In this document: positions 1 to 64,000 of the stretch, one piece after another
How the letters are laid out: every line of letters starts with the position of its first letter
How positions within the stretch are numbered: the first letter of the stretch is position 1
Notes under the pieces: model-generated
Told to the model about the DNA's origin: nothing
The model's input: only the letters and a program-made list of their open reading frames with translations
Database searches by the model: none
Assembly (NCBI GenBank): GCA_041690595.1
Contig: JAWLHB010000034.1
Coordinates: 1-64,000 of the forward strand
Reading direction: 5' to 3'
Length of the DNA: 64,000 bases
From: Lentisphaeria bacterium
GTDB lineage: Bacteria > Verrucomicrobiota > Lentisphaeria > JABSQK01 > JAWLHB01
Made by a program: the position numbers and the translations under genes

Positions 1-99
1 GACGAGATGAAGTCCCATTCTATGAGCGGGCATCGTTCGCGCGCCCTTGTGCAGGCTACACCAACCGTAAATGTGTCAACTTTTCTTCAGGACTTGACA
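1..99 (-). mobile_element. Probable insertion-sequence end (family unassigned) interrupting the MmeI-like gene; continues beyond the window edge
   Basis: On the minus strand the gene reads FNGDLFK, then switches to TGTCAAGTCCTGAAGAAAAGTTGACACA and stops within 7 codons. There is a TG terminus, a 7-bp inverted repeat (GTGTCAA 73-79 / TTGACAC 94-100), an outward TTGACA and a composition change. No transposase is visible. Confidence 0.45.
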
Positions 100-882
100 C
101 TTGAAGAGGTCGCCGTTGAAGTGGAGGACTTTGTCGACGCCGAAGTAGCCGCCGTCGGCCATGGCGAGGAAGAGCTGGTGGAGTTGTCGGGCGAAGACCT
201 GGGGTTCGCGTCGGAAGTTGCGGAGGAGCTGGGTGAGGAGGGGCGGGGAGGATTCGTGGCCTTGGCGGACGGGGAGGATGTCGATGTCTTCGGCGAAGAG
301 GCAGAAGATGAGGCGATCGAGGAAGGGGGCGATCTGCAGGGGGTCTTCGCCGCTGTCGCGGAGGGTCTGGGCGAGTCTGGCGAGTTGGTGGGCGGCGGCT
401 TCGGTGATGACGGGGGAGGTGACGACGGGGCGGAGCTTGTGGGGGGCGAAGAAGAGGAAGCGGAGGATCTCGAGGTTGCGCTCGTTGCCGAGCTTGTCGA
501 TGGGGATGGTGAAGATCTGGGTGGCGGTGGCGGTGAAGTTGGTGTGGATGACGATGCGGTCCATGTCGGAGACGACAAGGAGGGGCGGGTTCTCGATGTC
601 TTCGCGGTAGTCGAGGAGCTGCTGGTAGGCTTTGTCGAGATCCTTGTGCTTGCCTTTGTACTCCCAACCAAAGTAGCCGCGCTTCCAGACGTCGGCCCAG
701 CCGTCGCCGCCGGCGCGCTTGGCGGCGCCGCGCTCGAAACAGAAGGAGTGGCCGGTGGCGTCGATGTCGGCGGGCTTGGGGTGGCCAAGGAGGTCGCAGA
801 GGTCGAGGAAGTGCTGCTGGGCAGCGGCGGATTCCTTGAGGGTGGATTTGGACCACTTGGCGATGAATTGGGCTGGATTCAT
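76..882 (-). pseudogene. 5' fragment of an MmeI/YeeA-family (type IIL/IIG) restriction-modification enzyme, truncated before the methyltransferase domain
   Basis: MmeI-like N-terminal motifs: ESAAAQQHFLDLCDLLG, GWADVWKRGYFGWEYKGKHKDLDKAYQQL, NPPLLVVSD, RLIFCLFAEDI and FNGDLF. It is only 268 aa, whereas the family is usually about 900 aa. Confidence 0.8.
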
Positions 883-1027
883 GTGGGGGGCGGTGAAGGA
901 AGTGGATGAAGTGGACGCAGTGGGTGGTGTATTTAGGGAGAAGGTACACGGTTGGCGTGGATGCGCAAGGGGAAGACGCGGGGAGGATCGGCGGGGAGGA
1001 TGGGCTGGGATGATGGGCGGGGACGAG

Positions 1028-1233
1028 CGGCGGGGCGCTGCCCCGGACCCCGCTGGGGAGGCGCACCTCCCCAGACCCCTCGATACTTCTTGTCGGGATC
1101 AGGAGATCGGATCTCCAGATCCCGACAAGCGATGGGGGATGAACGGAGAGGCGGCGACGGCGGGGACGCGGAGACGATCGGCGGGGCGCTGCCCCGGACC
1201 CCGCTGGGGAGGCGCACCTCCCCAGACCCCTCG
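1028..1233. repeat. Two identical 55-bp direct repeats (1028-1082, 1179-1233) flanking a 37-bp near-perfect palindrome (1091-1127)
   Basis: CGGCGGGGCGCTGCCCCGGACCCCGCTGGGGAGGCGCACCTCCCCAGACCCCTCG occurs twice; the palindrome is TGTCGGGATCAGGAGATCGGATCTCCAGATCCCGACA. Confidence 0.9.
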
Positions 1234-1521
1234 GTGCTTTTTTATGGGGATGAGAGGAGAGGCGGCAGGACGGGCAGGAACCACGGAGGCACGGAGGCAC
1301 GGAGAGAGCAGATCAGGGGGTTGACCACAAGGAACGCAAGGAGCGCAGAGATTGGAGTTCAAGGGGGGAAGGCACTCACTCGGCAAGCATGGATGCTCGG
1401 CAAGACTTTTTTTACGCAATCAGGATGATTGCGGCCACCTCGGCAAGCTTGGCTGCTGGACGTGGGGACGAGGAGAAGGGCACCACTTTCCTTTCGGACA
1501 GGGCAGACACACTTTCCGAGC

Positions 1522-1546
1522 AGGCAGACAGGAATGTCTGCCTCAC
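1522..1546 (-). repeat. REP-like hairpin
   Basis: AGGCAGACA-GGAA-TGTCTGCCT (9-bp stem); on the minus strand it begins with a GTGA tetranucleotide foot. A degenerate half lies at about 1500-1510. Confidence 0.6.
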
Positions 1547-1573
1547 TCGGGAAGACCTATTTTTGTTGCCGGC

Positions 1574-1601
1574 TTGACTTTTGAGTTATTCGTGCTATGC
1601 T
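1574..1601 (+). promoter_or_regulatory. Sigma-70 promoter with extended -10, upstream of the TerS-like ORF
   Basis: TTGACT (1574-1579), 16-bp spacer, TGn-TATGCT (1596-1601). Confidence 0.6.
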
Positions 1602-1650
1602 TAACGTTATCTTTCGAATGGTATTCATGGACTCTTGGGAGGGATTGACG

Positions 1651-2802
1651 ATGAGTGGGCTTAGCGGGAAGATGTGGCGGTTTGCAGGGGAGTATGTGAA
1701 GGACTTCTGTGCGGAGAAGGCGGCGCTTCGGGCGGGTTATGGGGAGTCGTTCGCGAAGGGGCGAGCGACGGATTTGCTGATGGATGGTCAGGTGGAGTTG
1801 CTGGTGCGGGAGATGGTCGCGACGCGTCGTGCGAAGGGGTATGGGTATCTGGTGAAGAGGGACTTGGCGGAACGATTGGCAAGGCGAACGAGTGGGCAGA
1901 GTTACGGACGTACCGGCAAGACGACCGATGTTTTGGCCGATGTTTTGGTCGCGCAGGCGGGGGAAGGACGTCCCGGGCTTCTGGTGAGTGCAGGCGGGGC
2001 GGGGGTGACCGAGTCGGACGAGTCGGACGAGTCGGACGAGTCGGACGCGAGTGAGTGGCACCGCCGGACCGAGAGTTCAACTGAGGACGTGGCCGAGCAG
2101 GCGATTGGCGGCACCGAGGTTTTGTCGGTGGATGGCACCGAGGTTTTGACCGAGGATTTGAGCGATGCGTCGGTGGACGGAGGTTTCGGCACCGAGGTTT
2201 TGACCGAGGATTTGGCCGATGCGTCGGTGGACGGAGGTTTGGGCACCGAGGTTTTGACCGAGGTTTTGAGCGATGCGTCGGTGGACGGAGGTTTGGGCAC
2301 CGAGGATTTCGATGCGTCGGTGGACGGAGGTTTGGGCACCGAGGTTTTGACCGAGGATTTGGCCGATGCGTCGGTGGACGGAGGTTTCGGCACCGAGGTT
2401 TTGACCGAGGTTTTCGATGCGTCGGTGGACGGAGGTTGCCGGGGATGGGGGATTAAAACGCGGGGACACGGAGACGCGGGGACGATCCCAAACAATTGGA
2501 CCGGATGGGCGGAAGGGGCAAATGGACGGGATGGACGGGATCATTCGACCGATCTTTCGACCGATCTTTTTGTCCGCAGGGGACCGGCAACCTGTCGTCA
2601 CTCGGAGATCGGCTCACTGGTAAGTCCCGTGGAATTGAGCGTACGCGGGGGAGGGGGCAATGGCAATGGCAGGGCCGTTGGAAACGGCCCAATCGCGGTT
2701 CGGAGAACCCCTCCCACTTTGAGGTCAGCGCAAGGGCGGAACGAGCGTGGACTTATGAACAAAAACGTCCGGGCAACGGCCGGGAAGGGACTCCCACATT
2801 GA
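1651..2802 (+). CDS. Orphan protein: terminase small subunit-like N-terminal HTH plus a long acidic tandem-repeat/low-complexity tail
   Basis: The N-terminus LSGKMWRFAGEYVKDFCAEKAALRAGYGESFAKGRATDLL matches the TerS pattern LxxKxxRFxxEYxxDxxAxxAAxRAGY. GGGAGGGA RBS at 1637-1644 and an upstream promoter. The C-terminal half may be read-through into repeats. Confidence 0.55.
   Translation: MSGLSGKMWRFAGEYVKDFCAEKAALRAGYGESFAKGRATDLLMDGQVELLVREMVATRRAKGYGYLVKRDLAERLARRTSGQSYGRTGKTTDVLADVLVAQAGEGRPGLLVSAGGAGVTESDESDESDESDASEWHRRTESSTEDVAEQAIGGTEVLSVDGTEVLTEDLSDASVDGGFGTEVLTEDLADASVDGGLGTEVLTEVLSDASVDGGLGTEDFDASVDGGLGTEVLTEDLADASVDGGFGTEVLTEVFDASVDGGCRGWGIKTRGHGDAGTIPNNWTGWAEGANGRDGRDHSTDLSTDLFVRRGPATCRHSEIGSLVSPVELSVRGGGGNGNGRAVGNGPIAVRRTPPTLRSAQGRNERGLMNKNVRATAGKGLPH
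2011..2046 (+). repeat. (GAGTCGGAC)x4 microsatellite
   Basis: Four perfect 9-bp units, encoding ESD x4. Confidence 0.95.
2110..2439 (+). repeat. Tandem array of 54-bp units with deletion variants
   Basis: Units start at 2110, 2134, 2188, 2242, 2296, 2335 and 2389 (lengths 24/54/54/54/39/54/51). Consensus GGCACCGAGGTTTTGACCGAGGATTTGGCCGATGCGTCGGTGGACGGAGGTTT. Confidence 0.95.
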
Positions 2803-2844
2803 ACTCAAGACGGGGGCGGTATTTTGGGTGGAGCGCCGTGCCTA

Positions 2845-2873
2845 TTGACACTGGCGGTGCTGGGGGGCATAGT
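2845..2873 (+). promoter_or_regulatory. Sigma-70 promoter for the sulfatase operon
   Basis: TTGACA, 17-bp spacer, CATAGT. Confidence 0.6.
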
Positions 2874-2911
2874 GTCGAAATCATCAACTTCATGGAAGGG
2901 ATACGCTCGCG

Positions 2912-4402
2912 ATGAAAGCTATCATGGTCATGTTCGACTCGCTCAACCGGCGCTACCTTCCCAACTACGGCTGCGACTGGACGCATGCGCCCAACTTCCA
3001 GCGCCTTGGCGACCGCGCCGTAACCTTCGACCGGGCCTACGTCGGCAGCATGCCCTGCATGCCGGCCCGGCGCGAGCTGCACACCGGCCGTTACAACTTT
3101 CTCCATCGCACCTGGGGCCCCCTCGAACCCTTCGACGACTCCATGCCTGAACTCCTCAAGGAGAAGGGCGTCTATACCCATCTCGTCAGTGACCACTATC
3201 ATTATCTCGAAGATGGCGGCGCCACCTATCACCAGCGGTATTCGAGCTACGAGATGGTGCGCGGACAGGAGGGCGACCCTTGGAAGGGACACGTCCCCGC
3301 CCCCGGCGACGACGACCACGTCGATCATCCCGGCGCGCCCTCCCAGCGGCAGGACACCATCAACCGCTCCTACATGAAGGAGCTCGGCGATTTCCCCCAG
3401 GCCCAGACCTTTGCCCACGCCGAGCACTTCCTGCGCACCAATCACCAGGCCGACAACTGGTTCCTCCATGTGGAGACCTTCGATCCCCACGAGCCCTTCT
3501 TCAGTCATCCCGACTTCCACGGCTTCTATCCCGACGACTATCGCGGCCCCCGCTTCGACTGGCCCGGCTACTGCAAGGTCACCGAGAGCGACGACAAGAT
3601 CCGTCATCTGCGCCACAACTACGCGGCCCTGCTCTCCATGTGCGACCACTTCCTCGGCCGCATCCTCGACATGATGGATGAGTACGAGATGTGGGACGAC
3701 ACCCTGCTCATCGTCAACACCGACCACGGTTACCTGTTGGGCGAGCATGGCTGGTGGGCGAAATGCGTGATGCCCTTCTGGAACGAAGTCGCGCACATGC
3801 CTCTCTTCATCTGGGATCCGCGCTGCGGCTGTCGCGGCGAGCGCCGTCAGAGCCTGGTGCAGACCATCGACCTTCCCGCCACCCTCCTCGATTACTTCGG
3901 GCTCCAGGTGCCGCCCGACATGCAGGGGGTGCCGCTGCGCGAGACCATCGCCGGCGATGTGCCGGTGCGGCAGGCTGGCCTCTTCGGCATCTTCGGCGCC
4001 CACGTCAATGTCACCGATGGCCGCCACGTCTATATGCGGGCACCGGCCGGCGATCGCAATGGCCCCATGTACGAGTACACCGTCATGCCCACTCAGCACG
4101 GGAAGGGGCGCGCCTTCATCCCGCTCGACCGCCTCCGTCATGCGACCATGGCCCCGCCCTTTACTTTCACCAAGGGATGTCCGCTCATGAAGCTGCCCGG
4201 CCAGGGCAAATGGGCCACCCACGAGTATGGCACCCTGCTTTATGACCTCGACCGTGATCCCGCCCAGCAGCAGCCGATCGAGGATGCCGCCATCGAGCAG
4301 AAGATGCTCACCCACCTCGTCGACCTCATGAGCGCCAACGACTGCCCCCCCGAGCAGTACACGCGGCTCGGTCTTCCCCAACCGGAGCAGGATGGCGGAT
4401 GA
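2912..4402 (+). CDS. Formylglycine-dependent sulfatase (S1 family)
   Basis: N-terminal MFDSL, CxPxR motif (CMPAR), DPHEP, TDHG and C-terminal LYDLxxDP. Confidence 0.9.
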   Translation: MKAIMVMFDSLNRRYLPNYGCDWTHAPNFQRLGDRAVTFDRAYVGSMPCMPARRELHTGRYNFLHRTWGPLEPFDDSMPELLKEKGVYTHLVSDHYHYLEDGGATYHQRYSSYEMVRGQEGDPWKGHVPAPGDDDHVDHPGAPSQRQDTINRSYMKELGDFPQAQTFAHAEHFLRTNHQADNWFLHVETFDPHEPFFSHPDFHGFYPDDYRGPRFDWPGYCKVTESDDKIRHLRHNYAALLSMCDHFLGRILDMMDEYEMWDDTLLIVNTDHGYLLGEHGWWAKCVMPFWNEVAHMPLFIWDPRCGCRGERRQSLVQTIDLPATLLDYFGLQVPPDMQGVPLRETIAGDVPVRQAGLFGIFGAHVNVTDGRHVYMRAPAGDRNGPMYEYTVMPTQHGKGRAFIPLDRLRHATMAPPFTFTKGCPLMKLPGQGKWATHEYGTLLYDLDRDPAQQQPIEDAAIEQKMLTHLVDLMSANDCPPEQYTRLGLPQPEQDGG

Positions 4403-6174
4403 GCCACGCGCCGGCAACCTCTGGTCAACCGCCAAAACGCCCGCGCCGATCCTTTCGCCGCCCGCGCTTTCACCGCGCCTTTCTCGGCCTCTTCCTCCTC
4501 GGCTTTGTCTGGCTGGCCATGGCCACCGTCTCCGACTATGGCCCCATGTGGGATTGCTGGGAGTACTACATCGGCGACAAGAATCTCGCCTTCTTCATGA
4601 GCGGTGACATCGACTACATCCGCAAGCCGCTCGTCAATCTCGACATCTATCAGCGGGGCGATCACCCGGACTGGTATGCTCTCTACGGCGCCCTCCAGGG
4701 CAACGATGCCGTCGAAGTGCCTCATCTCATCTGGCCACTGGGGCCGACTCTCGGCGCGCTGACCAAAAGGATCTTCTGGGATTGGCTCCCAGTCTTCGAT
4801 CCCATCGCCGCCCAGCACCTGATCAACATCTTCCTCGTGGCCCTGATGCTGGCTGTGATCTACCGCTTCACCCGGCTTCGGCTGGGGCTCTGGGCGGCCG
4901 TGATCGGCATCCTCGTCACCGCCACCTATCCGCGCTTCTGGGCGCACATGCAGAACAACGTCAAGGATGTGCCCTCCGCCGTCATGTTCTCGCTGGTCGT
5001 CATCGTGGTGGTCGAAGCTGTACGCCGCCACGCCTGGAAACAGATGCTCGCCGCCGCGGTGCTCTGGGGGCTGGCCCTGGCGACCAAAGCCAACGCCATC
5101 TTTGTCCCCGTCGTCGTGGCCCCATGGTTCATCCTCACCCTCTGGCTGCGCTATCGTCGCCGCGGCAGGATCATCGACGGCCGCATGATTGTCGCCATTG
5201 CCGCCGTCCCCTTCATCGGCTTTGCCGTCATGCTCCTCGCGTGGCCCCTCCTGCTCGTCGATTTCCCGCACCAGCTCATGCTCTACCTCAACTCCCTGGT
5301 CGAGCGGGGCGTGGAGAGCGGCGACGCGGCCGTCTGGACGCTCCGTCCCCTCGTCGACGCCATCGTCACCATGCCCATCCCCGTCCTGATCCTGCTTTTC
5401 GCCGGCGTTGCCACCATGTTCTGGGATGTCTGGCGCCGCCGCCGCCTTCCACCCGTCTACCTCCTCGCCCTCACCTGGTTGATCGTGCCCGTCCTGCGCG
5501 TCTCCGTCCCCGGTGCACGTGATTTCGATGTCATCCGTCATTGGCTCGAGTTTGTGCCGGCGGTGGCCATGATCGCCGGCATCGGGGGGCAGCGCCTCCT
5601 GCGCCTCGCTTTCCGCTGGCTGCGCCGACGGACCGTTGCGACGCCCCTCTGGCGCTGGCGCCGCGCCGTCGCCCTGGCCGCGATCGTCCTCTGGATGCTC
5701 CCCACGATGGTCTGGTCATGCCGCAACCATCCGTACCAGCTCGTCTTCTACAACAGCCTCATTGGCGGCCTCGATGGCGCCCGCGCCAGGCAGATGCCCG
5801 ACGCCAACGACTACTGGGCCGGCTCCTATCGGCAGGGGCTCGCCTGGCTGGCCGCCAACGCCGATCTGGATGCCTGGCTGATGGTCGGCATGGCCGAGCA
5901 TATCGTCTTGGCCGTGCGCGAAATCTGGCTTCGCCCCGATCTTCAGATGAAGCCCGTCACCGGCCGTCCCCCGGCCATCCTCATTGACGACATTGCTCAG
6001 ACCGGCGCCACCACCTACATCATGTACGCCATACGCCCCGAGTGGTACCATCCCATCGTTCCCGCCCTCGAAGGCAATGCCGAGACCGTCCACGAGATCC
6101 GCGTCGATGGCGCCGTCATCCTGCGCATCCTCAAGCTCACCGTCACCCGCGAAGCTCCACCCTCCAGCCGGTAG
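4399..6174 (+). CDS. Multi-pass membrane glycosyltransferase (GT-C, GT39/ArnT-like)
   Basis: Many hydrophobic helices; motifs PMWD, PRFWAHxxNNxKD, GLALATK and YQLVFYNxLIGG...DYW. ATGA overlap with the sulfatase. Confidence 0.7.
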   Translation: MSHAPATSGQPPKRPRRSFRRPRFHRAFLGLFLLGFVWLAMATVSDYGPMWDCWEYYIGDKNLAFFMSGDIDYIRKPLVNLDIYQRGDHPDWYALYGALQGNDAVEVPHLIWPLGPTLGALTKRIFWDWLPVFDPIAAQHLINIFLVALMLAVIYRFTRLRLGLWAAVIGILVTATYPRFWAHMQNNVKDVPSAVMFSLVVIVVVEAVRRHAWKQMLAAAVLWGLALATKANAIFVPVVVAPWFILTLWLRYRRRGRIIDGRMIVAIAAVPFIGFAVMLLAWPLLLVDFPHQLMLYLNSLVERGVESGDAAVWTLRPLVDAIVTMPIPVLILLFAGVATMFWDVWRRRRLPPVYLLALTWLIVPVLRVSVPGARDFDVIRHWLEFVPAVAMIAGIGGQRLLRLAFRWLRRRTVATPLWRWRRAVALAAIVLWMLPTMVWSCRNHPYQLVFYNSLIGGLDGARARQMPDANDYWAGSYRQGLAWLAANADLDAWLMVGMAEHIVLAVREIWLRPDLQMKPVTGRPPAILIDDIAQTGATTYIMYAIRPEWYHPIVPALEGNAETVHEIRVDGAVILRILKLTVTREAPPSSR

Positions 6175-6200
6175 GCCACCGCGTCCGGGTGCGCCGCGCC

Positions 6201-9200
6201 TCACTGGGCGCGGATCGAGTCGATTGCCTGGGTGATGGCCTGACGAAAGGCATCGCTCGCTTCGCGGGCACGAAGCTCTTCGAGAGCCGGCAGGAGCGAC
6301 CGCGCTCCGGCGCCAAGCCGCGACAGGATCTGCACCGCCAGCATGCGGACCCGCGGATCTTCATCCCGCAACGCTCTCTCCAGCAAGGGCAGATGGCGCC
6401 GTTCGCCACTTCCCATGCTGCCCAGCACGGCAATGACCCGTTCCCGCGTCGTCGCGTTGCCGCTCTCATAAGCCCGTTCCAACTGCGGCAAGGCAATGGC
6501 CGACTGGGGACCCAGCTCCTGAAGTGCCGCCATCGCCCCTTCCCGCACATCCAGCGTGTCGTGACTCAGCGCCCGCCCCAGGTACGGAATGCCCCGCGCC
6601 CCGATCCCCGCCATGCACCGAATGGCGCTTTGTCGCAGCTCTTCCGACGAACTCTGCAGGTACGGCGCGACCTCCGGCAGGGCAGGGGCCGCCGCGGGCC
6701 CGATCCTGCCAAGCGCCCGCAGCACTTCCCGATTGTCGTACTTCTCCGGACTTCCCAACGCCTTGCGGAGGTCGATCACCGCGGGGGCCGCCGCCTCGCC
6801 CATCAAGCCGATTGTCAGGATCGCCGCCGATCGATAGCTCCGGTCCGGCGTGTTGAGCAGCTCGTTGCGGAGGCGCAGAAGAGCCGGCGCGCCGATCTGC
6901 GCCAGGGCGGTCGCGGCCTGCGACCGGTTTTGCGGCATCCCCAGCGCCTTGAGCAGGAGCGGCACCGACGCCTCCCCGATTCGGCCAAGCGCCTCCAGCG
7001 CCGCGCGGCGAATGTCGTCTTGCGGAACCCCCATCAGTGCACCCAATTCGTCCACCGCGGATTGCGCCGGCGGCCCGATCCGCCCCAGCGTATCGATCGC
7101 CCGCCGGGTGGCGCGGCTTTGCCGGCTCAGAAGTGAACGAAGGAGCGGCACCGCCGGTTCACCTATTGCCGCCAGCGCCAGGCTGGCCGCTTCCGCCAGC
7201 CGCTCGTCCTCGCCCTCCGCCAGCACCAGCGCCAGGTACTCGCGTGCCTGGCCCGAAGCCCCGCCGATGTTGCCCAGCTCGCGGATCGCCGTCAGTTGCG
7301 TATCGATGGTTGGCGCATGCCGGGCGCTCCAGAGAAAGTAGGCCAGGTTCTCCCGTTGCGCCGGAACGCCGATGGCGGCGAGCGCCTGTGCGGCCGCCTG
7401 CGCCCGGTCGGGAGAACTCTCTCTCAGGATATCGAGGATGATGGGCCGCGCCACACCCGCTCCCGGGCCGATCGCGCCAAGCGTGGCCATGATCGCCTCC
7501 CCACCGGACGTGCGATGATGTCGCTCCAGATATTCCGCCAGCGCCGGCGCCGCCTCGGCGGCCTGGGTGCCCAGGCTCCACAGGAGAGTGAGCACCTGCT
7601 GCTGATACGCGCTGCCGCTATCGGCAAAGCCCGTCATGAGCACCGGCACCGCCGCGGAACCGAGCGCTCTCACCGCCTGGCTGTCACCGCGTTGCACGTA
7701 GTAAGGCGCCCAGGCAACCTCCGGGATAGCCGGCTCCATCCGCGACAAAACCTGTACCGCCGCCGATCGCGCATACTCGTTGCCGCTACGCAGCAGCCCC
7801 AGAAGATCTCCGGCAATGGTCGGACCTATCGCCAGAAGTGCCGCTTCCGCCGCGGTACGCAGATCGCGATCTTCATTCCCCAGCAAAGGCAGGAGCAGAG
7901 GCGCGGCAGGGCGGGCCGATTCACCAAGACGCTCGAAGACCTGCAGCGCGTGATACTGCACCCCGCGGTCGTTGCTGGTCAACGCCTGCTTCAACTCCGG
8001 CAGCAGTTGATCCCCCAGCGCCACCAGTGGCTCCACCTTCCCGTCATATAGAAAATAGTCGGCATACCGCGGTTCCAGCGGCACCGGCAGCACCGCCAGT
8101 GTCGCCGCCGCTTCCTGCCGGGCCTTACCCTGCGCTCGCGCAAAAAGCCCATGCACGCGCGCCACCGCCTCATCCGGCGCCGGCTGCCATCGGCGGATCG
8201 CCTGCAACGCATACAGCACCACCACCTCGTCGGCATCCTCCAACTGCGCCAGCAGTGGCGATCGGAACGACTCATGCGCTTCGCCAAGATCGCCCATCAC
8301 CGTCGTGGCCATGCGCCGAACCGTCACATCCGGGTGTGCAAGCAGCTCGATCAGGCGTGGCCGAAAGCGGGCCACGGTCTCGCTTGATGCGGTTCGCAGC
8401 CGCTGCATGCCGAGCTGCAGCGCTTCAGCCTCGTTACTGGCCAGCAACTCGTGGATCCCGGCTACCCGCTCTCCCGATGGCACCTCTTCCCCCTCCTTGT
8501 CCGCAAGCAGAAACCAGCCGATTCCCAGAACCAGCCCGACAGCCGCCATCACCAGCCCGACCTTCAGCTTCCGCGGCCGCCCTCGCACCTCCACCGGAGG
8601 CTCCGCTTCGTCCAGTAGCACCGCCTCTTCCGCCTCCGCCACCGACTCGTTCTGCCGGTCCCGCCGTTCTTCCCGGGCTTTCTGCAGCGAGGCCCGCCGG
8701 TCGGGCTGTGTCAGCCGTGGCAAGCGCTCCTGGTAGGCTGGCGGCAGGAGGGCAAAAAGCTCTTCCGCCGAAGCCGCCCGGTGCTCCTTCTCGCCATCCA
8801 CCGAGGCTTTCACGATAGCATCGATCCAGGTCGGCAGCCCCTCCACGATCTCCGATGGCAGCGCAAACGAAATCCGGTCGTATCCCGTTGCCAGCCTATA
8901 GAGCATCAGCCCGAAGGAATAGACGTCGCTGCGCGCATCGATCACTTCCCCCCGCTTCTGCTCGGGGCTCATGTAGGAATAGGTGCCCACCAGCGCCATC
9001 CCCTGCGCCGACTCCTGCTCCAGATTCATGCTCATCGAGAACTCGGCCATCTCCCGCAGGTGCGCATCCCCCGTCAGCGCCACCAGCCCGAAATCCGACA
9101 GCTTCGCCAGCAGCTCTCCCTCCGCCGGCTGATGCAGCAGGATGTTGCCCGGCTTGATGTCCCGGTGTACCAGCCCCTCGTTGTGCAGATCCGCCAACGC

Positions 9201-9617
9201 CCCGATCACCGGCGGGATCAGCGCGTCGAGCAGCGCTCCGCTCACCTGCCGATGGGGCGAACTCACCATCAGGTTCGCCAGCGAACTTGGTGTTCCCTCC
9301 GCCGTCAGGCACAGCTCCGTGATCAGGTAGGGATACTCGCCCTCGATCCCATAATCGCAGACTCGCAGGATGTTCGGATGCTGAAAGCGCGTCAGCAACT
9401 TCGCTTCCTGCTCGAAGCGCTCCCGCTCCTGCGCCTCCCCCGCCAGCCTGCCGGTCAGCAGCTTGGCCGCGCGCCGCACGCACTGCTCACGATCCAGGCA
9501 GCGAAAGACGATCCCCATGCCGCCGCGCCCGAGCTGGTCTTCCAGCTCATAGCGGTTGCCCAGAAGCTGGGGTAGGGGAGGCAGGTCACCTTCCGATATG
9601 GCGGGCATTGTCGTCAT
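6201..9617 (-). CDS. Hanks-type Ser/Thr protein kinase with TM helix and C-terminal HEAT/PBS-lyase repeats
   Basis: GRGGMG, AAK, HRDIKPGN, DFG, GTYSYMSPE and DVYSFG; TM VGLVMAAVGLVLGIGWFLL; many ALGRIGPxA HEAT repeats. Confidence 0.92.
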   Translation of the reverse strand: MTTMPAISEGDLPPLPQLLGNRYELEDQLGRGGMGIVFRCLDREQCVRRAAKLLTGRLAGEAQERERFEQEAKLLTRFQHPNILRVCDYGIEGEYPYLITELCLTAEGTPSSLANLMVSSPHRQVSGALLDALIPPVIGALADLHNEGLVHRDIKPGNILLHQPAEGELLAKLSDFGLVALTGDAHLREMAEFSMSMNLEQESAQGMALVGTYSYMSPEQKRGEVIDARSDVYSFGLMLYRLATGYDRISFALPSEIVEGLPTWIDAIVKASVDGEKEHRAASAEELFALLPPAYQERLPRLTQPDRRASLQKAREERRDRQNESVAEAEEAVLLDEAEPPVEVRGRPRKLKVGLVMAAVGLVLGIGWFLLADKEGEEVPSGERVAGIHELLASNEAEALQLGMQRLRTASSETVARFRPRLIELLAHPDVTVRRMATTVMGDLGEAHESFRSPLLAQLEDADEVVVLYALQAIRRWQPAPDEAVARVHGLFARAQGKARQEAAATLAVLPVPLEPRYADYFLYDGKVEPLVALGDQLLPELKQALTSNDRGVQYHALQVFERLGESARPAAPLLLPLLGNEDRDLRTAAEAALLAIGPTIAGDLLGLLRSGNEYARSAAVQVLSRMEPAIPEVAWAPYYVQRGDSQAVRALGSAAVPVLMTGFADSGSAYQQQVLTLLWSLGTQAAEAAPALAEYLERHHRTSGGEAIMATLGAIGPGAGVARPIILDILRESSPDRAQAAAQALAAIGVPAQRENLAYFLWSARHAPTIDTQLTAIRELGNIGGASGQAREYLALVLAEGEDERLAEAASLALAAIGEPAVPLLRSLLSRQSRATRRAIDTLGRIGPPAQSAVDELGALMGVPQDDIRRAALEALGRIGEASVPLLLKALGMPQNRSQAATALAQIGAPALLRLRNELLNTPDRSYRSAAILTIGLMGEAAAPAVIDLRKALGSPEKYDNREVLRALGRIGPAAAPALPEVAPYLQSSSEELRQSAIRCMAGIGARGIPYLGRALSHDTLDVREGAMAALQELGPQSAIALPQLERAYESGNATTRERVIAVLGSMGSGERRHLPLLERALRDEDPRVRMLAVQILSRLGAGARSLLPALEELRAREASDAFRQAITQAIDSIRAQ

Positions 9618-9723
9618 TTCGCCGGCTTTTCCCTTTGTATTTCTGGCGTATGCCTAGATAGTAAACCACCTCCCTGCAAGCTGCCAGTCCACACGGCCCA
9701 ACTCGACGGAGAGCGACGCCCGA

Positions 9724-10740
9724 ATGAGTGCCAGATCCACCATTTCCCTCAAGCCGCGCGTGCCCGTCACCGCCGTCGATACCAAGGCCGACGCCACCGT
9801 CTCTCTGCCGGGGCCGCCGACGCAGTCCATCGCCGAGTTTCTGCCACAGTCGCAACAGCTGATCGGGCGCATCCGCCCCGGGATTCAGGTCAGTCACTAC
9901 CTTGTCGGCGAGCGCATCGGCATTGGTGGCATGGGCATGGTCCATCGCGCTCTCGACAGCCGCGACAACGCCCCCGTCGCCATCAAGTTCCTCATCTCCT
10001 CCCCCGAACAGGGACAGATGAAGATCGACCGCTTTCGCCAGGAGGCCGAGATCGTGCGCCGCCTCGAGCACGCCGCCATCGTCAACGTCCGCGACATCGC
10101 CTCTCATGACGATCTCCATTATCTGGTCATGGAACTCTTCCTCGGTCCCTACGACAAGCCCGTCAACCTCGCCGACTATGCCGGCCGCTTCGGCGCCGCC
10201 AACGGTCGGCTGGACGAGGAGGATACCCGCAACATCATGCTCGTCCTCCTCGATGCCATCGCCCATGCTCACCAGAATGGCGTTGTCCACTGCGATCTGA
10301 AGCCCGAGAACATCCTCTTTCAATCCCTGGGCATGGAGGGAGACTACTGGCATGCGCACCTCAAGCTCACCGATTTCGGCGTCGCCAGGCTGGTAGGCGA
10401 GGAGTTGGTCCACCAGTCCGTCACCCAGTCCCTCCGCAAGATGAGCACCGGCGAAGAGGTCAACTCCGATGCCCTCGCCCTCCTGGGCACCTACGACTAC
10501 ATGAGTCCCGAGCAGCGCCGAGGCGAACCGGCCACCACCGCCTCCGACATCTACGCCATTGGCCTCATGATCTACCGCTTTCTCACCGGACAGAGCGAAC
10601 TGGGGCTGCGCCGCCCCAGCGAGCTGCGCCCCGACATGAACCCCGCCTGGGATTCCGTCATCCTCAAGGCCCTTCAGGAACGGGCGGACCGACGCTTCGA
10701 AAGCGCCGAACTCATGGCAGACGCCATCAGAGCCCTCTGA
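9724..10740 (+). CDS. Stand-alone Ser/Thr protein kinase (non-RD, HCD)
   Basis: GIGGMG, VAIK, HCDLKPEN, DFG, GTYDYMSPE and DIYAIG; no TM or sensor domain. Confidence 0.92.
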   Translation: MSARSTISLKPRVPVTAVDTKADATVSLPGPPTQSIAEFLPQSQQLIGRIRPGIQVSHYLVGERIGIGGMGMVHRALDSRDNAPVAIKFLISSPEQGQMKIDRFRQEAEIVRRLEHAAIVNVRDIASHDDLHYLVMELFLGPYDKPVNLADYAGRFGAANGRLDEEDTRNIMLVLLDAIAHAHQNGVVHCDLKPENILFQSLGMEGDYWHAHLKLTDFGVARLVGEELVHQSVTQSLRKMSTGEEVNSDALALLGTYDYMSPEQRRGEPATTASDIYAIGLMIYRFLTGQSELGLRRPSELRPDMNPAWDSVILKALQERADRRFESAELMADAIRAL

Positions 10741-10770
10741 TCCTCCCCCTTCTCCCGCCGATTCAACCCA

Positions 10771-12363
10771 GTGAGACAGACGACCATGACTGCCCTGCGC
10801 CTGCTTCTCCTTGCCCTCTTCGCGGCGCTGACGGCACATGCCGAACCCGCCCCCAGAAGCCTGATCCTCTTCATCGCTGACGGCGTCGGTCCCGGCCACG
10901 TCGAACTCGCTCGCCTCTGCGCCGACCGGCCGCTCCATCTCGATGCCATCCTCACCGGCTCCATTCGCACCGCCAGCGCCAATTCGGCGACGACCGATTC
11001 CGCCGCGGCCGCCACCGCCTATGCTACCGGCTGGAAGACCAACAACGGCGTTGTCGCCATGTATCCCGAACCCCGCGCCGCCGATGCCGCCGACACCGCG
11101 GAGCCTCCGCGATTCATCCCCGTCGCCACCCTCCTCGAAACCGCTCGCCTCCAAGGCAAAGCCACCGGCCTCGTCGCCACCAGCACCATTCAACACGCCA
11201 CCCCCGCCGCCTTCTCCAGCCACCTCCACCAACGATCCAGGTATACCGACATCGCCCTCCAGCAGTGCCACCAGGCCATCGATGTTCTCTTTGGCGGAGG
11301 CACACGCTTCCTCCAGACCAAAGAGCAGGGTGGGGCACGCGAGGATGGCCGTGACCTGCTCCGAGAACTTGCCGACCGGGGCGTCGCTGTCGTTCACGAC
11401 CGCGCGGCCATGCTCGCCCTGAGCTCCACCCCCGCCTGGGGGCTCTTCGCCCACGAAGATCTCCCCTGCGACATCGATCGCCACCTGCACCCCACCCAGC
11501 CATCCCTTCCCGACATGACCGCCACCGCCATCCGTCTCCTTCAGCAGGCACCGAATGGCTTTGTCCTCATGGTCGAAGGCAGCAAGATCGACTGGGCGGC
11601 TCATGCCAACGATCCCGTCGGCGTCGTCAGCGAGCTGCTCGCCTTCGATGCCGCTGTCGCTCTCGCCCTCGACTACGCGCGCACCGATGGCCGAACCCTC
11701 GTCGTTGCCGTCTCCGATCACGACACCGGCGGCCCTTCGCTTCGGGACGCGACAACCGCGCCGCAACTCATCGCCAAGGCCCGCCTCACCGGCGAAGGCG
11801 TCGCCAGAATGCTCGGCGACACCCGCGACGAAGCGACCCTGCGCCAGGCGCTTGCCACGCATTACGCCCTCGACAACCTCTCCGACGACGAGATGGCCAA
11901 GGTCGTCGGCGTCTCCGCGAAGGCCCTCCCCGGCATTATCGGCCCGATATTCAGCCAGCGCGCCGCCGTGGAGTGGCAGGGAAAGGGCCACACCGGCATC
12001 GATGTCCCGCTCTGGGCGTACGGCCCCCGCTCACCACGGGGTCTCATGGAAAACGACCAACTGGGCCGATCGCTCTTCGCCGCCCTCGACCTCGATCCCG
12101 CCGCTGCCACCAGCGCGCTCTTCGCTCCAGTCGAGTCCCTCTTTCCCGAAGCGGAGATCCTCATCAAGGAAGATCCCGCCAACCCCCCGGTCCTCGAAAT
12201 CCGCACAGCCGACCATCTCCTTCTCGCCTGGCCCGGCACTAACCGTCTGCACATCGATGGACGCGAAGAGATCCTGCCGGGGATCACCCTCATGACCCAC
12301 TCGCGCCAGCTCTTCATGCCTGCCGCCGCCGCCCGCTTGCCGACGACTCCCGCCGCGGATTGA
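10771..12363 (+). CDS. Alkaline phosphatase (PhoA family), secreted
   Basis: Signal peptide; ILFIADG, TDSAAAATA catalytic Ser, HATPA, VEGSKIDWAAHAND, SDHDTGG and GHTG. The start could be 10786. Confidence 0.9.
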   Translation: MRQTTMTALRLLLLALFAALTAHAEPAPRSLILFIADGVGPGHVELARLCADRPLHLDAILTGSIRTASANSATTDSAAAATAYATGWKTNNGVVAMYPEPRAADAADTAEPPRFIPVATLLETARLQGKATGLVATSTIQHATPAAFSSHLHQRSRYTDIALQQCHQAIDVLFGGGTRFLQTKEQGGAREDGRDLLRELADRGVAVVHDRAAMLALSSTPAWGLFAHEDLPCDIDRHLHPTQPSLPDMTATAIRLLQQAPNGFVLMVEGSKIDWAAHANDPVGVVSELLAFDAAVALALDYARTDGRTLVVAVSDHDTGGPSLRDATTAPQLIAKARLTGEGVARMLGDTRDEATLRQALATHYALDNLSDDEMAKVVGVSAKALPGIIGPIFSQRAAVEWQGKGHTGIDVPLWAYGPRSPRGLMENDQLGRSLFAALDLDPAAATSALFAPVESLFPEAEILIKEDPANPPVLEIRTADHLLLAWPGTNRLHIDGREEILPGITLMTHSRQLFMPAAAARLPTTPAAD

Positions 12364-12382
12364 GCCAGTCGTCCATAAAACC

Positions 12383-12411
12383 TTGCACACCCGCAACCAT
12401 GGCATTATATT
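12383..12411 (+). promoter_or_regulatory. Sigma-70 promoter for ilvC
   Basis: TTGCAC, 17-bp spacer, TATATT; AGGAG RBS at 12477-12481. Confidence 0.55.
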
Positions 12412-12487
12412 GCGCGCTTCAGAAAAGTCGTACTAACCAGCCGTATGACGTGCAGCGTTTTATCTTCAACATAGACAGGAGTTCAGC

Positions 12488-13588
12488 ATGGCTACTATCA
12501 ACTTTGGCGGGGTGCAGGAAGAGGTCATCACCCGCGAAGACTTCCCCATGAGCAAGGCCCTCGAGGTCCTCAAGAACGAAACCATCGCTGTCATTGGCTA
12601 CGGCGTCCAGGGCCCCGCTCAGGCCCTCAACATGAAGGACAACGGCTTCAATGTCATCATTGGCCAGTCCCCCAAGTTCAAGCGTGACTGGGACCGTGCC
12701 ATCGCCGATGGCTGGGTTCCCGGCGAAACCCTTTTTGACATCGACGAGGCCGCCACCCGTGGCACCATCGTCCAGATCCTCGTCTCCGATGCCGCCCAGA
12801 AGGTCGTTTGGCCCACCATCGAGAAGTGCCTCAATGAAGGCGATGCCCTCTATTTCTCCCACGGCTTCTCCATTGTCTACCGCGAGCAGACCGGCGTCAT
12901 CCCCCCGAAGAATGTCGACGTGATCCTCGTCGCCCCCAAGGGCTCGGGCCTCAATGTCCGTCGTAACTTCCTCAGCGGTGCCGGCATCAACTCCTCCTTC
13001 GCCGTTGGCCAGGATTTCACCGGCCGCGCCGGTGAGCGCGCCATCGCCGTCGGTATTGCCGTCGGTTCCGGCTACCTCTTCCCCACCACCTTCGAAGGCG
13101 AAGTCTACAGCGACCTCACCGGCGAGCGCGGCATCCTCATGGGCGCCCTCTGCGGTGTCATGGAAGCCCAGTACGACGTTCTCCGCGCCAATGGCCACAG
13201 TCCCTCCGAGGCCTTCAACGAGACCGTCGAAGAACTCACCCAGAGCCTGATCCGTCTGGTTGACGAGAACGGCATGGACTGGATGTACGCCAACTGCTCC
13301 GCCACCGCCCAGCGCGGCGCCCTCGACTGGCGTCCCCGCTTCAAGCAGGCCGTCCAGCCCGTCTTCGAACTGCTCTACCTGCGCGTCCGTGACGGCATCG
13401 AGACCCAGCGCGTCATCGAGTCCTGCGGCGCCGCCAACTACCAGGAAAAGCTGAGCGAAGAACTCAACGAGATGGCCAACAGCGAGATGTGGCAGGCTGG
13501 CAAAGCCACCCGCAGCCTCCGGCCCAAGCTCGCCGGTTCCGACTCCGCCGCTGCCGCCACCGGCGTCTCCGGTCGCTCGCAGAACTGA
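12488..13588 (+). CDS. ilvC: Ketol-acid reductoisomerase (Bacteroidetes/fungal Ilv5-like type)
   Basis: VIGYGVQG, FSHGF, VAPKGSG, SDLTGERGILMG, EAFNETVEE and CSATAQRGALDW. Confidence 0.95.
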   Translation: MATINFGGVQEEVITREDFPMSKALEVLKNETIAVIGYGVQGPAQALNMKDNGFNVIIGQSPKFKRDWDRAIADGWVPGETLFDIDEAATRGTIVQILVSDAAQKVVWPTIEKCLNEGDALYFSHGFSIVYREQTGVIPPKNVDVILVAPKGSGLNVRRNFLSGAGINSSFAVGQDFTGRAGERAIAVGIAVGSGYLFPTTFEGEVYSDLTGERGILMGALCGVMEAQYDVLRANGHSPSEAFNETVEELTQSLIRLVDENGMDWMYANCSATAQRGALDWRPRFKQAVQPVFELLYLRVRDGIETQRVIESCGAANYQEKLSEELNEMANSEMWQAGKATRSLRPKLAGSDSAAAATGVSGRSQN

Positions 13589-13617
13589 CGTTGGCTTCAT
13601 AGCCTTCGCGACCTCTC

Positions 13618-13649
13618 AGGCCCGGTTGCTCACGCAGCCGGGCCTTTTT
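13618..13649 (+). terminator. Intrinsic terminator after ilvC
   Basis: AGGCCCGGTTGC-TCAC-GCAGCCGGGCCT followed by TTTT. Confidence 0.85.
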
Positions 13650-13689
13650 CATTCCCCCGGCGCATTACATTACCGCTCTGCTTGCCGCC

Positions 13690-14748
13690 CTACTGCGTCC
13701 GGAGGATCTCTGTCCGCATGCGCTCGTATTCCGTCTTCAGATCCTCCCACGGCTCCGCCTCTTCCTGCTTCTCGATCACGCCAGTGGTTCGCGCCACCAG
13801 ATTGTGATACTGCTGCAGGTAGCGAATGGCCCGCTCCGGATCCCGCGAGTGATACCAGTGGATGACCTGCAGCGTTTCCATCGCCAGCTCCGTCTGCGAC
13901 AAGGGCTCGACCGGTGTCCGCGTCTCGAACGATTCCTGATCCCAACCCTTATGTGGCACCCAGTAGTGCTGCGCCTCCACTCCTGCATCCGCGGCATACA
14001 GGCTCTCCACCCACTTCGATTCCCGTGTCCGGGGATGTCGCTGATACAGCAGCCGATTCATGGCCGTCACCGTGATCCGGCGACCTCCCGTGTACAGGCA
14101 CCGCTCCTCCAGCCGCGTATGCGTGCCGAAGAAGTAGAAGTAGGCCATCCCCACGAAAGACAACGCCACCAGCACCAGGAGCAGCTTCCGGGTGCCCGCG
14201 TTCCACAACCACGGATAGCGGCTCTCCTTCTTGTTCTTCTCCTTCAGCTTCGCTTCCGCCCACAGGCTCTTCTCCGGACGGCGGTTCATCTGCACCGTCC
14301 GCTCCAGTTGCCGCATGCGGATCTTCACCTTCCCCCGCCGCTCCGACAACTGCTTCAAGTCATAGCCATCCACCAGCAGGTTGTTGCCCGTTTCGTCCAC
14401 CATCATCCGGAAATAGTGGCGGCGCCGCCCATTGAAGTACTGCCCCTGCGACTTCAGCGAGTCATACTGGGCTGAGAAGCGCTCCGTCACCGTCACCTGC
14501 ATCACCGCCCGCGGCACCTTCGGCGAAGCCACCTTTTCCAGGTCGAACTCCACGTCGCGCAGCGTTCGCTGTTCGGACATGTCCTGTTGCCGCAACTCCC
14601 CGATCACCCGGCGAAGCTCACGAGCCCCTGTATCCGTCGCGATCAGCCCCGGCTTCACGTTCATGCCGGTCACGCCATCATAAAGCATCCGGATAAACCG
14701 ATAAGCCAGGGCACCGCACACGCCCTCTGAATCATTCGCCATCTTCAT
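13690..14748 (-). CDS. Hypothetical single-pass membrane protein
   Basis: 352-aa ORF with natural composition, one TM (LLLVLVALSFVGMAYFYFF) and an AGGGA RBS; no family recognised. Confidence 0.7.
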   Translation of the reverse strand: MKMANDSEGVCGALAYRFIRMLYDGVTGMNVKPGLIATDTGARELRRVIGELRQQDMSEQRTLRDVEFDLEKVASPKVPRAVMQVTVTERFSAQYDSLKSQGQYFNGRRRHYFRMMVDETGNNLLVDGYDLKQLSERRGKVKIRMRQLERTVQMNRRPEKSLWAEAKLKEKNKKESRYPWLWNAGTRKLLLVLVALSFVGMAYFYFFGTHTRLEERCLYTGGRRITVTAMNRLLYQRHPRTRESKWVESLYAADAGVEAQHYWVPHKGWDQESFETRTPVEPLSQTELAMETLQVIHWYHSRDPERAIRYLQQYHNLVARTTGVIEKQEEAEPWEDLKTEYERMRTEILRTQ

Positions 14749-14828
14749 GTCCCTGTCACGTTACCACGCCATCGCTGTACGCACCCAATATATGGCCCTG
14801 TACGCCACCTGCAAGCAAGCTAATGATC

Positions 14829-14987
14829 CCCGCGCCCCCTGGGTACGCCACTCGCCTGAGTGGCCCCGGCGTTGGACGTTGCCCCTTCCCAACCTCCATC
14901 ACACCTCCCGCGCCCCCTGGGCACGCCACTCGCCTGAGTGGCCCCGGCGTTGGACGTTGCCCCTTCCCAACCTCCAGCACACCTCCC
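14829..14987. repeat. Two tandem 78-bp REP-like units
   Basis: Units start at 14829 and 14907 and are nearly identical; each contains the hairpin GCCACTC-GCCT-GAGTGGC. Confidence 0.9.
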
Positions 14988-15060
14988 ACGCCTCGCTCCA
15001 TCCCAAAACCTCGGTCTCCGTGTCCCCGCGTCCGCGTCTCGCCTTTTTCTCCCCATAGCG

Positions 15061-15157
15061 TGTCGGGATCTGGAGATCCGATCTCCAGATCCCGACAGAA
15101 TATATCGAGGGGTCTGGGGAGGTGCGCCTCCCCAGCGGGGTCCGGGGCAGCGCCCCG
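15061..15157. repeat. Inverted copy of the composite element at 1031-1127
   Basis: A 37-bp palindrome (15061-15097; one mismatch to the reverse complement of 1091-1127), an 8-bp spacer, then 52 bp (15106-15157) that is the reverse complement of 1031-1082. Confidence 0.9.
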
Positions 15158-15172
15158 CGGATCGTCCCCGCG

Positions 15173-18100
15173 TTATCGCGTCCCCGCCTGCTTCCTCTCC
15201 AGGGTCACGGGGCCAAGCAGTCCGGATACCGGCTCACCGCGGTAGCAGGTTGGAATGGTCAGGTAATGGTTCGCCAACGTGTTGTAGACCAGGATCGCCA
15301 ACACGTTCTCCCCCTCCTGAACCGCGTCCGTCAGGTCGAAGCGCCACGGCGGCGCCACCCGGACACCGACCCGCCGCCCGTTGAGATGCACCTCCGCGGT
15401 CGCCACGACCCGACCAAGATCCAGGATGAGCTGCCCGCCCGCATGCACCTTCTCCAGCACGATGCGCCGGCGATACCACGCTCCGCCCGAATAGGCAGCC
15501 AGCCCTCCGCTCACCGCCCAGTCCCCGGCCGGCAGCGCGCCCTTGCCGCAGTCGAACGCGATTGGCGCCGTCAGCGTGGCACCCCCGTAAGCTCCGCGCA
15601 CCTGCTCGATTCGCAGCGCCACCTGGCAGGGTGTTGCCCACGGACTCTCCAGAGCAAAATCCCACCCTGAAGAGACAGGGATCCCTTCCACCCGCTGCCC
15701 GGCGATCCATGCCTGCACCTGCCCGTCGGTCGGCACCCGCATCCGCAGCAGACCCGGCGGCGCCATGAATCGATACCAGCCCGCGGGGGCGGCGGCCTCG
15801 GGATACACATCGTACGGCACCACCCCGCCATCCAGATGCCACCGCATCGCCAGCCCACCCGGATCCACCTCTGCCGCTGCCATCCCGGTTTTCCGAACCA
15901 CCACGTGCCCCCGGCCTGGACCGTCGTACCGCAGCAACAGCGGATTGGCGCCCGCCCGCAGCATCACCGGCTGATCGAACGACAATACGCGTTGCCCGTT
16001 GAGCCAGATCCCCGTCGGCCGATTGCCTCCCGTCAGCAGGTCGCAAGGCATCGCGGTCGGGGCCGCGGCCGTCGTCCACAAATAATATCGGCTCCCTGCC
16101 GGATCGGCGACATACTCGAAATGCCCGGTGGGGGCCAGATGGCGACGGATGCCGAGCGCAATGAAGTCGTCCGTCACCCTGCTCTTCAAGCCATGATACC
16201 CCTGTACGCCCGGATCACCCTCCACGCCCCAGCGCCAGGAGAACGCATAGGGTTGCCAGCACCACGCGCGTCCACCCGCCATCACGGGGATCGCCGGATC
16301 GAGATGGCTCAGCTTCGACAGACTCTCGTCCAAGTCGATCTCGTCCGGCAATGGCCCGAGCAGCCAGAATTGTGGACCAAAATCCTGCGTCACTTCCGGC
16401 CAGAAGCTGTCGTCATACTCCGGTCGCTCCCAGCCTTCCCGCGAACCTCTCTCCTCCGCATGGCGGAAGCGTCGTCCCTCCGGCCCGATTGTCGTCGGCG
16501 TCGGCGGCCAGCGGAAATCCCCGAAGCGATTGTCCATCGTCGGCTTCAGCTCGAACTCCCAATTCCCATCGAGAGCGTGAAGCTGCACGGCCGGCGGTTC
16601 CACGGTCGTCTCCACCTCGGCCACGCCGGGGCTGAAGACGATGAGGTTCGCCTCCGCCTCGCCCAGCGGCAGCCGCAGCCGCGTCCGCCCCGCCGCCTGC
16701 TCGATGACAGGCAGGGCTTGTCTCTCCCCCGTCCATGGATCCCACAGCTCCACCCGGCCCGTGGCGCGAAAGCTGCATTCCGCCCCTTGTGGCGCCCCAT
16801 GCACCAGGTAAATCTCCCGGTCACCGATGCGCCGATGCAGGAAGTTGGGCGATACCCCCTCGGGTGCCAGCACCGCAAAATCGCGCGGAACCGCTTCGGA
16901 AATCACCGCGCCAAGCTCTTCCGCTCCCGCAACCCGCGTCGTGAGATGGGCCACCAGCGCGTCCAGTTCGGGATCGTCCCGCCCAGCCCGGTCGCTCGCC
17001 TCCGGCACGGCACCCACGAGCGCCACCATGCCACCCGCCTGTTGCAAGGCAAGCGCCTGCCGCAGCGTACTCCAGCGCACTGCCCGCATCCCCGGCAGGA
17101 CCAGCACCCGATAGCATTCCCCGCTGACCCGCAACGCCCCTTCCGCCGCCGTCGCGCGCTCCACCGACTCGAAATCGATGAAATCGAAGTCGATACCATG
17201 TGCATAGAGCCATTCACCGGCCGCAAAAGCCGTCGCCACCGCTTCCGCACCCCCAAGCCCGGCTTCAACCGCCGCAACCGGATAGACGATGGCCACATCG
17301 CAGCAGTGCCGCCCCTGGCTGAGCAGGTAGCTGAGCCGTTCCACCATAGTCAGGAATGCGTCCATGTGCGGCCAGTACGGCATCCGGAAGTGGTTGCATG
17401 GCGGCGCCCACTCCCAGTACCCACCGTGGGTCGAGTAGTAGAGCCCATGCAGGGAAAGCATGTTCTGCCCCTGGGCGAAGCAGGTGAAGGTCGCCCGCAC
17501 CAGCATTTCCGTGCTGGTCCCCCAGCCGCTGGAATAGTACCCTTCCAGCCAGACCCGCGGCCGTTCATAAAGGTGGGCAATCGAACTTGCAACTTTGTTC
17601 TTGATCAGGTCGATGTGAAGCTTCGGCTGGTCGCAGCCGGGCCCCTGGTTCCAGCGCATCGCCCGGAAGTAGTCGCCGAATTCCACCACATGGCGCCCGC
17701 GTCCCCCGTGGTCGCAGCCATGAATCATGCCCCGCTTCTGATGCCAGTCGAAGACCGGTCGAAAGAAACCCTCCTCCGCCAACGCCACCATCACATCCCG
17801 GTAATCCAGCCGCACCTTCGGCGTCCGCGCACCGTCATCCACGAAGAGCGCCGGCAACTCCGGCACCAGATCATAACCCTTCCTCCGCCGGAACTCCTCC
17901 GCCAGATGATCATTCCACAGATTGCCCTCAACCCCGAAGATCAACTCGTCCGAGAAGAAGAAATTGAGCCCCTTTCCCCCCTCCCCGGGGTAGCGCCGCT
18001 CGAACTGCCCGAAGAATAGCTCCGCATAGCGTTTACCGCCCTCCGGATGTAACGGATCGAACGAGGCCGCCACCCGTTCCGCCACCACCGCGATGATCCG

Positions 18101-18712
18101 ATGCCGACGGGAGCCCGACGCCTGCCAGCGCAGAACGCCTCCCTCCACTGCCGCCCGAAGATCCATCCCCTCCCCGGCAACAATCTCCTCCCCCTCCAGC
18201 GGCCAGGCCGCCACCATCAGGGGCACCAGTGGCAAGGCCCACTCGACATCGCCATGATCGACATCCCGAACATGGTGGCGCAACACGCTTCCCCGAAGCT
18301 CGGGATCCGCCGCCAGCAGCTCGTCCACGCACCAGCCCTGCCCGATGGCCAGCGTGTAGTCGCTGAGACTGATCGCCATGCCGCGACGATTCGCCTCACC
18401 CTTGAACCAGTCGACCAACTCCCACCAGGCTTCCGAGAAGAGCGGCGGGTCGCTGGGTATGGTGAGTCCATAGCTGATGCCGCCATCTCGATAGCCATGC
18501 GCATAGTTGATCTGCAGCCCCATGGTGCCGCGACACTCGCTCAGCCGCTCCAGTTGCCACAGCAGCCGTTCCCGCGTCAGCGGATCCCCAACCCACCAGA
18601 AGAAAGCTACCTGACCATAGCCGGCTGGCGGCTCCCGAAAACCCGGCAGCACATCCAGTTGCGGATCCCGCGACGGCCATCCCATCGCCTCCCCCCCGCC
18701 ACTCACCTTCAT
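15173..18712 (-). CDS. Large glycoside hydrolase, GH106 (alpha-L-rhamnosidase)-like, with a C-terminal GH2-type sugar-binding domain
   Basis: FREPPAGY..FFWW, FFSDEL, FRRRKGYDLxPELP, KVASSIAH, C-terminal LDLGRV..AEVHLNG...SGLLGPVTL. The start may be 18682. Confidence 0.75.
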   Translation of the reverse strand: MKVSGGGEAMGWPSRDPQLDVLPGFREPPAGYGQVAFFWWVGDPLTRERLLWQLERLSECRGTMGLQINYAHGYRDGGISYGLTIPSDPPLFSEAWWELVDWFKGEANRRGMAISLSDYTLAIGQGWCVDELLAADPELRGSVLRHHVRDVDHGDVEWALPLVPLMVAAWPLEGEEIVAGEGMDLRAAVEGGVLRWQASGSRRHRIIAVVAERVAASFDPLHPEGGKRYAELFFGQFERRYPGEGGKGLNFFFSDELIFGVEGNLWNDHLAEEFRRRKGYDLVPELPALFVDDGARTPKVRLDYRDVMVALAEEGFFRPVFDWHQKRGMIHGCDHGGRGRHVVEFGDYFRAMRWNQGPGCDQPKLHIDLIKNKVASSIAHLYERPRVWLEGYYSSGWGTSTEMLVRATFTCFAQGQNMLSLHGLYYSTHGGYWEWAPPCNHFRMPYWPHMDAFLTMVERLSYLLSQGRHCCDVAIVYPVAAVEAGLGGAEAVATAFAAGEWLYAHGIDFDFIDFESVERATAAEGALRVSGECYRVLVLPGMRAVRWSTLRQALALQQAGGMVALVGAVPEASDRAGRDDPELDALVAHLTTRVAGAEELGAVISEAVPRDFAVLAPEGVSPNFLHRRIGDREIYLVHGAPQGAECSFRATGRVELWDPWTGERQALPVIEQAAGRTRLRLPLGEAEANLIVFSPGVAEVETTVEPPAVQLHALDGNWEFELKPTMDNRFGDFRWPPTPTTIGPEGRRFRHAEERGSREGWERPEYDDSFWPEVTQDFGPQFWLLGPLPDEIDLDESLSKLSHLDPAIPVMAGGRAWCWQPYAFSWRWGVEGDPGVQGYHGLKSRVTDDFIALGIRRHLAPTGHFEYVADPAGSRYYLWTTAAAPTAMPCDLLTGGNRPTGIWLNGQRVLSFDQPVMLRAGANPLLLRYDGPGRGHVVVRKTGMAAAEVDPGGLAMRWHLDGGVVPYDVYPEAAAPAGWYRFMAPPGLLRMRVPTDGQVQAWIAGQRVEGIPVSSGWDFALESPWATPCQVALRIEQVRGAYGGATLTAPIAFDCGKGALPAGDWAVSGGLAAYSGGAWYRRRIVLEKVHAGGQLILDLGRVVATAEVHLNGRRVGVRVAPPWRFDLTDAVQEGENVLAILVYNTLANHYLTIPTCYRGEPVSGLLGPVTLERKQAGTR

Positions 18713-18936
18713 CTCGTAGCGTCTCCCAAAAGTGTACGGGCTTCCTCGGCTATTTGATCGGCGTCGTGTAACTCTGTCAACGCGTGGTGATAGCAGAATT
18801 CTGGATTCAGTTCCCCCCTCGCCGCCGTGTGTAGGGCACGTGCCTCATCGTATAGCCTCTGGCTGGTGGAGATACGCAGTTCCTCCCAATAGATGGCCTC
18901 CCAGGAAATGTCCGCTTCCTTCGACTGCTCGGTCAT
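18709..18936 (-). CDS. Small helical hypothetical protein (75 aa)
   Basis: ATG at 18936 with a strong GGGGGAGG RBS; 4-bp overlap with the downstream GH ORF. Confidence 0.6.
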   Translation of the reverse strand: MTEQSKEADISWEAIYWEELRISTSQRLYDEARALHTAARGELNPEFCYHHALTELHDADQIAEEARTLLGDATR

Positions 18937-19097
18937 GATACCTCCCCCGAATTGAGAATGCTGAAGAGTTATCAATATATCCCCACAGTAGAATTTTAGC
19001 GTCCAATCCGCGGGAAGTCTCTGTCGAGACACGCGCCTTCCGTCCCTTCCTTGACCGTGCCGCATGAAAATGGGAAAAGGGGGTATATAGTGAGCGC

Positions 19098-20465
19098 ATG
19101 CGTAATCCGGATACAACCTTTTTCTGCGGCATCGGCGGAAGCGGCATGAGCGCGCTGGCCCAGGTGCTGCGCCATCGGGGCATGGCTGTCGCCGGCAGCG
19201 ATCGGAGCTTCGACCAGGGAGACAATGGGCGCATTCGCGAGGCGCTCCTCGCGCAGGGCGTCCGGCTCTTCCCTCAGGACGGCTCCGGCATCTCGCCCGA
19301 GACAGCCCGCGTCATCGTCTCCACTGCCGTCGAGCCCACCATCCCGGATGTCCGCGCCGCTCTTGACCGGCAAATCCCCGTGCAACGCCGCGCGGAGCTG
19401 CTTGCCGAACTCTTTCATCAGGGGGAGGGCATTGCCATCGCGGGCACCAGCGGCAAGTCCACCGTCACGGCCATGGTTGGCCACATCCTGGAGGTCACCG
19501 GTCAGCGTCCCACCGTCATCAACGGCGCCGTCATGATCGGCAAATCGACCCCGCCCAGCCTCGGCAATGTCCTCTGCGGCGATGCCGCACTACCCGTCAT
19601 CGAAGCGGACGAAAGCGATGGGAGCATCGCCCTCTATCGTCCCCACATCGGGCTCATCACCAATATCAGCCTCGATCACAAGCCCATGGCCGAACTCCAT
19701 GAGCTCTTTACCGGTTTTGCCGCGGCATGTTGCCACGGTGTCGTCCGCAATGCGGACTGCCCCGAATCCCGTCGCCTGCCTCGCCCCGTGAGTCGCGTCC
19801 TCACCTTTGGCATCACTGCTCGCGATGCTGAAGTTCGCGCCACCGACGTGCAGCCGCTTCCAGACGGCATTCGCTGCCTCGTCAACGGTCACCCCCTGCA
19901 CCTGCGGCTGCTCGGTACGCACAACGTCGCCAATGCCGCGGCGGCGATTGCGGCCGCTGTCCTTCATGGTATCCCCCTGCGCGAGGCCGTCGCCGCGCTC
20001 GCCACCTTTGCCGGGGTCGAGCGGCGTCTCCAGATCCTCGGCGAACGCAACGGCATCATGGTCCTGGATGATTTCGCCCACAACCCGGACAAGATTGCCG
20101 CCTCACTGGCCGCCCTTCGTGCCGTCGGCCGCCGCCTCATCGTCATGTTCCAGCCTCACGGCTTCGGTCCCACGCGCTTCCTCCGCCAGGGACTGGTCGC
20201 TGCTTTTGTCGCGGGCCTCGGCGATCGCGATCACCTCGTCATGCCCGAAATCTACTATGCCGGCGGCACCGCCAGCCAGGATATTTCCTCGCGTGACCTC
20301 GTCCGGGACATTGCTGCCGGCGGCCGTCACGCCCACTTCTTCCCTGGCCGTTCGGAGGTCGAAGCCTTCCTCCGCCGAGAGGCGCTCCCCGGCGATCTCA
20401 TCGTCATCATGGGCGCCCGCGACAACACCCTGACCGATTTCGCCCGCCGCTTGCTCAACGGCTGA
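19098..20465 (+). CDS. murC: Mur ligase family protein (MurC/Mpl-like)
   Basis: GIGGSGMSALA, GTSGKST P-loop, EADESDG, DH, GVERRLQ, DDFAHNP and FQPH. Confidence 0.75.
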   Translation: MRNPDTTFFCGIGGSGMSALAQVLRHRGMAVAGSDRSFDQGDNGRIREALLAQGVRLFPQDGSGISPETARVIVSTAVEPTIPDVRAALDRQIPVQRRAELLAELFHQGEGIAIAGTSGKSTVTAMVGHILEVTGQRPTVINGAVMIGKSTPPSLGNVLCGDAALPVIEADESDGSIALYRPHIGLITNISLDHKPMAELHELFTGFAAACCHGVVRNADCPESRRLPRPVSRVLTFGITARDAEVRATDVQPLPDGIRCLVNGHPLHLRLLGTHNVANAAAAIAAAVLHGIPLREAVAALATFAGVERRLQILGERNGIMVLDDFAHNPDKIAASLAALRAVGRRLIVMFQPHGFGPTRFLRQGLVAAFVAGLGDRDHLVMPEIYYAGGTASQDISSRDLVRDIAAGGRHAHFFPGRSEVEAFLRREALPGDLIVIMGARDNTLTDFARRLLNG

Positions 20466-20470
20466 GTCAT

Positions 20471-21334
20471 GTGATCTACAGCATCGTCCATACCACATCC
20501 TACACCTACAGCCAGCCCGTCGACAGTGGGCGCAGCACACTCCACCTCGCGCCCAGATCCATCCCCGGCCGTCAGGAATGCCGTACCTTCGATCTCTCCT
20601 GCGATCCCCAGCCAGATACCATGGCGTGCAGCACCGACACCTTCGGCAATGCGTGTCACTCCCTCCACCTCACCCGCCCCCACCGACACCTGAAGATCTG
20701 CGCCCGCAGCGAGGTCGAACTCTTTCCACGCGAACTCGTCAATCCCGTACTGACTCCGCCCATTGCCCACGTGCGCCTGGCAGCAAGAGAGCGACAGGAT
20801 CTGCTCCCCTTTCTCGCTCCGTCGCCCCGGGTCGAGACGGGTGATGAGTTTGCCGAATTCGCTCAGCCGTATCTGCCGCCGGGCGAGCCTGTTCTCGACG
20901 CGCTCATGAGCCTCAACCGCGCTATTTACCGCGACTTCCGCTATCTCCCCGGCTCCACCCATGTCCACACGCGCACCTCCGAGGTGCTTGCCGCCGGCGC
21001 CGGAGTCTGCCAGGATTTTGCCCACCTGCTCATCGCGGCCTGCCGCTCCATCGGCCTGCCTTCCCGCTACGTGAGCGGCTATCTCTCGCCGTTGATGTTT
21101 CATGACGACGCGGAAGATCCACCCTGCGCGTCCCACGCCTGGGCGGCCGTATGGTGCGGCCCCGCTCATGGTTGGATCGAGCTGGATCCCACCCATGACA
21201 TGGCCCAACCCGCCCGCCACCTCGTCCTCTGCTGGGGACGCGACTACAGCGATGTCCCCCCCATGCAGGGGGTCATCCATGGCGGTGCCGGTCAGTCCAT
21301 GCAGGTCGACGTCCGTATCCGCTCCCTCGACTGA
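20471..21334 (+). CDS. Transglutaminase-like protein with bacterial N-terminal domain
   Basis: HTTSYTY N-terminus; catalytic triad motifs GVCQDFAH, SHAW and DPT; GRDYSDV. Confidence 0.9.
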   Translation: MIYSIVHTTSYTYSQPVDSGRSTLHLAPRSIPGRQECRTFDLSCDPQPDTMACSTDTFGNACHSLHLTRPHRHLKICARSEVELFPRELVNPVLTPPIAHVRLAARERQDLLPFLAPSPRVETGDEFAEFAQPYLPPGEPVLDALMSLNRAIYRDFRYLPGSTHVHTRTSEVLAAGAGVCQDFAHLLIAACRSIGLPSRYVSGYLSPLMFHDDAEDPPCASHAWAAVWCGPAHGWIELDPTHDMAQPARHLVLCWGRDYSDVPPMQGVIHGGAGQSMQVDVRIRSLD

Positions 21335-21341
21335 TCCGGCG

Positions 21342-22088
21342 TCAGGCCGTATCCAGCTCGTAATCGATGGCATAGAAGCAGAGCGTGCGGCCCGTGCGAT
21401 TGGGCTCGCTGCGGTGCCAGGTGTAGTTGGTGAAGACGACGCCATCGCCCGGCTCCAGTTCCACGATCACCTCATCTCCCTCGGAGGCCTTGTCAAGCGG
21501 GATCCGATGACGCGTGATGGGCTGGAATTTGCCATCGTCCCACGTTCCGTACTTTGGCGAATCATAGTACGACTCGTGCTTCTCGACCTTCCAGCCGCGG
21601 TGGCTGTACGGCTTGAGGGCAAGGGCAATCGCCTGCGGGCCCACCTTGTCCAGCGGCAACCAGATGTTCGCCCCGATACCGGGTTCGCGATGCCAGTAGT
21701 AGGTGTCCTGATGGTAATAGCTGCATCCTCCCTGCTCACCCTCGATCTGGCCGTGCTTGATGCCGGCCTGATCGGTGTACAGGCGAACTTTCCCGCCCAG
21801 CAGGACCTCCATGGCCATCTTCACCTGAGGATGGCGCACGATCTCACTGAAGGCCTCGTCCTCGCCCGCGGGCTGCTGCAGGAAGCCGGGCAGTGGCCCG
21901 CCGTCCGCGCGCGAATACGCTTCCGGATCGATGAACTGATAGTGCTTCCACTCCCACTCCGGGGGCGACTCCACGATCTCGTCGATCCGCGCACGGGCTG
22001 CTTCGATCAAGGCGGGTTTGAGGAGCTGGCGCACGATGCACCAACCCTCGCGATCATACTGTTCCTTTGCTTCCGGCGTCATGGACAT
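21342..22088 (-). CDS. Phytanoyl-CoA dioxygenase (PhyH) family Fe(II)/2-oxoglutarate dioxygenase
   Basis: YDREGW, HQD, WLPLD, GDGVVF..HRSxPN and distal R. Confidence 0.85.
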   Translation of the reverse strand: MSMTPEAKEQYDREGWCIVRQLLKPALIEAARARIDEIVESPPEWEWKHYQFIDPEAYSRADGGPLPGFLQQPAGEDEAFSEIVRHPQVKMAMEVLLGGKVRLYTDQAGIKHGQIEGEQGGCSYYHQDTYYWHREPGIGANIWLPLDKVGPQAIALALKPYSHRGWKVEKHESYYDSPKYGTWDDGKFQPITRHRIPLDKASEGDEVIVELEPGDGVVFTNYTWHRSEPNRTGRTLCFYAIDYELDTA

Positions 22089-22174
22089 GGGCGATCCTTG
22101 GGTAGAGTAAGTGGCTCGCTTTTCGCTTCTCTAATGTTGCATCGGGCAGCACCATTGCGCAAGTGCGCGCCCTA

Positions 22175-23413
22175 TCATCCATAAACCTCGTCGATCATCT
22201 GACGCGTCAGCGCATGCCAGCGGCGGATGCGTTCTCTGTCGTGCTCGACCGTCTCCACATCCTTCAGGCAGATGTCCACGCAGCAGTTGTGCTCCCGGCA
22301 GGCGAGGAGGTCGCGGGTCAGGATCTTGCGGATGCGCGTCTCATCGAACCGATAGGCAACCATGTCCGCCGGGCTGGGACGGTAACTCATCACATAATCG
22401 CGGCCGACCTGCTCCGCGCAGGAGGGGACATTCGCCAGCGGCGCGATGGCAATCCGGCGCAGATTGGGGATCTGGCGCAGCAGCCCGATCTTCCGCGTCA
22501 GGTCTTCGCAGCAGCCGTAGGCCACCATGCCGAACTCCGCCATGATCGGCAACTGATACCGGAGCATGAACTCGTCGAACTGTGCCGGCCCCAGAAGCGT
22601 CGTCTCCTGCGCGGCGCAGAAGTGCCATAGCTGCCGCCGCGGCACCGGCTCGTCGGCGGGGCTGGGATCCGCCAGTTCGTGCGCATAGGAGAGGGACTGG
22701 TTCTCATGATTGAGCAGGCGCCAATCACCGGCGGCTTCGGCCTGCCTGTGCGTCTCCAGGATGCTGTCGCGCATGAACCCCAGCAGCTCATGCAGCCAGG
22801 CCGGGCGGTCCATCATGTCGAACATGATCTTCTCGATGCCGCGAAGTTGCCCCAGATCCGTTGAGATGTCGCCGTGCCAGACCCGCGTCAGGGGCGAGCG
22901 ATCGACCGCAATGGGCAGAATATCCCCCAGCAGCTCCCGCACACGCGCCACCCGCATGGCCGTCGATTCCTCGATTACCTCATGCCGCGGAGCCACCAGT
23001 CGCTGCATGTCCTCCGGCTCCCGGATCGGTGAATCCATCGCCTTCCCGCCATGCGGATCATCGCTCGATTTCCACTGCATCGACATGCCCCAGAAACCCC
23101 CCGCATTCACCCGTCGCTCCGCCGGCACCACCAGCCACGGCTCGAAAACCCAGTCATCGCCGAAGCTCGCGCGGAAAAGCTCCCGGCGAAAGAAATCCTC
23201 GGTAGAATGCCAGAAGGAATCCTCGCAGGCGAACGTGCGGTCCGGCATTTCCTGCCAGGCAAAGGCCCGCGCGTATACCGGAATGCGCGTCGTCTCCAGT
23301 GAATTGTGACGCCGCCACAACTCTCGACGCGCCTCATTGGCCGGATCGTTCGCCAGCTCCATATAGCGGTGCGCCAGGTCGCGCAACAGCGTCCGATCTG
23401 CTTGCGATGTCAT
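22175..23413 (-). CDS. Uroporphyrinogen decarboxylase/MtaA-CmuA-fold protein of unknown function
   Basis: LRGIEKIMFDMMDRP, AQE, YGCCEDL, YRPSP and LKDVET. Confidence 0.65.
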   Translation of the reverse strand: MTSQADRTLLRDLAHRYMELANDPANEARRELWRRHNSLETTRIPVYARAFAWQEMPDRTFACEDSFWHSTEDFFRRELFRASFGDDWVFEPWLVVPAERRVNAGGFWGMSMQWKSSDDPHGGKAMDSPIREPEDMQRLVAPRHEVIEESTAMRVARVRELLGDILPIAVDRSPLTRVWHGDISTDLGQLRGIEKIMFDMMDRPAWLHELLGFMRDSILETHRQAEAAGDWRLLNHENQSLSYAHELADPSPADEPVPRRQLWHFCAAQETTLLGPAQFDEFMLRYQLPIMAEFGMVAYGCCEDLTRKIGLLRQIPNLRRIAIAPLANVPSCAEQVGRDYVMSYRPSPADMVAYRFDETRIRKILTRDLLACREHNCCVDICLKDVETVEHDRERIRRWHALTRQMIDEVYG

Positions 23414-23459
23414 GCAGTTTCGTTGCCCCTGGGATAGGTTTCTCTGTTCTCGGGACCGT

Positions 23460-25964
23460 TCAGCGCGAGAAGTCGATCACGAGCGTGCGGAAAAGCTGCA
23501 AAGCTGGAAAGTCGACGATGGCGGTGGTGCCGTCAACCTCGCATGGCAGGCGCTCCGCCATCACTCGCGGCTCCCAGGTCAACATCCAGGCTTCAGCCTG
23601 GCTGTAGCCGTCCGGGACGGCGACTTCCACCTTGAAAGCTTCGTCGATCGGCGGGGGCAGCTCGTTGCTCTTGTTGCGCCGCAGACGCTCCGCCACCGGC
23701 GGATTGATCAGCGGGATGATGTAGCGGAGCTGCTCGCCGATCGCTTCATACGCCGCCACATCGGCATACCAGATCTCGGCCGGCGCATCGACGAAAATCT
23801 TCTCCTGCGCATCCGGCAACAGGCGACGGTTCGTGCTCCAGAAAAACTCCGAGTAACGGCTGATGAACTGGCCAATGCTGTCGCGCGTGTACGGCGGCGC
23901 CGAAAAGCTGCCGACATAGTGCGAACCGCTGGCGATCATGCATATCGCAAAGTAGATATCGTCGTGGGCAAAGTAGCCATTCCCGTCGCGGTGCGGCGAG
24001 AAGAGCTGATAGATGCCACCGAAGCGGCCTGCCATATCCCGTTTCTGCGCCATACCCCACAGCGCGTCCTCCCACCGGTTCATGTAATGGTCGAAGAATG
24101 GCGCCGACATCGTTCCTTCATCCATGAACATCCCATTGGCTTCCGCGAAGGCCACGAACTCCGGGTACTCCTCCGGCGGCTTCGGCGTCACATTGCGGTT
24201 GCCCACCTGTTCGAGGTACGCCCAACTGTCCATGTTCGCGCCAAACTCGAAGCCCGGAAACTCCTTCCGCAGGCGATCCTTGTAGTCGACGAAGTTCTTT
24301 GCCGCATGCGCTTGGGCATTCTCCATATCAAACGGCAGACTCGTCCCCAGTACCGTATGCACCGACTTCGGCGAAAAAATGCCGACGTCGAAGCGGATCC
24401 CCATGTAGCCCGTGCGTCGCACGAACTCGGCAGTCTGCTCCTCGATCTGCTCCTTCAGTTCCGGAAACCAATGGTTGAGGTGCTGTTCGATGTGCGGAAT
24501 GTTGATGCTCGACGGCTCGATGAAGGACTTGGTGAAATCGTGGGCATTGACCGCTTCTTCCCGCTCCTTCCGCATGCGATAGATCACATCCGTCGCCACG
24601 GGCCGTCCATGGACCCACTCCGGGTGATCCACATAGAGATCCATCACCGCAGTGCCTGTGCCGCCGGCAAAAAGGTACATGTGGCTCGCGATGCCCTGCT
24701 CCAGATTACGGCCCGTCGCATACTGGACCAGGCGAAAGGTCTGTGGCAGACCCGCACTCATCATGCCGCTGATCCAGTGATCCTGGCGGGGCATCACCCG
24801 GGCACAATCCCCCACCGTCGCCCCGAATGCCTCGACCAGGTTCTGAAACGATTCGTTCTCGCGAAAGGGATCCACCGTCCGGCTGTTGCTGCCCATGACA
24901 TGCACGTCGTAGACCCGCGGGTGCACCTGGAAATAATCGTGGGCCGCATGCTCCACCACCTCCCCCTGGCGAATCTCGGCCCCTACCTTGTAACCCCACC
25001 AGCCTGTCTGCTCATCGGTTGGCCACTCCACCTCCAGCTCTTTCAACTCGTCGGCGGCCAGGCTCACCGTGGATTCATGGATCACCTGGCGCTGCGCATA
25101 GCCCCGCTCCAGCCACACCTGAAGCTGCCGCTCGTATGGCTCGCCGGTGAAATTCTCCAGTTGCACCTGGAAAGTATTGCTCTCTCCTGGACGCAGCCAG
25201 ACGCGCTGGGCCTTGACGTGGCGGACCGTGATCGACGGCGAAGGCTGGATCTTCTCCAGCCGGATCCAGTCCAGGCGCACCCAGCGCAGCGAATTGGGTG
25301 GTTGCCCGGTGGTCGAGCTGTATTTGGTTCGCGGCAGATTCAGCGCAATCTGGAATCCGCGTGATGCCGCCGGTGCGGCAGCTGCCACCGCGGCTTCCGG
25401 ATACGCCTCGTGATACCATCCCCCCGGCCGCAGCGGATGGTAGGCCTGCCGCGCCTTCAGCATCTTGCTCAGGCTTGGGTCCACCTCGTACAGCATCGTC
25501 AGCTCATGATAGCGACCGGTCTCGGTGAAATCGCATGCGGCATACGAGACGATCCGCGGCTCGGCCCCTTCCGGATAGACACCCAGATCGATCGGCGTAC
25601 CGATCAGCCCGAGATCCCCTTCAAAGCTCACCCGGGCGGTCAGCTTGTATACACCCGGTTCGATAGTTGCCCACGCTACCAGCGGCGTGCGCGCCACCAG
25701 CATCGCGTTCCTGGCGATGGCCTGCCGGCTCACGCGCTGCTCCAGCGCCACCCGCTGCCGGGCACCGTCCTCCCCGTCGCGACTGCTCTCGGCATCGGGA
25801 TCCTCCACAATGCTCAAGGCGCCGCGCTCCTCTATCTTGCTGCCCGGGATTGTGTGACCCGCCCAGCTGAATGTCGATTCGGCTGCCGCCGGGCTGGCGC
25901 TCATCAAGCCCGTCCAGAGGAGTGCAAACACGGTGAATCGGCCCATGATGTCTATCCCTTTCAT
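23460..25964 (-). CDS. Large secreted hypothetical protein (possible remote glycoside hydrolase)
   Basis: Signal peptide (FALLWTGLMSASPAAA); Ig-like segment (LRPGESNTFQVQLEN) followed by a barrel-like region with GYMGIRFDVG. Confidence 0.7.
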   Translation of the reverse strand: MKGIDIMGRFTVFALLWTGLMSASPAAAESTFSWAGHTIPGSKIEERGALSIVEDPDAESSRDGEDGARQRVALEQRVSRQAIARNAMLVARTPLVAWATIEPGVYKLTARVSFEGDLGLIGTPIDLGVYPEGAEPRIVSYAACDFTETGRYHELTMLYEVDPSLSKMLKARQAYHPLRPGGWYHEAYPEAAVAAAAPAASRGFQIALNLPRTKYSSTTGQPPNSLRWVRLDWIRLEKIQPSPSITVRHVKAQRVWLRPGESNTFQVQLENFTGEPYERQLQVWLERGYAQRQVIHESTVSLAADELKELEVEWPTDEQTGWWGYKVGAEIRQGEVVEHAAHDYFQVHPRVYDVHVMGSNSRTVDPFRENESFQNLVEAFGATVGDCARVMPRQDHWISGMMSAGLPQTFRLVQYATGRNLEQGIASHMYLFAGGTGTAVMDLYVDHPEWVHGRPVATDVIYRMRKEREEAVNAHDFTKSFIEPSSINIPHIEQHLNHWFPELKEQIEEQTAEFVRRTGYMGIRFDVGIFSPKSVHTVLGTSLPFDMENAQAHAAKNFVDYKDRLRKEFPGFEFGANMDSWAYLEQVGNRNVTPKPPEEYPEFVAFAEANGMFMDEGTMSAPFFDHYMNRWEDALWGMAQKRDMAGRFGGIYQLFSPHRDGNGYFAHDDIYFAICMIASGSHYVGSFSAPPYTRDSIGQFISRYSEFFWSTNRRLLPDAQEKIFVDAPAEIWYADVAAYEAIGEQLRYIIPLINPPVAERLRRNKSNELPPPIDEAFKVEVAVPDGYSQAEAWMLTWEPRVMAERLPCEVDGTTAIVDFPALQLFRTLVIDFSR

Positions 25965-25974
25965 GATGTTCAGG

Positions 25975-26988
25975 TCATAATGTCCGGCCCACTGCCCGCA
26001 CGACAGCGTCCAGTTCCCGCATCAAGGTGGCGAAGCCGTCCGGCCACAGCGATTGCTTGCCGTCCGACATCGCCTTGGTTGGATCGTTGTGGACTTCTAC
26101 CAGCACACCGTCCGCCCCGCATGCCGCCGCGGCTCGTGCCATGGGCGAGACGAATTCCCGGACCCCGGTTCCATGCGAAGGATCCACCAGCACCGGCAGA
26201 TACGTATGCTGCTTGAGGTACGGGATCGCGTTCAGATCCAGCGTGTTGCGCGTCGCCGTTTCGAAGGTCCGGATGCCCCGTTCACAGAGTATGACATTCG
26301 GATTGCCCTCCGAGACGATATACTCGGCAGCCATCAGGAGATCTTCTACCGTCGCCGCCATGCCCCGCTTGAGGATCACCGGCTTGCGGCTCTTCCCCAG
26401 CCGCGTCAGCAGTCGAAAGTTCTGCATGTTGCGCGCCCCTACCTGGAAAGCATCGGCGTAAGCCTCCACGCTCTCTACATCCGCCACCTCCACCACTTCC
26501 GTGATCGCCGGCAGACCCACCTCACGGGAAACGTCCCGGAGGATGCGCAGCCCCTCCAGTCCCAATCCCTGGAAGCTGTACGGACTCGTTCGCGGCTTGA
26601 AGGCGCCGCCCCGCAATCCGCGTGCTCCCGACGCCTTGATCGCCAGCGCCGTCGCCTCCATCTGCTCGCGCGATTCGATGGCGCACGGGCCCGCAATGAC
26701 CACGAAGCGGTTCCCCCCAATCGCCACATCGCCGATCGATACGACGGCATCGCTTGGGTGGAACTCCCGGCTCACCACTTTATAAGGTGTCAGGATAGGG
26801 GTGATGCTCTCCACCTCCGGGTGATTCTCCAGGTGGAGCGTTCCCAATATCCGCTCATCCCCGATCGCGCCCAATACTGTTCGTTCCGTGCCCGGCAGGT
26901 ACAGCGGCTGAAGACCGGCCGCCGCGATCTGCTGCTGGATCTCCTCGGCGATCGCCGGAGTTGCTGTCGGCTTGAGGATGATAATCAT
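25975..26988 (-). CDS. aroF: DAHP synthase, type I-beta with N-terminal regulatory domain
   Basis: MIIILK, IAGPCAIES, GAFKPRTSPYSFQG, GARNMQN, LKRG, CERGIRTFE, DPSHGTG and EVH. Confidence 0.95.
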   Translation of the reverse strand: MIIILKPTATPAIAEEIQQQIAAAGLQPLYLPGTERTVLGAIGDERILGTLHLENHPEVESITPILTPYKVVSREFHPSDAVVSIGDVAIGGNRFVVIAGPCAIESREQMEATALAIKASGARGLRGGAFKPRTSPYSFQGLGLEGLRILRDVSREVGLPAITEVVEVADVESVEAYADAFQVGARNMQNFRLLTRLGKSRKPVILKRGMAATVEDLLMAAEYIVSEGNPNVILCERGIRTFETATRNTLDLNAIPYLKQHTYLPVLVDPSHGTGVREFVSPMARAAAACGADGVLVEVHNDPTKAMSDGKQSLWPDGFATLMRELDAVVRAVGRTL

Positions 26989-28334
26989 AGCGCCAACAGC
27001 TTTTGTTCGAGGTCGAGTGTGGCAGAGACCAACTCATCATGGATGGAGGCAAACGGCAGCTGGCCAAGCATCATCGGGACCATGTCCGCCGCGTAGCCGC
27101 CACGGGCAGCCACAGCCCGATCCGGCGCATAGCCGCTCAGATCGTTGGTCAGCCCCATTACCAGCGGCACCTTGCTCGTCGCCCCTGCCAGAATATCCCG
27201 CTTGATCGCCTGCATCACCTCAAATGGCGAGGCCAGCAGTGCCAGATCGCCGATACGAAAGGCCTGCAAAAGCGTCGTGGGTTCCAGATTCTCCCCGGCA
27301 TCCAGCCGCGCCAGCAGCCGCCGCAGGGCAACCAGATAGACCGTATGAATGCGCACCTCCCGCGAGCTGTCATCCGCATCGGCCGCATGCACAATGGTTT
27401 CCGATTCGGCCAGACGCGCCATCAGGTCGGCCCGCACCAGCGGACGGCGCGAGAAGGCCACTTCGCTGGTCAGGGCGGCAAGCGGCGTCTCCGTCAGTGG
27501 CTCTGCCGTGGCCAGCCCCCGGCGCACGGCCCGGGCGAAGCGCGCGGCAAGGATATCCAGGGCCAGCAGGGCCTCCTGTTCCGGCTTGTGAACCACACAG
27601 GAGTTCACATCCCCCTGAGCGCCCTGCAGAAAGATGGCCACGGTCCCCGGCTGCTCGCGCTCCAGCAGGTTCATCGCCACGCCGCAGTAATCGCCATGAA
27701 TGTAGCGCGTGGTGGCGCAGCAGACGACGGGATGGCAACTGAAATAGGTGAAGTGTCCCAGGCACGCGCCGGTATCGGCGTGATCGAAACGCACGACATG
27801 GCAGGTCGTATCCGTCAGCTCCGCCTTCTCGGGACGCCACGCTTCATCGAGCACCTTTTCCAGGGGCGGCGCATCCTCATCGTACTCCCGATTGAGTGCC
27901 ATCCCCTCGCACGGCGTCTCGGCATGCTTCAACACCGCCGGCTGCAAGGCCTCGTGCGCCGCGCGGGCCACCTGGCGCAGTTTTGCCGGCAGCGTCTCCA
28001 GGTAAGGCGTATCCGGTACACCCCAGCCGATCAGTTGATCTGTAGTTGCCGGGCCACTGTGTGTGTGCGTGCAACTGATCATGACGGCATCTTCGGCCAG
28101 CCCCAGAGCCACCGCGATCTCCGCCCGCACCGCGTCCGTCATCGACCGGGGTAGCCCGACCAGATCGCAGCTGATCAGCAGCAGCTCTGTCTCGCCCGAG
28201 CGCATGGCAAGCGCGCGTGCCTGGAGGGGATCCCGCACGCCGATCGAGTGACGATTGATGTAGGCGCCGAACCCGCACAATTCCACGCCCACGCGTGGGG
28301 TGATCGCCTGTCGTGCAAAACCCACTTCCAGCAT
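26985..28334 (-). CDS. Neutral/alkaline ceramidase-like Zn amidohydrolase
   Basis: VGFARQAITP, DPLQARAL, CTHTHSGP, CHP and LQGAQGD; start chosen at MLEV with an AGGAG RBS. Confidence 0.75.
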   Translation of the reverse strand: MLEVGFARQAITPRVGVELCGFGAYINRHSIGVRDPLQARALAMRSGETELLLISCDLVGLPRSMTDAVRAEIAVALGLAEDAVMISCTHTHSGPATTDQLIGWGVPDTPYLETLPAKLRQVARAAHEALQPAVLKHAETPCEGMALNREYDEDAPPLEKVLDEAWRPEKAELTDTTCHVVRFDHADTGACLGHFTYFSCHPVVCCATTRYIHGDYCGVAMNLLEREQPGTVAIFLQGAQGDVNSCVVHKPEQEALLALDILAARFARAVRRGLATAEPLTETPLAALTSEVAFSRRPLVRADLMARLAESETIVHAADADDSSREVRIHTVYLVALRRLLARLDAGENLEPTTLLQAFRIGDLALLASPFEVMQAIKRDILAGATSKVPLVMGLTNDLSGYAPDRAVAARGGYAADMVPMMLGQLPFASIHDELVSATLDLEQKLLAL

Positions 28335-28490
28335 TGTCGGCTCTCCTGCCTGTGATGCTCGTTTGCTTTGATGACCGTCGCTCAATATACCGGCTCGCCT
28401 GAACATCGCCACCGTCATTCTTCCCGTCCTGCCGATTCTTCCCTTTTCATTTGCTCAGAACAAGCGGTGACGCCTTCTTGGCGTTTTCTA

Positions 28491-28534
28491 TACAAACTTG
28501 TAAGCAGGAAATTAAGATTTTACAAAAATGTAAG
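28491..28534. promoter_or_regulatory. Tandem palindromic operator-like boxes in an AT-rich divergent intergenic region
   Basis: TACAAACTTGTAAG (28491-28504) and TACAAAAATGTAAG (28521-28534), 30-bp period. Confidence 0.55.
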
Positions 28535-28844
28535 GTGGATCTACTTCCTGAGTCAAAAAAAAAGGGCGATTTGGCCACTATCTTTATTTTCGACTTGTTT
28601 GTTTTGTTTTATCGACATAAAGTTTTCGCTAAGCATGAGCCCTTACTCGGGGCCTGCTCAACATGGATCCCGAACCGATAAGTCATTCCAACTCTCGTTT
28701 CAGCAAGGGAAAAATAACCATAACAGAAGGAGGTCTGCAGGAATAGAGTCAACCAATCTTGCCTTGTGTTTAACCCTAAGTTCTGCAAGTTGCCCCATCA
28801 TGGGGTTCTGAGACCAAGTCAAACCTAAAAGGGATAGTCATTTA

Positions 28845-29600
28845 ATGAGTAACATCATCCGCACAATATTCGCTCTCATGATTGTTGGATTCGTCGCCAC
28901 CGCGCAGGAAGAAGACTACGCCGTAGCGATGGACTTCCAACTCGACAACGCCAGCCAGTACGTGTGGCGCGGTATCGTCATCAACGACGAGCAGGTCATG
29001 CAGCCCAGCGTCACCGCCTCCGTTGGCGGCTTCAGCCTCAATGTCTGGGGTAACTTCGACATGACCGACACCGGCCTTGCCGGCAATGACGAGTTCTCCG
29101 AAGTTGACTACACCCTCGCCTACAACGGCGAAGTTGATGCCTTCAACTTCGGCATCGGCGCGGTCTACTACGACTACATCGGCGGAAATCCCCGTGAAGA
29201 GACCGCGGAAGTCTTCGGCAGCATCGGCTTTGATGTCATGCTGAACCCGACTCTCACTGTCTATTATGACTTTGATGAAGCGGACGGCTTCTACGGCACC
29301 CTCGGCGTTGGTCATTCCATTCCCTTGAATGATGAAGAGACCTTCACCTTCGACCTGGCCGCCAAGGTCGCTTACGCCGATGGCGATTACAACGAGTACT
29401 ACTATGGCGTCGATGATCACGGCTTCGTAGACGTTGTTGGTTCCGTTGGCCTGGCGTACGCCATCACCGAGAACATCGGTGTCGGCATCTCCGTCAGCTA
29501 CAGCGAGCTGCTCGACAACGACATCGAAGACAACGCTGACTTCGCCTACGGCGACAGCGATGCCTTCTGGACCACCTGGTCCGTGAGCGTTGGCTTCTAA
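28845..29600 (+). CDS. Outer-membrane beta-barrel protein (TorF/TIGR02001-like)
   Basis: Signal peptide; SQYVWRG, QPS, EVDYTLAY; amphipathic strands and C-terminal Phe. Confidence 0.8.
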   Translation: MSNIIRTIFALMIVGFVATAQEEDYAVAMDFQLDNASQYVWRGIVINDEQVMQPSVTASVGGFSLNVWGNFDMTDTGLAGNDEFSEVDYTLAYNGEVDAFNFGIGAVYYDYIGGNPREETAEVFGSIGFDVMLNPTLTVYYDFDEADGFYGTLGVGHSIPLNDEETFTFDLAAKVAYADGDYNEYYYGVDDHGFVDVVGSVGLAYAITENIGVGISVSYSELLDNDIEDNADFAYGDSDAFWTTWSVSVGF

Positions 29601-29625
29601 GTAAAAGTCTTCTCGAAGACTCTTC

Positions 29626-29666
29626 GGCCGGTGGCTGTCGCGAAAGCGATGGCCACCGGCCTTTTT
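29626..29666 (+). terminator. Intrinsic terminator
   Basis: 16-bp stem GGCCGGTGGCTGTCGC-GAAA-GCGATGGCCACCGGCC followed by TTTTT. Confidence 0.9.
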
Positions 29667-29725
29667 CTTGTCCAGAAAAGGCCGCACCCACGCGAACGGG
29701 ACGGATCATGCAGCGCGGGGGACGA

Positions 29726-32485
29726 TCAGCGAGGCTGCATGTCGCGCATCAGGACGCCTGCACCCGCAATCGGTTTGCAGACCAGAATGGCGGGTGGTCG
29801 CCCCAGCGGCTCATAATAATGCTGGTTGAGTGCGGCGAAAAGCGCATCGACCGCTTCCCGATGCGCCAGCACCATCATGCAGCCCCCGAGCCCCGCGCCG
29901 GCCAATTGTGCTCCCACGACCCCTTCGGTGCGCATGGAGATATCCACCATACGGTCGATAGGTGGCAACGAGCAGTGATACGAGCCCGGCTGCCACTGCA
30001 GCTGCGCACGTACCACCCGATCCGGATCTCCGCTCTCCAGATCATCCATCAGCGCCAGCAGATGGCCGTTCGACGTCGGCGCCAGGTAGGGGCGCTCCGT
30101 GAAGTCGTCGGTATGGCTTACAACACGATCGCCGTTGTGGGAGATCGCCATCAATCGACCGATTTCGACGATTCGTTGCGCCTTCAGGTAATCGGCGTAC
30201 AGGCGTGCGCGCTCGCATTCCGCCAAGCCGAAGAGCACGACCCCTCGCACCGGATAGAGCCCATCCGGTGGCGCTTTGTGCGTGGCGAAATAGCCCTGCA
30301 GATCCACCTCCGGCAGCAACTCTTCCAATTCCTGGCGGGTCGCCTGCTCGGGCAGGTGCAGCAGGATCCGGTAGATCCAGCTCAACGGCACTCTCAGGTT
30401 ACGCACGTTGACATCGCGCAGATAGCTTATCTGTGGCGCGAATTGCGGGAACGACTTGCGGATCAGCTGGAAACCAATCCGGTAGCAGCTGATACGGTGA
30501 TTGAAGAGGTCTTTGGCGTTGGCGCTCTTCTGCGCACGGATGCCCGAGTCGCAAACCACCATTCGGTAATCCTCGGGGAAGTCGACGCTCTCCTCCACGG
30601 CAAAATCGAAGAAGGAAACCTTGATCACCTTTCCCTTCTGGCCCAGTTTCACCGCCGCGTGATCCGCTGCTCCACCGCGTGTCCCGACGAACCATTCTCC
30701 TTCGCCGCAAAGATCGACCACCTGTGATGGAAAGGTCAGCAGGTCGTTCACCGCGATAGTCGCATCCGCTGCTCCCACCACCAGGCTCGACGAGGAGCTG
30801 AGCCCTGCCGCCATCGGCACGTTACCCGCTACCAGCACGTCCATGCCGCGCAGCTTCTGCTGGTTGAACTTCTTCTGCAGGCGCAGCACCGAGGCCGTGA
30901 TATACTGCGACCAGTCGCCACCATAGGTATGCAGTAGCTTGCTCAGCGTTTCGCTGTTGACCAGCGACAGCCAGTCTTCCCACGGCAGATCCTGCACCAA
31001 CTCGCCAATCGAGAAATGACGGTGACCAAAGCGCTCTTCATCGATGTGGTGAAGGTGGATCCGATCGTCTGTCCGGGCGTGGACCACCATCAGTGTCTCG
31101 TAGCCGATCGTCATCAGGTTGCAGTTCCCCCCCTGATGGTCGATATGCCGGCTCAGCACGTTGATGCGGCCGGGTGACCGGACCAACAGCACGCGATTGC
31201 TCGGATCCTGTCGCGCCGCCGCGGCCTGGAGGATGTCGCTGAAGGCCGCCAGCCGCTCTTCAAGTACATCCGATGCTGCACCATAGACCGCGGTCAATTC
31301 ATCCCAGATATCGGGTGCACCGCGTCGTCCCACCTTTGCCATGGCGGCGAAAGCCGCCTGCCATTCCGCCAAGGGCCGGTACCATGGAGAAGCAGACAGG
31401 TCCTCATCCGGCGTGCGGCTCGCCGAGCGGGCGCTAAGATAATTCTCCACCTCCAGAAGCTCCGCCGGATCGTTGAAGCCGAGCAGGTACCGGGGATTCT
31501 CCACCCGCATGGCGCTGCACTGAAACTTCAGCTTGCCGTGGGCATCGCGCGCCTGCGACAGGATAGTGACGATATCGGAAAGGTATTCCTCGGCCTGCGC
31601 ATTGTCGCGGCCCAGATTCGCCAAGGCGTGGCGCAGTGCACCTGCCTTGATCACGTAGACCGAATTGTTCAGCAGCGGCGCCGCATCCACCTCGGCCGGA
31701 CTCAGCACCAGATCACTGCCGTCGGCCTGGCGGAATCGGAAATGCGTCATCTTCTCTGGCACGAGCCGCTGCAACGCTTCCAGGGGCAACTCGCCTTCCC
31801 GGTCGGCCAGAAGGCGCCATAGATCGCCGAAGGCTGTGGCAAACTTGCTGTCGTCAACCTGTTTGCGTCCCCCGCGGGTAAAGTGCTCGCGCAGCACCTC
31901 CAGCACCCTCTCGCGGTTCGCCGTCCCATTGCCGTTGAGCGTTCCCAAGAGTTCGGCGAGAGCGGCATAGGCGGCACGCTGTCGGATATCGGCATCTTCC
32001 ACGATGGCCAGCAGGGCGCCGTCCGTACCCATGATGATGCGGCCCTGGGTCGAGCCATCCCGCCGGGGCGTCACCGGCAGTGCCAGATCGCAGTCGCGGC
32101 TGTAGAAGAGGTCAAAAAGCTGTTCGAGGACCGACCGTTCGATGATGCGATCGCCCGCGACCACCAGCACGTCTTCGTTGTCACCCACCGTCTCCAGCGC
32201 CTGCATGGCGGTCCGGGTGGCATGCGCGGTCCCTTGTTGCCGTGCCTGGTAAACGTAGCTGACATTGCTGAAGGCGGCTCCCACCGTCTCCACCACCTGA
32301 CCGGCCATCGCTCCCACCACGATCACGTGATGGCGAATGCCGCAGTCATTGTAGATCTGCAGCGCATGATGAATGGCCGGCACCCCATTGAGGGGAAAAC
32401 AGACCTTGTGCATGGTCATCGACCGCATGCGGGTCCCTTTTCCGGCCGCGAGAATGATGCTGAAGGTCGGGGCGCGTGTCGGCAT
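29726..32485 (-). CDS. Bifunctional sugar-1-phosphate nucleotidyltransferase (GlmU-N-like) / GHMP sugar kinase
   Basis: N-half ILAAGKGTRM..K, QQGTAHA, NAQAEEYLSD; C-half PGRINVLSRHIDHQGG, PMAAGLSSSS and GAGLGGC. Confidence 0.85.
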   Translation of the reverse strand: MPTRAPTFSIILAAGKGTRMRSMTMHKVCFPLNGVPAIHHALQIYNDCGIRHHVIVVGAMAGQVVETVGAAFSNVSYVYQARQQGTAHATRTAMQALETVGDNEDVLVVAGDRIIERSVLEQLFDLFYSRDCDLALPVTPRRDGSTQGRIIMGTDGALLAIVEDADIRQRAAYAALAELLGTLNGNGTANRERVLEVLREHFTRGGRKQVDDSKFATAFGDLWRLLADREGELPLEALQRLVPEKMTHFRFRQADGSDLVLSPAEVDAAPLLNNSVYVIKAGALRHALANLGRDNAQAEEYLSDIVTILSQARDAHGKLKFQCSAMRVENPRYLLGFNDPAELLEVENYLSARSASRTPDEDLSASPWYRPLAEWQAAFAAMAKVGRRGAPDIWDELTAVYGAASDVLEERLAAFSDILQAAAARQDPSNRVLLVRSPGRINVLSRHIDHQGGNCNLMTIGYETLMVVHARTDDRIHLHHIDEERFGHRHFSIGELVQDLPWEDWLSLVNSETLSKLLHTYGGDWSQYITASVLRLQKKFNQQKLRGMDVLVAGNVPMAAGLSSSSSLVVGAADATIAVNDLLTFPSQVVDLCGEGEWFVGTRGGAADHAAVKLGQKGKVIKVSFFDFAVEESVDFPEDYRMVVCDSGIRAQKSANAKDLFNHRISCYRIGFQLIRKSFPQFAPQISYLRDVNVRNLRVPLSWIYRILLHLPEQATRQELEELLPEVDLQGYFATHKAPPDGLYPVRGVVLFGLAECERARLYADYLKAQRIVEIGRLMAISHNGDRVVSHTDDFTERPYLAPTSNGHLLALMDDLESGDPDRVVRAQLQWQPGSYHCSLPPIDRMVDISMRTEGVVGAQLAGAGLGGCMMVLAHREAVDALFAALNQHYYEPLGRPPAILVCKPIAGAGVLMRDMQPR

Positions 32486-32533
32486 AAATCTCCTTTCGTG
32501 GATTCGCTGCCGCGACCGGAGAGGCCGCGTCGT

Positions 32534-33223
32534 TCACTGCTGCGTTACTATAGCCTCAATGCCCTTGCGAAAGGCCGTGGCGCCGCCATTCGCCGGGTGC
32601 CGCACCTCGTGATACTCGTCCACGATCCGGCTCAATTGCAGCGCGGCGACCTTGCCGACCGCGATCAACGTGCAGCCCTCGAATACCTGGAGAAACGTCA
32701 CCAGCGCGCCAAAACCGAAGGCCAACTCCGCATCCGTCGGCCGACGATTGCTCAGGTAGCCTTTCTGAGGCTGGTAGGGGTGCCACGCAAAGGTATTCCA
32801 GATGACGAAATGACGAGGGTCAATACCCAACTGCAGCATGTTGCCCCAGGCAATCGTGGCTGTCGGCTCCGTGAAGCCGTCAGCGCGAAATTCCGGGCGG
32901 CTGGTGCGCTCCGGCGCCACGCCGGTGAAAACGTCCTCGGGGGAGATCCCCTTGCAGCGCAGATGGCCGAGCAGCATGCGCTCCGAGGTCATCGCCATGC
33001 CGCTGAAGTGCCCACCCTGATAGCCCAGCGCCTCGCCGAGCAACACGTAGCGCGCAGTGCGCCGGCGCTCGTTCAGGTAGTGCCGCAGCTGGCGCCGGCG
33101 TATCTCGGGTGCCCGCTCGTGCAGGTCATGGACTTCATCAACCTGAAACCAGGGATTGAAGACGCCGGGGGTGTCGGGCGCGCGTTCGAGCAGCGCGAAT
33201 AGATTGGCGATGGTCTGTTGCAT
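32534..33223 (-). CDS. Uracil-DNA glycosylase superfamily protein (SMUG-like)
   Basis: GEALGYQGGHFSG..TSE, EPTAT, WNxFxWHP, NRRP and HPANGG; start chosen at MQQT. Confidence 0.8.
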   Translation of the reverse strand: MQQTIANLFALLERAPDTPGVFNPWFQVDEVHDLHERAPEIRRRQLRHYLNERRRTARYVLLGEALGYQGGHFSGMAMTSERMLLGHLRCKGISPEDVFTGVAPERTSRPEFRADGFTEPTATIAWGNMLQLGIDPRHFVIWNTFAWHPYQPQKGYLSNRRPTDAELAFGFGALVTFLQVFEGCTLIAVGKVAALQLSRIVDEYHEVRHPANGGATAFRKGIEAIVTQQ

Positions 33224-33374
33224 GCCGCTAACCATACACGCCGCAGCCGCTCTGGCAAGAGCGCCATAGACTCGCACCACGCACTTTCCCGCTCTTCTGC
33301 TTGACTTGCCTGCGCAACACGTGCTAATTATCCACTCAACACCCAATCGCCAATCTCCAGATTCAGAGACTCTC

Positions 33375-34574
33375 ATGAGCCAGCCGATGAGCTATCGCCG
33401 CTTTGGCCGCACCGGCCTTCAGATGCCTGTCCTCACCTGCGGCGGCATGCGTTACCAACACGCCTGGAAGGATACCCCGGATGCGGAAATCCCGCACGAC
33501 AATCAGGCCAACCTGGAAGCCACCATTCTCAAGGCAATCGACAACGGTATCAACCACATCGAGACAGCCCGGGGCTACGGCAGCAGCGAGTATCAGCTCG
33601 GCAAGATCCTGCCCAACCTCGATCGCGACAGCCTCATCGTGCAGACCAAGGTGCCGCCAAAAGAAACCGGCGCCGCCTTTCGCGAGACCTTTGACTTTTC
33701 CATGCAGAACCTCCGCCTCGATCATGTCGAGCTGCTCGGCATTCATGGTGTCAACAACGACGAGTGCCTCGATCTGGCTCTTGCCAAGGGGGGATCGCTC
33801 GATGCTGCCCGTCAGCTTCAGCGCGAAGGGCGCGTTCGTCACATCGGCTTCTCCACCCATGGGCCGCTCAAGACGATTCTGCGGGCCATCGAGACGGGGG
33901 AGTTCGACTACGTCAACCTTCACTGGTACTATGTCGAGCAGACCAACTGGGCGGCCATCGAGGCTGCCACCCGCCACGATATGGGCGTCTTCATCATCAG
34001 CCCGAATGACAAGGGTGGAAAGCTTTACGAGCCACCCGCGACGCTGGTTGACCTCTGCCGGCCTCTCACCCCCATGGGCTTCAACGACCTCTTCTGCCTC
34101 TCGCATCCACAGGTGCATACCCTGAGCATCGGCGCCGCCAAGCCCCAGGATTTCGATGCACACCTCGAGATCCTCCCTCTGGTCTCCCGCGCCCGCGACG
34201 TCATCGATCCTATTCTTCGGCGGCTCGACCGCGCCTTCGTCGATACCTGGGGACGCTTCATGGTCGACAACTGGTGGAAGGGACTGCCGCAGTGGGATGC
34301 CGCTCCCGGCGGCGTCAACATCTATCAGATTCTTCGACTGCTCCTGCATGCCCGCGCCCTCGACATGGTCGAGTACGGCAAGATGCGCTACAACCTGCTG
34401 GGCAGCGGAGGCCACTGGTTTCCCGGCAACAAGATCGACCAGATGGACTGGCAGCAGCTTCAGCGTAGCGTCGCCGCGTCTCCCATTGCCGATCTGATTC
34501 CGAGTCTGTTGCGAGAAGCGGAAGAGCTGCTTGGCGGCGAAGAAGTCAAGCGTCTGAGCCAATCCGCCAACTGA
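33375..34574 (+). CDS. Aldo/keto reductase family protein
   Basis: YRRFGRTGL, ETARGYG, QTK, GFSTHG and SPNDKGG. Confidence 0.88.
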   Translation: MSQPMSYRRFGRTGLQMPVLTCGGMRYQHAWKDTPDAEIPHDNQANLEATILKAIDNGINHIETARGYGSSEYQLGKILPNLDRDSLIVQTKVPPKETGAAFRETFDFSMQNLRLDHVELLGIHGVNNDECLDLALAKGGSLDAARQLQREGRVRHIGFSTHGPLKTILRAIETGEFDYVNLHWYYVEQTNWAAIEAATRHDMGVFIISPNDKGGKLYEPPATLVDLCRPLTPMGFNDLFCLSHPQVHTLSIGAAKPQDFDAHLEILPLVSRARDVIDPILRRLDRAFVDTWGRFMVDNWWKGLPQWDAAPGGVNIYQILRLLLHARALDMVEYGKMRYNLLGSGGHWFPGNKIDQMDWQQLQRSVAASPIADLIPSLLREAEELLGGEEVKRLSQSAN

Positions 34575-34582
34575 GAGTGCCC

Positions 34583-35353
34583 ATGCTTCCGCGCGCCAGC
34601 GAAAAGCTTCTCCGCCAGCTCAACTCCCGTCACGGGCGCCGGAAGTGCGATGTCTTCCTGGCCGAAGGTGTGCGCTGTTGCGCCGAAGCCGTTCGCCACC
34701 GTCCCGCGGATGTGCGGTTCGCTCTGGTTGCCGAATCCACCGGCTGCGAGATTCTTGGAGCAGCGCCGGGATTTCCCGTCTACCAAGTCAGCGACACGAT
34801 CTTCGCGGAGTACGCGCAGACGGAGAATCCGCAGGGCATCCTCCTGGTCATGGCGCTGCCGCCGATGCTTCCCCTGCCGGGTTGTCCGGATCCCTTCGTG
34901 CTTGTCCTCGATCGTGTGCAGACCCCGGGCAATCTCGGCTCGATCCTTCGCTCTGCAGTCGCCGTGGGGCTGCGTCAGATTGCCTTCACCCACGGCTGCG
35001 TGGATCCCTTCAACCCCAAGTGCATCCGGGCTGGGATGGGGGCGCAGTTTCTCCTCGATTTTGCCGCCTTTCCCGATCTTGCCCTCCTCCGCGAGCACTA
35101 TGCCAACCTGGGCTTCCAGCGGCTGTGGATCACCGATGTCGCCGCCGGAGTCAGCTGCTTCGATGCCGACTTCGATCTTCGCGGCTCGCTTCTGGTCATG
35201 GGCAATGAAGCGCACGGCGCCGAGTCGCTCCCGGGCGCCTCATTCGTCAACATTCCCATGTCGGCCCGGATGGAGTCGCTCAACGTCGCTCAGGCCGCCA
35301 CCATCCTTATCTATCAGTACGCCGCGCGGCATGGTATCATCGCTGCCTCCTGA
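34583..35353 (+). CDS. TrmH/SpoU family RNA 2'-O-methyltransferase
   Basis: PGNLGSILRS, GNEAHG and ESLNVAQA; alternative GTG start at 34577. Confidence 0.9.
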   Translation: MLPRASEKLLRQLNSRHGRRKCDVFLAEGVRCCAEAVRHRPADVRFALVAESTGCEILGAAPGFPVYQVSDTIFAEYAQTENPQGILLVMALPPMLPLPGCPDPFVLVLDRVQTPGNLGSILRSAVAVGLRQIAFTHGCVDPFNPKCIRAGMGAQFLLDFAAFPDLALLREHYANLGFQRLWITDVAAGVSCFDADFDLRGSLLVMGNEAHGAESLPGASFVNIPMSARMESLNVAQAATILIYQYAARHGIIAAS

Positions 35354-35466
35354 ACCGGCTCCTGTAGATAACTTTTTGCACCTGCCCTTGCAGTTCTCTG
35401 TACCGGCTGCTACAACTTATATAGATAACCGTAAGCTCAACCCCACCATCCACGGGATCCGATCTC

Positions 35467-38400
35467 ATGAAGCCAGTCACCGTTCTGCTTCCACTCCTCC
35501 TGCTTCTTCTTGCGACAGCTCAGGTCACTGCCGAGGAGGTGGTTTCGGAAATCCCCGATCTCCTGCTCATCGACGACTTCGAGAGCGGCATCGACCGCTG
35601 GCACAATGACGACACCGGCACCCTCGAAGCGGTCGATGACGGCAAGGGCGGAAAGGCCATGCGCTGGACCGCCACCGACGATGGCATCGGCCACATCATC
35701 CTCAAGAAACTGGACCGCGCCGAGATCGACTTCAGCCAGTATCAGCTGCTCAGCTTCCGCATCAAGCTGGAGGGCAAGAAGGCCTGGAACGTCAACCCCG
35801 TCGTGCATCAGTATCCTGCCGCCTACGGCTATCGCGCGCTCTACTACAGCATCGATACCCTGATGCCCTTTGGCGAGTGGTTCGACTACACCCAGGATCT
35901 GCGCCGATGGGAAAATGCCTGGCCCGACACCTTCAGCACCGAAGCGCAGGAGTTTCAGTTCGAAATCGCCCAGCTCGCCGGCGCCGAAGCCACCCGCGTC
36001 TACATCGACGATATCCGCCTGCTCAAGAACCCGCTCGGCATCGAGCGCTCGTACGATGGCCGCCATGGCATCCTTCCCGACGGCACGCAGGTCACCCATT
36101 TCGACATTCGCCTTCGCAACCAGTCCGATGCGCCCATTCGGCTGGCCGCGGCGCTGCGCGAAGGTTCCCTGACGCATTTCACCGCCAGCATCACGATGCC
36201 CGAAACTCTCCTCCCCGGCGAAAGTGCCTCGGCCCAGGTGCAGGTCAAAGCCCCTCTGGAACTGCCTGCCGACCTTCCCAAGTGGTATGGAGAGACAGCC
36301 ATCGTCGGCTTTTCTGTCCTCGACACGCCAGGGCTGACCCTCTTCGTAGAGCTGACCGCCGGCACCCTCCCGGAAGATCGCCAGCATCCATGCATCCTCG
36401 CCACGCCCGAACACGTCAAACGCTGGCAGGCACAGTGGAGCAATCCAGAGACACGCAAGCAGATGGATCGCGCCTTCGTCACCTTCGTCAACAAGGCGGA
36501 GGAGGCCATGGTCCGGGAGCAGAGCTATCCGGTCCTCGCGCATGTCGGCATCACCCGCTGTCCGAAAGATGATGGCCCGTTGGCGGAGATCATCGTCGAA
36601 AGCTCACCGTATCACACCTATCAGTGCCCTCAGTGCGGCAAGGCCTACAGTGGTCCGCTCTACGACGCCGGCATGCTCCGTTGGTCGGGAAAACACCAGC
36701 TCAATGCCGCTGACGCCCGAAATCTGGGCCTCGCCGCCGCCGTCACCGGCCGTCGGGACTTCGCCAACGCGGCGGCGCGCATCCTCCGCACCTATGTGGA
36801 TGTCTATCCCAAGCTGCCTGTCATGGCGCTCGAATCCGGCAGTCCTGCCTACAGTCATACCTCCGGAGCCGCCCGCATTGGCAGCACCTACATGCGTGAA
36901 CGCGGCTGGTTGACCGATCTCGCCATTGCGCTCGACTTCATTCTTCCCATGGGCGTGATGAGCGAGGAAGATCTGGACGCGGTGCGCCGTGAGGTATTTG
37001 CCCCCTCCGCCCACCTCATGATGGATCACAAGGTCGGCGCGATGAATCTGCAGTGGATGATTGCGTCCGCCGGGCTCTTTGCCGGCCTCGCCAGCGACCA
37101 TCCCACCTTGGTCGCCCGCTCGATGTACGATCCCCACGGTGTACAGAATCTGCTGGCGGTCGGCTACCTGGACGATGGAAACTGGTGGGAGAACCCCTCG
37201 TACCAGAATGTCGCCAACGGGATTGCCTATCCGGTGCTCACCACCTGCCTGCGCAACGGCATCATCGAGTGGGAGCCTCGCCTCAATCGCATCTTCTCCG
37301 CGCAATTCCGCACCTATGGCCCCGACGGCCGCGGACCCACTCTCGGCACCGGCGGCCCCGGCGGATGGAACTATGCGGTCAACCTGCTGCACTCGCTTGC
37401 CGATGTAATCGACGATCCCGAGCTGGCTTGGGCGCCGCATCATCTGCCCATGTGGCGCGCGACTTCGGGCGGCGGGCAACCGTACGACAGCTATCTCTGG
37501 GCGCTCACCTGGCAGGCTCCGCCCATGCTGTCGAAAGAGGAGACGCGCTCGCCTATCCCCACCACCACCACCCATCTGGAAGATTATGGCGGCCTGGCCC
37601 TCCGGGTGCCCGACGCCCGAAACTACTGCTATTTCTACTACGGGCGCGAACTCGTTCATGGCCACCGGAACAAGCTCTCCCTCAACGCCTTTGCCAAAGG
37701 TGAGTGGTTCATGCGCAACGTCGCCGGTGGCTATGGCGACAACTTCAAGAACTTCCTCGAAACCATCGCCAGCAGCAACACAGTTATGGTCGATGGCACG
37801 GATGCCGACTGGGATACGGGTGAGCTGCTCTTCCACGCTACCCATGATGGTATCGAACTTGCCAGCGCGCGCGAGGTCGGCGCCTGGAAGGATGTCGAGC
37901 ATGAACGCAGCATCGTCTTTACCGGCGGGCCGCTGGTTGTCATCGATCGGCTTCTCGGCGACAAGCCCCATCGTTATGACTGGCTCTATCATGCCAACCT
38001 GACCAAGCTCGAACTCGATGGCGAGGGGCTGGCCACGCATCAGGAGCCGCTGGGCGAGACGTCCCTCTATGAATCGCTTCTTCCCGACCGCCGTTTCGGT
38101 ACTCCCGCCACCGCCCACTTCACGCGTCCAAGTGGCAGCGGGCTGCGAATGGCCTTCCTGCCCCGCGGCGAGCTTTTCGCCTTCAAGGCTCTCGGCAAGT
38201 CTCCCGGACTGCTCTGGCGCCAGGATGGTGACGCGGTCGGCTTTGCCGCCGTCTACTGGCCGTACGCGAAGGATGAATCCGGCGACGTCGCTATCGAAGC
38301 CATTCCGGTTCAGAATGCGGAAGGGCAAGAGGTCGATCTGCGCAGCGCGCAGGCCGTCAGGGTCACGACTCCCGATGGCGCCTGGCTCGTTCTGGTCAAT

Positions 38401-38469
38401 TATACGGGCAAGCCTCTCTCGGCCGCCTCCCTTTCCGGTGCGGACCGGATCCAGATCCAGAAGCTGTAG
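35467..38469 (+). CDS. Secreted heparinase II/III-like polysaccharide lyase with N-terminal CBM-like domain
   Basis: Signal peptide; IDDFE...YIDDIRL jelly-roll; DGNWWE..YQ, HGHRNKLS and NTVMVDG. Confidence 0.75.
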   Translation: MKPVTVLLPLLLLLLATAQVTAEEVVSEIPDLLLIDDFESGIDRWHNDDTGTLEAVDDGKGGKAMRWTATDDGIGHIILKKLDRAEIDFSQYQLLSFRIKLEGKKAWNVNPVVHQYPAAYGYRALYYSIDTLMPFGEWFDYTQDLRRWENAWPDTFSTEAQEFQFEIAQLAGAEATRVYIDDIRLLKNPLGIERSYDGRHGILPDGTQVTHFDIRLRNQSDAPIRLAAALREGSLTHFTASITMPETLLPGESASAQVQVKAPLELPADLPKWYGETAIVGFSVLDTPGLTLFVELTAGTLPEDRQHPCILATPEHVKRWQAQWSNPETRKQMDRAFVTFVNKAEEAMVREQSYPVLAHVGITRCPKDDGPLAEIIVESSPYHTYQCPQCGKAYSGPLYDAGMLRWSGKHQLNAADARNLGLAAAVTGRRDFANAAARILRTYVDVYPKLPVMALESGSPAYSHTSGAARIGSTYMRERGWLTDLAIALDFILPMGVMSEEDLDAVRREVFAPSAHLMMDHKVGAMNLQWMIASAGLFAGLASDHPTLVARSMYDPHGVQNLLAVGYLDDGNWWENPSYQNVANGIAYPVLTTCLRNGIIEWEPRLNRIFSAQFRTYGPDGRGPTLGTGGPGGWNYAVNLLHSLADVIDDPELAWAPHHLPMWRATSGGGQPYDSYLWALTWQAPPMLSKEETRSPIPTTTTHLEDYGGLALRVPDARNYCYFYYGRELVHGHRNKLSLNAFAKGEWFMRNVAGGYGDNFKNFLETIASSNTVMVDGTDADWDTGELLFHATHDGIELASAREVGAWKDVEHERSIVFTGGPLVVIDRLLGDKPHRYDWLYHANLTKLELDGEGLATHQEPLGETSLYESLLPDRRFGTPATAHFTRPSGSGLRMAFLPRGELFAFKALGKSPGLLWRQDGDAVGFAAVYWPYAKDESGDVAIEAIPVQNAEGQEVDLRSAQAVRVTTPDGAWLVLVNYTGKPLSAASLSGADRIQIQKL

Positions 38470-38514
38470 AGGCGCAATTCGGGGTGAGAGCAGCCAAATT
38501 CAAGGTGTGCGCAC

Positions 38515-38544
38515 TTGACCCGACACCTTGCTGATGCGTATACT
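38515..38544 (+). promoter_or_regulatory. Sigma-70 promoter for rsgA
   Basis: TTGACC, 18-bp spacer, TATACT. Confidence 0.6.
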
Positions 38545-38583
38545 ACTCATTCTCACTTGCTCTACCGCCCTGGATGGAATGCG

Positions 38584-39654
38584 ATGGATTTGATCGATCT
38601 TGGCTGGGACGAATGGTTTCAGCAGTTTTCCGAATTGTACGAGCTGCCTCAACGAATACTGGGGCGTGTCGTGCGCGAACAGCGTGGCGTCTATCTCGTC
38701 CATGATGCCATCCGCGAGCGCCAGGCCACCGCCGCGGGCCGGCTGCGCCACCATGCGGTGACTGACAGCGATCTGCCCACCGTCGGCGACTGGGTCGTCA
38801 TCCGCGAACAGGCGGCCGGCGATGCGCGTATCGATACGGTGCTTCCCCGCCGCTCCTGTCTCAGCCGCAAGGTTCCCGGCAAGCGCACCCAGGAGCAGCT
38901 CCTCGCCAGTAACATCGACATTCTCTTCATCGTCATCAGTCTCGACCAGAACTACAACCCGCGCCGCATCGAGCGTTATCTGACCTTGGCGGAGAGCACC
39001 GGCACCCATCCGGTTGTACTCCTCAATAAGGCGGATCTGAACCCAGATTACGAAGGACTGCTGGCCGAGACGCAGCGGCTCGCGGGCACCGTGCCGGCAC
39101 ATGCCTGCAGCGCCTCCAGCGGCGTCGGCGTGGAGCAGCTTCGGGCGTATCTCGGGCGTGGACAAACCGCCGTCTTTCTCGGCTCTTCGGGCGTCGGCAA
39201 GTCTTCCATCATCAATCAGCTATTCGCCAGCGATGTGCAGGCCACGCAGCCGGTCCGTGAACGCGACAGCCGGGGCCGCCATACCACCACCACCCGCCAG
39301 CTTCTGGTTCTGCCGCAGGGTGGAGCCATCATTGACACGCCCGGTCTTCGCGAACTCCAGCTCTGGGTCGATAACGATGCCGTCTCCAGCAGTTTCGAGG
39401 ACATCGCCGCTTTCGCCCAGGGATGCCGTTTTCGCGACTGCCGCCATCAGGGCGAGCCTGGCTGCGCCGTCCGCGCCGCGGCCGAGAGCGGAGAACTGCC
39501 CTCCGAGCGCCTGGAGAGCTATCACCGCCAGCATCGCGAAGTGAAGCAGTTGCAGAGCCGGCAGGAAGAACATGCCCAGCGCGACGAGAAGAGTCAGGGA
39601 AAGATCGACCACAAGGCCGAGCGGCGTATCTTCAAGCAGCGCGGCAAGCCCTGA
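38584..39654 (+). CDS. rsgA: Ribosome small subunit-dependent GTPase A
   Basis: VGDWV, NKAD, GSSGVGKSS, GRHTT, DTPG and CRFRDCRHxxEPGC Zn finger. Confidence 0.95.
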   Translation: MDLIDLGWDEWFQQFSELYELPQRILGRVVREQRGVYLVHDAIRERQATAAGRLRHHAVTDSDLPTVGDWVVIREQAAGDARIDTVLPRRSCLSRKVPGKRTQEQLLASNIDILFIVISLDQNYNPRRIERYLTLAESTGTHPVVLLNKADLNPDYEGLLAETQRLAGTVPAHACSASSGVGVEQLRAYLGRGQTAVFLGSSGVGKSSIINQLFASDVQATQPVRERDSRGRHTTTTRQLLVLPQGGAIIDTPGLRELQLWVDNDAVSSSFEDIAAFAQGCRFRDCRHQGEPGCAVRAAAESGELPSERLESYHRQHREVKQLQSRQEEHAQRDEKSQGKIDHKAERRIFKQRGKP

Positions 39655-39659
39655 GGGCA

Positions 39660-39688
39660 TTGACTTGGCGGACGCCGGCGCGTATACT
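39660..39688 (+). promoter_or_regulatory. Sigma-70 promoter for the prepilin-like gene
   Basis: TTGACT, 17-bp spacer, TATACT. Confidence 0.7.
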
Positions 39689-39725
39689 ATTCCGAGGCGA
39701 AACCGTCATTGAACTGGAGGTTGTC

Positions 39726-40316
39726 ATGGACAAGTCAGCTGGTAAGGGTAAACGATTGAAGCGTCGCATCATGGGCTTCACGGTAGTGGAAGTGATAGCC
39801 GTGGCGACCATGGTGGGCGGTGTGCCGATGGGGGCCTATACCCGTGCCAAGAGCAAAGCCCATCAGGCGGAATGCACCAGCAATCTTCAGCAGATCGGAC
39901 AGTTGCTCCAGATGTACGTCATGGAGAATGGCGAGTATCCCCGTGCTGCCTTCTTCCCCGCCAACCCCAGGACCGATGCGGACAGCATTCGCGTCATGCT
40001 CTCGGACATACCTGAAAAGATGTGGCTCTGCCCCGGCCTGCCGGACGCCTTGCACGAGAAGGGGCTGACCTTTGTCTACAATGACTCGCTTGGCGGCCAG
40101 CGATCGCTGGACAATCCGGACAAAAAGTGGGTGCTCATCGAGATGACCTGTGTCTCGAAGAAGGCTCCGTTTGCCCATCCGACCGGCTACAACGTGCTCT
40201 TCGCCAGCGGCCGGGTGATCACCACCAATCGCCTGCCCAGTCGCATCACCGAGACCCAGCAGGCGCGGCTCGAACAGCTCCAGCGCGACTTCATGATCGC
40301 CAGCCACAGTCACTGA
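39726..40316 (+). CDS. Prepilin-type N-terminal cleavage/methylation protein (DUF1559/H-X9-DG-like)
   Basis: Basic leader then G|FTVVE; CTSNLQQIG; C-terminal H-PTGYNVLFA-SG; GGAGG RBS at 39716-39720. Confidence 0.8.
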   Translation: MDKSAGKGKRLKRRIMGFTVVEVIAVATMVGGVPMGAYTRAKSKAHQAECTSNLQQIGQLLQMYVMENGEYPRAAFFPANPRTDADSIRVMLSDIPEKMWLCPGLPDALHEKGLTFVYNDSLGGQRSLDNPDKKWVLIEMTCVSKKAPFAHPTGYNVLFASGRVITTNRLPSRITETQQARLEQLQRDFMIASHSH

Positions 40317-40450
40317 ATCGCGGTCTTGACCCGGCTTTACCCTATCGTCGACTCAGGCTGAATCCGACGTCTGCGTTTGCGTGTCCACCGCTTGTCGTTA
40401 CATTACACTTTTCGCGGCATCATCTCCGACCCCATTCCCATCCGAGTACG

Positions 40451-42010
40451 ATGAACCACCCCTCCAGCTTCTATCTGACCACTCCCATCTATTATGTCAA
40501 CGACAAGCCGCATATCGGCCATGCGTACACCACCATCCTGGGGGATGTTCTGGCGCGATACCATCGGCTGCTCGCTATTCCAACCTGGTTCCTCACCGGT
40601 ACCGATGAGCACGGGCAGAAGGTGGCGCGGGCCGCGGAGCAGCACGGCATGTCCTGCCAGGAGCAGGCGGATACCACCGTCGTTCGCTTTCAGCAACTCT
40701 GGGACAAGCTCGAAATCACCCACGACGACTTCATCCGCACCAGCGAAGAACGCCACAAGGTCGTCGTGCAGAACATCCTCAGCGACCTCTGGGAGCGGGG
40801 TGAGATCTACAGCGACGTCTACGCCGGGTGGTACTCCGTCGGCGAAGAGCGCTTCTTCAGTGAAAAGGAACTGGTAGACGGCAAGGACCCCATCAGCGGA
40901 AGGGCCGTCGAGTGGATAGAGGAGACCAACTATTTCTTCCGCATGAGCGCCTATCAGGAGTGGCTGGTCGAGCATATCAAGAGCCACCCGGAATTCATTC
41001 AGCCCGACTTTCGCCGTAACGAGACGCTGGGCTTTCTGCGCCAGCCGCTCGGCGATCTCTGCATCTCGCGTCCGAAGTCCCGCCTGCCATGGGGGATCGA
41101 GTTGCCATTCGACAAGGATTACGTCTGCTATGTCTGGTTCGACGCCCTCGTCAACTACATCAGCGCGATCGGCTATTCGGTCGATGACGATCGTTTCCGC
41201 ACTTGGTGGCCGGTCAACTACCACCTCATCGGCAAGGATATCCTGACGACGCACACCGTCTACTGGCCGACCATGCTCAAGGCCATCGGCGTCGAACAGC
41301 CCCGCACCATCTTCGCCCACGGCTGGTGGCTGATCGATCAAGCCAAGATGAGCAAAACCACCGGCAACGTGGTCGATCCACAGGCCTTCTCCGAGACCTA
41401 CGGGGTGGACGAGTTCCGCTATCACCTGATCGCCGAGATGACGCTGGGCAACGATGCCAACTTCAGCGAGCTGGGCTTTGCGGAACGCTACAACAACGAT
41501 CTCGCCGACGGCATCGGCAACATGCTCAGCCGCGTCGTGAAGATGATCCACAAGCAGTGCGAGGGGCGTGTGCCGGCACCTGGCGACCTGACCGACGACG
41601 AGACCGAGCTTCGGAGCCTCGCGCATGCGGTGGTCGACGACATGGAGAAGGCGATCGAGGAGATGAAGCTCGACCGCGGTGTGCAGAGGGTGGGGGAGGT
41701 GGTGCGTGCCTGCAACCGCTACTTCGAAAAGACCGCGCCCTGGAAGCTCGCCAAGAGTGGTGACAACCAGCGTCTCCATACCGTGCTTTACACCGCCGCC
41801 GAGGCACTCCGCGTTGTCAGCGGCCTCCTCTTCCCGATCATGCCGGGAAAGATGGCCCAGCTGCGCGCCGTTCTTGGCCTGGGCCACGACGATCCGCGCC
41901 TGGAAGATTTGCGCGAATGGGGCGTCCTCCAGGCAGGCGCTCAGCTCGGCGAACCTGTCGTGCTCTTCCCCCGGCTCGATCTGCAACAGCTCAAGGCGGA
42001 TATCGACTGA
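40451..42010 (+). CDS. metG: Methionine--tRNA ligase (short form without the C-terminal dimerisation domain)
   Basis: TTPIYYVN, HIGH, GTDEHG, YVWFDAL, GKDI and KMSKT. Confidence 0.95.
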   Translation: MNHPSSFYLTTPIYYVNDKPHIGHAYTTILGDVLARYHRLLAIPTWFLTGTDEHGQKVARAAEQHGMSCQEQADTTVVRFQQLWDKLEITHDDFIRTSEERHKVVVQNILSDLWERGEIYSDVYAGWYSVGEERFFSEKELVDGKDPISGRAVEWIEETNYFFRMSAYQEWLVEHIKSHPEFIQPDFRRNETLGFLRQPLGDLCISRPKSRLPWGIELPFDKDYVCYVWFDALVNYISAIGYSVDDDRFRTWWPVNYHLIGKDILTTHTVYWPTMLKAIGVEQPRTIFAHGWWLIDQAKMSKTTGNVVDPQAFSETYGVDEFRYHLIAEMTLGNDANFSELGFAERYNNDLADGIGNMLSRVVKMIHKQCEGRVPAPGDLTDDETELRSLAHAVVDDMEKAIEEMKLDRGVQRVGEVVRACNRYFEKTAPWKLAKSGDNQRLHTVLYTAAEALRVVSGLLFPIMPGKMAQLRAVLGLGHDDPRLEDLREWGVLQAGAQLGEPVVLFPRLDLQQLKADID

Positions 42011-42017
42011 AGGGCGG

Positions 42018-42986
42018 CTACAACAGCTCGTTGAGCATGTCCAGATAGCCTTTCATCATGCCGACGATCTGCATGACGACGATGATCACCACGATGAAGT
42101 AGAAGAGCAGCGGCAGGATCTTGCCAAGGCGGCCGAGCGCCACCTCGGCCGCAAACTCCGCCTGTTCGGCTATCTTGTCGAGCATCTCGTCGAGGCGACC
42201 GCTTTCGACGCCGGTTTCGAGCATGCCCTGCTGGATGGCGGAAAGCGTGTGTGTCGGACGGATGGCGGTGGCGATGTCGGTGCCTTCACGGATGGCGGGG
42301 ACAGCCCGGCGGAAACGATGACGCAGCACCGCATTGCCGGTGGCGTCGGCGCCGTTCTCCACGGCTCCAGCCAGCGGATAGCCGGCATTGTAGAGAGCTT
42401 CGCAGGTGCGGGCGAATCGGGCTATCCCCAGATTGCGGGTGATGCCGGCGGCAACGGGCATGTGCAGCAGAAAGGCGTCGAAGACGTCGCGGGTCAGTGG
42501 CAGCGTGCGCAGGAGTCGCACCAGCAGCCAGCCACCCACGATGAGACCGTACAGAATGGCAAATCCCTTGATGCCCGCCACAATCGCCGCCCCCGTGCTT
42601 ACGGTGAAGAGCATCACGATCACCCGCACCAGCACCGCGACGTGCAGGACGATGAAGGGATAGATCAGCTGGCCGATGAAGGCGCTGCGCATTGCCGCCT
42701 GGCGCTCCAGCCATACCGCCAGCCTCTTCATCACGACGTCCAGACGGCCGCTCATCTCGCCGGCGCGGATCAGATGCAGGTGCAGCGGCGGGAACTCTCC
42801 CAGCGCCTCCATGGCATCGCTGAGGCTGCCGCCATGGCGCAGCTCCGCCGCCAGCCGCCGGGCCAACCGCCGCACCGTCAGATCCCCCTGCTTGCTCAAT
42901 GCCTGCAGTGCACGTTCGTGCGACAGCCCCGCATCGACCATGGTCGCGTACTGATGATAGTAGTTGGCAAGTAGCTTGTGACGCAT
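42018..42986 (-). CDS. Type II secretion F / PilC family platform protein
   Basis: Two GspF repeats (AGEMSGRLD, GVESGRLD), each followed by TM helices. Confidence 0.85.
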   Translation of the reverse strand: MRHKLLANYYHQYATMVDAGLSHERALQALSKQGDLTVRRLARRLAAELRHGGSLSDAMEALGEFPPLHLHLIRAGEMSGRLDVVMKRLAVWLERQAAMRSAFIGQLIYPFIVLHVAVLVRVIVMLFTVSTGAAIVAGIKGFAILYGLIVGGWLLVRLLRTLPLTRDVFDAFLLHMPVAAGITRNLGIARFARTCEALYNAGYPLAGAVENGADATGNAVLRHRFRRAVPAIREGTDIATAIRPTHTLSAIQQGMLETGVESGRLDEMLDKIAEQAEFAAEVALGRLGKILPLLFYFIVVIIVVMQIVGMMKGYLDMLNELL

Positions 42987-43053
42987 CCTCTGGCCTTTTC
43001 TGATCGAGTGAGCCTTGTATCGGTGAATGATCTCAATACATTAGCTTACCATT

Positions 43054-43082
43054 TTGACAGTACGACCGGCTCGCCATATACA
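43054..43082 (+). promoter_or_regulatory. Sigma-70 promoter for fucI
   Basis: TTGACA, 17-bp spacer, TATACA; AGGAG RBS. Confidence 0.55.
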
Positions 43083-43100
43083 ACGACACAGGAGATTGCC

Positions 43101-44918
43101 ATGCAAAGGCCCGATTTCGAGAAACTTGCCACCACCGCCCGCAAGTTCACCAGGAGCGAACGCCGCCTGGTGGGGCACATCCCCACCATCGCGCTCACTC
43201 CCGTCGCTGACGGACGCACCGGCGCCTACGAAAGTAATGTTCCCAAGACTTGGGCGCTCGTCGAGAAGGTCTACAAGCTCATTTCGGAAAATGTCTTCCT
43301 GCCCGATGGTACTCCCGTGCGGCTGGTGGTCGCGCCGGAGATCGTCTATGGCGCGCGCTCTGGTGCGCTGGCGCAGGAGAAGTATACCCGCGAAGGCGTT
43401 TCGGCTAATATCTTCATCAGCCGCTCCTGGGCCTACAGCGACGAATTGATGAGCTGTTGCCAGGGCATCGGCTCTTCGGAATGGGTGCAGGCCGCCTACG
43501 GCCTCAACCAGACCGACCGCCCCGGTGCCGTCTGGCTCAAGGCCTTCTGCGCAGCCATGGACGAAAAGGTGCGCCCCATCTTCTCGATCTATAATCCCGA
43601 CCTGGAAGACGAGGACGAGCCCTTCTCCGCCTACGTGGCGGAACGCCTGCTCCGCTTCGCCCGCTGCGCCACCGCCATCGCCGAGATGCGCGGCAAGAAC
43701 TACCTCAACGTCGGCAGCGTTTCCATGGGCATCATCGGCTCCGATGCCCGCCGCAATCTCATGCTCCACTACTTCGGCATGGGCACCTGCAACTATGATA
43801 TGGTTGGCGTCAAGGGGCGCATTGACAACGGCATGTACGACAAGGCCGAGCTTGCCCGCGCCATCGAGTGGTTCGGCAGGTTCAAGAAGAGCTTCAACAG
43901 CAAGTCTCCGCTGAGCGACGAGAAGCTGGTCAAATTCTCCATCCAGTCTGCCATGGTCGTGCGTGACCTGATGGTTGGCAATGCCGGCATCGCCCGCCGC
44001 GACGTTGAACATGCCCAAGGGTATAACGCCATCGCGGCCGGTACGCAGGGGCAGCGTCAGTGGACGGACCTGTACCCCAATTTCGACCTGACGGAGTCCG
44101 TCCTCAACAGCTCGTTCGACTGGAATGGCTACCGGGCTCCCTATATCGTAGCGACCGAGAACGACTCCAAGAATGGCGTCGGCATGCTTGCCGCGAGTCT
44201 CCTCAGCGGTATGCCGCAGCTCTTTGCCGACATCCGCACCAACTGGACGGCGCAGTCCATCAAGAAGGCAACCGGGACCGATGTGAGCAAGATCTGCCCG
44301 AATGGCCTGATCGACAAGCGCAATTCCGGTGCCGCCGCCCTTGACTATGCCATCGACATCTATGGGCTGGTCGATCCCACGCACAAGATGCCGATCCAGG
44401 AAGTCGCCAAGCGCATTCGCAACGATCAGTCCCTGCAGCAGAAGCTGATGGACAAGGTGGTCGAAGGCACCCACTACATGGCGGCGAACCTCGAGTACTT
44501 CCCCGGCGATGGATTGAGCAGTCACTTCACAACGCCCGGTGACATCCCCATGACGGCCTACCGGTACAACGTGGTCGGCAATCATGTCACCGTCTCGATC
44601 GTCGAAGGCGAAACGGTCGCCCTTCCCAAGAAGGTGGCGGACAAGATCGGCAAGGTGACCGATCCGACGTGGCCGGAATCGTACTGGGTGCCGCGCGGCA
44701 TGTCCTCTTTCGAGTACATGAGCAAGATGAGCCCGAATCACGATGCCAACAGCTTCGGCCTGATCGGTGCCGACCTGGTTACCCTCAACGCCATGCTGCG
44801 CATTCCCGTAGACCTCTGCAATATAGCGGCGGAGGATATCTTCCGGCCGACGATGTGGGACCGTTTTGGCGGCGACGACTTCGCTGCCTGCAACTACCTC
44901 GGCCCGCTGTATACCTGA
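43101..44918 (+). CDS. fucI: L-fucose/D-arabinose isomerase
   Basis: RPGAVWL, SVSMGIIGS, QGQRQWTD, LNSSFDWNG, ATENDS, FADIRT, NSG and DPTWP. Confidence 0.9.
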   Translation: MQRPDFEKLATTARKFTRSERRLVGHIPTIALTPVADGRTGAYESNVPKTWALVEKVYKLISENVFLPDGTPVRLVVAPEIVYGARSGALAQEKYTREGVSANIFISRSWAYSDELMSCCQGIGSSEWVQAAYGLNQTDRPGAVWLKAFCAAMDEKVRPIFSIYNPDLEDEDEPFSAYVAERLLRFARCATAIAEMRGKNYLNVGSVSMGIIGSDARRNLMLHYFGMGTCNYDMVGVKGRIDNGMYDKAELARAIEWFGRFKKSFNSKSPLSDEKLVKFSIQSAMVVRDLMVGNAGIARRDVEHAQGYNAIAAGTQGQRQWTDLYPNFDLTESVLNSSFDWNGYRAPYIVATENDSKNGVGMLAASLLSGMPQLFADIRTNWTAQSIKKATGTDVSKICPNGLIDKRNSGAAALDYAIDIYGLVDPTHKMPIQEVAKRIRNDQSLQQKLMDKVVEGTHYMAANLEYFPGDGLSSHFTTPGDIPMTAYRYNVVGNHVTVSIVEGETVALPKKVADKIGKVTDPTWPESYWVPRGMSSFEYMSKMSPNHDANSFGLIGADLVTLNAMLRIPVDLCNIAAEDIFRPTMWDRFGGDDFAACNYLGPLYT

Positions 44919-44926
44919 TTCCGTCT

Positions 44927-44970
44927 GCCCTCAGCCCGTCGCCTCTGTCTGGAGGCGGCGGGCTCGGGGC
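44927..44970. terminator. GC-rich hairpin at the junction of convergent genes
   Basis: GCCCTCAGCCCGTCGCCTC...GAGGCGGCGGGCTCGGGGC; no U-tract. Confidence 0.5.
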
Positions 44971-45743
44971 GGCGCATGGGGAGATCTCAGCCCCCAGACC
45001 TCGGCGATCTGCTCCATGTACTGCGGCTTGAAGTCGTTGTAATGGAAGAAGGCGAACTCCCGGATGCGCGGATCACGCAGGTCGATGCAGGGACCGGTGC
45101 GGGCATAGTCATCGGTATCGAGCAGTTGACTGAGGTTGCAGTGATCCAACTGCAGCTTCTGGTCGAAGAGGATGTCCAGGTTCTCCTTTTCGAGATGGCA
45201 GGTCATGCTCAGGAGATTCAGATCGGTCAATGGCAGGTCGTACAGGGTGTCGCCGACCTGGTCGACGTAGCGGGCATAGATGTCGCGAAACCGGCGGCTG
45301 TAGAAGAGGATGCCTGCCATCAGGAAAGGCCACTCCCGCGGTTGCCAGTCATGTTCGCGCTTGAAGGATTTCCATGGCAGCGCCGTGATCACCACATCCT
45401 TCGAGCGTGCCTGCTCGATCAAGTCATGAAGCGGATTGAGCACGACCGTGTCGACATCGATGTAGAGGGTCGTTTCGAATGGAGTTTCGAGCATCACCTT
45501 TGCTTTTTCGGCGATGACCTGTGTGTTCTGGCCCTGCCGCCGTCGCCGCGCTTCCCATTTCCAGAAGCTCAGCGCCCGGTAGGCATGCTTCCACAACGGC
45601 GTCGTCGCTGAAGGCACTTTCACGATCTCCACCGGGACATCGGGATGGAAACGTCGCAGTGACTGCAGGCTGATGTCCGCCATGGCGCGGAAACTTGGAT
45701 TCTCATCCAGGAAATACAGAATACCGAATGATCGGTCACTCAT
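44931..45743 (-). CDS. Putative GT-A fold glycosyltransferase (GT8-like)
   Basis: SLRRFHP, K...TPFETTLYIDVD (DxD), AGILFY, D and FFHY. Confidence 0.65.
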   Translation of the reverse strand: MSDRSFGILYFLDENPSFRAMADISLQSLRRFHPDVPVEIVKVPSATTPLWKHAYRALSFWKWEARRRRQGQNTQVIAEKAKVMLETPFETTLYIDVDTVVLNPLHDLIEQARSKDVVITALPWKSFKREHDWQPREWPFLMAGILFYSRRFRDIYARYVDQVGDTLYDLPLTDLNLLSMTCHLEKENLDILFDQKLQLDHCNLSQLLDTDDYARTGPCIDLRDPRIREFAFFHYNDFKPQYMEQIAEVWGLRSPHAPPRARRLQTEATG

Positions 45744-45807
45744 ACTGATATGCGTCCTCTATGCTGTGGAGGCTCACTCGTGCCAAAGGATGAATGGCGA
45801 TGCAAGC

Positions 45808-46770
45808 TCAACTTCTGTGACGGCGGAGCAAGGTACCCACTCGATTGCGGATGGAAAGCGGGCAGTACAGGAACTGGGGCAGCCACCTGGCACATCGCCG
45901 CTGCATGAAGCTTTGATGGAAGGCGAGCCGTAACCGGTACATTTCGCGTCGATAGCGATAGTCGTTCTGCGAACCGCCCGCGAAGTGCACGATAGCCGGC
46001 GATATCTGCCGATCTTCCTTCCGGAAACTGCACGTCTTGTTGAGCACGTTGAGGCGCAGTCTGCCCGAAAGCCGAATCAGCGTTCGCATGGTGCGGCACT
46101 GATCGTCAATGCCGGTGAGTCCCTCCAGTGCCATGGCGATCGCAAACATGGGCTCGTCATCGGGTCCGCCATTCGCCATCGGGTAGAAACCCTTCGTCTG
46201 CCAGTCGATGGCCATCTCGCGCACCCGCTGGAAGATTCGTTGACTGGTGGCACTGCGGTCGAACGAGTAGAGGCCGCCATTGAAGCGAGGAATTTCGGTC
46301 AGCCCATAGCGTGACAGCACCTCCCGGGTGTTCATGTACCAGTCGACGCCATCGTCGATATGCAATCGTGCTTCTCCGAAGGCGCAAAAAGGCTGAGAAC
46401 TGCACAGATCCCAGAAGTCTTCGATAGGTCGGGTTACCAGCGAATCGCTGTCGATGTAGAGCGTGTGCTCGAATGGAGAATACTCGTCCAGGTGCAATTT
46501 CTGGATAAAGGGTTTTCCCAACTCCGGGCGGTATGGCACCAGAATATCGAACCAGCGCCTGAGTTCTGGATCGTTCGAGTCGGTAACCAGCGCGCGGCTG
46601 ATTCCGGGCGAATGCAACTCCAGTGAAGCTGCCAGTGCCTTCGCCATGTCGATGAAACGCGGCAGACCGAAGGCGGTGGTCAATACACCGCAGGCGCGTG
46701 TCGCGGTGCGGGGAATCGCCTGAGACAGAACTTCAGGCGAATAAGCGGTGATGGTAGTTGGCGTGAGCAA
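45808..46770 (-). CDS. Putative GT-A fold glycosyltransferase (GT8-like)
   Basis: KLHLDEYSPFEHTLYIDSD, FNGG, DE and IVHF. The start is uncertain; TTG at 46770 was chosen and the ORF extends to 46896. Confidence 0.65.
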   Translation of the reverse strand: MLTPTTITAYSPEVLSQAIPRTATRACGVLTTAFGLPRFIDMAKALAASLELHSPGISRALVTDSNDPELRRWFDILVPYRPELGKPFIQKLHLDEYSPFEHTLYIDSDSLVTRPIEDFWDLCSSQPFCAFGEARLHIDDGVDWYMNTREVLSRYGLTEIPRFNGGLYSFDRSATSQRIFQRVREMAIDWQTKGFYPMANGGPDDEPMFAIAMALEGLTGIDDQCRTMRTLIRLSGRLRLNVLNKTCSFRKEDRQISPAIVHFAGGSQNDYRYRREMYRLRLAFHQSFMQRRCARWLPQFLYCPLSIRNRVGTLLRRHRS

Positions 46771-46999
46771 TTTGTGTGTACCCCCATGGAACGGCTTGAA
46801 GGGTTGCAAGTGTATCCTGTCCGACACTGTTAGTGTAGAACAAGAACTCCTGGCAATGCAAAGCACCCCGTCAAGCTCCCCAGCACGGCTGCACATTCAG
46901 CCTCAAAATCAGCACTATTCAAAGATTGTGCGGGATCGCGAAAAATGTGCCGATATTCTGGCGGAGGATTCTGCGTGGTAATCGAGCGCGCGTCGCCGA

Positions 47000-48004
47000 T
47001 CAGGAAAAGCTGCCCGCGTAGTCGTCGATGGCGGCGCCGATCAGTGCCAGTTCCTCGTCGGCGAGGAGCAGCTCACCCGCCGCGGCATTTTCGATGGCCT
47101 GGGCGGGATTCCGTGCGCCGACCAGCGCGTGTGTGCAGCCGGGCTGATGCAGCGCCCAGGCGATTGCCAGTTGGGCCGGCGTGACGCCATGCGCGTCGGT
47201 GACCGAACGATAGGCGTCCAGCATCTGTTGAATCCGCCGGCGATTCTCCACGCTGAAGCGTTCCCGCTGCGCACGCAAATCGCCTTCCGCGAAGATCCGC
47301 TCCGGGCCGAGCTTGCCCGTCAGCAGCCCTTGGGCGATGGGCGAATAGGCGAGGAAGGCGATGGACTGCTTACGGCACCAGGGCAGTAGTTTTTGCTCCT
47401 GCCCGCGGTCAAGCATGCTGTACTTCTCCTGCACGGCATCCACCGCCCCCACGGATTCGTATTCCCGCAGTTGCTCCGGCTCGATGTTGCTCACGCCTAT
47501 GGCGCGAATCTTGCCTTCGTGTTTCAGCGCCAGCAACGCGGCCATGGTTTCTTCCCGCGGGGTCTGGCTCTCCTGCCAGTGGGTCTGGTACAGGTCGATC
47601 GTCTCCGTCTGGAGGCGCTTCAGGCTTTGCTCCACTTCCTGTCGGATGCTCTCTGGTGCCAGGTACTTGTAGACGGTATAACCGCCGCCCTGCCTGGGGT
47701 GCTCGTCATCGGAGTCGAAGTAGTAATCGCCGCCCTCGCGGTCCCAGACCAGTCCGCACTTGGTCGCCAGCACGACCTGCTCCCGGCGGCCTTTGATCGC
47801 TTTGCCGACCAGCTCCTCGGAGACGCCGAATCCATAGATGGGGGCAGTGTCGATCAGGGTGATGCCGGCGTCGAGTGCGGCTTGAATGGCACGGATGGAA
47901 TCTGCCTCATTGGTGCCGCCCCACATCCAACCGCCAATAGCCCAGGTTCCAAGCCCGACCACGGAAGCTTCAATACCGGATTTTCCAAGCGTACGAGTTC
48001 TCAT
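47000..48004 (-). CDS. Aldo/keto reductase (AKR11-like)
   Basis: GLGTWAIGG, DTAPIYG, ATK, DLYQTHW, IGVSN and YSPIAQGLL. Confidence 0.9.
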   Translation of the reverse strand: MRTRTLGKSGIEASVVGLGTWAIGGWMWGGTNEADSIRAIQAALDAGITLIDTAPIYGFGVSEELVGKAIKGRREQVVLATKCGLVWDREGGDYYFDSDDEHPRQGGGYTVYKYLAPESIRQEVEQSLKRLQTETIDLYQTHWQESQTPREETMAALLALKHEGKIRAIGVSNIEPEQLREYESVGAVDAVQEKYSMLDRGQEQKLLPWCRKQSIAFLAYSPIAQGLLTGKLGPERIFAEGDLRAQRERFSVENRRRIQQMLDAYRSVTDAHGVTPAQLAIAWALHQPGCTHALVGARNPAQAIENAAAGELLLADEELALIGAAIDDYAGSFS

Positions 48005-48023
48005 CCGCGTCACTCCTTTTCGT

Positions 48024-48746
48024 TCAGGTTCCGGGGCGATTGCCGTAGATTTCAATGTGGGCACGGGGGGTATACCGCCAGCCGCGCCGCAGGCAGATGG
48101 CGATGCACAGTTTCCCGTGTTCGGCCAGTTGCGCGGCATCGATTCCCTGCGGCATCAGGTAGATACGCTGCGGTGGGACCTCGGGTTTGAGCGTCGCGAG
48201 CAGCTGATCGATCTCCGCTTCGTCTTCAGCTTCATTGATGACGAATTTGAACTGGTAGTCGTAGTTCTCCACCCAGTAGGTCAGCGCTTCCGGCACAATG
48301 CGCAGCTTCTCGTGGCTGGCTGCCAGGCGTGGGTCATCCGGGACGGAACTTGCCAGCTTCGGGGAGATCGAGATGAAGTCAGCCTCAAGGGGATTCGCCA
48401 TGGTCCCGTTGGTTTCGATAGTCTGGTAGTAGCCTTCTTCATGCAGGCGCCGCACCAGCTCATGAAGGTGGGGCTGCAACATTGGCTCTCCACCGGTAAT
48501 GACCACATGCCGCACGGCCGGATGCTTGTCGGCCAGGGCGACAACCCGCGCACAGACATCTTCGACCGTCATCAGGCTACCGCGTGCCTCCCAGGAGGTG
48601 TACGGCGTATCGCAGCGCGTACCGTTCCATTGGCAACGAAGATTGCAGCCCGAGGTGCGGACGAAGATGCTGGGGGTACCCAGGTAGCGACCTTCGCCCT
48701 GGATCGAGGCAAAGATCTCGCTGAGATTGAGCTTGAGGGGAGTCAT
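48024..48746 (-). CDS. queE: 7-carboxy-7-deazaguanine synthase (radical SAM)
   Basis: EIFASIQGEG, CNLRC...CDT, TGGEP, ETNG, SPK, KFV and PRAH. Confidence 0.9.
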   Translation of the reverse strand: MTPLKLNLSEIFASIQGEGRYLGTPSIFVRTSGCNLRCQWNGTRCDTPYTSWEARGSLMTVEDVCARVVALADKHPAVRHVVITGGEPMLQPHLHELVRRLHEEGYYQTIETNGTMANPLEADFISISPKLASSVPDDPRLAASHEKLRIVPEALTYWVENYDYQFKFVINEAEDEAEIDQLLATLKPEVPPQRIYLMPQGIDAAQLAEHGKLCIAICLRRGWRYTPRAHIEIYGNRPGT

Positions 48747-48984
48747 GAAGCAAGTGCCGCGGGTGAGGGGTACGTGAAAATAGCTGGGAAAAGCTGCCCG
48801 ACATTTCCCAAATGTCAATGGTGCCAGAGCGTCATGCGCCGCTTCCTTCTTCCCGTCAACGGAAATGCAGCCATTTCGCGGCGTGAGTGGAAGGTGAATC
48901 TGGCGCAACAAAAGTTGACGTCGGGCCGGGCCGTTCAGTTCAAAGTATGCTTTCGTTGGCGTCGTTCCGCGAGGGTGTTGCGTC

Positions 48985-49031
48985 AAAAAAAGTTTACGAC
49001 ACCATTGTAATTGATGTAAAAGTCATATAAT
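48985..49031 (+). promoter_or_regulatory. Candidate promoter for the sigma gene: A-tract plus perfect -10
   Basis: AAAAAAAGTTT (48985-48995), TTGTAA (49005-49010, 15-bp spacer), TATAAT (49026-49031); a second TATAAT lies at 49087-49092. Confidence 0.45.
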
Positions 49032-49257
49032 GTTGCTCGTCATACGGGCACTATAGGACGATGCGAAGTACCCACGATTTATTCCCTATAATCCGACTCA
49101 TGCTGCTGTCCCCGCCGTGGGCAGAGGAGGACCTTTACTACCGCATCCAATCTAAGAGCCGCGCTTCACACTTGCGTGATTTCCTTATTCGCGATATTCA
49201 CGAAGGCCTCTCCGATTCTGGAATTGGAGAGGCAAAAAGGAGGCCCTGTACAGCGTA

Positions 49258-50457
49258 ATGTACACGAAGAACGATCCCATGAAGGCTTATATGCAGGATA
49301 TAGGCGAAATCCCTCTTATCTCCAAACAGGAAGAGGTCGAACTTGCGGCTCGTATCAAGAGAGGGGATCAGTCAGCGCGTGAAAAGCTGATCAAGGCCAA
49401 CCTCCGCCTGGTGGTGAAGATTGCGCATGATTTCAAAGGTTTCGGGCTGCCGCTGCTCGATCTGATCTCTGAAGGGAATATCGGCCTGATGCGGGCGGCA
49501 GAGAAATTCGACCCTGCCAAGGGGGCAAAGTTCAGCAGCTACTCGGCTTGGTGGATCAAGCAGTCGATGCGCCGCGCGCTCTCGCAGAAGAGCCGTACCA
49601 TACGCGTGCCGGTAGCCTCCGCCGGTAAGATCAACAAGATCAAGACGGCGAAGATGCAATTGACAGAGAAGTTCGGCCGCTCCCCCACTGACGGGGAGAT
49701 TGCCGAACACCTCGACCTGACCAAGCGCACGGTTCAGGGGCTGAAGCTCGCGGATTTCAAAACATTTTCGCTTCACGATCCCATTCAGAAGGGCGAAGAA
49801 GGTAGCTTCGAAGACATCATTCCGGATACGAATGCCTGTACCCCGGACATGATCATCGAGGGCAGCGAGAGCATCAACCGCCTCCGCGGCCTGATCAACA
49901 ATCTGGATGAGCGCGAGCAGACCATCCTGGTCATGCGCTATGGCTTGGACGGTAACCGACCCAAAACCCTCGAAGAAGTGAGCAAGACTATCGGCCGCAC
50001 GCGGGAACGTGTCCGCCAGATCCAGATGCAGTCGCTGAAGAAGCTGCGCATGCTGATCGAGGACAACAATCTGGACAATGAGGGCAATCCCGTAGCCAGC
50101 CTTCTTGGACGTCGGCACCGCGGGCGCGATGGCGAGGAAGGCGAATTGGCGGCCACCTTTGCCATTCTCACTCATGCAGCCGGTGATGCGATGGGAGCGG
50201 CCAGCGGCTATGCGGACTCTCGCATGTCTCCCCTTTCCATTGAAGATCTGGCCGACTGTGAGGTTGGCCTGGCAGCACTCAGCATGTCGACCCGCAGCCT
50301 GAACAGCTTGCGCAGTGCCGGGATCAATACGGTGGGCGAGCTGGTCTGCAAGAAGCCGCAGGAGCTGCTGTCGATTCGTTACTTCGGAGAGAAGTGCATG
50401 ATCGAGGTGTTGGAGTCGCTCGCCAAATATCATGAGAGCACCTTTCAGCATCGGTGA
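49258..50457 (+). CDS. RpoD/SigA-family sigma-70 factor (regions 1.2-4) fused to a C-terminal RNA polymerase alpha-CTD domain
   Basis: YMQDIGEIPL (1.2), NLRLVV, DLISEGNIGL, KFSSYSAWWIKQ (2), TLEEVS...TRERVRQI (4.2); C-terminal LSMSTRSLNSLRSAGINTVGELVCKKPQELLSIRYFGEKCMIEV. Confidence 0.9.
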   Translation: MYTKNDPMKAYMQDIGEIPLISKQEEVELAARIKRGDQSAREKLIKANLRLVVKIAHDFKGFGLPLLDLISEGNIGLMRAAEKFDPAKGAKFSSYSAWWIKQSMRRALSQKSRTIRVPVASAGKINKIKTAKMQLTEKFGRSPTDGEIAEHLDLTKRTVQGLKLADFKTFSLHDPIQKGEEGSFEDIIPDTNACTPDMIIEGSESINRLRGLINNLDEREQTILVMRYGLDGNRPKTLEEVSKTIGRTRERVRQIQMQSLKKLRMLIEDNNLDNEGNPVASLLGRRHRGRDGEEGELAATFAILTHAAGDAMGAASGYADSRMSPLSIEDLADCEVGLAALSMSTRSLNSLRSAGINTVGELVCKKPQELLSIRYFGEKCMIEVLESLAKYHESTFQHR

Positions 50458-50484
50458 GGAGTACCGAACGAGCTGCCATGCCTG

Positions 50485-50510
50485 AACACGGCTGATGCAG
50501 TCGTGTTTTT
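50485..50510 (+). terminator. Intrinsic terminator after the sigma gene
   Basis: AACACGGCTG-ATG-CAGTCGTGTT followed by TTT. Confidence 0.7.
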
Positions 50511-50596
50511 ATGGCGTTAGGGTTTGTCTCTCGGGTAGTTGACCCTTACATTGCTCACATGCATTTTCCGGCTAAACTAGAAAAGGGGAAGACTAT

Positions 50597-51364
50597 ATGA
50601 CTCGGAGCCTGGTCAAGCACAAGCTTGTCATGGCAGGTATGGCGATCACGGTTTTTTCCGCGATCGCTCAGGACGAGAGTGCGCCAATCCTGACCAACCA
50701 GCTGTTGGACGCAGGTGGGATCATACTCAAGATCCTCATTGCGCTCTCGATACTCGCTGTCTGCATGACCGTCTACTTTCTGCTCACGATTCGTCGTGGC
50801 GTCCTGATGCCGGAGTCCTTCCAACGGGAGGCGGAGGATATTGCCGGCCGGGGCGATGTGGAGGCGCTCCATACGATCTGCAATGAAAGCACCGCTGCGG
50901 GTGCCAGGATCATCGGTGCGGCGGCACGCATTCTTCATGAGAATCCACATGTGGACTACATGGCCGTGCGTGACGTTGTCGAGGGCGAAGGTTCACGCCA
51001 GTCCGGCACGCTCTGGCAGCGCATCCAGTATCTGCAGGACATCGCCATCGTTTCGCCGATGCTGGGGCTGCTGGGAACCGTGGTGGGTATGCTTCGGGCG
51101 TTTCTGGACATGCAGAAGGCAACGGGCATTGGTGGTATTCGCCCGGTAGAGCTGGCAAGTGGCGTGTCGCAGGCTCTGGTGACGACCGCGGGCGGCCTCA
51201 TTGTCGGCATCATGGCCATGATCGTCTACGCCTTCTTCCGCGGGCGTGTCAATCGCGTGGTTACGCAGTTGGAAGAGAACTGCAGTTTCATTCTGCAGCG
51301 TTTCATGTTCAAGTCGCGCGGTGAACGGCTTCCTGAGGGACGCCCTCTGAACCCGAGCCGTTGA
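50597..51364 (+). CDS. MotA/TolQ/ExbB proton channel protein
   Basis: SPMLGLLGTVVGM and ALVTTAGGL. Confidence 0.92.
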   Translation: MTRSLVKHKLVMAGMAITVFSAIAQDESAPILTNQLLDAGGIILKILIALSILAVCMTVYFLLTIRRGVLMPESFQREAEDIAGRGDVEALHTICNESTAAGARIIGAAARILHENPHVDYMAVRDVVEGEGSRQSGTLWQRIQYLQDIAIVSPMLGLLGTVVGMLRAFLDMQKATGIGGIRPVELASGVSQALVTTAGGLIVGIMAMIVYAFFRGRVNRVVTQLEENCSFILQRFMFKSRGERLPEGRPLNPSR

Positions 51365-51377
51365 GGTAGACTGAACC

Positions 51378-51818
51378 ATGAATTTCCGCAAGGCACTCGA
51401 AGGTCAGAACGCCGGCTTCCAGATGGCGCCGATGATCGACATCATGTTTCTGTTGCTCGTCTTTTTCATGGTTGCCTCCATTGAAGCGCAGTTGGAAACG
51501 AAGCTGCCGATTACCGTACCCACCGCGGAGACCGGTGAGGACACGCCGCGGATGCCGTCGGAATTGATCATCAACATCGATCAGGAAGGGCGCATCTTCC
51601 TGAACAACTCCATACAAACGCCGGAACAACTCCAGCAGGTGTTGCAGCGGCTCTCCAGCATGCTGCAGGGAAGCCCCGTCATCATTCGAGCCGATGCGAA
51701 GACGGATTACGAGGATGTGATCGAGGTGCTTGATATCTGCCGCCGAGTGGATATCTGGAACGTGCGCTTTGCCACTATTCCGCCTGAAGCGGCCGAAGAA
51801 CCGCCCGCTCCCCGCTGA
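51378..51818 (+). CDS. ExbD/TolR family protein
   Basis: PMIDIMFLLLVFFMV and IRAD. Confidence 0.92.
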   Translation: MNFRKALEGQNAGFQMAPMIDIMFLLLVFFMVASIEAQLETKLPITVPTAETGEDTPRMPSELIINIDQEGRIFLNNSIQTPEQLQQVLQRLSSMLQGSPVIIRADAKTDYEDVIEVLDICRRVDIWNVRFATIPPEAAEEPPAPR

Positions 51819-51859
51819 GCCAAACACCTCGATTGTCGATCTGGTGGACTAGCTGATAC

Positions 51860-54325
51860 ATGAAGATAGAGCGGAAAACACGAATGTGCGTGCTCGGGTT
51901 CGTCATGCTGGTGACGGCTTTGATGGGCTATGCTCAGGAAGCGGCTCCCGGCGCCACGCCCGCCCCTGCCGCCACTCCCGTCCCCGGCGCGGCAGACGAG
52001 GGCGCGCTGACTCCGGCTGAACGGCAGGCGCGTCTGGCGGACGGCCTTTTCCGGCGTCGGCAGTATCGCATGGCAGCCTCTGAGTACGAAGTGCTGACCC
52101 AGCGGTTCCCAGAGTACGAGCGTACTCCAGAAGCGTATCTCCTGTGGGCGCAGTCCTACCGTCGACTCGATCAGGACGATAAGGCATTGGATATTTATCT
52201 GCAGTTGCTCAGCAGGCATCCACAGCATCAGGCTGCCGATCAGGCGCTGGTGAATGCCGCCGAGATTCTGCTGCGCCAGGAGGCGTTTGCACGTGCCAGG
52301 GAGTTGCTGGAGAAGGCCAGCCTGGAGGGGAAGAGCCCGGGCACCCAGGAGGCCATACATTTTTATCTGGGGCAGGTCTACAACCAACTGGGTGAAACCG
52401 AGAAGGCGCTGGCGCAATTCGCCGCGCTCAAACGCGATGACTTTTCCGCGGAGTTCCCCTACCGACCCTACGCTCAGATGTCGAGCGCGCTCATTCACCG
52501 TGCTCGTCGTGAGGTACCTCAGGCTACAGCCTTGCTCAAGGGCTTGGCCGCGGCGGCCAACGCACCGGCCGATCTGCGGCAGGAAGCGCTCTACTACCTG
52601 GGTGAGCTGAACTTCAGCAACGATGAATTCAAGGCTGCCGTCGATTACTACCGGGAGCTGTTGGGCAGCTACCCCGCCAGTGCCTATGCGTCGAGAGCCA
52701 GGATAAATCTTGGCTGGTCGCTGCTGCAGTTGGAGGAATATCGCGAGATCATTCGGCTTTTCGAAGCGGAGGGTGCGAGCGCGGCGTCTGCTACAGGTGA
52801 AGAGCTTTACCTGCTGGCGTCCGCCTCGAAGGAACTCAATCAGTATGAGGCGGCTCTGGAGACGCTTCGGCAGCTGGTGCGCGACTATCCGGGGAGCGAA
52901 TTCAGCGCTCACGCGTCGGCGGGGATGGTGGAATGCCTCTACCACCTGAAGCGTTACCAGGAATGTGTGGAGGAAGCCGAGAAGCTGCTGGCGGGAGAAT
53001 CGGAGCACCGTCGCGGGCGGGAGATCATGCAGTTTCTCGGGTTGAGCTATCAGGCGCTCGAGCAGTGGGCGAAAGTTGCCGAAGTCTACGAGGAGCTACT
53101 GCAGCGTCATTGGGAAGAGCTGACGGAACGGGAAGACCTTCTGCACATTCTGGCCAATGCCTATGAACGGACGGGCGATCCGGCCAAAGCGGCGGTGACG
53201 TACCGCCGCATTCTCGACTTGAAAGAGGCTGGACAGCCGGTGGAAGCGCTGCTGCTGGCAGCGGAAAACGAGATGAAGGCGAAGCAGTACGAGGAAGCGT
53301 TCAACGACTATCAGCGGATCGTGGCGGGCTATCCAGAGCACCAGCAGGTGCCGCTGGCTCTGATCGGCATGGCCGAGGTGAAGATGCGGATGGGAAGCCA
53401 TGCGGAGGCGGTGGAGGTTCTCAACCGCCTGCTGACGGAGTATCCGGATCACCCCTTTCGCAGCAACGCCCTTTACCTGCGCGGCTCGCTTTACTTTCAG
53501 TTGAACCGTACGAAGGAAGCGATCGCTGATCTGGCGCGGAGCCTTCAGGAGCCCAATTTCGCGGAGCGCGATTACGCGCGTCTGGTACTGGGGTACGCGC
53601 TCTGGGAGGAAGGCAAGGAGGATGAAGCCCTGCAGCTTTTCGCCGAGATGCTGGAGCAGGCCGCCATGGCGGAGAATTTTACTCCGGTCATGTTGCGCGA
53701 GATCGGTCGTAAGTACTTGGAGAAGAACAACATCAAGGCCGCCGAGCAGGCTTTTCAGTTACTGGCGCGCCATCCCGAGCCGGAGCACCAGATGGCCGGC
53801 CTGATCGGCCAGGGCAAGACGGCGTTCCAGAAAGGTGATTTCGAGAAAGCCAACGAGCTTTTCCAGAGAGTGAAGAAGCAGGCCGGCTTCAAGTCGACGG
53901 AACACGTGATCGCGCTGGCCTATCTTGGCGAGACGTATCGGCAACTGGGCATGCTTAATCGCGCCGAAATCGAGTTTCAGGAAGGGCTCAAGCTGGGGAC
54001 CACGGATGTCAACGCCAATGCCTTGCTTTACACCGGGCTGGCAAAGCTGAACTATGCGCATGGCAACCTGAATGACGCTCTGCGCTATGCCACCTTCGCC
54101 TTCGTCGTCTTCAATGATCCTCAGCATACGCCCGAGGCGATGCTGCTGGCGACCCGGATCTCCGCCGATCAGGATGATGTCCAGGAGGCGCTGCTCACCT
54201 ACCGTGAATTGGCGGAGCGCTTCCCGATAGCGCTGGGGAAGTTCAAGCAGGATGATGCCAACAAGGCCCTGTTCGAGAAGCTGGAGGCAGCGGACAGGAA
54301 CTTGCGGCAGGAGAAGAAACCTTAA
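51860..54325 (+). CDS. Secreted tetratricopeptide-repeat protein (BamD/CpoB-like repeats)
   Basis: Signal peptide; many TPR units with YP/HP/FP turns. Confidence 0.85.
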   Translation: MKIERKTRMCVLGFVMLVTALMGYAQEAAPGATPAPAATPVPGAADEGALTPAERQARLADGLFRRRQYRMAASEYEVLTQRFPEYERTPEAYLLWAQSYRRLDQDDKALDIYLQLLSRHPQHQAADQALVNAAEILLRQEAFARARELLEKASLEGKSPGTQEAIHFYLGQVYNQLGETEKALAQFAALKRDDFSAEFPYRPYAQMSSALIHRARREVPQATALLKGLAAAANAPADLRQEALYYLGELNFSNDEFKAAVDYYRELLGSYPASAYASRARINLGWSLLQLEEYREIIRLFEAEGASAASATGEELYLLASASKELNQYEAALETLRQLVRDYPGSEFSAHASAGMVECLYHLKRYQECVEEAEKLLAGESEHRRGREIMQFLGLSYQALEQWAKVAEVYEELLQRHWEELTEREDLLHILANAYERTGDPAKAAVTYRRILDLKEAGQPVEALLLAAENEMKAKQYEEAFNDYQRIVAGYPEHQQVPLALIGMAEVKMRMGSHAEAVEVLNRLLTEYPDHPFRSNALYLRGSLYFQLNRTKEAIADLARSLQEPNFAERDYARLVLGYALWEEGKEDEALQLFAEMLEQAAMAENFTPVMLREIGRKYLEKNNIKAAEQAFQLLARHPEPEHQMAGLIGQGKTAFQKGDFEKANELFQRVKKQAGFKSTEHVIALAYLGETYRQLGMLNRAEIEFQEGLKLGTTDVNANALLYTGLAKLNYAHGNLNDALRYATFAFVVFNDPQHTPEAMLLATRISADQDDVQEALLTYRELAERFPIALGKFKQDDANKALFEKLEAADRNLRQEKKP

Positions 54326-54352
54326 CGTTTGCAAAGGTTGGGGGGAGGGGCG

Positions 54353-55474
54353 GTGAAGGAGATCGTACCGATTCGTGACAAGTGGCCGGGGAGCATGAGC
54401 GACAGAGAGCGCTTCAACCGGCAGATGCACTATCAGCCCATCGATCGCTGCTTCAACATGGAGTTCGGCTACTGGCAGGAGAACTTCACCCAGTGGAAGC
54501 TCTTCCGCGACAACGGCATCGAGAACAACGCTGACGCTGACCGCTTCTTCAGCTTCGACCGCCTCGGCGGGGTGGGGGGGCAGGTCTGGATGTTGCCGGC
54601 GTTTTCCGAGGAAGTGGTGGAGGAGACGGGCAGGCACAAGATCATCCGCAATCGCGATGGGCTGCTGGCTGAGGTGCCGAAAGACGGCCATGATACGATT
54701 CCTCACTATCTGAAGTCGTCCATCACCTGCCCCCGCGAATGGCAGGAGGTGAAGGCGGAACGTTTCGACCCCCAGCATCCCGGGCGCATCGTGGATGTGG
54801 AGGCGCTGAAGAAGCTTTATCCGGATGATCGCGACTTTGCCGTCGGCGTCAACTGCGGCTCGATGATCGGGCGAATTCGTGATGCCCTCACCTTCGAAGG
54901 GCTCTGCTATGCCTGTTACGACTATCCCGATATGGTGGAGGATATGGTGGAAAGCGCGTGTGTGCTGGTCGAGCATTTTCTCGATCAGGTGCTCGGGCAT
55001 ATCCAGTTCGACTTCGCCTCCGGGTGGGAAGATATCTGCTTCAAGAACGGACCGATCGTCACGGTCGATTTCTTCCGGAGCGTGGTGATGCCGCGGTACA
55101 AACGCATATCGCGGCGTCTGCATGCGCATGGGATCGATTTGTGGTTTACGGATTGCGACGGGGACGTGCGGCCGCTCCTGCCGTACTTCCTGGAAGGGGG
55201 CATCAACTGCATGTTCCCCTTTGAGGTGAATGGCTGCGCGCACCCGGGTGAGATTCTGGACGAGTGGGGGCCCGAGCTTCGCATCATGGGGGGCGTGGAC
55301 AAGATCCAGCTCGGCAAAGGCCGTGATGCGATAAAGGCGTACTTGGAAAGCTTGGCCCCGTATGTGGCAAAGGGTGGTTTCATTCCCTTCTGCGACCATC
55401 GTTGCCCGCCCAATGTGGACGAGGACGATTATCTCTACTATCTCGACCTCAAGCGGAGCATGTTCGGGCTCTGA
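54353..55474 (+). CDS. Uroporphyrinogen decarboxylase-family (MtaA/CmuA-like) protein
   Basis: WEDICFKNGP, TDCDGD, GGVDK and GGFIPFCDH; GTG start after a GGAGGG RBS. Confidence 0.8.
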   Translation: MKEIVPIRDKWPGSMSDRERFNRQMHYQPIDRCFNMEFGYWQENFTQWKLFRDNGIENNADADRFFSFDRLGGVGGQVWMLPAFSEEVVEETGRHKIIRNRDGLLAEVPKDGHDTIPHYLKSSITCPREWQEVKAERFDPQHPGRIVDVEALKKLYPDDRDFAVGVNCGSMIGRIRDALTFEGLCYACYDYPDMVEDMVESACVLVEHFLDQVLGHIQFDFASGWEDICFKNGPIVTVDFFRSVVMPRYKRISRRLHAHGIDLWFTDCDGDVRPLLPYFLEGGINCMFPFEVNGCAHPGEILDEWGPELRIMGGVDKIQLGKGRDAIKAYLESLAPYVAKGGFIPFCDHRCPPNVDEDDYLYYLDLKRSMFGL

Positions 55475-55552
55475 GCATCGCGATCGGGAAGGGGGCGGCT
55501 GCCCCAGGATTCTGGAGCGCAAAGTGGCCTGCAGATGGCTTGGCTGCGCCTG

Positions 55553-55580
55553 TGGACTATTCGTACACGCATGGTATAGT
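55553..55580 (+). promoter_or_regulatory. Extended -10 promoter upstream of the FHA-cyclase gene
   Basis: TGGACT, 16-bp spacer, TGn-TATAGT. Confidence 0.45.
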
Positions 55581-55718
55581 AAAGGCAATCCGTTGGCGGT
55601 TGAGTTCTTCAGGCAGATGTCACGGCAGTACCGCCGTTGTGTAGTATGCAGAGTATGTAATCAATCAGTTTTGATATCCAGACACGCGCGGCGGGCAGAT
55701 ACCGTCGACTGAGATGCC

Positions 55719-56675
55719 ATGTCGGCTTTCCTTGAGATCACTATAGATGGCGCCCCTCAACGCGTCATTTGCGGCAATCTCGTCACGATGGGGCGGGATA
55801 TGGCCAGTACGCTGCAGGTGGTGGATCCGCTGGTCTCCCGGCTGCATGCACTGATCCGTTTCGTGGGCAAAGATTCGTATTACCTGCTCGATGCCGGCAG
55901 CCGCAATGGCAGCTTCATCAATCATGTGCGCGTTTCCACGCCAACGCTGCTGAAATCCGGCGATGTGATCACGGTGGGGGAGACGGAGGTGACCTTTATC
56001 CAGGTGAAGGGTGGGGATCCTCCCGAGGCTGCGCGAACGGCCATGAACCTGGGTGAGACGCTGAGTCACGTTCGGCTCGAAATCCAGCCGGTGACCATCC
56101 TGGTGGCGGATATCCGCGGCTTCACGACCCTATCCGAGCGTCTGCCCATTACGGTGCTCAGCAAGATGATGACGGGATGGTTCAGTAATGTCCAGAAGAG
56201 CATCGAGCAGAATCTTGGCCGGGTGGACAAATTCATTGGCGATTGCGTGATGGCGCTCTGGTACCATGGCCCGGAGGTGGAGCCGTCAGCCATTCGAGCC
56301 TGCCTCACCGCGGCTGGACAGATCCAGCAGTTGACGTGGGAACTCAAGGACTCCTACCCGGAGTTGCCGGAGCGGATGGAATTGGCGGTCGGGATCAATA
56401 CGGGCATGGCGGCAGTGGGTGTGGGCGCGGAGAACACGGCCATGGGCGATGCCGTCAATGTGGCATTTCGCCTGGAGGCAGCTTGCCGCACACTGGAAGC
56501 GCAGCTTCTGCTGAGCCAGAGTACCTATCAGTACCTGCCGCGTGCCGTATGGGAGGGACGGGAGACGGATATCCAGGTGCGCGGCAAGAGTCGCGCGGCC
56601 CGTGTCTGTTCCCTGCGTTTCGACGAGCTGCCCATGCTGCTCGACAAATCCGACTGGAAGAGTGTCGTCTCATGA
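55719..56675 (+). CDS. FHA domain-containing class III adenylate cyclase
   Basis: FHA motifs GR, VSRLHA and SRNG; cyclase motifs ADIRGFT, DKFIGD and TAMGDAVNVAFRLE. Confidence 0.9.
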   Translation: MSAFLEITIDGAPQRVICGNLVTMGRDMASTLQVVDPLVSRLHALIRFVGKDSYYLLDAGSRNGSFINHVRVSTPTLLKSGDVITVGETEVTFIQVKGGDPPEAARTAMNLGETLSHVRLEIQPVTILVADIRGFTTLSERLPITVLSKMMTGWFSNVQKSIEQNLGRVDKFIGDCVMALWYHGPEVEPSAIRACLTAAGQIQQLTWELKDSYPELPERMELAVGINTGMAAVGVGAENTAMGDAVNVAFRLEAACRTLEAQLLLSQSTYQYLPRAVWEGRETDIQVRGKSRAARVCSLRFDELPMLLDKSDWKSVVS

Positions 56676-57943
56676 AGCCCCGTCCACGTATCGTCCTGTA
56701 CCTGCCGTTCCTCCTGCTCCTCTTCATGGCCCGGGCAGCGACGGGTGCGGAGACTCCCGGCACCTGCGGCCGGTTGGAGGTCCGCCTGGCCGTGCATGGC
56801 ACGAAGGTGAAGCTGCAGCCTCTGGCCGACCAGTTGACGCTTCTGGACGGTGAGTCGCATCTGACCCGGTTGGTGCGGCAGCTGGGGGGTGATGAAGGCG
56901 CGGTTGAGCGCGACCTGCTGCCGGAGTTAGCGGAGACCAGTGGCGGAGTGCTGAGCTTTGTGGATGCGGCGAATGCCGTCATCGCGGTGGTCGATCAGGA
57001 TATGCTCGGCCGCCGGACGGCGAGCGCGGGCACCTGGCTGACGACACTCTTTCCCGGCAGCGCTCAGGAGGCGCAACAGCGATTCGGCATCAGGATCCAC
57101 AGCCTGCGGCAGCTCGATGTGCCGCTGGCGGAAGCAACGTTGAGCGGCGAGCGCATGGTGCTTCTGGTTCATGGGCTGGATGATCCTGGCGGGCTGTGGG
57201 GGCCGATGATTCGTGAACTGGTGCATCGGGATTATCTGGTGGGAGAATTCATCTACCCCAACGATCAGGCGATCGATCGTTCCAGCGAATTCCTGGCTGG
57301 GCAGCTGCTGATGCTGCACCGCTTCGGCATCCGGCGGGTGGATATCGTGGCCCACAGCATGGGCGGACTCGTCAGCCGCAACCTGCTCACCCACAAGCGA
57401 TTCTATGGCGGTGACGGCACTGGCAACAGGTTCTATCCAAGGATTGACCGTCTGATCACCATCGGCACGCCCAATCATGGCTCGAGGATGGCTCGCTTCC
57501 GCTTTGCCAGCGAGGCGGCTGAGCGAATGACCCGCTTCATGCGTGGCGAAAAGGTCCTCTTTGACGCTGCATCGGATGGCGCCGCCGAACGCGATCTGCT
57601 TCCTGGTAGCCATTTTCTGAAGGATCTGAATGCGCGCCCGTTGCCCAGCCATACCCGCCTGACCGTCATCGCCGGTCGGGCAAGCCCCATTGATTCGACT
57701 GCCTTTGACGGTCTGGCGGCTCTGGTTGCCCAGGACCAGGAAGCGTTCCGTGAGCAGATGATGGAGGCGATCGATGGTCTTGGCGACGGCTGTGTCACGC
57801 TCGCCTCCAGCAGGCTGGAGGGGGTCGACGATTATCACGTGGTCGACGCGGATCACTTGGGCATGATCATCTACAGAGAGCCTCGGCAGAGTGAACTGCC
57901 CCCTGCCTTGCCCATCGTCCTGAGAAAGCTGGCTGAGCAATGA
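56672..57943 (+). CDS. Secreted alpha/beta hydrolase (lipase/PGAP1-like)
   Basis: LVHGL, AHSMGG nucleophile elbow, GTPNHGS, GDGCV and H; ATGA overlap with the cyclase. Confidence 0.85.
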   Translation: MKPRPRIVLYLPFLLLLFMARAATGAETPGTCGRLEVRLAVHGTKVKLQPLADQLTLLDGESHLTRLVRQLGGDEGAVERDLLPELAETSGGVLSFVDAANAVIAVVDQDMLGRRTASAGTWLTTLFPGSAQEAQQRFGIRIHSLRQLDVPLAEATLSGERMVLLVHGLDDPGGLWGPMIRELVHRDYLVGEFIYPNDQAIDRSSEFLAGQLLMLHRFGIRRVDIVAHSMGGLVSRNLLTHKRFYGGDGTGNRFYPRIDRLITIGTPNHGSRMARFRFASEAAERMTRFMRGEKVLFDAASDGAAERDLLPGSHFLKDLNARPLPSHTRLTVIAGRASPIDSTAFDGLAALVAQDQEAFREQMMEAIDGLGDGCVTLASSRLEGVDDYHVVDADHLGMIIYREPRQSELPPALPIVLRKLAEQ

Positions 57944-57969
57944 ATAACCATGGTGCACGCATCGTCTAA

Positions 57970-58539
57970 ATGGACAAGAACGAACAACGCGAAAAGATCC
58001 GGCGTGCTCGTGAGGGTGATATGGAAGCCTTTGCGGAGGTCTTTGAAGATCTTCGCGCCAGTGTCTTCTCCGTCGCCTATCGCCTGGTTGGTCCGGATGA
58101 GGCAGATGATGTGGTCATGGAAACGTATTTGAAAGCCTGGCGGGCGATTCCGCGCTTCAACGAACGCTCTTCTCTGAAGACGTGGCTTTACCGCATTGCT
58201 CACAATTGCGGTGTCGACATGATCCGCGCACGTCGCCGCAACCCGGAAATGCTGATGCCAGAGGATCATGCCGACGAGCGGACAATCCAGGATTTGCCGG
58301 ACGACCGGACGGTCAGCGCGCCCGATCAGATCATTCGGCATGAGAACGCGGAGTTGGTGCAGCGCGCGGTGGCCAAGCTGGACGACAAGCACCGGGTGAC
58401 ACTCCTGCTCCGCTATGCGGACAACTTGAGCTACGCGGAGATCGCTGCCGCCACCGGCGTTTCACTGGGAACCGTCATGTCGCGGCTTTACAATGGTAAA
58501 CGAAAACTGAAAACCTTGATCAGTGACTGGAATGAATAA
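57970..58539 (+). CDS. ECF sigma factor
   Basis: GDMEAF, ADDVVMETY, TWLYRIAHN and SYAEIAAATGVSLGTVMSRL. Confidence 0.92.
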   Translation: MDKNEQREKIRRAREGDMEAFAEVFEDLRASVFSVAYRLVGPDEADDVVMETYLKAWRAIPRFNERSSLKTWLYRIAHNCGVDMIRARRRNPEMLMPEDHADERTIQDLPDDRTVSAPDQIIRHENAELVQRAVAKLDDKHRVTLLLRYADNLSYAEIAAATGVSLGTVMSRLYNGKRKLKTLISDWNE

Positions 58540-58933
58540 GACGATGAAAAAGCCGGATTGGCCGACAATCGAAGAGGAGCTTGGCCGGATGCGGCCGGAA
58601 GCGCCGCCAGTCGAGGCTGGGGAGTTCTGGCGGAGCTTTCAGGCGCGCGCGTCTACGTTGCCGCGCACGGAGGTAGTCGGCGACGTGCTCCAGATGCCGG
58701 TCTGGCATCCCTGGCGGTGGTCTGCGGCGGCGGCCGCGGCGGTTCTGCTGGTGGTTGGCGTATGGCTGATGCCGGAGCGCGACATCCAGCAACGTGCCGC
58801 GGTGGGGCTGGATCCGGTGCAATCTCTGCGCATCAGCGCGCCTTATAGTGCCGTCTTCATCTTGAACGATGCCGATAGCGACAGTACTATCATATGGATA
58901 GCCGACATGTCTCAACCATTGCCTTCCAAATAA
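58532..58933 (+). CDS. Probable membrane anti-sigma factor
   Basis: Overlaps the ECF stop; single TM (AAAAAAVLLVVGVWL); short C-terminal domain. Start 58532 or 58544. Confidence 0.65.
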   Translation: MNKTMKKPDWPTIEEELGRMRPEAPPVEAGEFWRSFQARASTLPRTEVVGDVLQMPVWHPWRWSAAAAAAVLLVVGVWLMPERDIQQRAAVGLDPVQSLRISAPYSAVFILNDADSDSTIIWIADMSQPLPSK

Positions 58934-58944
58934 GGGTTTATCCC

Positions 58945-59352
58945 ATGAAATTACTCATGCTGGCGGTCCTGCTGGTCTTTGTTGGCGGCTTGGTCTCGGC
59001 ATCCGCCGGCGATAAGTTGTCGCTTCGCCTGGTCGAAGCCAGCCAGGATGAGGTGGAGACGGATTCTCGGCTGGACGACATCAAGGAGCTGCTCACCAAG
59101 AACCTGCCGTTTCGCTCCTTCAAGTTGCTCGACTCCAAGTCGATGGCGGTTCCCGCCAACAATACCTTTACCATGAGCGGTGGCTATGAAGTGAGCTGCA
59201 AGGGGGCGCAGTCTGGACTCGAGGTACGGGTCGTACGGCGACGGGAAGAGCTGGTTCGTACGACCGTGACCCTGAAAGATCGTACGCCTCTGGTCATTGC
59301 CGGCTTCCCCAGCGACAGGGGACGGCTTCTGCTGGTTCTGCTGGCGCACTGA
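58945..59352 (+). CDS. Secreted hypothetical beta-rich protein
   Basis: Signal peptide MKLLMLAVLLVFVGGLVSASA; directly follows the anti-sigma gene. Confidence 0.7.
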   Translation: MKLLMLAVLLVFVGGLVSASAGDKLSLRLVEASQDEVETDSRLDDIKELLTKNLPFRSFKLLDSKSMAVPANNTFTMSGGYEVSCKGAQSGLEVRVVRRREELVRTTVTLKDRTPLVIAGFPSDRGRLLLVLLAH

Positions 59353-59421
59353 AGCTGGCTCGGACTGTGAACTTTTCAGGCCGCGGCGGTTCTAACTGAG
59401 CCTACTCAGGAGGTTTGTTCG

Positions 59422-59988
59422 ATGATGATGAAAGTTGGTTCTCTTTTTGTTGCGGGAGCGATGACGTTGCTGATCGGCGGATGTGGCTCGGAGGATGCCG
59501 CCGTCGACGGTACGCCAACCCGCGCCGCGATCACGCCGCCGCCGCCGCCACAAACGCTGCGTCTGGTCCATGAAGCGGAAGCGATGAGCGGACTGCAGGC
59601 ACCCATGATGGTCTCTGAAGAAGCAGGGACGAGCGGAGGCAACGTGGTCCGCATTCCTGCCGGCCTGGACAAGAATGCGCCGCTGACCGGTCGCTTCACG
59701 ATCCCTGTCGAGTTGGCGTCGGATCAGCAGGTGACGATTTGGATGCGGGTGCATTGGAGCGGTACATGCGCCAACAGCGTGACGCTGAAGGCGCCGGGAA
59801 TGCCGGAGATGATCGTCGGCGAAGATGGGACCTACGGCAGCTGGCACTGGGTCAAGGTGCCCAACATACTGCCACTCAAGCAGGGGACCGTCGAGCTGGT
59901 GGTTGGACAACGCGAAGAAGATATCGGCATCGATCAAATTCTGATTACCTCGGATGCGGACTATGTGCCGCAGGGTATCGAGGAGTAA
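59422..59988 (+). CDS. Lipoprotein with CBM-like jelly-roll domain
   Basis: Lipobox LIGGC, Pro-rich linker, EAE...WHWV...IDQILIT; AGGAGG RBS. Confidence 0.75.
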   Translation: MMMKVGSLFVAGAMTLLIGGCGSEDAAVDGTPTRAAITPPPPPQTLRLVHEAEAMSGLQAPMMVSEEAGTSGGNVVRIPAGLDKNAPLTGRFTIPVELASDQQVTIWMRVHWSGTCANSVTLKAPGMPEMIVGEDGTYGSWHWVKVPNILPLKQGTVELVVGQREEDIGIDQILITSDADYVPQGIEE

Positions 59989-60018
59989 CAAGGTAGCGGG
60001 ACGGGGGACCAGATCAAC

Positions 60019-60717
60019 GTGATTCCAACCAGTGAATGGTATACGTCGCTGTCGACTTACACCTTCCCAACCGTCTTTCTGCGTCTGGGTGATGAGCAGA
60101 TTGCCGCGTTGGTGGAGGCAAAGCAGGAGGGGCGGGAGGTCGATGCGGTTATCCGGCGGCTCAATCAGGCGCTGAAGCAGTTGCCCGGCAACTGCTTCGT
60201 GCATGCCGACGTCTGCGCGGCTACGGATTCGCCCACCTTCCAGCGCGGAGCTTCCGTAAAGACGGGGCGGCGTGCCTGGGACATGCTGACGGAAAGCGAG
60301 CGGGTACGCGCTGCGTTTCGGGAGGGCAAGACGGAGCGTCTGGGGCTGCACCCCTATCGGCGCATGGATCCGGTCAAGGAGTTCCGCATGTTTATCAAGG
60401 GGCGGGAGCTGAAGGGGGTCTCCCAGAAGCAACTGGACCGGCACTATCGCCGCCTCGAAGGGCGCAAAGTCTACATCTGGAACGAAACGCAGCGGCTGGC
60501 ATCGGAGATTGCGCCATGGTTGCCGGCGGACGATGTGACGGTGGACGTCTACCTGACCTCCGCGCCAAGTCTCATGCTTCTGGACATGTCGACGTGGGGA
60601 GAGCCTTCGGAGCCGTTACTTTTTCGGAAATGGGAGCGCGACTGGGATGCTGAGCCGGGGCTTCGGTTGATCCCGCCACCGATCCAGTTGAAGGGCGATG
60701 TCGAGGTGTCCTTCTGA
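60019..60717 (+). CDS. CDC123/D123-like (ATP-grasp, R2K clade) protein, degenerate
   Basis: SEWY..L..YTFPT, EFRMFIKGRELKGVSQ, VDVY and PLLFxKW match CDC123 family motifs. Confidence 0.7.
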   Translation: MIPTSEWYTSLSTYTFPTVFLRLGDEQIAALVEAKQEGREVDAVIRRLNQALKQLPGNCFVHADVCAATDSPTFQRGASVKTGRRAWDMLTESERVRAAFREGKTERLGLHPYRRMDPVKEFRMFIKGRELKGVSQKQLDRHYRRLEGRKVYIWNETQRLASEIAPWLPADDVTVDVYLTSAPSLMLLDMSTWGEPSEPLLFRKWERDWDAEPGLRLIPPPIQLKGDVEVSF

Positions 60718-60723
60718 TCCGGG

Positions 60724-62004
60724 TCAGCGCCAGGCTTTGCTGAAGAACCTCTGGCGCAGAGTCGCGGGAGCGGCCTGTACGGTCTCTCCGCGGAGGAAGC
60801 GGTCGAGATCGTCCCTGATCTCGACCATGGATGCATAGCGCTGGTCGGGTTGTTTGCGCAGCATATTCTCGAGGATGCGCTGGAGGGGTTCCGGGAAGTC
60901 CGGCTGTATGCGGGTTGGCGCCAGCGGCGGCGTGGAGACAATCTGGTGGGCGAGTTCGCCGATGCTTGGGCTGTAGAATGGTTTCTTGCCAAGCAGAAAC
61001 TCGTAGGCGAGTACGCCGAGAGAGAAGATATCGGCCTGCGGTGAGATGGTATTGCTGGTGAAGATCTCCGGGGCGATGTACTCGGGAGCACCGGCGATCT
61101 CCCCCGGCACGGTGAAGTCGGATCCGGGCAGTCTGGCAAAGGCGAATTCCAGCAGCCTGGCATTCCCCTGCCGATCCACCATGATATCCCGTGGGCTCAG
61201 GGTGCGCACACAGATCTCCTGCGCATGCAGCGCGACCAGCGCATCCACGATCTGTCGCAACAGCCGCACGGCGTCGACCAGCCCGGGTTGCTGCTGCTTG
61301 CGGTACTCCTTCAGTGTCACCCCATCGACGTATTCCATCACCAGATAGGGGACTTGCTGACCTTCGTCGGTGCCGAAATCATGGACGCGGACGACATGGG
61401 GATGATTGATCGAGGATGCAATAATGGCGTTGCGATGGAAGCGGCGGCGTTCGCGTTGACGTTCGGCAGGTGTTTCACTTCGTCCCCGCACCAGCTTCAT
61501 GGCATAGCGTTGGTTGTCCTTCATGACGAGAAAAAGATAGCCGTTGGCGGTTCGGGCGATGGTATCCAGAATCTGGTAGCCGGCAATCTGGCGGGCCTGT
61601 TGCCGGCTGCTCTGGTCATCATCTCTGCCTGCCGCGCCACGCTGCAGTGCGGCGCCGAGTTCGCGCAGGAGATCGCTGAACGCATACGGCCTGCCCAGAT
61701 AGCCCATGGCGCCGTTGCTCATGTAGGTGACGGCGCTCTGGGGCGTGGGATCGGGATCCAGTACAACAACCGGCAGGCGGTGTGGATTGCCGCTGAACTC
61801 GCGCACGAGATTGAGCGGTTCCATATCCGGCAGCGCGACGTCGAGCACCACCGCGATGGGCACGAGCTGCCCAAGGGTCGCGCGGGCGCTCATGCCACTC
61901 TCCACGCCATGGACGGAATGCCCCTGCATCTCCAGAAACTGAACGAGCAGTTCCCGCGTCTCCGCATTGGCATCGATCACCAGGATGACAGGATCATTCG
62001 GCAT
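60724..62004 (-). CDS. Receiver domain plus Ser/Thr kinase-fold protein (pseudokinase)
   Basis: REC (ILVID, VLDVALPD) followed by a kinase fold with YLVMEYV, YIAPE and DIFSLG, but VRTLSPRD and EFA in place of HRDLKPxN and DFG. Confidence 0.85.
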   Translation of the reverse strand: MPNDPVILVIDANAETRELLVQFLEMQGHSVHGVESGMSARATLGQLVPIAVVLDVALPDMEPLNLVREFSGNPHRLPVVVLDPDPTPQSAVTYMSNGAMGYLGRPYAFSDLLRELGAALQRGAAGRDDDQSSRQQARQIAGYQILDTIARTANGYLFLVMKDNQRYAMKLVRGRSETPAERQRERRRFHRNAIIASSINHPHVVRVHDFGTDEGQQVPYLVMEYVDGVTLKEYRKQQQPGLVDAVRLLRQIVDALVALHAQEICVRTLSPRDIMVDRQGNARLLEFAFARLPGSDFTVPGEIAGAPEYIAPEIFTSNTISPQADIFSLGVLAYEFLLGKKPFYSPSIGELAHQIVSTPPLAPTRIQPDFPEPLQRILENMLRKQPDQRYASMVEIRDDLDRFLRGETVQAAPATLRQRFFSKAWR

Positions 62005-62152
62005 ACGTCTCCTCCCCGGCCGGACTATACAGCCGGCGGCGTTGTCTGTCACCGGCCAACGATGAAAAAGCGCTGGTGCTGGCAATAGTATAAAGCCTGA
62101 TGTACTTTATGGCCTTTCCGTCAACCATGAATTTCCGAGGATCCCACTCACC

Positions 62153-62950
62153 ATGATCGAAGCCGGCAAAACTTATCTTGTCATGGGGCTCTTGAACCCC
62201 GAATCCATCGCTTATTCCATCGGCGAGTCGATACGTCGTGCTGGGGGGCGCGTCATTTACACAATGATGAGTGAGCGCATGAAGCGAATCTTTCTGGATC
62301 GGTCGAAGGATTTGACCGAGGAGCAGCGGCAGGTGCTGGACATCCGCTACTGCGATGTGACGAAAGAGGAGGAAGTGGCGGCGCTCTTCGCGGAGTTCGA
62401 CGAGATTGCCGGGGTGGTGCACTCGATTGCCTACTGCAATCCGAAAACCTGCCTGACGGACGAATTCCATACGGATGCCTATGACGACCTGAAGAACGGC
62501 TTCCACATCAGCGCGATCTCGCTGGCGACGGTGACGCGCCACGCGCAGCCGAAGATGAAGGAAGGTGGCGCCGTTGTCGCGCTGACCTTTGACTCGTCGC
62601 ATGCCTATCCGTTCTACAACTGGATGGGGGTGAATAAAGCGGCGCTGGAAGCAGTGGTGCGCGGTCTGGCGCGCCGGCATGGCTCCGATCTGGTGCGGGT
62701 CAATGCCGTTTCCTCGGGGCCGCTCGACACGACGGCCGCGGGCGCGATTGGCGGCTTCGGCGAATTGACCTCGACCTGGCAGCATCGCAGTCCCTTGCCG
62801 TGGGACAATGATGCGGACAAGCAGTCGGTGGCGGATGCCGTCATGTTCCTGGTGGGCCCGTACTCGCGCAAGATCACGGGGCAGACGCTGCACGTGGATG
62901 GCGGTGTCTCGATCACCGGCGGCGATCTTCTGCCGCACGAGCGCGTCTGA
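62153..62950 (+). CDS. fabI: Enoyl-ACP reductase (FabI/InhA-type SDR)
   Basis: MGLLNxxSIAY, CDV, HSIAY, YNWMGVNKAALE (Y-X6-K) and ITGQTLHVDGG. Confidence 0.85.
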   Translation: MIEAGKTYLVMGLLNPESIAYSIGESIRRAGGRVIYTMMSERMKRIFLDRSKDLTEEQRQVLDIRYCDVTKEEEVAALFAEFDEIAGVVHSIAYCNPKTCLTDEFHTDAYDDLKNGFHISAISLATVTRHAQPKMKEGGAVVALTFDSSHAYPFYNWMGVNKAALEAVVRGLARRHGSDLVRVNAVSSGPLDTTAAGAIGGFGELTSTWQHRSPLPWDNDADKQSVADAVMFLVGPYSRKITGQTLHVDGGVSITGGDLLPHERV

Positions 62951-62951
62951 A

Positions 62952-63710
62952 TCAGCGACGGCGAACGAGCCAGAGAGCGGCAATGAAAGCGCCGGTCAGG
63001 CATACGAGCAGGAAAAGGATGCTCATGGCGGCATGAGGTGGGGCAGAATGGCCGGCCAGGCTGCCCCGCATCAGCGCCAAGGCGTGGGAGAGTGGGTTGA
63101 TCTGCATGATCAGGCGAAGCCACATTGGCGCTCCAGTCATGGGGAAGGCGGCGCCGGAGAAGATCCACATGGGCAGCAGGAGAACACTCATCAGGCTGTG
63201 ATAGCCGTGCGTCGAACTCATGGGCCAGGCCATAAGGACCCCGAGGGTCGTCAGCAGAAAGCCGGTAATGAGCATCCACAGTAGCATCTGCAGCAGGCCG
63301 CCGAAGGTCAGGGAGAGCGAGAGCATCGGCAAGAGGAGGAGGAGCAGGAACAAGCTGCCCTGCAGCATGCCGAGGAGCGCGCCCCCGACGACTTTGCCGA
63401 GCACCACGGCGGCGCGTGGCGCGGGCGAAACCAGCACGCCTTGCATGAAGCCCGCGCGGCGGTCCTCGATGATCGAGAAGGTCGAGAAGATCGCGGTGAA
63501 CATGATCACCATGAGCAGGATGCCGGGAAAGAAGTATTCGATGTAGGAGTTTTCATTGCCGGCAGGCTGAAAGGAGGCATTGAGTCCGGTACCGATGAGC
63601 AGCCAGAAGAGGAGTGGCTGGAGGAGGACGCCGATGAGGCGGGCGCGGTCGCGATAGAAGTGGGTGATCTCGCGATGGACCAGGGTAAAGGAGGAGAGCA
63701 GCAGGTTCAT
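62952..63710 (-). CDS. ABC-2 type transporter permease
   Basis: Six TMs; YFFPG, EDRRxG..LVSP, GKVVGG, SGAAFP and NPLSH. Confidence 0.88.
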   Translation of the reverse strand: MNLLLSSFTLVHREITHFYRDRARLIGVLLQPLLFWLLIGTGLNASFQPAGNENSYIEYFFPGILLMVIMFTAIFSTFSIIEDRRAGFMQGVLVSPAPRAAVVLGKVVGGALLGMLQGSLFLLLLLLPMLSLSLTFGGLLQMLLWMLITGFLLTTLGVLMAWPMSSTHGYHSLMSVLLLPMWIFSGAAFPMTGAPMWLRLIMQINPLSHALALMRGSLAGHSAPPHAAMSILFLLVCLTGAFIAALWLVRRR

Positions 63711-64000
63711 GACGGGCTCCCTCCCGCGAAGGGCTTGCCGGTGTGGTGAATGTAGACATCCTCCAGAGTGGGGCGTCCGGCGGTGATGGTCTCGATGCAG
63801 GTGCCGTAGTGGGTCATGATGTCGGCCACCAGTTCAGGACCGCGTTCATCGCCAAAGCGGATGCAGTTGCCCTTTACGCCTGGCCGCAGATTGAGTCGCT
63901 CGCTCAGTTCCGCCGCCAACTTGTCGGCATGGCTGGCGGTAATGGTGACGATCTCGGTGCCCAGAGCGCTCTTGAGGGCCTTGGGCTCGCCGAAGGCGAC
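63707..64000 (-). CDS. C-terminal part of an ABC transporter ATP-binding protein (DrrA-like); partial at the window edge
   Basis: GEPKALK...PTLEDVYIHHTG; 4-bp overlap with the permease. Confidence 0.8.
   Translation of the reverse strand, partial: VAFGEPKALKSALGTEIVTITASHADKLAAELSERLNLRPGVKGNCIRFGDERGPELVADIMTHYGTCIETITAGRPTLEDVYIHHTGKPFAGGSPS

Follow-up and report, generated by a model that had tools for sequence, protein, structure and literature searches.

Fusions of a kinase with a pyrophosphorylase, of which FKP is an example, are much used for making nucleotide sugars in one pot. GalNAc is salvaged by GALK2 together with a separate pyrophosphorylase, and the AmgK-MurU route, in which AmgK is a non-GHMP kinase, bypasses de novo UDP-amino-sugar synthesis. 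The plant galacturonokinase (GalAK) of Yang et al. 2009 is said to be a stand-alone enzyme carrying Ala, not Arg, at the position of the signature Glu. According to the respective sources, FKP of Bacteroides fragilis is a 949 aa L-fucokinase/GDP-L-fucose pyrophosphorylase (PMC11982464), zebrafish DrGKUP is a 619 aa glucuronokinase/UDP-GlcA pyrophosphorylase that constitutes the known one-enzyme uronate salvage (PMC3938481) and plant GlcAK and GalAK have next to no sequence identity in common (PMC2823444).

We analysed a gene located in a 64,000-nucleotide stretch from a Lentisphaeria bacterium, hereafter the window. An earlier note, made from the sequence alone, had described its product as a pyrophosphorylase fused to a GHMP kinase, and this was borne out by Pfam, the alignment to GlmU and Foldseek. 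ORF translation gave an intact minus-strand frame of 919 aa in which a GlmU-type nucleotidyltransferase was followed by a helical linker and then by a GalK-family GHMP kinase (Table 1). Pfam matches comprised NTP_transf_3/NTP_transferase (residues 9-163), GalKase_gal_bdg (433-468), GHMP_kinases_N (528-615) and GHMP_kinases_C (814-891), and sequence comparison indicated that the catalytic motifs were intact in both halves. Since the top 120 homologues were 54-66% identical across the full length, the fusion is far beyond chance. Two AF2 models were used for the structure (pLDDT 91.0 and 93.3), the full-length one having a pLDDT of 91 and a pTM of 0.86.

Table 1. Position of the fusion gene, its domains and motifs, and the adjacent features in the window.
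Feature	Coordinates	Strand	Basis or remark
Whole ORF P0001	29726..32485	-	919 aa + stop; full-length homologues 54-66% identical
GlmU-type sugar-1-phosphate uridylyltransferase domain without LbH, residues 1-339	31469..32485	-	Pfam/NCBIfam, PDB alignment, VIA-align
LAAGKGTRM nucleotide/pyrophosphate-binding loop, residues 12-20	32426..32452	-	R19 in 69/70, K27 in 70/70 family ORFs
Insertion of ~103 aa, mostly helical, residues 169-271	31673..31981	-	Between the equivalents of the GlmU E154-strand and N169
NAQAEEYLSD motif, residues 295-304	31574..31603	-	Aligned with GlmU NAQGEYYLTD; N295 64/70
Helical linker, residues 340-425	31211..31468	-	AF2 models; helices 340-355, 372-389, 391-401, 405-425
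GalK/GalNAc-kinase-type GHMP kinase domain, residues 426-919	29729..31210	-	Pfam/NCBIfam; Foldseek best 2a2c
Sugar-binding signature GRINVLSRHIDHQGGNCNLMTI, residues 439-460	31106..31171	-	R440 = catalytic Arg equivalent; R446 at signature-Glu position
GHMP motif II, ATP phosphate-binding loop GNVPMAAGLSSSS, residues 554-566	30788..30826	-	Pfam, family alignment
Segment CGEGEWFVGTRGGAADHAAV, residues 593-612	30650..30709	-	Holds D608 and R603
GHMP motif III GAGLGGC, residues 863-869	29879..29899	-	Family alignment
G+C-rich hairpin, 16-bp, terminator-like	29626..29661	.	Consensus scan only
MipA-like gene	28845-29600	+	MipA Pfam match; convergent with fusion gene

The protein presented the domain order of FKP, which had rightly been named as a precedent: going by the FKP source (PMC11982464), both consist of an N-terminal pyrophosphorylase, a helical linker and a C-terminal GHMP kinase, a layout for converting a free sugar into an NDP-sugar with one protein. 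In that same source, the N-terminal half of FKP has a beta-helix and uses GTP, whereas the AF2 models of the fusion contained no beta-helix and the fusion keeps the residues aligned with the uridine-binding Gln and Gly of GlmU. The kinases differ too, that of FKP being a fucokinase and that of the fusion being of the GalK/GalNAc-kinase type; the Pfam Fucokinase family gave no match at E<=0.01, and the FKP model was not among the best 25 of 41 NCBIfam matches. The two proteins look like independent fusion events. The Pseudomonas AmgK-MurU pair for MurNAc/GlcNAc salvage, as described in its source (PMC5371407), similarly combines an anomeric kinase with a uridylyltransferase, but the MurU model reached only 34 bits on the fusion (cut-off 250).

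For the N-terminal half, VIA-align against M. tuberculosis GlmU (2qkx) resulted in a Z of 29.9 and an rmsd of 1.7 A over 255 aligned residues, the GlmU uridylyltransferases giving Z values of 29.9, 27.4 and 26.6 versus 23.9 for the best other nucleotidyltransferase. The LAAGKGTRM, QxGTAHA, GD, E-strand, N and NAQxEYYLxD motifs of GlmU were common to the fusion, and translation confirmed the LAAGKGTRM and NAQxEEYLSD motifs that the note had pointed out. Among 70 family ORFs, Q80 and G85 were kept in all, and D112, E163, N273 and N295 in 64 each; these positions correspond to GlmU uridylyltransferase sites. The differences from GlmU were equally clear. No hexapeptide/LbH family was detected by Pfam at E<=0.01 and the helical residues 340-425 lead into the kinase; therefore the fusion is without an acetyltransferase domain, as previously proposed. 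When aligned to H. influenzae GlmU (2v0h), query residues 6-168 corresponded to 5-159 and 272-312 to 168-208, so that ~103 residues stand in place of 8 in GlmU. The insertion, estimated before at roughly 90 aa and helical, is thus real and mostly helical (H164-181, H191-202, H212-228 and H235-241 in the AF2 models), although it also includes four short strands. Its length varied among the 70 ORFs, being 87-110 aa in 54 and 33-34 aa in 10, and it was absent in 6. The Tyr of the GlmU LYGD motif was replaced by Ala (VAGD) in the 2v0h alignment, and therefore the N-terminal sugar pocket also differs from that of GlmU. Scores fell far below the cut-offs, with 124.1 bits for the best NCBIfam GlmU model (cut-off 611) and 119.1 for TIGR01173 (cut-off 366.85).

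The GalK-family GHMP kinase half carries GRINVLSRHIDHQGG. Its closest solved relative by sequence was human GalNAc kinase 2a2c (E 1.1e-26), which was also the best Foldseek match (E 2.4e-23, TM(target) 0.80). Motif I (PF10509) scored 32.2 bits at residues 433-468 (cut-off 23.1), PF00288 42.8 bits and PF08544 34.9 bits. The sugar-binding motif, which had been placed at about 31100-31176, was located by translation within that interval, and the ATP phosphate-binding loop and GAGLGGC were invariant or nearly so in the family alignment. D608 aligned with the catalytic Asp of GalK/GalNAc kinase (GxMDQ), including that of the genome's own GalK, and R440 with the Arg of GRxN, both being invariant in the family. 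Presumably they correspond to the catalytic Asp/Arg pair of GalK; a literature search on galactokinase residue roles returned nothing. In common with GALK2 (2a2c/2a2d), the kinase half has a long fold of the GalK type and retains the HxD signature, P-loop and catalytic Asp as well as the Phe in the xFNxR segment. In contrast, identity was ~21%, GEHIDY was changed to SRHIDH and GTEGGGMDQ to GTRGGAADH, and the kinase is joined to its pyrophosphorylase. The name 'N-acetylgalactosamine kinase' found on homologues comes from automatic annotation.

Since a GlmU-like domain is joined to a galactokinase-family kinase, the protein probably acts in two steps to turn a free sugar into the corresponding UDP-sugar. 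Judging by homology, the C-terminal kinase would transfer phosphate from ATP to O1, the anomeric oxygen, of a free sugar of the hexose type, with D608 and R440 acting as the galactokinase Asp/Arg equivalents, and the N-terminal domain would then convert the sugar-1-phosphate and UTP into UDP-sugar and pyrophosphate. The substrate would most likely be a 2-acetamido or 2-amino hexose of the GalNAc/GlcNAc type, and it may bear an acidic group, because two Glu positions of GalNAc kinase are invariant Arg here. On balance, we lean towards a cytoplasmic, one-polypeptide salvage enzyme that takes a HexNAc-type, possibly acidic, sugar through its 1-phosphate to a UDP-sugar. If true, this would be an unrecognised salvage route by which polysaccharide-degrading Lentisphaerota, Planctomycetota, Chloroflexota and Acidobacteriota turn scavenged sugar into the UDP-sugar from which glycans of the cell wall or surface are built. 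Being widespread and having an unusual pocket, a natural GlmU-type/GalK-type fusion of this sort could also yield a new biocatalyst.

The Glu-to-Arg change noticed earlier in the kinase signature proved to be a family trait: R446 replaced the signature Glu in 61/61 sequences of alignment A2 and in 75/75 motif-bearing ORFs. A second change accompanied it. R603 aligned with the Glu of GTEGGGMDQ in GalNAc kinase (GTRGG in the fusion), an ungapped HMMER alignment placing both Arg at Glu positions of that enzyme. In the GxxGGxxD segment, R603 precedes by two residues the Gly that contacts the sugar and, being kept in 122/123 representatives, is even better conserved than R446, which in the wider kinase clade was Met, Lys, Val, Ser or Thr in 13/95 representatives. 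These reversals argue against plain neutral GalNAc as the substrate, and owing to the second one the sugar may still be acidic. A tentative and less likely extension is that the invariant Arg pair reflects an anomeric kinase of new specificity, directed at an anionic sugar, e.g. GlcNAcA/GalNAcA or a plain uronate. 2-acetamido hexuronic acids became candidates because a TviC-like epimerase adjoins the fusion at one locus (L020), which is a hint. Literature searches brought up no bacterial pathway that salvages a sugar directly to a UDP-(N-acetyl)hexuronic acid, and to our knowledge none has been described.

The same Arg residues, R603 being close to the sugar-contacting Gly, would fit a reading in which the kinase is galacturonokinase-like and free galacturonate or glucuronate is converted into UDP-uronate, which we consider unlikely. 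Zebrafish does have a uronate kinase/pyrophosphorylase fusion, with an N-terminal nucleotidyltransferase and a C-terminal GHMP anomeric kinase; going by its description (PMC3938481), the DrGKUP kinase belongs with the GlcAK enzymes of plants, an unrelated clade, and the protein is 300 residues shorter. On the plant side, the GalAK motif HIDHQGG...MTI without the signature Glu is that given by the earlier note; neither HIDHQGG nor IDHQGG was found in the literature searched, and a tomato GHMP supplement was also without a match. The closest relatives of the fusion are GalNAc kinase and GlmU, and the loss of Arg446 in part of the clade also speaks against uronates. In the source genome, uronates are already catabolised by UxaC, and two NDP-sugar dehydrogenases were present, so UDP-uronates can be made de novo. 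UDP-sugar 6-dehydrogenase exceeded its cut-off in 37/41 relatives, including 3/4 fusion-bearing genomes; an anticorrelation between this enzyme and the fusion was considered and dropped as uninformative. Of the previous proposal that one enzyme turns free uronate into a UDP-sugar, the single-protein conversion of sugar to NDP-sugar stays the most natural interpretation, and the uronate was not backed by any solid uronate gene among the 98 same-strand neighbours scanned, where an apparent 'KduI' match was IolB.

The neighbourhood was analysed by clustering all-against-all the ORFs of 80 related loci and the window. A conserved operon was rejected, as no neighbour family occurred within 5 kb in more than 5/77 loci, and those 98 ORFs held an amino-sugar-related same-strand neighbour in only 4 to 7 of 76 other loci. 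Specifically, the genes directly downstream of the fusion at L020 encode an epimerase resembling TviC/WbpP (291 bits) and a WecB whose 288 bits exceed the cut-off, and other fusions neighboured NagA-like (L058, 213 bits), NagC-like ROK (L011) and PIG-L/BshB1-like deacetylase (L049) genes. In Planctomycetota, an archaeal-GlmU-type LbH acetyltransferase lay immediately upstream of stand-alone paralogues of the kinase, on the same strand, in 4/11 loci, an adjacency that is a trait of the paralogues and not of the fusion itself. The NagA, WecB and TviC/WbpP-like neighbours, together with the LbH gene beside the paralogues, favour amino sugars over plain uronates.

A further alternative, salvage of a neutral sugar, be it a hexose or a pentose (Gal, Glc, Ara, Xyl, Fuc), with the Arg residues merely reshaping the pocket, appears quite improbable. 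It would agree with the promiscuity of GalK-family enzymes, with the Solitalea GalK/uridyltransferase pair yielding UDP-xylose (PMC11267548) and with the arabinokinase-like PDB entry 9ulx ('AbGHMP'; no paper was found in the literature search), which is also without the signature Glu (GGIADYSG). However, a canonical galactokinase (301.7 bits, cut-off 226.65) was encoded elsewhere in the source genome, beside glucuronate isomerase, and therefore the fusion kinase, with 119.6 bits for the TIGR00131 equivalog, is not an ordinary GalK. In addition, the nucleotidyltransferase is GlmU-like and not GalU/USP-like, and neutral sugars would be better assigned to a second fusion of the same genome, of GHMP-GalU type (P0240).

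We also considered that the N-terminal domain might be the housekeeping GlcNAc-1-P uridylyltransferase replacing a missing GlmU half, the kinase being an add-on. None of 41 relatives nor the source genome had a GlmU over the TIGR01173 cut-off, the best GlmU-model match of the source genome was the fusion, and its glmM overlaps a gene for an LbH acetyltransferase of GlmU type that stands alone, so that GlmU is split there and its uridylyltransferase part is missing. Against this, the source genome holds other small nucleotidyltransferases, the fusion was present in just 4/41 relatives and 7/201 genomes of its own phylum, and one Chloroflexota genome carried a canonical GlmU (523.7 bits) together with the fusion. 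On this occurrence and co-occurrence, GlmU replacement was rejected as a general role, and we regard it as very improbable here. The gene pattern suggests that the fusion is probably an accessory, patchily distributed trait rather than a housekeeping route to UDP-GlcNAc.

The fusion family is large, with 437/600 stretches confirmed in species genomes, and cultured relatives such as Victivallis vadensis and Lentisphaerota strain zth2 carry homologues (loci L016 and L017). Two homologue searches were filled by the family's own members, an ESM Atlas search with the fusion returned same-family clusters only, and literature searches found neither a study of this fusion nor a characterised member of the surrounding kinase clade. 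The kinase relatives at E<=1e-30 formed 380 clusters (50% identity) and extended into Thermoproteota and Promethearchaeota. The FastTree tree comprised 70 kinase halves from ORFs of at least 750 aa, with no outgroup, six shorter fragments being left out. Among the 11 stand-alone paralogues, the R446 position was Met in 9 and Arg in one (L128), and in L106 the sugar-binding motif was not picked up by the pattern used; the kinases adjoining LbH represented at least three lineages, 33-49% identical. In the window, the terminator-like hairpin occupies the gap that separates the fusion gene, at its 3' end, from the MipA-like gene, the two genes being convergent.

The window encodes a real, conserved and predicted bifunctional salvage enzyme from an uncharacterised family. 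The coordinates given in the earlier note matched exactly those of one minus-strand ORF, and the plus-strand reading of the same interval was riddled with stops. The three motifs quoted in that note were all found in the translation (residues 12-20, 295-304 and 439-460). Its description of a nucleotidyltransferase-GHMP kinase fusion devoid of an acetyltransferase domain also held, since the Pfam search recovered both halves and gave no hexapeptide (LbH) family in the protein. The top NCBIfam models, GlmU at 124 bits and galactokinase at 119.6 bits, each scored far under their own cut-offs. The full-length AF2 model, based on the 61-sequence alignment A2, reached a pLDDT of 91.0 and a pTM of 0.86 and displayed a complete kinase fold C-terminal to a helical linker. 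When residues 1-430 were modelled separately (pLDDT 93.3), the result agreed with the full-length model.

Coordinates of the fusion, its domains and related loci
Feature	Location	Strand	Remarks
Fusion ORF	window 29726..32485	minus	single ORF, 919 aa
Nucleotidyltransferase domain	fusion residues 9-163		Pfam
Helical linker	fusion residues 340-425		AF2 model
Galactokinase signature	fusion residues 433-468		Pfam
GHMP kinase domains, two	fusion residues 528-615 and 814-891		Pfam
280-aa ORF	window 32534-33376	minus	48 bp upstream of the fusion, same strand
Ceramidase-like protein	window 26985-28418	minus	Ceramidase_alk N-terminal domain, 1.5e-20
Aldo/keto reductase-like ORF	window 33306-34574	plus	
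1000-aa protein	window 35467-38469	plus	heparinase II/III-like C-terminal domain (2.3e-07)
glmM and LbH protein	L113:6859-9107	minus	contig C2 of the same genome
Second fusion, P0240	L092:1486-3432	plus	contig C8 of the same genome, outside the window; 648 aa
Stand-alone homologue, P0241	L093:1-1431	minus	relative G008; ORF leaves the contig end
LbH-kinase pair	L108:7639-10275		Planctomycetota genome
LbH-kinase pair	L106:5606-8109		Planctomycetota genome
LbH-kinase pair	L121:2-2540		Planctomycetota genome
LbH-kinase pair	L127:428-3071		Planctomycetota genome

Structure searches placed the N-terminal half nearest to GlmU uridylyltransferases (2qkx, Z 29.9, rmsd 1.7, 255 aligned; 1fwy, Z 27.4; 1hm0, Z 26.6), with the top non-GlmU nucleotidyltransferase at Z 23.9. 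Residues 6-168 and 272-312 aligned with residues 5-159 and 168-208 of Haemophilus influenzae GlmU. The insertion between them, previously put at roughly 90 aa, was confirmed at about 103 residues, compared with 8 in H. influenzae GlmU, and was modelled as four helices with short strands. R19, K27, Q80, G85, D112, E163, N273 and N295 were each kept in 64-70 of 70 family ORFs. Q80 and G85 correspond to the uracil-reading residues of GlmU, which points to UTP as the nucleotide. In contrast to the Tyr of the GlmU LYGD motif, the fusion carries Ala at the aligned position.

Regarding the kinase half, the closest fold to the whole model was human GalNAc kinase (2a2c; Foldseek E 2.4e-23, TM 0.80), followed by human, yeast, archaeal and lactococcal galactokinases, and the PDB sequence search gave the same ranking. 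The GRxN arginine (R440), the signature HxD, the P-loop GLSSSS, GAGLGG and the GxxD-segment Asp (D608) were all retained. Ungapped alignment with GalNAc kinase, however, paired GEHIDY with SRHIDH and GTEGGGMDQ with GTRGGAADH, indicating that two Glu positions are Arg in the fusion (R446 and R603). The Glu of the galactokinase signature contacts galactose O6. R446 was present in 61 out of 61 fusion proteins of a non-circular alignment from a HMMER search, and in all 75 motif-bearing family ORFs of the genome loci, a count that is circular because the loci were partly retrieved with the same pattern. The wider kinase clade was sampled as the 150 best representatives at 50% identity; the signature pattern matched in 95, which carried R (82), M (7), K (2), V (2), S (1) or T (1) at the R446 position and never E, and R603 was retained in 122 out of 123 representatives.

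As for the sugar, a HexNAc or HexN type is the class with the best support and, given the two arginines, it may be an acidic derivative. The earlier note had proposed that the fusion may salvage a uronate; this reading, based on a motif and a single residue, is less likely but stands unrefuted. Genomic context was scarcely recurrent, as no neighbour family appeared in more than 5 of 77 loci, and the 98 same-strand adjacent ORFs were mostly unrelated housekeeping genes. The sugar-related members among them were amino-sugar genes: a TviC/WbpP-like epimerase with WecB directly downstream of the fusion (L020), a NagA-like deacetylase (L058), a NagC-like ROK protein (L011) and a PIG-L/BshB1-like deacetylase (L049), along with three less telling neighbours (an APH kinase, a NAGPA-family protein and a SIS isomerase). 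The sole apparent uronate gene in this set was IolB. NDP-sugar dehydrogenases were found in 37 of 41 close relatives, and therefore UDP-uronates can be made de novo. The concept of one-enzyme uronate salvage is itself not new, zebrafish DrGKUP being a known case (PMC3938481).

The fusion most likely works like FKP, with both steps on one chain; the kinase would act first and the pyrophosphorylase would follow. FKP likewise combines a pyrophosphorylase and a kinase on one chain (PMC11982464), but its domains differ in origin from those of the fusion, which thus probably arose independently of the FKP fusion event.

Stand-alone paralogues were surveyed in 11 Planctomycetota loci. The R446 position was Met in nine and Arg in one, and the motif of the remaining one was not matched by the pattern. 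In four of the 11, an LbH protein of about 240-315 aa lay immediately upstream on the same strand. The best match of those from L108 and L106 was the acetyltransferase half of archaeal-type GlmU (99 and 157 bits, respectively); those from L121 and L127, 38-61% identical to them, were typed by Pfam Hexapep match only. The adjacent kinases shared 33-70% mutual identity and carried Met at the R446 position in L108, L121 and L127, the L106 motif being the unmatched one. This pairing ties the kinase clade to hexosamine-1-phosphate chemistry only by paralogy. The pair at L108 has an IMPase-family phosphatase ahead of it. Another stand-alone homologue, P0241 (34% identical), retains GRINLMGRHVDHQGG but shows GGACAPAAM instead of the family GGAADHAAV; the catalytic Asp is therefore lost and the protein may be a pseudo-kinase.

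No GlmU over the TIGR01173 cut-off was found in the window's genome or in any of the 41 relatives. In this genome, glmM (577.7 bits) overlaps a stand-alone LbH protein of 312 aa whose match to archaeal-type GlmU (249 bits) is confined to the acetyltransferase half, and for this reason the lineage appears to have a split GlmU. A role of the fusion as the general missing uridylyltransferase was ruled out, because most relatives lack it and one Chloroflexota genome carries both canonical GlmU and the fusion. The genome also holds an HddA/HddC-like kinase-transferase pair and a canonical galactokinase on contig C8, which directly follows the glucuronate isomerase UxaC and precedes ffh. The motif of this galactokinase, GRLEVLGNHTDYNEG, has Asn instead of Glu in the signature and, in contrast to the fusion, Asn occupies both the R446 and R603 positions (GNHTDY, GANTGLLDQ). 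The second fusion, P0240, has the reverse domain order, with the GHMP kinase (GRVCLFGEHSDWAG) at the N-terminus and a GalU-type UTP-glucose-1-P uridylyltransferase (183 bits; PDB 3juj, 2.9e-37) after it. It adjoins a 2-hydroxyacid dehydrogenase.

No study of the bacterial fusion family was found in the literature searched. The 120 best homologues were all about 900 aa long, with 54-66% identity and an identical domain set, and a scan that took a single genome from each species confirmed 437 of the 600 pattern matches listed. The 80 retained loci came from Lentisphaerota, Planctomycetota, Chloroflexota, Acidobacteriota, Aminicenantes, Hydrogenedentota, Spirochaetota, Nitrospirota and one deltaproteobacterial MAG. 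With the kinase half as query, the full-library search gave 380 clusters when E<=1e-30 was required and 2474 at the looser E<=1e-10; these take in stand-alone kinases 500-560 aa long as well as archaeal forms (Thermoproteota, 1129 aa; Promethearchaeota, 726 aa). Of the 70 family ORFs that reach 750 aa or more, 54 carried a long insertion (87-110 aa), 10 a short one (33-34 aa) and six none; in those six, the nucleotidyltransferase motifs are degenerate (LAAGLSRRM, D112 to H, no NAQ). In a FastTree phylogeny of kinase halves, this last type fell into a single nested clade (support 100) made up of Lentisphaerota MAG sequences, whose N-terminal half is probably inactive, judging from its motifs. 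These forms (L032, L036, L037, L039, L040 and L042) span about 773-809 aa with an intact kinase. The distribution of the fusion gene is patchy: it occurred in 4 of the 41 close relatives, in 7 of 201 genomes from the phylum and in 13 of 80 from the class of Victivallis vadensis, to which the window's genome belongs, and 21 of 401 Planctomycetota carried a clade member. The window's copy fell outside the main Lentisphaerota clade and clustered with a pair of copies from Pirellulales MAGs (support 90), a grouping compatible with gene transfer or bin contamination.

Within the window, the 280-aa ORF upstream of the fusion had no Pfam family at E<=1e-4; by eye, its GEALGYQGGHFSGMAMTSE stretch may resemble family-4 uracil-DNA glycosylase-like proteins. 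Downstream, a strong hairpin separates the fusion from a convergent MipA-like gene. In four loci, homologues of the ceramidase-like protein lay no more than 5 kb from the fusion, for example directly upstream of it in L048.

What the first reader, a model, noticed from the sequence alone, without database searches (positions are those of the whole stretch)
49258..50457. Sigma-70 factor carrying its own RNA polymerase alpha-CTD
Seen: a complete RpoD/SigA-type sigma (regions 1.2-4.2, ending about 50064) continues in frame through a roughly 55-aa Gly/Ala-rich linker into LSMSTRSLNSLRSAGINTVGELVCKKPQELLSIRYFGEKCMIEVLESL (about 50278-50421), followed by one stop and a terminator. Established: this aligns by eye with alpha-CTD (E. 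coli [44 protein letters not shown]). Equivalents of the UP-element contacts R265, N268, G296 and K298 are retained, while N294 is Y and S299 is C. Alpha-CTD normally binds just upstream of -35, next to sigma region 4. Inference: the sigma brings a third, tethered alpha-CTD to the holoenzyme, either as a built-in UP-element reader or as an activator-docking/decoy module defining its own regulon. I know alpha-CTD-like domains on other proteins but not a characterised fusion to a full sigma.
Basis: partly seen in the sequence, partly recalled or inferred. Interest (0 to 1): 0.85.

Follow-up and report, generated by a model that had tools for sequence, protein, structure and literature searches.

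The report
Sigma factor carrying an alpha-CTD
One whole order of Lentisphaeria bacteria has a promoter-recognition (sigma) factor fused to a copy of the DNA-binding tail domain that normally belongs to another RNA polymerase subunit, an arrangement found undescribed in the papers searched and likely to let this sigma read an extra stretch of promoter DNA.

Summary
Window 49258-50457 (+) is one 399-aa ORF. Pfam finds Sigma70 r1.2, r2, r3 and r4, then RNA_pol_A_CTD at residues 332-389 (60.8 bits, cut-off 23.8).

It is not an assembly artefact. All 15 species genomes of the window's order carry it. It was not found in the 336 other genomes of the class, nor in a 401-genome phylum sample. Sixty protein clusters share the architecture. 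The fused sigmas form one clade, so the fusion arose once after a duplication.

The genome keeps a normal rpoA with its own CTD. A 454-aa sigma looks more RpoD-like, so the fused one is probably a group-2-like alternative sigma.

The linker (44-89 aa) is hypervariable and predicted to be disordered. The CTD folds confidently as an alpha-CTD. The equivalents of R265, N268 and G296 are invariant in 60 of 60, and K298 is kept in 59. The acidic 261 patch and the CAP-contact patch are not kept.

Best reading (about 0.55): a sigma-tethered minor-groove reader beside region 4. This is inferred, not shown. Seven literature searches found no description.

The parts
48974..49033 (+). Candidate promoter region: A7 tract at 48974-48980, TTGTAA at 49005-49010, TATAAT at 49026-49031. 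Unverified.
   Evidence: Read and my scoring script. The tool's consensus scan listed no + strand promoter here. The hexamer spacing is ambiguous: 15 nt to TATAAT, or 17 nt to the overlapping TAATGT. There are no TSS data.
49034..49257 (+). Putative long 5' leader (about 220 nt) with AGGAGG at 49238-49243
   Evidence: Sequence. The best promoter candidates lie 84-268 nt upstream of the conserved N-terminal motif in all 14 fused genes examined. No Rfam match.
49258..50457 (+). Whole ORF of the sigma-alphaCTD fusion: 399 aa plus a TGA stop
   Evidence: The start codon is supported by the conserved N-terminus MYxKNDPMKAYM in 27 aligned homologues.
49273..49371 (+). Sigma-70 region 1.2 (aa 6-38). 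No region 1.1 precedes it.
   Evidence: Pfam PF00140, 49.1 bits.
49387..49599 (+). Sigma-70 region 2 (aa 44-114): core binding and -10 recognition
   Evidence: Pfam PF04542, 66.2 bits. Aligned to E. coli sigma70 375-451; Q437 is kept and T440 is R.
49627..49848 (+). Sigma-70 region 3 (aa 124-197)
   Evidence: Pfam PF04539, 64.6 bits.
49894..50064 (+). Sigma-70 region 4 (Pfam aa 213-264; the helix continues to aa 269)
   Evidence: Pfam PF04545, 57.1 bits. The equivalents of R584, E585, R586, R588 and Q589 are kept. AlphaFold2 predicts a helix at 249-269.
50065..50244 (+). Disordered, hypervariable linker (aa 270-329)
   Evidence: pLDDT is below 50 for residues 280-320. No conserved columns across 27 homologues. 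Family linker length is 44-89 aa, median 63.
50251..50424 (+). RNA polymerase alpha C-terminal-domain-like module (aa 332-389). The folded domain runs to about aa 396.
   Evidence: Pfam PF03118, 60.8 bits. All 32 sequence hits in the PDB are RNAP alpha. The domain modelled alone has pLDDT 91. Foldseek top hits are alpha-CTD chains at rmsd 0.6-1.9 A.
50471..50518 (+). Hairpin with a U-run downstream of the stop codon: a possible weak intrinsic terminator
   Evidence: Fold at -25.5 kcal/mol, z -2.58 against shuffles. Not called by the consensus terminator scan.

Best explanation
The gene encodes an alternative, group-2-like sigma-70 factor. It has regions 1.2-4.2 and lacks both region 1.1 and the non-conserved insertion. 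Its C-terminus, which lies just after region 4.2, is joined by a flexible tether of 44-89 residues to a DNA-binding alpha-CTD module.

In the holoenzyme, region 4.2 sits on the -35 element. The tethered CTD then inserts its R265-equivalent arginine into the minor groove of A/T-rich DNA just upstream, the place where one of RNA polymerase's own two alpha-CTDs normally binds UP elements.

The sigma therefore reads a three-part promoter (-10, -35 and an upstream A/T tract) with one polypeptide. This gives it a promoter preference that its two CTD-less paralogues lack.

Shown here:
- the architecture
- its order-wide conservation and single origin
- the fold
- invariance of the DNA-contact residues
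- disorder of the tether
- a normal rpoA in the same genome

Inferred, not shown:
- core binding
- DNA binding by the CTD
- its position next to region 4
- any effect on promoter choice
For: 1. The domain is a real alpha-CTD. Pfam gives 60.8 bits against a 23.8 cut-off. All 32 PDB sequence hits are RNAP alpha. The domain alone models at pLDDT 91 and pTM 0.79. It superposes on solved alpha-CTDs, including DNA-bound ones: 7vpd_S (TM 0.93 normalised to the target, rmsd 0.7 A), 1lb2_E, 3n97_B (alpha-CTD plus sigma region 4 on UP/-35 DNA) and 9zum_B (alpha-CTD on AT-rich DNA).

2. The conserved surface is the DNA-binding one. In 60 family members (the window protein plus 59 cluster representatives), the R265, N268, G296 and E302 equivalents are invariant in 60 of 60. 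K298 is K in 59 and R in 1. The other invariant positions are hydrophobic-core residues (L260, L289, F295) and C at position 299.

3. The spacer behaves as a tether, not a domain. It is hypervariable in sequence and length and has pLDDT below 50.

4. There is strong, long-term selection. The fusion is present in 15 of 15 genomes of the order, spanning 5 families and 11 genera. The fused sigmas form one clade with 99/95 support, found in 100% of 200 bootstrap trees.

5. The paralogues cannot be told apart by their -35 and -10 reading residues. R584, E585, R586, R588, Q589 and Q437 are identical in the fused, C10-type and C28-type sigmas. The CTD is the obvious discriminator.

6. The geometry is favourable. 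This point is recalled, not tested here. In E. coli the proximal alpha-CTD binds next to sigma region 4 and touches R603, ten residues from the sigma C-terminus. Entry 3n97 is such a ternary complex by its title.

7. A lead only. The best sigma-70-like promoter candidate upstream of each of the 14 fused genes is preceded by DNA that is more A/T-rich than its surroundings (mean +0.131, 14 of 14 positive). In one family, A6-A8 tracts lie 13-14 nt upstream of TTGACA-N17-TATATT/TATGTT. The paralogues show less: +0.005 (5 of 10) and +0.038 (6 of 10).
Against: - No experiment or DNA-containing model supports DNA binding. Conservation of R265 and N268 could partly reflect descent from alpha-CTD.
- N294 is never N (Y 33, F 21, A 4, S 2). 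C269 is never C. S299 is always C. The DNA-contact surface is therefore altered, and its specificity may differ from UP elements.
- The acidic 261 patch, which in E. coli contacts sigma region 4, is not kept. E261 becomes K in 28, N in 10 and R in 5 of 60. The sigma position aligned with R603 is acidic in all paralogues. The E. coli-type CTD-sigma4 contact cannot be assumed.
- The promoter A/T observation is post hoc. It uses unverified promoter calls and related genomes that are not independent. It does not show which sigma reads those promoters.
- Which sigma is the housekeeping one is not settled. No sigma in the genome reaches an NCBIfam equivalog cut-off.
Confidence: 0.55

Rival explanations
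1. The tethered CTD is mainly a protein-docking module. It offers transcription activators or other alpha-CTD-binding factors (CRP-like, Spx-like or NusA-like) a third landing pad that travels only with this sigma. Such factors would then act specifically on this sigma's holoenzyme. Alternatively, the CTD titrates them as a decoy.
For: Alpha-CTD is the classical target of class I activators and of Spx. Solved complexes appear among the structural neighbours: 1lb2 with CAP, and 1z3e and 3gfk with Spx. A long flexible tether suits recruitment.
Against: - The residues that make the known protein contacts are not conserved. At the 287 patch, E286 becomes P in 30 of 60 and V287 is Q, D or R. The domain ends at about position 312-320 in most members, so the G315/R317/L318 part is missing.
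- The 261 patch is variable.
- The invariant surface residues are the DNA-contact ones.
- No conserved neighbouring regulator gene was seen. The neighbours differ between G000, L020 and L021.
Confidence: 0.15
2. The C-terminal extension is a cis-acting regulatory domain, as in ECF sigma factors with fused C-terminal domains (ECF41, ECF42, ECF44). The CTD would fold back on sigma, for example on region 4 or region 2, and switch its activity on or off in response to a signal. The invariant cysteine at position 299 could act as a redox or metal sensor.
For: Sigma factors with regulatory C-terminal extensions are an established class. The titles and abstracts of PMC3426412, PMC7826278 and PMC7671368 were seen in the listing. 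This sigma lacks region 1.1, the usual autoinhibitory element. C299 is invariant in 60 of 60, and a second Cys is common at position 253 in 24 of 60.
Against: - AlphaFold2 gives no confident inter-domain packing (pTM 0.34; the linker has pLDDT below 50).
- A hypervariable tether of 44-89 aa is unlike the ECF extensions.
- The conserved surface residues are those of DNA binding, not a new interface.
Confidence: 0.12
3. The free sigma, without core, binds promoters. Region 4 plus the CTD would form a self-sufficient -35-plus-upstream DNA-binding unit that marks, occludes or bends promoters. The protein would then act partly as a repressor or placeholder rather than only as an initiation factor.
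For: Region 1.1, which in primary sigmas masks DNA binding by the free protein (recalled), is absent. A large set of uncharacterised proteins combine a lone Sigma70_r4 with 2-7 alpha-CTD-like domains and have no r2 or r3, so they cannot be sigmas. Sixty-one of the 149 top profile hits match region 4. Pfam confirmed 13 of these. This suggests sigma4 plus alpha-CTD can work as an autonomous DNA-binding pair.
Against: Regions 1.2-3 of the fused sigma are almost invariant across the family. That points to selection on core binding and promoter melting, that is, on a working sigma. No data exist on DNA binding by the free protein.
Confidence: 0.1
4. The fusion is an artefact: a misassembly, a missed stop or frameshift in the linker, or a decaying pseudogene.
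For: The genome is a 99-contig draft. No run holds more than 14% of the sampled words of this stretch.
Against: - The same uninterrupted architecture occurs in 13 of the 14 other genomes of the order. The 14th is unreadable because of withheld bases.
- It also occurs in 59 further protein clusters from several sources.
- Independent metagenome contigs cross the linker without indels.
- The CTD is under clear purifying selection.
Confidence: 0.01

Closest known systems
RNA polymerase alpha subunit C-terminal domain (alpha-CTD) reading UP elements next to sigma region 4 (E. coli rrnB P1 paradigm; PDB 1lb2, 3n97, 3k4g)
   Same: Same fold (rmsd 0.6-1.9 A) and same Pfam family. R265, N268, G296, K298 and E302 are kept. 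In both cases a flexible linker joins the domain to the rest of the enzyme.
   Different: Here the domain hangs on sigma rather than on the alpha N-terminal domain, so it is present only when this sigma is bound. It is a third copy, because rpoA keeps its own CTD. N294 is Y or F, S299 is C and C269 is S or G. The 261 and 287 protein-contact patches are not conserved, and the C-terminal part is shorter.
Group 2 (RpoS-like, non-essential primary-like) sigma-70 factors
   Same: Regions 1.2, 2, 3 and 4 are present, with canonical -35 and -10 reading residues. There is no long N-terminal region or non-conserved insertion. The best NCBIfam score is to the RpoS model.
   Different: It scores below every equivalog cut-off (RpoS 279.7 against 378.7; RpoD 258.3 against 572). 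It belongs to a Lentisphaeria-specific clade. It carries a C-terminal domain that, to my recollection, no characterised group 1-3 sigma has.
ECF sigma factors with fused C-terminal extensions (ECF41 SnoaL-like, ECF42 TPR, ECF44/CorE Cys-rich). PMC3426412, PMC7826278 and PMC7671368 were seen as titles and abstracts only.
   Same: A sigma-70-family protein extended beyond region 4 by an extra domain that modifies its activity.
   Different: Those are group 4 sigmas with only regions 2 and 4. Their extensions are sensory or regulatory domains, not a piece of RNA polymerase and not a known DNA-binding module.
Laboratory chimeras that swap alpha-CTD and sigma region 4 (alpha-NTD-sigma4 fusions used in bacterial two-hybrid work).
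   Same: They show that region 4 and alpha-CTD can function when tethered at each other's place on the enzyme.
   Different: They are man-made. The fusion is the reverse (sigma4 placed on alpha), and it replaces rather than adds a domain.
Uncharacterised proteins with tandem alpha-CTD-like domains plus a lone Sigma70_r4 domain (found here)
   Same: Region 4 and alpha-CTD co-occur in one polypeptide. In 545 repeat domains the R265 equivalent is R in 408 and the N268 equivalent is N in 368.
   Different: None of the 13 confirmed by Pfam has regions 2 or 3, so they are not sigma factors. They carry 2-7 CTD copies and other domains (integrase SAM-like, Sel1, HARE-HTH). Their source organisms are not known to me, and no function is known.

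Membership tests
Sigma-70 family, groups 1-2 (RpoD/RpoS-like) | Regions 1.2, 2, 3 and 4 all present and in order | tested here: met
   Pfam PF00140, PF04542, PF04539 and PF04545 all score above their gathering cut-offs.
Sigma-70 family, groups 1-2 (RpoD/RpoS-like) | Canonical -35 reading residues (E. coli R584, E585, R586, R588, Q589) and -10 residue Q437 | tested here: met
   Alignment with E. coli RpoD fetched from NC_000913.3. T440 is R in the whole clade.
Primary sigma RpoD (group 1) | Reaches the curated RpoD equivalog score; has an N-terminal region 1.1 and/or the non-conserved insertion | tested here: not met
   PRK09210 scores 258.3 against 572; PRK05658 scores 249.3 against 555; RpoD_Cterm scores 241.2 against 354. 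Region 1.2 starts at residue 6. A different 454-aa sigma in the genome is more RpoD-like (335.1 and 294.8 bits), though it too is below the cut-offs.
RpoS (proteobacterial stationary-phase sigma) | Reaches the curated RpoS equivalog score | tested here: not met
   TIGR02394 scores 279.7 against 378.7. It resembles RpoS in layout only.
RNA_pol_A_CTD (alpha-CTD fold) | Sequence match above Pfam's gathering score | tested here: met
   60.8 bits against 23.8, covering profile positions 9-66 of 67. The whole-genome scan gives 58.5 bits.
RNA_pol_A_CTD (alpha-CTD fold) | Compact helical fold with two helix-hairpin-helix motifs that superposes on solved alpha-CTDs | tested here: met
   The AlphaFold2 model of the domain has pLDDT 91. 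Foldseek top hits are alpha-CTD chains with TM (normalised to the target) of 0.66-0.93 and rmsd 0.6-1.9 A. This is a predicted, not a solved, structure.
UP-element-binding alpha-CTD ('265 determinant') | R265, N268, C269, G296, K298, S299 (residue list recalled from the E. coli literature) | tested here: inconclusive
   R265, N268 and G296 are kept in 60 of 60. K298 is K in 59 of 60. C269 is S, G, A or R (never C). S299 is C in 60 of 60. N294 is Y, F, A or S. The core residues are met and the periphery is changed. DNA binding itself was not tested.
Alpha-CTD contact with sigma region 4 ('261 determinant') | Acidic D258/D259/E261 facing a basic residue at sigma70 R603 (recalled) | tested here: not met
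   E261 becomes K (28), N (10), R (5) and others. D259 becomes A (24). The sigma position aligned to R603 is E or D in all paralogues. The charges are not those of E. coli, so a different or reversed contact is not excluded.
Alpha-CTD contact with CAP-type activators ('287 determinant') | T285, E286, V287, E288, L289, G315, R317, L318 (recalled) | tested here: not met
   E286 becomes P in 30 of 60. V287 becomes Q, D or R. Most members end before or around position 315-318.
Sigma factors with cis-regulatory C-terminal extensions (ECF41/42/44 type) | A group 4 sigma (regions 2 and 4 only) with a sensory extension that contacts the sigma core | tested here: not met
   This protein has regions 1.2 and 3. 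Its extension is an alpha-CTD. No confident intramolecular packing appears in the model (pTM 0.34).

The most novel reading that the evidence does not exclude
Region 4 of sigma plus alpha-CTD is a natural, reusable 'promoter-upstream reading unit'. In this Lentisphaeria order it has been built into a working sigma. The result is a holoenzyme with three alpha-CTDs, whose sigma alone recognises -10, -35 and an A/T tract and perhaps activates its own gene. The same pairing, without regions 2-3 and with up to 7 CTD copies, makes up a large and wholly uncharacterised class of proteins. These may bind promoters independently of RNA polymerase, as occluders, decoys or organisers.
Probability: 0.3. 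Interest if true: 0.85.

Novelty: new variant of a known kind. Interest (0 to 1): 0.72.

Why it matters
Promoter recognition in bacteria is textbook-divided between sigma (-10 and -35) and the alpha-CTDs (UP elements and activators). This protein is a natural, anciently fixed case in which evolution moved an alpha-CTD onto a sigma.

It offers several things:
- A natural experiment on alpha-CTD and region-4 cooperation.
- A way for paralogous sigmas with identical -35 and -10 reading residues to gain different regulons.
- A ready-made design for synthetic sigmas with built-in UP dependence.

It also points to a much larger, unstudied population of proteins that combine region 4 with tandem alpha-CTD-like domains.

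The sequences are already in public databases, but only under generic names such as 'sigma-70 family RNA polymerase sigma factor'.

Tried and rejected
- **Complex prediction** of sigma residues 1-275 against CTD residues 325-399, both as slices of alignment A1: no verdict (scores 0.16 and 0.14; the mark is 0.32). This is not evidence either way.
- **RNA evidence:** The look-up of sequencing runs listed 5 DNA runs from sediment metagenomes, with shares of 0.14 or less. No RNA holder was listed.
- **Rfam** on 48900-50650 found no match.
- **ESM Atlas** returned only generic sigma clusters and had no structure search for this protein.
It returned only two full-length fused loci, L020 and L021.
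- **Viral contigs** scanned with the CTD profile: 43 pattern matches, none confirmed.
- **Word-indexed search restricted to the CTD region** found only 5 proteins among 61 candidates.
- **CTD profile search among longer proteins** gave 40 proteins:
  - 30 full-length family members
  - 2 family fragments
  - 2 multi-CTD plus region-4 proteins
  - 6 RpoA
  - No second kind of full sigma-CTD fusion appeared. This is weak evidence only.
- **Gene neighbourhood** is not conserved. G000 has a radical-SAM gene upstream and ExbB/ExbD downstream. L020 and L021 have an LPG_synthase_TM gene upstream and unrelated genes downstream.
- **Consensus promoter and terminator scan** found nothing on the + strand.
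- **Genus g130** gave 10 hits at E <= 1e-8 in the phylum sample. The two I inspected are ordinary rpoA (L100, L101). The other eight were not inspected.
- **G112**, the only non-order genome with two CTD matches, has two rpoA-sized frames of 345 and 356 aa.
- **Literature:**
  - Seven searches found no paper on a sigma-alphaCTD fusion.
  - Iyer & Aravind 2012 (PMC3769190) is the review most likely to mention such architectures. It is not held and I could not read it.
  - PMC7824862 was searched for CTD and alpha-subunit passages and has nothing relevant.
- **The search of earlier findings** by sequence returned nothing.
- **Origin of the CTD:** I considered whether it derives from the genome's own rpoA. 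It is only 39% identical (about 30 bits), and the domain is too short to decide.
Full report
**1. What is in the sequence**

Window 49258-50457 (+) is a single ORF of 399 aa ending in TGA. Pfam finds five domains in order:
- Sigma70_r1_2 at residues 6-38
- Sigma70_r2 at 44-114
- Sigma70_r3 at 124-197
- Sigma70_r4 at 213-264
- RNA_pol_A_CTD at 332-389 (E 1.1e-16, 60.8 bits against a gathering score of 23.8)

A phmmer search of the last 119 residues against all PDB chains returned 32 distinct sequences, all RNA polymerase alpha subunits. The best was 5tw1_A (E 9.4e-8). E. coli 1lb2_B scored E 0.0087.

I fetched E. coli rpoA from NC_000913.3 and aligned it. The R265, N268, G296 and K298 equivalents are present, N294 is Y and S299 is C.

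The spacer (residues 270-330) is 29.5% Gly+Ala, against 15.8% for the whole protein.

The stated terminator is weaker than implied. The consensus scan found none. A hairpin at about 50471-50518 does fold better than shuffled sequence (-25.5 against -17.85 +/- 2.96 kcal/mol).

**2. It is real and conserved**

The word-indexed protein search listed 120 hits. Sixty of these, the window protein and 59 cluster representatives at 55-80% identity and 375-427 aa, carry PF03118 together with the four sigma domains. Within the top 62, two short entries (P0051, P0058) lack the CTD. The remaining 58 are unfused sigmas that match only residues 1 to about 270.

The window's genome (G000; 8.1 Mb, 99 contigs, 97% complete) has exactly two PF03118 matches. 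One is a normal rpoA on contig 28 (87.5 bits). The other is this gene. The RpoA CTD has the canonical R265, N268, C269, G296, K298 and S299.

Taxonomic distribution of the fusion:

| Set searched | Result |
|---|---|
| Window's order (15 genomes, 5 families, 11 genera) | All 15 have a second, higher-scoring CTD match in a frame of 390-437 aa. G013 is the exception in frame length because it is broken by withheld bases. |
| The 14 other order genomes, read directly | 13 show one ORF with both sigma and CTD motifs (383-427 aa). |
| The other 336 genomes of the class | One (G112) has two matches, both in rpoA-sized frames. |
| 401-genome sample of the phylum, at E <= 1e-8 | Only order members and one genus, g130, match. 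The two g130 hits I inspected are ordinary rpoA. |

Named records place the family in Lentisphaeria. Records of Victivallis vadensis and Lentisphaera marina returned only unfused matches.

Short contigs from independent sediment metagenomes cross the linker without indels. One covers 50060-50321 and another 50161-50311.

**3. Where it came from**

Every genome of the order has several related sigmas:
- the fused one (72-89% identical to the window's sigma part)
- a form of about 295 aa, 'C10-type' (68-70%)
- usually a form of about 285 aa, 'C28-type' (57-65%)
- a sigma of about 450 aa (35-42%)

The 454-aa sigma of G000 has a long insertion between regions 1.2 and 2, and a C-terminus like that of E. 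coli RpoD. It scores higher on RpoD models than the fused sigma does: PRK05658 gives 335 against 249 bits, and RpoD_Cterm gives 295 against 241 bits. It is therefore the more likely housekeeping sigma. No sigma in the genome reaches an equivalog cut-off, so this is a judgement.

I built a maximum-likelihood tree of 49 sigma cores. L113 and L116 were dropped by my motif filter, and L013 because of withheld bases.
- The 14 fused sigmas form one clade, with 99/95 support, found in 100% of 200 bootstrap trees.
- This clade is sister to the C28-type (99/94).
- Both group with the C10-type in an order-specific clade (95/82).
- That clade's nearest relatives are the N-terminally extended sigmas of other Lentisphaeria (89/91).

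The simplest history is two duplications and one fusion at the base of the order, followed by vertical descent.

**4. Anatomy and selection**

In an alignment of 27 full-length members, the sigma part is almost invariant. The linker has no conserved column. The CTD has the invariant positions L341, S344, R346, N349, L370, F376, G377, C380 and E383. Linker length ranges from 44 to 89 aa, with a median of 63.

AlphaFold2 on the whole protein gives pLDDT 92-97 for residues 331-390 and below 50 for 280-320, with pTM 0.34. The CTD alone gives pLDDT 91 and pTM 0.79.

Foldseek places the CTD model on solved alpha-CTDs. These include 7vpd_S (TM 0.93 normalised to the target, rmsd 0.7 A), 1lb2_E, 3k4g_A, 3n97_B (alpha-CTD with sigma region 4 on UP/-35 DNA) and 9zum_B (alpha-CTD on AT-rich DNA).

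Conservation in E. coli numbering, over 60 members:

| Position | Residues in the fused family |
|---|---|
| R265, N268, G296, E302 | unchanged in 60 of 60 |
| K298 | K 59, R 1 |
| S299 | C in 60 of 60 |
| N294 | Y 33, F 21, A 4, S 2 |
| C269 | S 38, G 17, A 3, R 2 |
| E261 | K 28, N 10, R 5, G 4, Q 3, others |
| D258 | S 24, D 17, others |
| D259 | A 24, others |
| E286 | P 30, others |

Most members end near position 312-320.

The assignment of these positions to the '265' (DNA), '261' (sigma region 4) and '287' (CAP) determinants is recalled from the E. coli literature. It was not checked here.

On that reading, the DNA-contact core is under absolute constraint. The two classical protein-contact patches are not.

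**5. Why the CTD is probably the discriminator**

I aligned the G000 sigmas to E. coli sigma70, fetched and aligned.
- The fused, C10-type and C28-type sigmas have identical residues at the -35 reading positions (R584, E585, R586, R588, Q589).
- They are also identical at Q437, with R at position 440.
- They differ at position 592 (M or I in fused; N or K in the others) and beyond the end of region 4.
- The position aligned with R603 is acidic in all of them. That stretch is structurally uncertain.

**6. A lead on promoters**

Upstream of the 14 fused genes, the best sigma-70-like match is strong in several cases. Examples are TTGACA-N17-TATATT in L011 and L012 and TTGACA-N17-TATGTT in L014. 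In these, A6-A8 tracts lie 13-14 nt upstream of the -35 hexamer.

With equal 330-nt windows, I compared the 30 nt upstream of the -35 candidate with the whole window:

| Gene set | Mean A/T excess | Positive cases |
|---|---|---|
| Fused | +0.131 | 14 of 14 (one essentially zero) |
| C10-type | +0.005 | 5 of 10 |
| C28-type | +0.038 | 6 of 10 (one locus lacked my motif) |

This would fit autoregulation through an upstream A/T element. Several cautions apply. The promoters are unverified. The genomes are related and not independent. The test was devised after seeing the data. Nothing shows which sigma uses these sites. In the window itself the candidate is poor (A7 at 48974-48980, TTGTAA at 49005-49010, TATAAT at 49026-49031, with awkward spacing).

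**7. Mechanism**

I commit to the tethered DNA-reader model, with confidence of about 0.55. The sigma binds core, and region 4.2 sits on -35. The CTD is held within a few tens of angstroms by a disordered tether that leaves the sigma C-terminus on the upstream side of -35. It then occupies the minor groove of A/T-rich DNA upstream.

This adds affinity and selectivity. It also leaves the enzyme's own two alpha-CTDs free or in competition.

Rivals are given with their evidence in the Rival explanations section:
- activator dock or decoy (0.15)
- cis-regulatory extension of the ECF41/42 kind, perhaps using the invariant Cys (0.12)
- core-independent promoter binding by free sigma (0.10)
- artefact (0.01)

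**8. Comparison with what is known, and novelty**

The parts are textbook. The combination is not.

Seven literature searches found no description of it. The one review most likely to list such architectures could not be read. NCBI and JGI name these proteins only 'sigma-70 family RNA polymerase sigma factor' or 'RNA polymerase primary sigma factor'.

The closest concepts are:
- the alpha-CTD/UP-element system
- group 2 sigmas
- ECF sigmas with C-terminal extensions (titles and abstracts seen)
- laboratory alpha/sigma4 chimeras (recalled)

I class it as a new variant of a known kind.

**9. Seen on the way**

A profile of the fused CTDs hit 19,060 cluster representatives at E <= 1e-3. The top 149 are mostly proteins with 2-13 tandem alpha-CTD-like stretches.

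Sixty-one of the 149 also match my sigma profile, almost always at region 4 only. Pfam confirmed Sigma70_r4 without r2 or r3 in 13 of the 21 I scanned. Those 13 had been chosen because they hit my profile.

One protein (P0136) looks like an RpoA fragment with three CTDs.

In 545 such repeat domains, the R265 equivalent is R in 408 and the N268 equivalent is N in 368.

The recurrent pairing of region 4 with alpha-CTD in non-sigma proteins is unexplained and may be the larger story.

Noticed in passing
Not in the window: proteins P0122-P0270 (e.g. P0151, P0233, P0240, P0258, P0122), and P0279 and P0282: There is a very large uncharacterised population of proteins with 2-13 tandem alpha-CTD-like stretches: 19,060 cluster representatives at E <= 1e-3. 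Sixty-one of the top 149 also carry a lone sigma region-4-like HTH. Pfam confirmed Sigma70_r4 without r2 or r3 in 13 proteins. Some have further domains (integrase SAM-like, Sel1, HARE-HTH). In 545 repeat domains the R265 equivalent is R in 408.
   Followed up: partly
P0136 (326 aa): It has an RNA_pol_L (alpha dimerisation) fragment followed by three RNA_pol_A_CTD domains. This appears to be an alpha subunit with a triplicated CTD.
   Followed up: no
Upstream of fused sigma genes: L011, L012, L014 (A6-A8 tract, 13-14 nt, TTGACA-N17-TATATT/TATGTT) and window 48974-49033: The best promoter candidates of all 14 fused genes are preceded by locally A/T-rich DNA (mean +0.131, against +0.005 and +0.038 for the two paralogue groups). 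They are followed by long leaders of 84-268 nt. This may reflect UP-like elements, autoregulation and a regulatory 5' UTR. The promoter calls are unverified.
   Followed up: partly
G000 contigs C10:213085-213900 (-), C28:30202-31023 (+), C4:145113-145796 (-); loci L004-L006: The genome has three closely related short sigmas (the fused one, one of 295 aa and one of 284 aa) plus a 454-aa RpoD-like sigma with a 170-aa insertion between regions 1.2 and 2. The triplication is specific to the order. Other Lentisphaeria instead have one copy with a variable N-terminal extension (frames of 340-433 aa; up to 646 aa among the database hits).
   Followed up: partly
Fused CTD, window 50395-50397 (C380) and 50287-50289 (S344 region); family-wide: A cysteine replaces S299 in 60 of 60 members. 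A second Cys sits at the position of L253 in 24 of 60. Neither is present in RpoA. Their roles are unexplained.
   Followed up: no
Sigma region 4 C-terminus, window about 50050-50064 (aa 265-269, MLIED): The position aligned with E. coli sigma70 R603, the alpha-CTD contact, is acidic in all Lentisphaeria paralogues. Position 261 of the fused CTD is often basic (K in 28 and R in 5 of 60). This may be a reversed-charge contact. The alignment there is structurally uncertain.
   Followed up: no
L020:2706-3758 (-) and L021:2672-3694 (-): In two families of the order, a divergently transcribed LPG_synthase_TM-family membrane protein lies directly upstream of the fused sigma gene. In the window that place is taken by a radical-SAM protein (48024-48986, -).
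   Followed up: partly
Window 50597-54325 (+): Directly downstream lie genes for MotA/ExbB-family and ExbD-family proteins and an 821-aa protein that looks TPR-rich by eye (this last ORF was not scanned). The set looks like a TonB/Tol-like energy-transduction cluster. It is not linked to the sigma gene in the other genomes checked.
   Followed up: partly
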